Part shown: positions 1 to 24,220 of the stretch, in pieces
Position numbering within the stretch: position 1 is the stretch's first letter
How the letters are laid out: every line of letters begins with the position of its first letter
Origin: a virus
Taxonomy: Duplodnaviria; Caudoviricetes
Length of the DNA stretch: 24,220 nt
Direction: 5' to 3' (one strand)
IMG/VR virus record: IMGVR_UViG_3300020045_005060
Coordinates: 1-24,220 of that record
Notes under the pieces: generated by a model
Databases searched by the model: none
The model's input: only the letters and a program-made list of their open reading frames with translations
What the model was told of the DNA's origin: nothing
Program-made: the position numbers and the translations under genes

Positions 1-2
1 GA

Positions 3-548
3 CAACTTTCTCAAAGCATGTTGCAAAATGGAGCATCTGTTTATGATGTATCTGTACTGTACACTACTAATTCTCTTCGTCAAATGCAGAAGATATTTAA
101 AGATCTGAAAGAAAAGCAGGAAGAGATGGCTCAACAGAATATGCAATTGGAACAATCTAAACTTCAACAGGAGCAAGCTATTGCAGAGGCAGAAAATGAA
201 CAAATAGAAAGGCATCATCAAGATGAAATGCAGATTAAGAAATATGAAATTGATACAAAAGCCACCACTGATATAGCCAAAGCAGAAATATCCACATATT
301 TTCAAGCTCCTTCCACTGATGCAGATGGTAATGGTACTCCTGATATAATGGATATAGCCAATCATTCTTTAAAGATTCAACAAAGTTTAGATAAGGCTAA
401 CACCGAAAAGGCAAAGCTGAGTTTTCAAATCTCTAAACATATGTCAGATGAGAAAGCTAGAGTTGAAGATCAAAAGATCGCAAGAGAAAAACTGAAAATA
501 GATAAAAAGAAGGCTGAAATAGCTGGACGTAAAAAAGCTACAAAATGA
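3..548 (+). CDS. Portal protein, C-terminal part (5'-truncated by window edge)
   Basis: The frame is open from position 3 (QLSQSMLQNGAS...), so ATG 18 is probably internal. Q/E/K-rich coiled-coil tail with a DADGNGTPD loop; lies upstream of the capsid gene as in crAss-like head modules. Assignment by synteny and recalled similarity. Confidence 0.7.
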   Translation, partial: QLSQSMLQNGASVYDVSVLYTTNSLRQMQKIFKDLKEKQEEMAQQNMQLEQSKLQQEQAIAEAENEQIERHHQDEMQIKKYEIDTKATTDIAKAEISTYFQAPSTDADGNGTPDIMDIANHSLKIQQSLDKANTEKAKLSFQISKHMSDEKARVEDQKIAREKLKIDKKKAEIAGRKKATK

Positions 549-1036
549 CAGTAAATATATCAGGGAAAGTGGAGTTTGAAATGCTAAGTGATTTATTAAA
601 AGCATTTAACTCCACTCCCAAGGAAGAAACTTTACATATCTATTTCTGTTCTCCTGATGGAGGAGATACAGATGTAGCTGAAGCTATAATAAACTTTATT
701 AATAAAAATAAAGATAGAATAGAAATTACTTTCTATGGAGCAAACTATTCTTCCGGGATGGTAATATTTCTTAAAACTCAATGTGTAAAGTATATTCTCC
801 CTGATACGAGAGGTATGTATCATTTTTGTTATCAACAATTAGATATATCAGAAGGAGGCCATCCCTCTTCTGCTCATGGTAAATTTTCTATTCAGGAAAT
901 GAAAAATGCTAAAACCATCACTATTAATTATTTAAAGACTCTTTCTTTAACTAAAAAGGAAATGAGAGATATAAGTAACGGAAAAGATGTCTATTTTTCT
1001 TATTCTAGAATGAAAGATTTAATTAATGCTATATAG
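545..1036 (+). CDS. ClpP-like (S14/crotonase-fold) serine protease, possible head maturation protease
   Basis: IYFCSPDGG resembles ClpP YINSPGG; NYSSG matches the catalytic Ser motif (AASMG); GMYH matches the catalytic His (MIH); GKDVYFS matches the catalytic Asp region (RDxYxS). ATGA overlap with the portal stop. Confidence 0.75.
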   Translation: MTVNISGKVEFEMLSDLLKAFNSTPKEETLHIYFCSPDGGDTDVAEAIINFINKNKDRIEITFYGANYSSGMVIFLKTQCVKYILPDTRGMYHFCYQQLDISEGGHPSSAHGKFSIQEMKNAKTITINYLKTLSLTKKEMRDISNGKDVYFSYSRMKDLINAI

Positions 1037-1067
1037 GCCAACAACTTGTCTATATATACGAAATAGT

Positions 1068-1099
1068 GTTGGTAATTCCAAATTAACAACATAATTTTA
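1068..1099 (+). promoter_or_regulatory. Candidate Bacteroidota-type promoter upstream of the scaffold/capsid genes
   Basis: GTTG (1068-1071), 20 nt, TAATTTTA (1092-1099): one mismatch in each box versus TTTG-N19-21-TAnnTTTG, with the same spacing as the promoters at 12609 and 13029. Confidence 0.4.
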
Positions 1100-1117
1100 T
1101 ACTAATAATTTAACTAC

Positions 1118-2272
1118 ATGGCTGAAACAACAATAGAAGTACCTTCTTTTAACCTAGGTATTTCAGGAAGTGCTGATTATGGTAATATCCAAGATGCAGA
1201 GGATTTTTTATCAGGGGCATCTGTCGATACAGATACTACAAAATTAGAACCTGTTAAAAAGGAAACTAAAACTGTTCCTGTAAAAGAAGAAACTCCCCTT
1301 GAACCAGCTCCTGATCCCTTAAAAGATTTATTAGGTGATGAAGAAGAGGAAGAGGAGAACGAAGAAGATGCGCCTTCTAAAGAAAAAGAGGAAAAGGAAG
1401 ACGGAAATCAATTTTCTGTTCTCTCTAAAGAACTTTATAAAGCAGGCGTATTTACTACTGAAGAAGGGGAAGAACCTACTGAAGCAGAAACTGCTGAAGA
1501 TTTTCTTGCTCTATTTAATCATGAAAAGCAGAAAGGTGCTTCTCTTTGGTTAGAAAATTATTTAGGTAGATTTGGAGATGATAGAAAAGAGTTGTTTGAT
1601 GCCATATTTGTTAATGGAGTAGATCCAAAAGAATATATTCCAATATATAACGATATTGAAAATTTAGATACATTGGATCTAGAATCCGAATCTAATCAGG
1701 AATTACTTCTTAGACAATATTATAAAGATTTAAATTGGCCTGAAGATAAAATTAATAGGACAATTGAAAAACTTAAGTCTTATGCAGACTTAGAAGATGA
1801 AGCTAAAAGTATTCATCCTTTATTAGTGGAAAAGAAAAAAGAAACTCTTGCCACTATGAGATCTCAAAAAGAAGCTGAAAATGCTAGAAAAGAAGCTCAG
1901 GATGTAGAATATAAAAATTCAATTTCAAAGATCCTTCAGGAAAAAGCAAAAGAAAAAAACTTTGATGGTATTCCCTTAACAGAGGAAAAAGCTAGAAAAG
2001 CCTTCAATGCTCTTTATGAAAAGAAATGGAAAACACAATCAGGGGAATTACTTACAGATTTTGATGTAATGATTCTGGAAAGTAAAAAGCCTGAAAATAT
2101 AGGACAAAGAATTAAAATGATGCTGTTAGCTCAAGATAATTTTGATTTGTCAAAAATAGAAAAGAAAGCCGTGTCAAAAGAAAGTAATCAATTATTTTCT
2201 GGACTAGCTCAAAAAAGTGCTAAAAAATCCAATATACAGTCAGCAGTAAAAAGTAGCTGGCAAAACCTATAA
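1118..2272 (+). CDS. Acidic, coiled-coil, scaffold-like protein immediately upstream of the major capsid gene
   Basis: 384-aa ORF with a very acidic N-terminal half (DEEEEEENEED), a helical E/K-rich C-terminal half, and a position between portal and MCP. Scaffold role is inferred. Confidence 0.55.
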   Translation: MAETTIEVPSFNLGISGSADYGNIQDAEDFLSGASVDTDTTKLEPVKKETKTVPVKEETPLEPAPDPLKDLLGDEEEEEENEEDAPSKEKEEKEDGNQFSVLSKELYKAGVFTTEEGEEPTEAETAEDFLALFNHEKQKGASLWLENYLGRFGDDRKELFDAIFVNGVDPKEYIPIYNDIENLDTLDLESESNQELLLRQYYKDLNWPEDKINRTIEKLKSYADLEDEAKSIHPLLVEKKKETLATMRSQKEAENARKEAQDVEYKNSISKILQEKAKEKNFDGIPLTEEKARKAFNALYEKKWKTQSGELLTDFDVMILESKKPENIGQRIKMMLLAQDNFDLSKIEKKAVSKESNQLFSGLAQKSAKKSNIQSAVKSSWQNL

Positions 2273-2289
2273 AATAAAAACATCTTAAA

Positions 2290-3840
2290 ATGGCTTTACA
2301 AACAATACCGGGTCTAACTGGTCTTCAATATGCAAGGGTTTCATCTATGGACGCTCGTGCTGTTGGTAAATTAACTGATAGTAATCACTTGGAAAGTTTC
2401 CATAATGATGCCCCACAGGATTATGATAAAAAGATTATTTCTATCTATACTCAGACTTCATTAGTTGCTAATGATTTCTTGGCTATGATTAATAAATCTA
2501 CTCCATATCTGTTGGATGGTGTTTCTGATACATGGAAATGGCAGATTGAAAAACCTTACCAGTTTCCTAAGATTATACACATTCCAGCCACTACTACTTC
2601 TCAATCCAATATTGGTATTGATGGTAAAGTGTTTGAAGTTGTTTTAGATACTATTGTTTCTAAAAATGGTGTAATTTCTGTAGGACATCGTATGTATGGT
2701 CCTCAGTTTATTATTGTTTCTGACCCTACTCAGTATGGTAGAGGTTGGTTACATATATGTCAGTTACGTACAGCTAATCCACTTACTGATTTTGTTGATC
2801 CACAATTCCTTCAAGAAGGTATGGATGTAAAATTAATTGATCATGTATTGGGTGAGTTTGATCAGGATTTACAGGGTCTTCCTAAAATGGCTGATAAAAT
2901 CACCATGTTTGAAAGTTTAGGTTCCGGTTATGGTTTTGAACACAAAATCACTACTTGGGCTGATGATAAGATGCTGAAAGATTCTAAGGGTCAACCATTA
3001 GATATTATGGTTTATATGGATGCAAGACGTAATGGTCAGGCAGTCACTAAACAAAGTGTTAAATGGGAACCATTTGTAGAGTTTTGGATGCGTAAATCTA
3101 TGATGGAGATGAAGGTAGATCGTATGATCTGGAACAAACCGGGTGTCTCTCGTAGCAATGGTGCTAAACAAGAACTTCGTAAAACTTCTGCTGGTATTTA
3201 TTACAGGATGCGTAATTCTGGTAATTACTTAGGATATAATCGTGGTGAGTTGTCTGGTAACTTATTCCGTACAGCATTTGGTGATTTGTTCTACAGGCGT
3301 GTGGATGTTTCTCAACGTCATGTGAAAATGTACACCAATGAAGCTGGTATGGATGCATGGCAGCAGATGATTAAAGAAGATGCTTTTGAATCTGGACTTA
3401 CATTTAATGTTGGTGACAACGATAAGTTTGTTCAGGGATCTGGTCAGAATCTTGTTTATAACTTTGCATTCTCTGCAATGGTTACTAGGGAAACTGGTAA
3501 GATGGAAGTAATTCATCTGAAAGAATTGGATTTACCACAAACTAACTTAGAGTTTGGTCAGAATAAGAAATCTACACCTGTATTTATGGTGTTTGATATT
3601 TCTCCATCAGGAGATGGTAGCTTGCAGAACAACATTCGTGAAGTTCGTAGAGCTGGTACACCAAATATGCAATGGGGTTATATTGATGGTCGTAGATCTC
3701 ACTTAGGTGCTATGGCTTCTCAGGGCCACTCAGCTTCTTCTAAGTTTCCCGGATATGAAATCTTTATGGAAGATAGGAGTGATGTTTTCATCGAAGATAT
3801 GTCTCGTACTTTCTTAATAGAAGAAATTCCTTTTTACTAA
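2290..3840 (+). CDS. Major capsid protein (crAss-like, HK97 fold)
   Basis: 516 aa, strongly biased codon usage (CGT/GGT-rich) typical of high expression, crAss-like MCP features (LTDSNHL near the N-terminus, VKMYTNEAG, VIHLKELD), followed by a terminator-like hairpin. Confidence 0.85.
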   Translation: MALQTIPGLTGLQYARVSSMDARAVGKLTDSNHLESFHNDAPQDYDKKIISIYTQTSLVANDFLAMINKSTPYLLDGVSDTWKWQIEKPYQFPKIIHIPATTTSQSNIGIDGKVFEVVLDTIVSKNGVISVGHRMYGPQFIIVSDPTQYGRGWLHICQLRTANPLTDFVDPQFLQEGMDVKLIDHVLGEFDQDLQGLPKMADKITMFESLGSGYGFEHKITTWADDKMLKDSKGQPLDIMVYMDARRNGQAVTKQSVKWEPFVEFWMRKSMMEMKVDRMIWNKPGVSRSNGAKQELRKTSAGIYYRMRNSGNYLGYNRGELSGNLFRTAFGDLFYRRVDVSQRHVKMYTNEAGMDAWQQMIKEDAFESGLTFNVGDNDKFVQGSGQNLVYNFAFSAMVTRETGKMEVIHLKELDLPQTNLEFGQNKKSTPVFMVFDISPSGDGSLQNNIREVRRAGTPNMQWGYIDGRRSHLGAMASQGHSASSKFPGYEIFMEDRSDVFIEDMSRTFLIEEIPFY

Positions 3841-3848
3841 AACCTACC

Positions 3849-3901
3849 GGGAGTGAGGATTCCAATATCCTTCCTTTGTTTTCTCACTCCCAAATTTTTT
3901 T
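3849..3901 (+). terminator. Terminator-like hairpin after MCP
   Basis: GGGAGTGAG (3849-3857) pairs with CTCACTCCC (3883-3891), followed by AAA and a T7 run. The loop is unusually large. Confidence 0.6.
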
Positions 3902-4006
3902 AAGCAACCTCAACGGAATCGGACTGTTGTTTGCTAAAATTAGAATAGCATCTAGGATGTGGAGATTCGATTCTCACTATTCACTAAACACAACTACATA
4001 TTTTAC

Positions 4007-4993
4007 ATGGGAAAGATAGGAAAAGTAGCTCCAATTAAGAAAACTTATGGAGATGATATAAGCACTATAGACCAACAGCTTGCTAAAAATGGATTCAATA
4101 GATTCCCCGGCACAACAGAAACATTGCTTCCTTACAAGGAACGATCTGGACGTTACAGAACAGGGCTAGATGTTGATGCTCCTTATTTATTTTCAGAGAA
4201 AATGTCTAAAGAAGATAGAGAAGCTGAAATTAAAAGAATTACAGCAGATAAAGAGCGTCTTGAAAAGGTATTAGGTGTTCCGGGTATATTAGATAGTAAC
4301 TCTCTCTTTTATAACTTTGGTGCAAATAAATCTGCTTTAATTGCTAAGTTTGGGGCTGAACTTCAAATCACTCCTGTTAAACTAGGAGACTCTGATGAGA
4401 TATTCCATTTTGATAATGTCATGGCTGAAATTGCATGGAATTGGTTGAAAGTACATCCTAGAGTTGCCCCCTCTTTAGAAGCCTATAATAATGGGACTGT
4501 CTCAAGAGATGTAAAATATCATATTGTAGATGATGAAGCGGAAACTAGAAATACTTATAGTAAGAAAAGAGAAATCAATAAAGCCATTGTAGCTTTTGAA
4601 GAGCTCACCCCTACTAAAAAGAAACAAATAGGTCGTCTTATGGGACTTCCTGTTACAGAAGAAACTACTGAAGAAACAGTTTATAACTTGATTGACACTG
4701 AACTTAAAAATACAGAGTTTAAATCAGGAAAAAATAAAGGAAATTCTCCAATACGTTTGTTCAATGAATTGTTAGTAATGACTGATGATAGGCTTAGAGT
4801 TAAGGATTTAATTGAACAAGCTCTAATGCATAACATTTACAGAGAAGTACAAGGAGGCAAGATAGTTGAAGGTACGCTTACAATTGCATCTACCACTTCT
4901 GACCTTGTAGAATATTTGTTGGATGATAAAAATCAAATTGATTTAATTACTTTAGAGAATAAATTAAAGGCTAAGAAAATAGAAAAATCATGA
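4007..4993 (+). CDS. Conserved crAss-like protein directly after MCP (gene-75-like)
   Basis: The ORF track start at 3959 lies in structured non-coding sequence; the in-frame ATG at 4007 (MGKIGKVAPIKK) has an A/C-rich leader. YRTGLD and WLKVHP motifs; syntenic position. Confidence 0.65.
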   Translation: MGKIGKVAPIKKTYGDDISTIDQQLAKNGFNRFPGTTETLLPYKERSGRYRTGLDVDAPYLFSEKMSKEDREAEIKRITADKERLEKVLGVPGILDSNSLFYNFGANKSALIAKFGAELQITPVKLGDSDEIFHFDNVMAEIAWNWLKVHPRVAPSLEAYNNGTVSRDVKYHIVDDEAETRNTYSKKREINKAIVAFEELTPTKKKQIGRLMGLPVTEETTEETVYNLIDTELKNTEFKSGKNKGNSPIRLFNELLVMTDDRLRVKDLIEQALMHNIYREVQGGKIVEGTLTIASTTSDLVEYLLDDKNQIDLITLENKLKAKKIEKS

Positions 4994-5715
4994 TCAGTGT
5001 AGATACCATTCTGTATGAGATTGATTTTAGATTGAATAAGCTGGCTACTAATGAACATCAACAAATTCCAATAGAAAATAAATTGATTGCAGCAAATAAT
5101 GCTCAAATTCAATTAATTCTAAATAAAATCAGCCCTAACAATATTTATAAAATAGGGTTGGATGGGTTTAAGAAAAGGTATCAGGATTTACAAAGTCTTA
5201 TAGAAAATCCAGAGGATCATAAAACAATCCCTGTTCTTAAAGACAAACATTTAAATAAGTATATATCTTATACGAAGGATCTTTCTGATTACATGTTTTA
5301 TATTGATAGCTATGCTATTGCTGATAAAGACAGTTGTAAAAACAGAGTACTTTATTCAAATGCTGACCTTGTAAAACATGCAGATATAACACTTCTCTTA
5401 AAAGATTCTAATTTCAAACCATCTTTTGAGTATCAGGAAACGATAGTGGATATATCAGAGAATGAGATTCATATATATAGTGACGGAACATTTGCGCCAA
5501 AAGAATTATATGTCTCCTACCTTAGATACCCACAAAAGATTAGATATAAAGATGTAGAAGATTTTGATGGAGTACCTACTGAGAATCAGGATTGTGAATT
5601 AGAGGCTTACTTGAAAAACGAATTATTAGATATTATAGTTGAAAAACTAGCAATGTATACAGAAAACACTCCAGCTATTCAGGCTACGGAGCTTAGAAAA
5701 CAAACAAACGAATAA
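4990..5715 (+). CDS. Tail/head-tail ring protein (gene-74-like)
   Basis: 241 aa with YVSYLRYPQKI and DCELEAYLKNELLDIIV C-terminal motifs typical of crAss-like ring/adaptor proteins; ATGA overlap with the upstream gene. Confidence 0.6.
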   Translation: MISVDTILYEIDFRLNKLATNEHQQIPIENKLIAANNAQIQLILNKISPNNIYKIGLDGFKKRYQDLQSLIENPEDHKTIPVLKDKHLNKYISYTKDLSDYMFYIDSYAIADKDSCKNRVLYSNADLVKHADITLLLKDSNFKPSFEYQETIVDISENEIHIYSDGTFAPKELYVSYLRYPQKIRYKDVEDFDGVPTENQDCELEAYLKNELLDIIVEKLAMYTENTPAIQATELRKQTNE

Positions 5716-5726
5716 AAATAATAAAA

Positions 5727-6827
5727 ATGAGTGAATATTCTCTTACTAGTGTGTTCGTAGTTCCAGTGGGTAATACTTTACCTACTACTGGTGGTACACA
5801 AAATCTTACTGCTGGACAGTTTGGGGTTTTTAAAGATGAAGCACGTACTATTGCCACCAACGGTAATATTGCCACTGCTGCTTTTATACAATTTTTTCAA
5901 GGTAGAGAAGCATCAATTGGTGCTGTATTAGGAAGCAAACCTTCTGATAAAATTAAATCTACTAAACTTAAAAAGTGGTATAAAATTGTAGGAAGTGGTA
6001 CTGCTGCCGTTCAAATCACTACTGTAGGAGATTTTACTGCTGGTTGTGGTGAAGATCTTAGCCTGACAATTAGAGCTCATTCAAGTTATTTGGATATGCT
6101 CTCCTTCAACGGTTTGACACGTTCAATTACAGTGAAAACTCCATGTTGTGCTTGTGGTGAAGATCCTTGTACAGTTGTAGATAATGAGGCTTTGGTTGAT
6201 TTGATTATAGCTAAACTGGCTGAACAGAACGTTCAGGTAGGTACTGAAGTGTTAAATATTAATACATTCTTCACATTTGCTAAAACTGGAACTGGGGATA
6301 CTGCTGTAGTTACCATCACTGGTAAACCTCTTACTGTTTATTCTCAACCTGCTGATATTTCTGCAAACCCTTACGAGTTTGATAGGATGTGGTTTAGAGT
6401 ATTTGTTAGTAAAGGCCCTGCTACTTCAGTTGACTTTGATGTTGCTGATAGCTGCGAAAGTGCTGCTACTGTTACTATCACTCAACGTAGTTCTTATCCT
6501 GTTCTTACTTCTCGTGAAGTTAAGCAAATGGAGTTTGACTATTATTCTTATCAGAGTTCATTCAAGCATTTATTTACCAATCCCGGATATAATCAATATT
6601 TTGAAAGCTTCGTAACTGATGGCACTGTATATGATCAATATACAATTGAATACGGAGAATTGAATCAAGATAATGCGTGGACTGCTAATCAGGAACAGGA
6701 TGAAAAAGTAATTTTATTTTTCCCTACTACTGCTGGTGCAACTGTAGAAACTATGTTAACTACTTATCTTGGTGCTCCTGAAGTTAAAACTGCTGGAACT
6801 ATCGTAACTTCTCCTTTACTACCTTAA
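5727..6827 (+). CDS. Abundant structural protein, probable auxiliary capsid protein (gene-73-like)
   Basis: 366 aa, T/A/G/V-rich, high-expression codon bias, third gene after MCP, followed by a strong terminator; contains TPCCACGEDPC. Confidence 0.6.
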   Translation: MSEYSLTSVFVVPVGNTLPTTGGTQNLTAGQFGVFKDEARTIATNGNIATAAFIQFFQGREASIGAVLGSKPSDKIKSTKLKKWYKIVGSGTAAVQITTVGDFTAGCGEDLSLTIRAHSSYLDMLSFNGLTRSITVKTPCCACGEDPCTVVDNEALVDLIIAKLAEQNVQVGTEVLNINTFFTFAKTGTGDTAVVTITGKPLTVYSQPADISANPYEFDRMWFRVFVSKGPATSVDFDVADSCESAATVTITQRSSYPVLTSREVKQMEFDYYSYQSSFKHLFTNPGYNQYFESFVTDGTVYDQYTIEYGELNQDNAWTANQEQDEKVILFFPTTAGATVETMLTTYLGAPEVKTAGTIVTSPLLP

Positions 6828-6847
6828 TTAATTCCCTTAAAACTTAC

Positions 6848-6890
6848 ACCCAAAGGACAGGATAACATTTCCTTATCCTTTGGGTTTTTT
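6848..6890 (+). terminator. Rho-independent terminator
   Basis: ACCCAAAGGA (6848-6857) pairs perfectly with TCCTTTGGGT (6876-6885), followed by a T tract. Confidence 0.75.
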
Positions 6891-6895
6891 ATTTT

Positions 6896-7393
6896 ATGGC
6901 ACTAGAACAAATTACATTAAATAAAATAAGTCAACTTCACCCTAAACTTAGGCAAGAAGTCACTACTTTATTAGAAAGGGCAGAATCCATTATTGATCCT
7001 GATTATAAAATAAGAGTTGTACAAGGACTTAGAACTATAGAGGAGCAAGATGCTCTTTATGCTCAAGGTCGTACTAAGCCCGGATCAATTGTAACTAAAG
7101 CCAAAGGGGGTAGCTCCTACCATAACTACGGATTAGCCATTGATCTTTGTTGGTTAATAAAGCAAGCTGATGGATCTTATAAGTATGAAGAAAAAAGATC
7201 TTGGATATTTGGCCCACAATATCAAAAAATTGTAAAAATATTTAAAGAGGCTGGATATACTTGGGGAGGTGATTTTAAACAAATTTCTGACAAACCACAT
7301 TTTGAAAAAAACTTTGATGTGAATTGGAAATCTTTATACAAAAAATATCAAAATAAAGATTTTATCCCTAATACTACTTATGTTAATATATGA
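6896..7393 (+). CDS. Endolysin, peptidase M15 (L-Ala-D-Glu endopeptidase-like)
   Basis: GLRTIEEQDALYAQGRT, SYHNYGLAID (SxHxxGxAxD zinc motif), WGGDF and DKPHFE motifs. Confidence 0.92.
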   Translation: MALEQITLNKISQLHPKLRQEVTTLLERAESIIDPDYKIRVVQGLRTIEEQDALYAQGRTKPGSIVTKAKGGSSYHNYGLAIDLCWLIKQADGSYKYEEKRSWIFGPQYQKIVKIFKEAGYTWGGDFKQISDKPHFEKNFDVNWKSLYKKYQNKDFIPNTTYVNI

Positions 7394-7893
7394 TCAGAAT
7401 TTGTGTAACTTGTAAAATAGGTAAAGAAGCTAATGAGGATAATTTTTATAAAGATAAAAATAGACCATTAGGTTTAATGTATAGATGTAAAGAATGTGAT
7501 AAAAAACGTATAGATAAAAGAATTTGGAAAGAAAGAGTCTTTACTGAAGAACAAAAAAATAGTAAAAAACTAGCTAATAAAAAATATGCTAGAACAAATA
7601 AAGGAAAATCTATTTCTATTCTTAAAGCTTATGAAAATCACGACAAAATACATAATAGAATAACAGATTTAAAATCTGAAGATATTTTAAATATTTTAAA
7701 CACTCCTTGTACTTATTGCGGATTTCCATCGACTGGATTTGATAGAATTAATAATTCTTTAGGACATACTAAAGAAAATGTTGTACCATGCTGTAAGGAA
7801 TGTAATGTAGCTCGAATGGATAATTTTTCTCATAAAGAAATGTTTATACTAGGTAAGACAATAAGAGAAGTTAAATTAAATAGAAATTTATAA
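7390..7893 (+). CDS. HNH-superfamily endonuclease (free-standing homing endonuclease-like)
   Basis: N-terminal CxxC...RCKEC zinc motif; C-terminal CTYCG...GFDRINNSLGHTKENVVPCCKECN. Very A-rich; overlaps both neighbours. Confidence 0.8.
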   Translation: MIRICVTCKIGKEANEDNFYKDKNRPLGLMYRCKECDKKRIDKRIWKERVFTEEQKNSKKLANKKYARTNKGKSISILKAYENHDKIHNRITDLKSEDILNILNTPCTYCGFPSTGFDRINNSLGHTKENVVPCCKECNVARMDNFSHKEMFILGKTIREVKLNRNL

Positions 7894-8426
7894 TGGATTT
7901 AAAATTAGACTTAGTAGTACTCGATACTCATAGCTTAAAAAGCTTGGCAATTATGGATACTTCTGTCTATCCTGTTAATTTTAATAAAGTTAATCCTTCC
8001 TTAGAAATAACTGTTCCGGGGTTTAATTCTGTTACATTAGAGTTCACTCCTTCTTCTTTACAACTATATAAGTCTACAAATTTAGGAATTGCTTGTGAAT
8101 GGTGTGATGAAGTTGATCTTCCTGATGGAATATGGAAATTTAAATATACATTATATCCTGCCACAACATATTTTATAGAAAGGAATTTTGTTAGAGTGGA
8201 TAGACTTCAAGAGAAATTTGATGAAGCTTTCATGAGTTTAGACATTACAGAATGCGATGAAAAAGTAAAAGCTTCCGATAAAGCCTATTTATCCATCATA
8301 GAAGATTATATTCAAGGAGCTATAGCTGCTGGAAATAAATGTATGCATAAAAGATTTCACACATATTACGGGAAAGCATCAGAAATGCTAAATAAATTTA
8401 TAAATAACAAATCATGCAAATCATAA
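7893..8426 (+). CDS. Putative virion structural protein
   Basis: 177 aa with LEITVPGF and LPDGIWKFKY beta-rich motifs of the kind seen in crAss-like tail genes; TAATG coupling. Confidence 0.5.
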   Translation: MDLKLDLVVLDTHSLKSLAIMDTSVYPVNFNKVNPSLEITVPGFNSVTLEFTPSSLQLYKSTNLGIACEWCDEVDLPDGIWKFKYTLYPATTYFIERNFVRVDRLQEKFDEAFMSLDITECDEKVKASDKAYLSIIEDYIQGAIAAGNKCMHKRFHTYYGKASEMLNKFINNKSCKS

Positions 8427-8524
8427 AAAGAATCTATAATTGCGTTGCTACAGCTTGTAAAAATTGTGGAACTAAAACTCCAGCATGTAAATTGATTAAT
8501 GGCCTTTGTTCTAAATGTAGATAA
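8414..8524 (+). CDS. 36-aa Cys-rich microprotein (not in ORF track)
   Basis: Translates as MQIIKRIYNCVATACKNCGTKTPACKLINGLCSKCR*. It fills the gap exactly, overlaps the upstream gene and ends in a TAATG overlap with ATG 8524; two CxxC pairs. Confidence 0.7.
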   Translation: MQIIKRIYNCVATACKNCGTKTPACKLINGLCSKCR

Positions 8525-8817
8525 TGCATACACTCCTTGTTAAATGTGATAATTGTGAAGATTTAAAAACACTTCTTCAAAAAATAGAATGTACTATTAT
8601 TTTTATGATGCACAAGAAACATTCTATGCTTATTTATAATCTGGGAGGAATATTTGATGAAGAAAGATTGAAAAATCTATTTCGTTATAAACGTATTCTT
8701 TCCAAAAAAATATATTCTCCTACATATGCTAGGATAAAAACTTCTTCTTTAATAGCAAGGATTAATGAAATTGCTTTTAAGGATGAAGATTGTTCACTTT
8801 GTACAACTTGTAAATAA
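8524..8817 (+). CDS. Hypothetical protein with terminal CxxC motifs
   Basis: 97 aa, CDNC at the N-terminus and CSLCTTC at the C-terminus; abuts the next gene. Confidence 0.6.
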   Translation: MHTLLVKCDNCEDLKTLLQKIECTIIFMMHKKHSMLIYNLGGIFDEERLKNLFRYKRILSKKIYSPTYARIKTSSLIARINEIAFKDEDCSLCTTCK

Positions 8818-9867
8818 ATGAATTGTAGTAATTGTCCTCAATGTGATGATTTAGTGTCTGATAAATGTGTTCGTTACACAGGGCCTAATATAGAAGAATT
8901 GGGTATTTGTGAAGATATGTATTTATATGAAGTAGAGGCTATTATACTAGCTAAACTTCAAGAAAGCGCAGATACTTCTGTAATAAAATATAATACACTC
9001 ACTACTGCTTGTGCATTTATTACCACCTTATTAGTAGGAAAACCTTCTCAACCTTTTACTTTACAGCAATTTGCTGAAGTGGTATTTGATGGCTTTTGTA
9101 AACTTGATACTAAAATAAATAGTGTCACTCCTTCTTCATTCTCTTTTAATACAGGATGTTTAACAGGAGATGTTAGTACAAGGGATAAAATTATTCAAGC
9201 TCTTATAACAAAGTCCTGTTTAGATTCCACTAAAATAGATACGTTAGAAGATACCTATGTTAAAATAGAGGACTTATGCTCTCTTGTTACAGCTTGTATA
9301 GAAGATTCTACTGTAGTTAATACACAATTCTATAATAAGATGGTTCCATATGCGCCTGTTCCTTATATAGGCTCTATAGCAAATTTTGATAACACTGGAA
9401 AAGGACTAGTTTCTGCTAATTTTGATAAGGTGTATTTAATGAATGGACTTAATGGAACACAGGATTGGAGAGGAAGAAGTCCTATTGGAGCTATACAGAA
9501 TGTTCCCGGAGCTACATTGGATAGCACAGTTGATCCTAGTGTTTCTGGTAATGCTTCCTATAATTATAATGTGGGAAATAAGTATGGAACTTCCAGTGAG
9601 ATTTTAAATAGTTCTCAAATTCCATCACATTCTCACACTGTAAATGATCCCGGACATAAACATACATTCTCAACAAAAGGAGATAGGCTTTTAGATATTG
9701 CTTCTGGAGCTTATATAGTGGAAAGTAATCCAGATAGAACTGGGATATTTGATGCTAATATGGAATTAGCTCAAACTAACATAACTATAAATTCTGCTGG
9801 AGGATCATTATCTCACAATAACTTACATCCAACAATTGCTGTATTATATATAGTTTATATACCATGA
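8818..9867 (+). CDS. Cys-rich tail fibre/baseplate-like protein with a tail-collar-type C-terminus
   Basis: LMNGLNGTQDWRGR, QIPSHSHTVNDPGHKH and AGGSLSHNNLHP are typical of phage tail-collar/short-fibre domains; Cys-rich N-terminus. Confidence 0.75.
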   Translation: MNCSNCPQCDDLVSDKCVRYTGPNIEELGICEDMYLYEVEAIILAKLQESADTSVIKYNTLTTACAFITTLLVGKPSQPFTLQQFAEVVFDGFCKLDTKINSVTPSSFSFNTGCLTGDVSTRDKIIQALITKSCLDSTKIDTLEDTYVKIEDLCSLVTACIEDSTVVNTQFYNKMVPYAPVPYIGSIANFDNTGKGLVSANFDKVYLMNGLNGTQDWRGRSPIGAIQNVPGATLDSTVDPSVSGNASYNYNVGNKYGTSSEILNSSQIPSHSHTVNDPGHKHTFSTKGDRLLDIASGAYIVESNPDRTGIFDANMELAQTNITINSAGGSLSHNNLHPTIAVLYIVYIP

Positions 9868-10475
9868 GATATAAAACAGAAGAACAAAAAGAAAAACATA
9901 GAGAAGAGGCTAAAATTTGGAGAGAAAAAAATCCTGAAAAATATAAATTATCTTATAAGAAAAATTATGAAAACAATAGTGAAAATTGGACAAATTGGAA
10001 AATTAATAATAAAGAAAAAGTAGCTGAAGCTAATAAAAAATGGCGTTTAAAAAATAAAGAAAAAATTAGAGAATCTAATAAAAAATATAGATTAAAAAAT
10101 AAAGAAAAATATTTAAAAAGATGTGCAGAATTATCTAAAATAAGAAAAGAAGTAGATCCTGTATATAACCTTAAAATAAAAATTAGATCATCAATATCTG
10201 ATTCTTTTAGAAGAGGTACAAAAAAATTTAAAAAATTATCAAAAACAGAAGATATTTTAGGTTGCACGTTTGAGTTTTTTAAAGATTATATTTTAAAAAA
10301 ATGCCCTGAAAATATTTCTTTAAAAGACTTTAATCAATTTGGTTATCACTTAGACCACATAATACCAATAAGTGAGGCTAAGACTGAAGAAGATATTATA
10401 AAACTTAATCATTATACCAATTTTCAGCCTCTATGGTGGTTAGATAATCTGCAAAAATCAAATAAAATAATTTAA
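9864..10475 (+). CDS. HNH homing endonuclease-like protein
   Basis: N-terminal basic helical repeats (WREKNPEK, WRLKNKEK, YRLKNKEK) and C-terminal ILGC...YHLDHIIPIS...LNHYTNFQPLWWLDNLQKSNK. Extremely A-rich. Confidence 0.85.
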   Translation: MRYKTEEQKEKHREEAKIWREKNPEKYKLSYKKNYENNSENWTNWKINNKEKVAEANKKWRLKNKEKIRESNKKYRLKNKEKYLKRCAELSKIRKEVDPVYNLKIKIRSSISDSFRRGTKKFKKLSKTEDILGCTFEFFKDYILKKCPENISLKDFNQFGYHLDHIIPISEAKTEEDIIKLNHYTNFQPLWWLDNLQKSNKII

Positions 10476-10484
10476 ATTAAAAAT

Positions 10485-12506
10485 ATGCCTTGTTCTTCTT
10501 GTGGTAATACTTCTCCTTTAGTTTTTGATGTACAGAGTTTTTTAAACCCTGAATGTAATTCTTGTGGGGATGTACAATGCTACCCTGCTAAAAATGTTTG
10601 TTACACAGGCCCAAACTTAGTTTGTTCTGGTATATTAACCAATGACGATCTTGAAACCGCCTTCACTAAAATTGATGAACAAATATGTTCAGCAAGTGGG
10701 GATTATAGTACCTATCAAAAAAATTGTCTTCCTGCATGGGCAGGGAATGACTTAAATACAGAGGCTCTATTTGTTGAAGCTATAACAGGCTATGCTTGTG
10801 AAACAAGAGAAAATTTAGATGAATTTATACAAAGTACATTTCCTGACTATCAAGTAGTAGTGGATGAGAGATTTGATGATATTGAACTCCCTGCAATCAC
10901 TTGTGCATCAGCAGGAATAGTAAATACAGATACTTTATCAACAGTATACACAAAATATTGTACAAAATTTACACAAATAGATGATGCTTTAAATATTTCT
11001 GATGTAGACTTTGCTTCTTGCTTTACTGTAACAACTGCCCCTACCACTGTAAAAACTGGATTTGAAGAATTAATTGCTCAAATTTGTACTTTACAAGGAC
11101 TGATTGGGTCTGGTGGGGTTGTTCTTCCAACATTTAATAATGTAGGGACATGTTTGGGTGGAACCCTTACCACTACAGATTCTACAGAATCCACTATAAT
11201 TAAAATACGCACTAAATTATGTACTCTACCTACATGGGATAAAACAGGAGTGACATGGGGATGTGTTGGAGTCCCTACTCCAAATACTTTAGAAGCAGCC
11301 TTTCAGAATGTAATAACAAAAGTTAATTACATGCTTCCTAAAACTGTTACATTTGGATCAGGGTTTAGTGTAGTGCCTACAGATGTAAGCAATCCTTGTT
11401 TAGGGGTAACAGTAACACCCACAACAAGCGCAGATAGATTCGTAGCTTCTAATGGAGCTGATTCAAGTCCGGGAACATTAAAAGATAAATTACTTGGAAC
11501 AGGTATCACTATTGATGATGCTACCACTGCTGGAAAAATAACTCTCATATCTGATTATAAAGTGAAGGCAGATGTAAGCGATGTATCTCCTAATTTCTTA
11601 ATTAATAAATTAAATGGTAGTTCTGTTAGTGGAATCACTATAACCCCTACATATAACAGTCTTACAAAGAAAGTGGATTTAGTTCTTTCAATAGATCCAG
11701 ATGCTATCTGTTCTTTGTTATCAGGTTGTTCTACTGCTGTTCCATGTACAACTTATATAGTAACCCCAGCAGGAACTTCTTCTCTAAGCTACACAGATTG
11801 TAGTGGATCTATTGTTAGCATATCTATTTCAGGAGTTACAGAAATATGCGCTAAATTAAACACTGTATATGCCCCTAATGCTACAATAGTAAATGATGGG
11901 GCTTGTGCTACAGGATGTTATGCGCCTGTTACATTAACTTCCAGTGCTATAACTTCCTCTTCTTTTGTAGAAACATGGAGTGCCGTTACAGGAGCTACAG
12001 AATACCAATATAGACTTAATGGCGGATCTTGGATTAGCAATGCTTTAGCTTTAACCGTTACAGTATCTGCAAGTCCTTCTACCACTTACACTTTTGATGT
12101 AAGAGCTATTGTAGATGGTATTTCTTGTTCAGAGTTTACATCTAATGCTGTAACTACAGAAGATGCTATATCTACCCCTAATGTATATATCCAGAATAAC
12201 CCCGGATTTGGAATAACAATAAATGATGTAGACTTGAGTACATCAGTTCCATTCTTTGCTTTCTCTTCTGGTTCATTCCCTCTCGTATCAGGGGTAGTAA
12301 CAGGGGTACACACAGGATTCACAGGTATAATCAGACTTACAGTGGCTACAGGAGCTTCTACAGGAACAGCAAAACTTTATGTAGATAGTGTTTTAATCGA
12401 GTGTATTGACTTAACTGTTGGAACAGCAAATAACTTTACCACAAATACATATTTAAGTTCTGAAGAAATATCTGTAATCGTAGAAGCAGGAACTTGTGGA
12501 GTATAA
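10485..12506 (+). CDS. Cys/Thr-rich tail fibre or spike-like protein with a fibronectin type III-like domain
   Basis: 673 aa; N-terminus is paralogous to the 8818 protein (CYTGPNL vs CVRYTGPNI); FN3-like segment WSAVTGATEYQYRL...SPSTTYTFDVRA. Confidence 0.65.
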   Translation: MPCSSCGNTSPLVFDVQSFLNPECNSCGDVQCYPAKNVCYTGPNLVCSGILTNDDLETAFTKIDEQICSASGDYSTYQKNCLPAWAGNDLNTEALFVEAITGYACETRENLDEFIQSTFPDYQVVVDERFDDIELPAITCASAGIVNTDTLSTVYTKYCTKFTQIDDALNISDVDFASCFTVTTAPTTVKTGFEELIAQICTLQGLIGSGGVVLPTFNNVGTCLGGTLTTTDSTESTIIKIRTKLCTLPTWDKTGVTWGCVGVPTPNTLEAAFQNVITKVNYMLPKTVTFGSGFSVVPTDVSNPCLGVTVTPTTSADRFVASNGADSSPGTLKDKLLGTGITIDDATTAGKITLISDYKVKADVSDVSPNFLINKLNGSSVSGITITPTYNSLTKKVDLVLSIDPDAICSLLSGCSTAVPCTTYIVTPAGTSSLSYTDCSGSIVSISISGVTEICAKLNTVYAPNATIVNDGACATGCYAPVTLTSSAITSSSFVETWSAVTGATEYQYRLNGGSWISNALALTVTVSASPSTTYTFDVRAIVDGISCSEFTSNAVTTEDAISTPNVYIQNNPGFGITINDVDLSTSVPFFAFSSGSFPLVSGVVTGVHTGFTGIIRLTVATGASTGTAKLYVDSVLIECIDLTVGTANNFTTNTYLSSEEISVIVEAGTCGV

Positions 12507-12535
12507 CTAAAAAGATTATCCTATTTTTAAAATAA

Positions 12536-12566
12536 TTTGGAAATGTCAAATATATGTTTTATATTG
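12536..12566 (+). promoter_or_regulatory. Candidate Bacteroidota-type promoter P1
   Basis: TTTG (12536-12539), 20 nt, TATATTG (12560-12566); the -7 box is one base shorter than TAnnTTTG. Confidence 0.5.
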
Positions 12567-12608
12567 CACTCAGAAACTTCAATACAGGGGAAGAGTTCTA
12601 AAAATAAA

Positions 12609-12640
12609 TTTGGTGTTTTTAATTATATAACTTACCTTTG
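12609..12640 (+). promoter_or_regulatory. Bacteroidota housekeeping-sigma promoter P2
   Basis: TTTG (12609-12612), 20 nt, TACCTTTG (12633-12640): perfect match to the -33/-7 consensus. Confidence 0.75.
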
Positions 12641-12659
12641 AAATACGGTAGAAACAAAT

Positions 12660-12714
12660 AAAAACCTCAGAAGCAAACTCTTCCCCAAAGAATTAAAGCT
12701 TTCTGGGGTTTTTT
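12660..12714 (+). terminator. Terminator-like hairpin just downstream of P2
   Basis: AAAAACCTCAGAAGC (12660-12674) pairs with GCTTTCTGGGGTTTTTT (12698-12714), with one bulge and a G-U pair; large loop. Confidence 0.6.
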
Positions 12715-12739
12715 GCGTTATAAAATACACATAATTAGC

Positions 12740-12985
12740 AATCCAGTTTTTAGCCTCACACAATAAAAACTTATGATTAGAGAAACTCATACATTGGATA
12801 ACCAAGATTGTGTATGAGGTATAGGAAGCAGTAAAAATATCGCTCTGTCCATCCCGTGACAACGATTACCTACAAGTTTAACAAGCTCTGCTTTCCTCCA
12901 ATAAGGTGTTGGGATCTCTAGGTTCATTTGGTAATTAACGTACAGGAAATACTCTTGTAGGTATAAACGGGAGTGTATCTACTCC
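12740..12985 (+). ncRNA. Candidate structured non-coding RNA of unknown family
   Basis: Dense complementary segments in a gene-free region: 12745-52/12764-71, 12786-93/12811-18, 12823-31/12888-97, 12867-76/12954-63, 12852-57/12967-72, 12970-74/12981-85. Strand inferred from upstream promoters. Confidence 0.5.
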
Positions 12986-13028
12986 TTAACCAAAAATATT
13001 ACCCTATTTTCCAATTCATAATAATAAA

Positions 13029-13060
13029 TTTGATAATCTCAATTTATTTGCATACTTTTG
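13029..13060 (+). promoter_or_regulatory. Bacteroidota housekeeping-sigma promoter P3
   Basis: TTTG (13029-13032), 20 nt, TACTTTTG (13053-13060), 22 nt upstream of ATG 13083. Confidence 0.78.
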
Positions 13061-13082
13061 TCATAGCACCAAATTATAATTA

Positions 13083-14327
13083 ATGAAAGAAAAATTAAAA
13101 GAATTATTAAAGCAGAAAAAGTCAATTTCTTTCTATGCTGTAAAATTAGGGATAACAGAACAAGAAGTTAAAGAATTACTCTTAGAACTAAGAACAGAAA
13201 TTATAATAAAGCCTAGAAATATAGAGGAAATATTTCCTTGGCTTGCAGAACAAAAAACAGATCACAATACAGGAGATAAAGAATTTATAGTAAAATCTAA
13301 TAAACCTTTACAACCCAACGAGATTGAAGAGTTAGTAGGAGCTGACAATATATCTACATTTGTAGACCATTCTTGGCTTAAATCTCAAAGAGATGGTACT
13401 TGGACTTACTCAATTCACACTAAATGTAGAGTTAAAGATTTTTATACAGCAGAAGAATTAGATAGTAAATTAAAAGAAATTTTTAAAGATAATGTTCCAG
13501 TTTCTGCTCCAAATTTTACAAAAACTAAAAGTAATAAAGCTTTATTTATTTATATAGGGGATGATCATGCAGGACTTGTACTAGAAAACTCTCTTTATAA
13601 TAGAGAATATTCAGGCTCTACTTATGCTCTTAGGTTATTACAAATTGCAGAGGAAGTAAAAAATCTTGATACTTTCTTTGAAGAAATTTATGTGGTAAGA
13701 CTTGGAGATGAAATGGATGGTTATAATGCTAAAACAACACGTTATGACCACACTTTAGATTCAGCTTCTAACAAAGATCAATTTGATATTTACACTATAG
13801 CAAATAAACTATTCTATACAGAAATATTTGAATCAGGACTTGCTAATAAATACAATCTTATTTCTCTTTCAAACTCTAATCATACAGGATTAGGGTTTTC
13901 TTATATTGCAAATAAAGCTTTAGAGTTTTGGCTGGATGTTAAATATCCTTTTGTAAAAGTCTCTCAACAAGAAAAATTTATTGATGCATATGAATTTGGG
14001 AATCATGTAATAGGACTTGTGCATGGGAAGGATGAAAAATATATGAAATCTCCAATGCCTTTAAATCTTGATTATAAAACAGATTTATGGCTTATGGAAT
14101 ATTATAAACAATTTAATTTAGAAGGTAGATTCATCTCTACAATAAAGGCTGATATACATAAATATAATTTTAATCAGGGAAAATCAGGACGTTATGTAAA
14201 TGTTCCATCTATTTCTTCTGGATCTAATTGGATTGAACATAATTTTGGAGATAGTAAATCAGGAGCTTTATTAGAAATTTATACAGCAGATAAAGAAGCT
14301 GTTACACAAATACCAATTTGGTTTTAA
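13083..14327 (+). CDS. Calcineurin-like metallophosphoesterase with an N-terminal HTH-like segment
   Basis: Motifs in the correct order: GDDHAG (DxH), LGDEMDG (GDxxD), NSNH (GNH variant), VHGK, ADIH (GHxH variant). N-terminal SISFYAVKLGITEQEVK looks like a helix-turn-helix. Confidence 0.78.
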   Translation: MKEKLKELLKQKKSISFYAVKLGITEQEVKELLLELRTEIIIKPRNIEEIFPWLAEQKTDHNTGDKEFIVKSNKPLQPNEIEELVGADNISTFVDHSWLKSQRDGTWTYSIHTKCRVKDFYTAEELDSKLKEIFKDNVPVSAPNFTKTKSNKALFIYIGDDHAGLVLENSLYNREYSGSTYALRLLQIAEEVKNLDTFFEEIYVVRLGDEMDGYNAKTTRYDHTLDSASNKDQFDIYTIANKLFYTEIFESGLANKYNLISLSNSNHTGLGFSYIANKALEFWLDVKYPFVKVSQQEKFIDAYEFGNHVIGLVHGKDEKYMKSPMPLNLDYKTDLWLMEYYKQFNLEGRFISTIKADIHKYNFNQGKSGRYVNVPSISSGSNWIEHNFGDSKSGALLEIYTADKEAVTQIPIWF

Positions 14328-15020
14328 ATGATACTAAGACAACATATTTCTGATATAAGAGGTTCCTTAAAGATGCTTAACAGTGATGCTCTCATTTCTG
14401 ATAGAATGATTGCTTCACTATTAAGAAATGCTGCCAATTTGATTGTTACACAAAGTTTGGACAAAAGGAAGTTGTGGCAAAGTCCTAATGTTTTTACCCC
14501 TATTCTGTGTCTTGAAATGGAGAAAACACCCCTAGCTTTGTGTTGTGAATACACAGGAGATAAAATGGTAGCGGTTTCTAAAAAGACATTTCCACAAATA
14601 GGAGAAGGGACATGGGGGCTCGCTATCCAATCTGTAACAGGTCTGGATGGCTCTAAAAAGTTTAAAGAAGTAACTCCTACAAGATATGCAAATCTTCTTA
14701 AATTAGGGCTTAAAACAAATGATGTATTTTATTGGATTCAAAATAATAGGATTTACGTATCAAATCCAGATACAGAATCTTTAAATATGTTTGCATATTT
14801 TACAGAGGATATTCCAAATGATTTATTATTTCCCGGAGAAGATTGTAAATGCTTAACACCTCCAGATATAAAAGATCTTTGTACCAATCCTCTTGATAAA
14901 CCTTTTAAATTTCCTGCCAATCGCATCCTTGATATTAACAAAATCGTAATAGATCATCTAATGAAAACATTTAAAAATCTTAAGGAGGATGTATCTAGCG
15001 ATAACAAAGAAAATACATGA
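14328..15020 (+). CDS. Putative tail ring/structural protein
   Basis: 230 aa with FYWIQNNRIYV and CTNPLDKPFKFP; lies just upstream of the IHF-like gene as in crAss-like tail modules. Confidence 0.55.
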   Translation: MILRQHISDIRGSLKMLNSDALISDRMIASLLRNAANLIVTQSLDKRKLWQSPNVFTPILCLEMEKTPLALCCEYTGDKMVAVSKKTFPQIGEGTWGLAIQSVTGLDGSKKFKEVTPTRYANLLKLGLKTNDVFYWIQNNRIYVSNPDTESLNMFAYFTEDIPNDLLFPGEDCKCLTPPDIKDLCTNPLDKPFKFPANRILDINKIVIDHLMKTFKNLKEDVSSDNKENT

Positions 15021-15496
15021 GAACGAAGTATGAGTATAGAAGTGCATCCAGAGAAGTATTTAAACGCTTCAAAGAAAAACATCCAGAAGTAGATTTGAAA
15101 TATACTGATTGGTGTAATATTGTATATTCTTTTAATTATGGCTTTAGAGATTATTGTTTAGAAACAGGTAGAAAAGCTAAGTTCCCCTATGGTATAGGGG
15201 TATTTTGCATTACTAAATTTAAACAACCAAAGATTAAAGTAGTAGATGGTGTTTCTCATATTAATATGAACGTGGATTGGAAGAAAACAAAAGAAAAAGG
15301 TTTTAGAGTATTTCATATGAATAATCATACAGAAGGATTTGGATTTAGATGGTATTGGATATTTGGTACACAAAGATTCTTTCAATCAGAAATATGGAGT
15401 TTTAAGCCTTCCAGAGTTTCTTCTCGTCTTATAAATCATTACATTAAGCAAAATTATAGTTCCAAATATTTGGATTGGAAATCAATTAAAAATTAA
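15017..15496 (+). CDS. IHF/HU-like basic protein conserved in crAss-like tail modules
   Basis: Helical start, then GRKAKFPYGIGVFCITK (HU/IHF-like beta arm), VDWKKTKE and NNHTEGFGFRWYW. Confidence 0.65.
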   Translation: MRTKYEYRSASREVFKRFKEKHPEVDLKYTDWCNIVYSFNYGFRDYCLETGRKAKFPYGIGVFCITKFKQPKIKVVDGVSHINMNVDWKKTKEKGFRVFHMNNHTEGFGFRWYWIFGTQRFFQSEIWSFKPSRVSSRLINHYIKQNYSSKYLDWKSIKN

Positions 15497-15531
15497 AATA
15501 GGGGGACAGGTTAATCTGAACACAAAATAAT

Positions 15532-15732
15532 ATGTTTATAAATTTTTTAATAGAAAAACTTTCACATTTAAGATACGCTTATAAATCAGACAAAGAAATG
15601 ATAGAACATTTTTTATCAGGGGAAGTAACGTTACCAATTACAGACGTACTTAAATTTGTACAAGAATGGAAAGAAAAAAGTAATGAAATACAAGATATAA
15701 TCAACCCAAAGTCTTTTATTATACCACAATAA
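15532..15732 (+). CDS. Hypothetical protein (66 aa)
   Basis: Fills the intergenic space on the coding strand with an A-rich leader; no motif recognised. Confidence 0.5.
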   Translation: MFINFLIEKLSHLRYAYKSDKEMIEHFLSGEVTLPITDVLKFVQEWKEKSNEIQDIINPKSFIIPQ

Positions 15733-15739
15733 CTTATTA

Positions 15740-16603
15740 ATGTCTCCATATTACCAATATTCCTACACTTCTGTAGAACCTATTATAGCTCTTGTTTCTG
15801 AAGAGCTAAAGTCATATATAGATACAAATGCAATTGATTCATCTATATGGAGTATTTATGTCTCAAAGTGTCTAAGAAAGCTTGGTAAAGGTATGTTACA
15901 AATACAACCTTTAATATTAGAAATATGTGACTTTCAAGCTAGACTTCCTGACAACTTTCATTCTGTAAGAGAAGCTTGGCTTTGTACAAATGAAACACAT
16001 GCATATAAACTTCCCGGAGCAGACTATCAAGAAGTGACAATGCAATCAACTTCTACTCTATTGGATAGTAATGTTTCTTATTGTACCCCCTGTGCAACTT
16101 GCTCCACTCCTGATGTAATTAAGGCTGTATACAAAACTACTCATCAAGCATTTGCATATTACACAAAACAATATCTTCTTAAGCCCGGAAATATAAATAC
16201 AAAAGAACTTTGTGCTTCTAATTGTAATAATCTCTCTTCTCAAGCTACAGATACCTTTGACATAATTGGGAATAAATTTGTAACAAACTTTACAGAAGGT
16301 ACAGTATATCTCCTTTACTATTCTACAGAATTAGATGAATCAGGCTATCAATTAATTCCTGATAATTTTCGTATTCAGGAATACATAGAAGCCTTTATTA
16401 AACAAAAAGTATTTGAACAACTCTCTAATCAAGTGGTGGATGAAACCTATAATCAAATACAACAAAAAGCTCAATACTACAAACAAGTAGCAGATGAAGC
16501 TTTCATTATGGCCGACATAGAAAGTAAGAAATCTACTGTTCATAAAAAAATAGAAAAAATTAAAGCGGAAAAACATAGGTTTGATAAATATAAAATTAGA
16601 TGA
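15740..16603 (+). CDS. Tail tubular/ring protein (P22 gp4-like family in crAss-like phages)
   Basis: 287 aa; FQARLPDNF and FVTNFTEGTVYLLYYSTELDESGYQLIPD motifs; lies between the IHF-like and stabilisation genes. Confidence 0.65.
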   Translation: MSPYYQYSYTSVEPIIALVSEELKSYIDTNAIDSSIWSIYVSKCLRKLGKGMLQIQPLILEICDFQARLPDNFHSVREAWLCTNETHAYKLPGADYQEVTMQSTSTLLDSNVSYCTPCATCSTPDVIKAVYKTTHQAFAYYTKQYLLKPGNINTKELCASNCNNLSSQATDTFDIIGNKFVTNFTEGTVYLLYYSTELDESGYQLIPDNFRIQEYIEAFIKQKVFEQLSNQVVDETYNQIQQKAQYYKQVADEAFIMADIESKKSTVHKKIEKIKAEKHRFDKYKIR

Positions 16604-17439
16604 GTATTAAATCTGGAATTTATAAAATAATTAATAGCCTTAATAATAAGGAATATATAGGGAGTGCTGTTGATTTAGAAAGAAGGCATTACTATCATTT
16701 ATTACATTTACGTAGAAATAAACATCATTCTAATAAGTTGCAACGAGCTTATAATAAATATGGAAAAGAAAATTTTAAATTTGAAGTAATAGAAGAAGTA
16801 TTTTTTAATTCAAGTTGTACAACCTCTTACAAAACTGAATATTTACAATGTTTAGAACAATTTTATTTAGATAAATTTTTACCATATAAAAATGGATATA
16901 ATATTTCTAAAATGTCAGATTGTCCAAATTCTAAAAAATCTAAAGAAACTATAAAGAAAACTTTAGAAACAAAAAGAAAAAATGGATATATAGTTTCTCA
17001 AGAAACTAAAGATAATATTTCTAAAGCGTTAAAAAATAGTATCAAATATAAAGCAGCTCAAAAAAGAATGGCAGCTAATAGAGTGTTAAAAGTTTATCAA
17101 TATGATTTAGACGGAAATTTTATAAAAGAATTTAAATCAAAAGTTGAAGCTAGTATAGAATTAAAAATAAGTTTACGTGGTTTACAAGAAGTAGTACAAC
17201 ATAATAACCATACTTTAGGAGGATTTATTTTTAAAAATTTTAAAGAAGATAAAATTGAACCTTTTATTAGAACTAATTATATAAAAATTAATGTTTTTGA
17301 TAAAAATAAATCTTTTTTAAAAACATTTGATAGTATTTCACAGTGTTCAAAAGATTTAAAAATTAATGCTTTATCAATCTCTAGGTATGCTAAAATTAAA
17401 AAAATTTATAAGGATATATTTTGGTTTGAATTTGTATAA
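16600..17439 (+). CDS. GIY-YIG homing endonuclease with NUMOD-type DNA-binding repeats
   Basis: SGIYKIIN...EYIGSA, R...H, LEQFY, GYN; C-terminal VYQYDLDGNFIKEFKS and a second NUMOD1-like repeat. Confidence 0.92.
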   Translation: MSIKSGIYKIINSLNNKEYIGSAVDLERRHYYHLLHLRRNKHHSNKLQRAYNKYGKENFKFEVIEEVFFNSSCTTSYKTEYLQCLEQFYLDKFLPYKNGYNISKMSDCPNSKKSKETIKKTLETKRKNGYIVSQETKDNISKALKNSIKYKAAQKRMAANRVLKVYQYDLDGNFIKEFKSKVEASIELKISLRGLQEVVQHNNHTLGGFIFKNFKEDKIEPFIRTNYIKINVFDKNKSFLKTFDSISQCSKDLKINALSISRYAKIKKIYKDIFWFEFV

Positions 17440-17448
17440 AAATAATTA

Positions 17449-20400
17449 ATGGATAAAATTTCTCAAGTAGTAGCTGGTTTAAACATGAATTCTGTTGCAT
17501 CTTTAGTGCAAGAGGGCCAATACACATTTGCGTTAAACGGCTGCATAGAAAACTTTGATGGAAATTCTTATTCATTACAGAATGAACAAGGTACATTACT
17601 GTGTGTAACACTTCCCGATTTAAGAGTAGTAGGAAGACTAAATATTCTTGAGAAAAATCTTATTGTATTTTGGCTTACAGATAATGTTAATTCTGAAATA
17701 GGCGTAGTTAACACTGACACTTGCACATATACGACTAAAATAAATAGTCCTTGCATAGGCTTATCAACTGAAGCACCTATACATCAAGCTGTATATAAAG
17801 TATCAAACTGTTCAACAGAAATATTTTGGACAGATGGTGGTAAACGTAAATGGATGGATTTAGAAAATCTCCCATTCCTTGAAATACCAAATCCAGATGG
17901 TTGTGAAAATATTATTACAGATCAAATAGATTGTAACAAACTACTTGTTCAGCCAAATTTTAATATTCCTCAATTACAAATTGAAAGTGTTGATAGTGAT
18001 GGAGAGCTAGAAGCAGGTACTGTACAATTTGGAATACAATATTCTAATGTATCTTCTGAAGCCTACACTTCTATATATTCAATCACAAATCCACTCTCTA
18101 TATTCGATCCTAACAAGATTACACAAGATTTTAATTATAAGGTAAATAAATCTGTAAATGTATTAATAACTAATATTGACACTTCAGGATTTTATGACTA
18201 CTATAATTTAATAGTGATAAAAACTATTAATAATATAGCCACACCTTATATTGTAGGGACATATAAAATTACAAAAGAAACAGAATTAATTTCTTATACA
18301 GGACAAAATAAAACAGAAGTTTCTCTTACAATGTTTGATGTCTTTGAGAAATTCCCTATTTATGATAATGTAGATGGAGTTACGACAGCTCAAGATACAA
18401 TTATCTGGAAAAGTGTAACAACCACTGAAAGAATAAATTATCAAAAGATTTGGAATAAAGTAAATCTTAAATGGCAAACACATAGAATTAGAGCAGACAA
18501 GCCTTATGCTGATGAGTTAAATATTGTAGAAAAGAAGGGGTTTTTTAGAGATGAAATATACACCTTTGAAGGAGTATTCTTATTAAAGAACGGATTACAA
18601 ACAGATAGATTTCTTATATCATCCAGAATATCCGCCCCCTATGATACAGAATTAATTTTTAATTCAGACGTACCTCAAGATTCTACAGATAAATGCGAAG
18701 TTGCTGAAGCATCTCCTAGGTGGCAATTATACAATACTGCGTCTGTTATAGATTTTGAACAACAATTAATAGAGACAGTATGTGGAGCTAGGTCTGTCTA
18801 CTCAAAAAATGGTCCAATAGAACAATCTATTTGTGGACAAAAACAATATGAAGAAGATGAATGTTACGAAGGCCCTTATCAATACGGAGATTTTGCTTAT
18901 TGGGAAAGTACAGAAAAATATCCCTGTAATACAGAAATTTGGGGAGAACTGGCTGATAAGCCTATTCGTCACCACAAGTTCCCTGATAGTATTGTCACTC
19001 ATATCCATGACAAAAATTTTATCTATCCATTAGGAGTTAAACTTGATGCTCAAGAACTTTTACAGATTATACAAGATTCTGACCTCTCTCAGGAACAAAA
19101 AGATAATATAGTAGGGTTTAAAATAGTCAGAGGTAATAGAGCTAATAATAAATCTGTAGTAGCAAGAGGACTTCTTAATAATGTAGGAAAGTATTCAAGG
19201 GAAGGAACAGAATATTTCTATCCAAACTATCCATTTAATGATTTAAGAGTTGATCCATTTATTCTTAGTGAAAATAATACTGCTGAAAGTACAGATGATA
19301 CAGTGCAAAATTCATCTTGCTTAGAATATAAAATTAGAAATACAGCTAATGCTGCTCTTGTTTATAAGTATATTAAATGTGATGGAGAAGAAACTTCTGT
19401 ATCTGTTCCGGGAAATGGTAATATAACTATATGTGCTGAATCTTCCAATATAGAAGATAATAAATTTGGTAATGACACACATTTAGTATATTCCTCCAGT
19501 AATAAATTTTGTCAATCAGAAGAAGAGGAGGAATCATCCACTATTCCGGGTATTTCTAATTTAAATGGATTTACAAATAAAGAAAGATATACATTTCATT
19601 CTCCAGACACTCATTTTTTCCAACCATCTTTAGGTAATATCTTAAAATTAGAAACTGCTGAATGGGGTAATTCTAGAGGACATTTTGTTCAGGTAAAAAA
19701 TCATGCTAAGTATAGATTTCTTTCTAACAAAGCAGTTTTAACCACCCTATTATTTTCAACAGGAATAGGATTTGCTTCAGGTACTTATGGACTTTCCAAT
19801 AACGTATTTAATGGAACAGCAGCGTACACTGCCTTTATGGTAGTATCTGAATTGATATACAAACTTCTCCCTAAAAAGAATCCAGCATATCAATTTAATT
19901 CTTTAGGGTTTTATGACAATTACATCCCTGTAAAAAATGAAGGTAATAAACAAAGAAGACTAGAGTTAGCATCTTATGCTTCTCCCGGAGTTCTTTCTGT
20001 AGGAGATGATCATTCTCTAAATAACTTTCAAAGAGAATCAAGTGTATATCTTAAAACTACATCCCCACTTCCTTTTGTATCTGAAATTGCAGGAGTTCCA
20101 GAAGACAATTCCAGATATACTCTATCACAAGAAAATCTTTGTAAAAATAGAAGTAATGTTTTAAATAAAGATATATCTTCTTATTATGGAACAATTAAGA
20201 AAAACTTTCAAAATCAATATGGAGCAGTTTATTCCTATAATAGTGTAGATACAGGAGCACAATATTTATTTGAAGACATAACTCCATATAATAAAGATAA
20301 ATATATTTTTGGAGGAGATTGTTTTATTAACAGATTTGCTCTTAAAAATAAACTCCCTTTCTTTATTGACAATAGAGTAGATACTCTTGATGAAGCAGAT

Positions 20401-22941
20401 GTATTCTATAATGAAATAGGAAATATAGGATTTCCTAAGTATTGGTTTTCAACAGATATAAAGAGAGGATCATTATTTGGTCTTTTTGGAATTAAGAGTA
20501 ATAATTTTGATTGTAAAGAGGGAAAGTTCTTTTACGATTCAGGAGTTATATATCTCTTTTCTTATGGTATTCCATATTTTTGGTGTGAATCAGAAGTAAA
20601 TGTAGATCTTAGACAACCCTATAATGGTAAAGAAGGCGATTTCTTTCCCCATGTATCCACGGATATTCCTGATGAGTGGCTTCAAGAGATAAATACTTCT
20701 ATTCAGAATGATAATACATATTTTTATAATAAAACATTTTCAAAACAAAATGTAGAAAATGTATTTAATTCTCTCCCATTAGATTTTACTCAGGATAAAT
20801 GTAAATCTTCTTTTCCATTCAGAGCTATATTCTCTGAAAAACAAAAGAGTGAAGCTGTAGAAAAAAAGAATAATTGGTTAGTATATAGGCCAACATCTAA
20901 ATTTGATTTTCCTCAAAATAATGGAAATCTAGTTTCTTTGGATGGAATAGAAAACAGACAAGTATTAGCAAGATTTGAAAATAAAACTTTTCTTTATAAT
21001 GCCCTTCTAACTATTCCTACTTCCACTGCTCAAGCTTATTTAGGTCAATCACTCTTTGATCAAAATACTCCCCCTCTTGATTATTCTGATACAGATTTAG
21101 GGTATTTTGGGTCTCAACATAAAATGTTTTTAAAGACAGAATATGGAGATGTGTCTATTGATGCAGAAAGGGGATCTGTATTTTTAATGAATGGTCAAAA
21201 AGTAAATGATATTTCTGGGGATATTTCTAAATTTCTAATAGAATATCTTCCATTTCAAATTAGGAAATATTTTCCTCAATTTCCAATAGATAATCATTTT
21301 AATGGATGTGGACTTCATGGAGTATATGACAATAAATATAAAAGAATAATAATAACAAAAAAAGACTATATTCCTATTAAGGATGTTTTATTTGATGGAA
21401 CACGTTTTTATACAGAAAAAGATAAAACTTATTATGCCACATCAGGATCATGTTGTCCTGAAGGGTATTCTAAATTAAATGGGCAATGTGAAAAAAGTAT
21501 TAAAACTGCTGCAATACAAGATACATCCACAGAATTTGTAGCTACACCAGTCTCATACATTACTTATTCTGCTGATGGAACTAATATTTACTCATCTATT
21601 AATCCAGATGGATCAGGAACTTTTATAACAATTCCAGATAATCCTTTTTGGACTAATTTAGATGGAGTATCCGGCCCTTTAAACAGAGTGGGATTTTGGA
21701 ACAACACTATAGATTTCTCTCCTTTTGATGTATATGTATATGTAACATTTGAAGTTAATGTAACAGATGAAAAAACATATTATGTAGGTATAGCTGGAGA
21801 CAATTATTTTGGCCTTGAAGTAGATTGTGAAGAGATATTTACAAGTACAGGAGTAATAAACTTCTTTACTTGGAATATTATTCCTGTCACATTATCTGCT
21901 GGAAGGCATGTATTTAAAATGAAAGTAATGAACACCTTTCAAGTAGGACTTAATCCTGCTGCTTTTGGTGCAGAAATATATGACAATACAGAAGCAGAAA
22001 TATTAGCTTCTACGGGATATGATGATTTAAATGTAGTATTTTCCACTGCTGATTTAATGGGGGAGACAATTAATAATTTTAACTATTCATGTCCAGACGG
22101 TGAATGTAATTCTGTAGTTAAAGAAGGGGATAATTACTATTGTATTTCAAATTTAATTGAAGAAGCTCATTGTGAAAATATTATTTCTGTTCCTAAAGTA
22201 AAAAAAGTAAAAGAATATATAGACGTTTCAAATACAGAATATTTTGCTAATAATTCTTTTACATTATCTTATAGTTTTAAAACACAATCATGGGTAAGCT
22301 TTCATAGTTATACTCCTTCTTATTATGTAGGAAACGCTAATTTCTTTTATTCAAGTGAAGATAATCTCTTATGGAAACACAATACGGTTGTTAATTTATT
22401 TAACAATTATTATGGCACTAAAAAGCCATACATCATTGAGTACCCATTATATTTCAAAGGAACAGATGAAATCATACAAAATGTTAAAGACTATTCCAAA
22501 ATATTAAAATATACAGACTATCAGGATTTTATAGAAACAGATGATGTTTATTTCTCTCACGCAATTCTTTATAACAATCAACAATGTTCTGGAACTCTTA
22601 AGCTAACAAAAAAGCCAAAGAATTCTATTTCATCCTATAATAAATATCCTATATATCATCCAGAGGAAAAAGAAATTCTTTACACTAAGTCTAACAGCTT
22701 CTATCAATTTAATACATTTTGGGCTTTACAAAAATCTTCTCAACAACCTATGTGGAAAAAGCCAATAGATTCTATTCTAAAAGAGCTTAACAATGACAAT
22801 ATGAATTATTCTAAACGTTCTTTTAATAAAGCACCTATGATGAGTAAAAATTCTTTAATAAGGTTAATTAACGAAGATGTGGACGATTGCAAATTCATCT
22901 CACAATTTTTGATTGTTGGCACCCAAACTAGTTTTAAATGA
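17449..22941 (+). CDS. Tail stabilisation/muzzle protein (P22 gp10-like family in crAss-like phages)
   Basis: 1830 aa; N-terminal GLNMN...YTFALNG...LQNEQG, GFFRDEIYTF, IRHHKFPD, GGDCFINRF and FTLSYSFKTQSWVSFHSYTP are characteristic of this family; follows the tail tubular gene. Confidence 0.78.
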   Translation: MDKISQVVAGLNMNSVASLVQEGQYTFALNGCIENFDGNSYSLQNEQGTLLCVTLPDLRVVGRLNILEKNLIVFWLTDNVNSEIGVVNTDTCTYTTKINSPCIGLSTEAPIHQAVYKVSNCSTEIFWTDGGKRKWMDLENLPFLEIPNPDGCENIITDQIDCNKLLVQPNFNIPQLQIESVDSDGELEAGTVQFGIQYSNVSSEAYTSIYSITNPLSIFDPNKITQDFNYKVNKSVNVLITNIDTSGFYDYYNLIVIKTINNIATPYIVGTYKITKETELISYTGQNKTEVSLTMFDVFEKFPIYDNVDGVTTAQDTIIWKSVTTTERINYQKIWNKVNLKWQTHRIRADKPYADELNIVEKKGFFRDEIYTFEGVFLLKNGLQTDRFLISSRISAPYDTELIFNSDVPQDSTDKCEVAEASPRWQLYNTASVIDFEQQLIETVCGARSVYSKNGPIEQSICGQKQYEEDECYEGPYQYGDFAYWESTEKYPCNTEIWGELADKPIRHHKFPDSIVTHIHDKNFIYPLGVKLDAQELLQIIQDSDLSQEQKDNIVGFKIVRGNRANNKSVVARGLLNNVGKYSREGTEYFYPNYPFNDLRVDPFILSENNTAESTDDTVQNSSCLEYKIRNTANAALVYKYIKCDGEETSVSVPGNGNITICAESSNIEDNKFGNDTHLVYSSSNKFCQSEEEEESSTIPGISNLNGFTNKERYTFHSPDTHFFQPSLGNILKLETAEWGNSRGHFVQVKNHAKYRFLSNKAVLTTLLFSTGIGFASGTYGLSNNVFNGTAAYTAFMVVSELIYKLLPKKNPAYQFNSLGFYDNYIPVKNEGNKQRRLELASYASPGVLSVGDDHSLNNFQRESSVYLKTTSPLPFVSEIAGVPEDNSRYTLSQENLCKNRSNVLNKDISSYYGTIKKNFQNQYGAVYSYNSVDTGAQYLFEDITPYNKDKYIFGGDCFINRFALKNKLPFFIDNRVDTLDEADVFYNEIGNIGFPKYWFSTDIKRGSLFGLFGIKSNNFDCKEGKFFYDSGVIYLFSYGIPYFWCESEVNVDLRQPYNGKEGDFFPHVSTDIPDEWLQEINTSIQNDNTYFYNKTFSKQNVENVFNSLPLDFTQDKCKSSFPFRAIFSEKQKSEAVEKKNNWLVYRPTSKFDFPQNNGNLVSLDGIENRQVLARFENKTFLYNALLTIPTSTAQAYLGQSLFDQNTPPLDYSDTDLGYFGSQHKMFLKTEYGDVSIDAERGSVFLMNGQKVNDISGDISKFLIEYLPFQIRKYFPQFPIDNHFNGCGLHGVYDNKYKRIIITKKDYIPIKDVLFDGTRFYTEKDKTYYATSGSCCPEGYSKLNGQCEKSIKTAAIQDTSTEFVATPVSYITYSADGTNIYSSINPDGSGTFITIPDNPFWTNLDGVSGPLNRVGFWNNTIDFSPFDVYVYVTFEVNVTDEKTYYVGIAGDNYFGLEVDCEEIFTSTGVINFFTWNIIPVTLSAGRHVFKMKVMNTFQVGLNPAAFGAEIYDNTEAEILASTGYDDLNVVFSTADLMGETINNFNYSCPDGECNSVVKEGDNYYCISNLIEEAHCENIISVPKVKKVKEYIDVSNTEYFANNSFTLSYSFKTQSWVSFHSYTPSYYVGNANFFYSSEDNLLWKHNTVVNLFNNYYGTKKPYIIEYPLYFKGTDEIIQNVKDYSKILKYTDYQDFIETDDVYFSHAILYNNQQCSGTLKLTKKPKNSISSYNKYPIYHPEEKEILYTKSNSFYQFNTFWALQKSSQQPMWKKPIDSILKELNNDNMNYSKRSFNKAPMMSKNSLIRLINEDVDDCKFISQFLIVGTQTSFK

Positions 22942-24220
22942 AAAAGAAAATAAACAAAAAACAAAATGGAGGTCAAATAAAAGAAGTACAAGAATTTTAT
23001 TCTGAATATTTAACATCTCCAAATTATAAAAAAAGACTCATAGCTCAAGGATATGAACAACCAGATCAAGTTATTATGGATAGATTGTCAAATGTTTACC
23101 ATACCCCTATAAAAAAAACTAATGATGGAAGTTCTTATATGCCGTTTAAAGGTTTTATTGGTATTGATACTAAAAATGATATAAAAAACAATTTCAAAGA
23201 CAAGGAAGATGTTTTAACTCATGAATTTTCACATGCAGCTGGATCAATAGGCTATGATGGTATGTCCAATTTATTTGGTAATTTACAATTAAATAATAAA
23301 GATATTAAAACTATTAATGAAAGAAACCTTTCTTTTAAAAATAGAAGTAATATTAATTTTAATAAAATTAAAAAAGGCGATGATAGTATTTTACACGATG
23401 CTATGGCAGGAGAATATAAAGCTGACATGGATGTTTTAAGGCAAAAATTAAAAAAAGATAAAATTTATAATACTGGTACTCAAGAATTTAATATTGATTT
23501 GTTGAAAAAAGCGCAAATAAAATATAAAAATAATACTAATATTCAAAGATTATTTAAAAATAGTAAATCAGATGCAGATCTTATTTATTTAATGAATAAT
23601 GTAGCTGTAAACAATTCTGATCAGGATTTATCTATAGCTAAAAATGGTGGAACTATATCTGAAATGGGATATAAAAAGAATTCTCCCTATAAGAATAGAA
23701 AATCAATAGACATTAATACACCTTCAGGACTTATTACCACTAAAGATATGGCATTTCCAATTCTTGCTAATGGTGTAGCATTATATCCTAATACAGGAGA
23801 TTACCAATTCAATACAGACACAGTAACAGAAATTCCTATGAAGAAAGTAAAGAAAGCTCAAAAAGGGACAATAATAAATCCTAATCAAGAAATGTCAGAT
23901 TATTTATGGGGAAATCCAACTTTAAATCCTGTCTCCACTCCTGTAAATCCAGCTATGCCGAAACTGTATGATAGATCAAATTATAATCCAGAATTAGTAA
24001 ACTCTCAAGATTTAAGACAACCTACTCCTCAACTTAATCTTAATAATTTAGGTTCACAATTTAAAGGAGCTATGGATTCACTTACTGCTGTACCACTTTC
24101 AAAAACTAAAAAGAAATTTGACATGGGGAATGCTGTACAAGTGGCAGGAGCATTATTTAATGAGTTTGTACCAGATCAACCTAACAGGAAATATCTAAGA
24201 CCAGAACAATTACAATCTTA
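22938..24220 (+). CDS. Cargo/ejection-like multidomain protein with a zincin (HExxH) domain, 3'-truncated (not in ORF track)
   Basis: ATG 22938 overlaps the upstream TGA and the frame stays open to the window end (MKKKINKKQNGGQIKEVQEF...). LTHEFSH with HEFSH at 23220-23234, a later GEYKAD, and repeated xxGG linkers (KQNGG, AKNGG). Confidence 0.75.
   Translation, partial: MKKKINKKQNGGQIKEVQEFYSEYLTSPNYKKRLIAQGYEQPDQVIMDRLSNVYHTPIKKTNDGSSYMPFKGFIGIDTKNDIKNNFKDKEDVLTHEFSHAAGSIGYDGMSNLFGNLQLNNKDIKTINERNLSFKNRSNINFNKIKKGDDSILHDAMAGEYKADMDVLRQKLKKDKIYNTGTQEFNIDLLKKAQIKYKNNTNIQRLFKNSKSDADLIYLMNNVAVNNSDQDLSIAKNGGTISEMGYKKNSPYKNRKSIDINTPSGLITTKDMAFPILANGVALYPNTGDYQFNTDTVTEIPMKKVKKAQKGTIINPNQEMSDYLWGNPTLNPVSTPVNPAMPKLYDRSNYNPELVNSQDLRQPTPQLNLNNLGSQFKGAMDSLTAVPLSKTKKKFDMGNAVQVAGALFNEFVPDQPNRKYLRPEQLQS

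Follow-up and report, generated by a model that had tools for sequence, protein, structure and literature searches.

A pseudoknotted RNA element in crAss-like phages that apparently belongs to an uncatalogued RNA class

Introduction

Does a gap between the structural genes of a crAss-like phage encode an RNA and, if so, of what kind? The question was raised by an earlier note on the window analyzed here (the whole of a 24.2-kb virus record, 21% complete), which had described a promoter-driven, pseudoknotted element on the + strand. Large and highly knotted RNAs are rare in bacteria and phages, and those whose functions have been solved are mostly ribozymes or parts of the core machinery. ROOL and GOLLD have recently turned out to be RNA-only cages of unknown purpose (PMC12286853).

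Results and Discussion

Genomic setting

Pfam matches identify a Crassvirus major capsid protein and two crAss tail ring proteins among the products of the window, which thus represents the structural block of a crAss-like phage, a group whose hosts are Bacteroidetes (PMC10136315). The element lies in the largest gap between + strand ORFs of the window, 12507-13082. This had been taken for the only large gene-free stretch; it is indeed the largest on the + strand, but on the minus strand a 76-codon ORF (12632-12862) runs across part of it. No ORF position is conserved among the eight homologues described below. The upstream 673-aa ORF matched nothing in Pfam or PHROG, and its likely tail role rests on the PHROG tail matches of the preceding gene. 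The downstream 414-aa protein gave tblastn matches to calcineurin-like phosphoesterase genes of Cellulophaga phages.

Short contigs near-identical to the window were found in wastewater and freshwater runs. One of the eight matching runs, all of which matched as contigs, is an RNA run; it covers 12970-13179 and not the element. Run X7 had no match. Three homing-endonuclease-like genes are inserted in the structural block, at 7390-7893, 9864-10475 and 16600-17439; two of these inserts are endonuclease VII-like and one is of the GIY-YIG type with NUMOD1.

Table 1. Features of the locus, in coordinates of the window
Feature	Position	Strand	Basis or remark
Upstream gene, 673 aa, likely tail or tail-fibre protein	10485..12506	+	ORF; context only
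Promoter-like box Pa (-33 and -7 elements, 20-nt spacer)	12536..12567	+	sequence, homologues
Leader arm A	12587..12597	+	inverted repeat, 11 bp, 100% complement of arm A'
Promoter-like box Pb, between arms, canonical, 20-nt spacer	12609..12640	+	sequence
Terminator-like hairpin with U-run; arm A' (12676-86) in loop	12660..12713	+	fold of 3' leader half, z -2.41
Candidate 5' end/P3 loop pairing	12741..12799 (12741-47/12793-99)	+	4-10 bp possible in 8/8
Structured RNA element, family short form	12743..12980	+	8-member alignment A8; covariation counts
P1 hairpin	12745..12771 (12745-52/12764-71)	+	83.9% of cells paired; 2 pairs changed on both sides
P2, junction-closing helix	12773..12927 (12773-76/12924-27; 12777-83/12915-21)	+	2-nt bulge
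P3 hairpin	12786..12818	+	helix of 7-9 bp in 8/8 members, sequences differing
Candidate PK5, linker with 3' end	12817..12980 (12817-23/12974-80)	+	85.7% paired
P4	12823..12897	+	helix of 7-10 bp in 8/8 members; encloses A-rich linker, P5 and 5' strand of PK2
P5, conserved 4x2 internal loop, apical loop forms PK1	12839..12866	+	P5a 100%, P5b 95.8% paired
PK1, P5 loop with 3' tail	12852..12972 (12852-57/12967-72)	+	80.4% paired; 3/6 pairs changed on both sides
PK2, 10 bp	12867..12963 (12867-76/12954-63)	+	98.4% paired
P6, truncated in window	12897..12913	+	96.9% paired; extended in long forms, where its loop forms PK3
Canonical promoter-like box, separate, for downstream gene	13029..13060	+	sequence; consensus from PMC7366714
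Downstream gene, 414 aa, phosphoesterase or exonuclease-like	13083..14327	+	PHROG 284 and 704 exonuclease matches; context only

Homologues of the element

Seven further copies were found in environmental crAss-like phages, so that the family has eight members of 238-350 nt that are 43-75% identical. A profile of the downstream protein led to 44 loci, three of which carry the element (L123, L132 and L145), and a capsid profile led to 80 loci, one with the element (L474); pattern scans added L209, L252 and L358. The first pattern scan yielded no homologue among 120 loci. Later scans of viral sequences gave two new members among 91 loci and one among 119, and two further scans gave none among 82 and 68 loci. 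In blastn searches against GenBank phages, the window matched with its promoter region only and L209 had no match. None of 15 pattern matches in bacterial genomes was a homologue, and the core model found no element in 151 genomes sampled from the phylum of G051 or in three others. These covariance searches used a core model of 97 positions, the full-length model being too long to calibrate, and may miss divergent members. On the L123 contig, which is probably a mis-join, two different phosphoesterase-like genes are oppositely oriented and both operons are broken.

Evidence for the fold

In the window alone, there are three Watson-Crick helices of at least 8 bp, compared with a mean of 0.44 in shuffles (2 of 300 reached as many); one helix reaches at least 10 bp (7/300 shuffles) and four reach at least 7 bp (25/300). 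The minimum free energy gave a z-score of -1.86 on the + strand (6/200 shuffles) and -0.03 on the - strand, so by itself the window is only moderately above chance. Two homologues gave z-scores of -2.50 and -1.59.

Covariation was also counted in the eight-member alignment (A8). It comprised 51 pairs in eight helices, and 90.7% of the 396 cells pair, compared with 39-47% in slid controls. Changes on both sides were seen in 25 of the 51 pairs, both crossing helices included, and none of 500 shuffles reached any of five measures, where the pair structure was drawn from the same eight sequences and the shuffle ignores kinship. P3, P4 and PK3 stand outside the count, being misaligned by MAFFT; they rest on per-member helix lists from a region-limited search that is biased to find something. 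In addition, compared with the window, P5b, PK1 and PK2 have undergone compensatory changes in two contigs of run X6, which probably represent one strain. The fold is real; the homologues decide this, and the single-sequence statistics are modest. The earlier claim of two crossing helices in a + strand element is borne out by these compensatory changes in both. An invariant U-G pair, many G-U pairs on the + strand and the strand asymmetry of the z-score speak for an RNA rather than a DNA element.

Architecture of the element

All helix arms listed in the earlier note were found where it had placed them, although one base is bulged out of the stem 12823-31/12888-97, and one pair in 12898-12912 is G-U. 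The closing helix P2 and the upstream leader had been missed. In the overall fold, P2 closes a junction of P3, P4/P5 and P6, which is crossed by PK1 and PK2, with PK3 added in the long forms; 3' of P2, a variable hairpin precedes the 3' strands of PK2 and PK1, in this order. In A8, P2 is 90.9% paired, with both-side changes in 9 of 11 pairs and one invariant U-G pair, and both-side changes were seen in 5 of 7 pairs in P5. Among the eight counted pairs of PK2, six are invariant and two changed on both sides, and PK1 was recovered at 4-9 bp in all eight members by the region-limited helix search. The 38 invariant positions of the alignment cluster in PK2, the P5 internal loop and the A-rich linkers.

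PK3 joins the linker after PK2 with the extended P6 loop. The helix search found it at 7-13 bp in 5/5 long forms with differing sequences, and in two of these it was also recovered by a second pairing (inverted-repeat) search; the region-limited search gave no PK3-like helix in the three short forms, the window among them. The P3 loop is a candidate partner of the 5' end of the element, a pairing whose core pairs are invariant and without covariation support in the eight members. In candidate PK5, five pairs vary on one side and two on both, and the energies are weak. These two weaker pairings, judged from the sequences, would tuck in both ends of the element. In the long forms, the P3 loop may also pair with the internal loop of P6, which is suggested by eye and was only partly recovered in the helix search.

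The 3' hairpin has an energy of -7.9 kcal/mol in the window and of -3.4 or weaker in the other seven members; it is thus confined to the lineage of the window, and the 3' switch that the earlier note had drawn from it is not supported. No terminator-like end follows the element, and a conserved terminator is lacking.

Distribution and gene neighbours

We ran the core model on 50 whole records, consisting of 36 of the 80 capsid-selected records, 11 of the 13 phosphoesterase-selected records and three that were found by pattern. There were five true matches, all known already and with one copy each. A weak match (E 0.029) in the same search is not an element. The element occurs in 1 of the 36 capsid-selected records, and among records at least 90% complete it is present in two of eight and absent from the other six. 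Of the 41 capsid-selected loci, 39 have a slot of 87-197 nt before the phosphoesterase-like gene; the other two are one with 440 nt, which holds an ORF, and the carrier with 581 nt. The element is missing from most relatives whose capsids are 65-75% identical. In a capsid tree of 15 rows (one row a 307-column fragment, and three records without a capsid gene left out), carriers interleave with non-carriers, and one carrier lies inside a well-supported clade of eight non-carriers. These results show that the element belongs to a patchy, single-copy accessory cassette.

This distribution bears on a proposal of the earlier note, that of a packaging or structural RNA, of which the phi29 pRNA is an example. 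The location in a structural gene block would suit such a role, and the loop-to-tail pairings could be intermolecular. However, the single occurrence among the 36 capsid-selected records, the absence from most nearly complete ones and the many relatives without the element indicate that it is not needed for assembly in this group. An essential role of this kind is unlikely, and we regard the packaging explanation as very improbable.

The element is intergenic in 8/8 members, and the genes 3' of it vary: phosphoesterase-like genes of two families, a gene for a class I tRNA synthetase, a short ORF and an ORF of 99 aa were found there. By eye, a promoter-like box lies between the element and the next gene in 6/8. 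In two of the eight copies a start codon lies 15-25 nt after the end of the element, and two copies stand at or near the end of tRNA arrays. The synthetase (L132:1608-2837), directly after the element, is a leucyl-like class I enzyme of the phage.

Could the element then be a cis-acting leader, such as a riboswitch, an antiterminator or a translational element, that controls the downstream gene? It stands directly before the tRNA synthetase gene in L132 and before the 99-aa ORF in L252 with no promoter between, and the window has the alternative 3' hairpin. Against this, that hairpin is found in one of eight members, a conserved terminator is lacking, and the same downstream genes occur without the element in most relatives. 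The traits of a riboswitch or attenuator are also absent, as the eight members have neither a constant class of downstream gene nor a conserved expression platform. Because the downstream genes differ and have their own promoter-like box in most members, the element is not bound in cis to one gene, and we consider control in cis quite unlikely.

The leader upstream of the element

The earlier note had called the element promoter-driven. Promoter-like boxes are indeed present, but 100-200 nt and a terminator-like hairpin separate them from the element, whose expression would thus require read-through. The Bacteroidetes promoter consensus is TAnnTTTG and TTTG (PMC7366714). The -7 box of Pa is off this consensus in the window and canonical in four homologous leaders, and the stretch of Pb has weak blastn matches in unannotated DNA of crAss phage cr116_1. 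A simple terminator scan missed the leader hairpin because its loop is long, and the sigma-70 and terminator scans of the window were uninformative. The same leader precedes 7 of the 8 copies, in the order of promoter box, arm A, second box, arm A', terminator-like hairpin, 15-35 nt and P1; the exception is L145, where the element directly follows a tRNA and has no such leader. The first box matches the Bacteroidetes consensus, and the second, judged by eye, is canonical or near so in four leaders and degenerate in three. Late crAss genes are thought to be transcribed by the host polymerase (PMC10136315), which fits the Bacteroidetes-type boxes. An automated scan detected the leader in five of six carrier records, with a single occurrence in each, immediately 5' of the element; it missed carrier G050, whose leader is visible by eye, and gave three unrelated matches in three non-carriers. 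The 6S-Flavo model (RF01685), whose control was weak, matched none of the leaders in five records.

The arms of the leader are different in every member. In contigs of X4 and X6, which are 97-99% identical to the window, both arms are swapped for an unrelated 15-bp complementary pair (window 12577-12703). Such wholesale replacement between near-identical strains suggests, from sequence comparison, that the arms may be a specificity determinant.

When long transcripts were folded, the terminator was broken in the window and L123 and kept in L474, L209, L252 and L132, that is, in four of the five homologous leaders folded. Universal antitermination by the leader was therefore rejected. Given that the terminator is kept in these four, the leader may itself be a small RNA gene; the kept terminator, together with the lack of a terminator-like end after the element, also weighs against the route of read-through. 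As an antisense to the element, the leader was compared with shuffles, which did as well in 0/30 cases for L252, 1/30 for L132 and 3/30, a marginal result, for L358; the other four of the seven leaders were not above the shuffles. In L132 and in the record of L252 (L453:2814-2840 with 3042-3114), the element contains interior sequence, at or close to the strands of PK3, that is complementary to the 3' half of its leader. No such complementarity was seen in the window.

Comparison with known RNA families

The earlier note had assigned the element to no known family, and this held: Rfam scans of the window and its homologues gave chance matches only, and at the gathering score the two near-complete carriers contained only tRNAs. 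ARAGORN reported nothing in the window, and a tmRNA or tRNA reading would also lack a conserved tag ORF. RNase P type A (RF00010) was absent from five records, while its control matched in 11 of 14 genomes.

Like the element, ROOL (RF03087) is phage-borne, has many pseudoknots, is often near tRNA islands and has no known protein partner (PMC12286853). It is, however, about 580-660 nt long with stems P1-P19, compared with 238-350 nt and seven stems plus pseudoknots in the element; the helix order also differs, and no likeness to the env-120 sequence is visible by eye. The ROOL model gave no match at E up to 10 in five records, and its control gave none either. GOLLD (RF02032) shares the environmental phages, the tRNA-array context and the long-range kissing helices, but the element is one third its length and has another order of partners, with a short, superficial likeness by eye to env-38; the conserved 3' domain of GOLLD was found in none of five records at E up to 10. 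Both families often adjoin tRNA arrays (PMC12286853). Among the ROOL- and GOLLD-like traits, the element is phage-borne and has multiple pseudoknots, and a tRNA-array context is present in 2/8 members only.

The raiA motif RNA is of a similar size class, with two pseudoknots and a compact RNA-only fold, and is chromosomal in Gram-positive bacteria. In contrast, the element is phage-borne, and it has neither an Rfam match nor any likeness in sequence to this RNA by eye.

These comparisons also bear on whether the element is a new class of ribozyme, in which the nested pseudoknots would form a catalytic core that cleaves or processes a read-through transcript, for example to free tRNA arrays or the downstream mRNA. 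The size, the several crossing helices and the clustering of the 38 invariant positions would agree with this, as would the position after terminators and tRNA arrays. However, no Rfam ribozyme was matched, and in particular no model of the small self-cleaving ribozymes (HDV-like, twister, pistol, hatchet or hammerhead) matched the window or its homologues. In size the element is like a group I intron (RF00028), and it likewise has a closing helix around a P4-P5-P6-like arm, after which come a hairpin and a crossing helix. In the element, however, this crossing helix has its 5' strand inside P4 and not after P6, and no gene is interrupted. The RF00028 model left the element unmatched while it found a real intron in carrier G048, which served as a positive control. 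The helix order of the element is unlike that of group I, HDV-like and RNase P folds. On balance, a new ribozyme appears unlikely. The intron of G048 (G048:C1:97616-97863, - strand) is above the Rfam cut-off and is absent from the gathering-score scan.

Alternatively, the element may be a selfish or orphan mobile RNA, either derived from an intron or a scaffold of the OMEGA, retron or DRT type whose enzyme acts in trans or has been lost. Its patchy, cassette-like presence and the wholesale replacement of leader arms between near-identical strains are in line with this, as is the similar leader before another structured stretch and an HNH-like ORF in L131. HEARO, an OMEGA RNA (RF02033), resembles the element in its size, its multi-stem pseudoknotted scaffold and its variable 5' side. 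However, the HEARO model gave no match, and no IscB, IsrB or TnpB gene lies beside any of the eight copies. With regard to retrons and DRT systems, no reverse transcriptase was found among the neighbours of the element or the carrier-specific genes; nor do the two near-complete carriers have in common any reverse transcriptase, nuclease or other partner that is missing from three non-carriers. The genes that these two carriers share to the exclusion of the three non-carriers are a family A DNA polymerase, a dUTPase-like ORF and small ORFs. Furthermore, there is one copy per record, and the ongoing compensatory evolution speaks against a decaying relic. We thus consider a mobile RNA improbable, to much the same degree as control in cis.

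We found no description of the element in a literature search limited to parts of the sources, with subscription papers and bioRxiv supplements outside its scope. A survey of candidate viral RNAs from IMG/VR reports motifs of 29-151 nt (PMC10690425), and a fragment of the element may be listed there. Rfam can miss divergent RNAs, so remote kinship with known RNAs may exist. Taken as a whole, the element is apparently an uncatalogued RNA class of a known broad kind.

A proposed role of the element

The element is probably a stand-alone structured RNA. As to its role, we favor, at slightly better than even odds (roughly 0.55), that it is a stand-alone RNA gene of an accessory cassette, whose compact product would resist nucleases and act in trans on host factors, as a decoy or scaffold. 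In this proposal, host RNA polymerase would start at the tandem Bacteroidetes-type promoters, and most transcripts would stop at the leader terminator to give a short hairpin RNA. A fraction would read through and yield the element RNA, which may resist decay with both ends tucked into pairings. This RNA might then bind or sequester host proteins, for example defence sensors or nucleases, which is the weakest step. It may also form an RNA-only oligomer in which some of the kissing helices arise between molecules. In GOLLD and ROOL, some contacts predicted from covariation turned out to be intermolecular (PMC12286853).

A fuller version is possible but doubtful: a two-part cassette in which the hairpin leader with its fast-swapping arms would gate a small knotted RNA that, either self-assembling via kissing helices or as a new ribozyme, would disarm Bacteroidota defence. 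If this were true, the element would be the smallest ornate-type RNA known, with natural short and long forms, and its leader would be common to at least one other uncatalogued RNA class.

Returning to the proposed trans-acting RNA, the family is a third to half the size of ROOL and GOLLD. Its natural minimal form (about 240 nt in the window) and a long form with one more pseudoknot offer a tractable test of what such RNAs do.

Other structured RNAs in relatives

The element also points to an unexplored site for RNA genes beside the crAss-like tail genes, in which a second uncatalogued structured RNA with the same leader is found. This RNA-like family, here called type B, is about 270-390 nt long and occupies the same slot before the phosphoesterase gene at L139:1868-2150, L141:3596-3880, L142, L143, L128:3455-3720 and L136:1600-1990. 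In L136, L139 and L141-143 it is preceded by a leader of the same kind. Both-side changes occur in 9 of the 45 consensus pairs in three sequences, and the four scanned had no Rfam match. Type B sequences were considered as members of the element family and rejected, the core model being negative.

A third structured stretch was seen by eye at L131:2690-3035, where the same promoter-arm-arm-terminator leader is followed by about 170 nt with its own terminator and then by the HNH-like ORF, which has no Pfam match. By eye, the tRNA-flanked stretch L128:2895-3150 resembles an RNase P RNA in its motifs; the RF00010 model gave no match there. Short Ser/Leu-rich leader ORFs with terminator hairpins were seen by eye directly before tRNA genes at L128 (about 2600-2740), L145:2577-2705 and L156 (about 1130-1260); these resemble ribosome-dependent attenuators, with a weak Phe_leader match. 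Finally, ARAGORN reported a tmRNA in a non-carrier crAss-like genome (G032, L591-L596).
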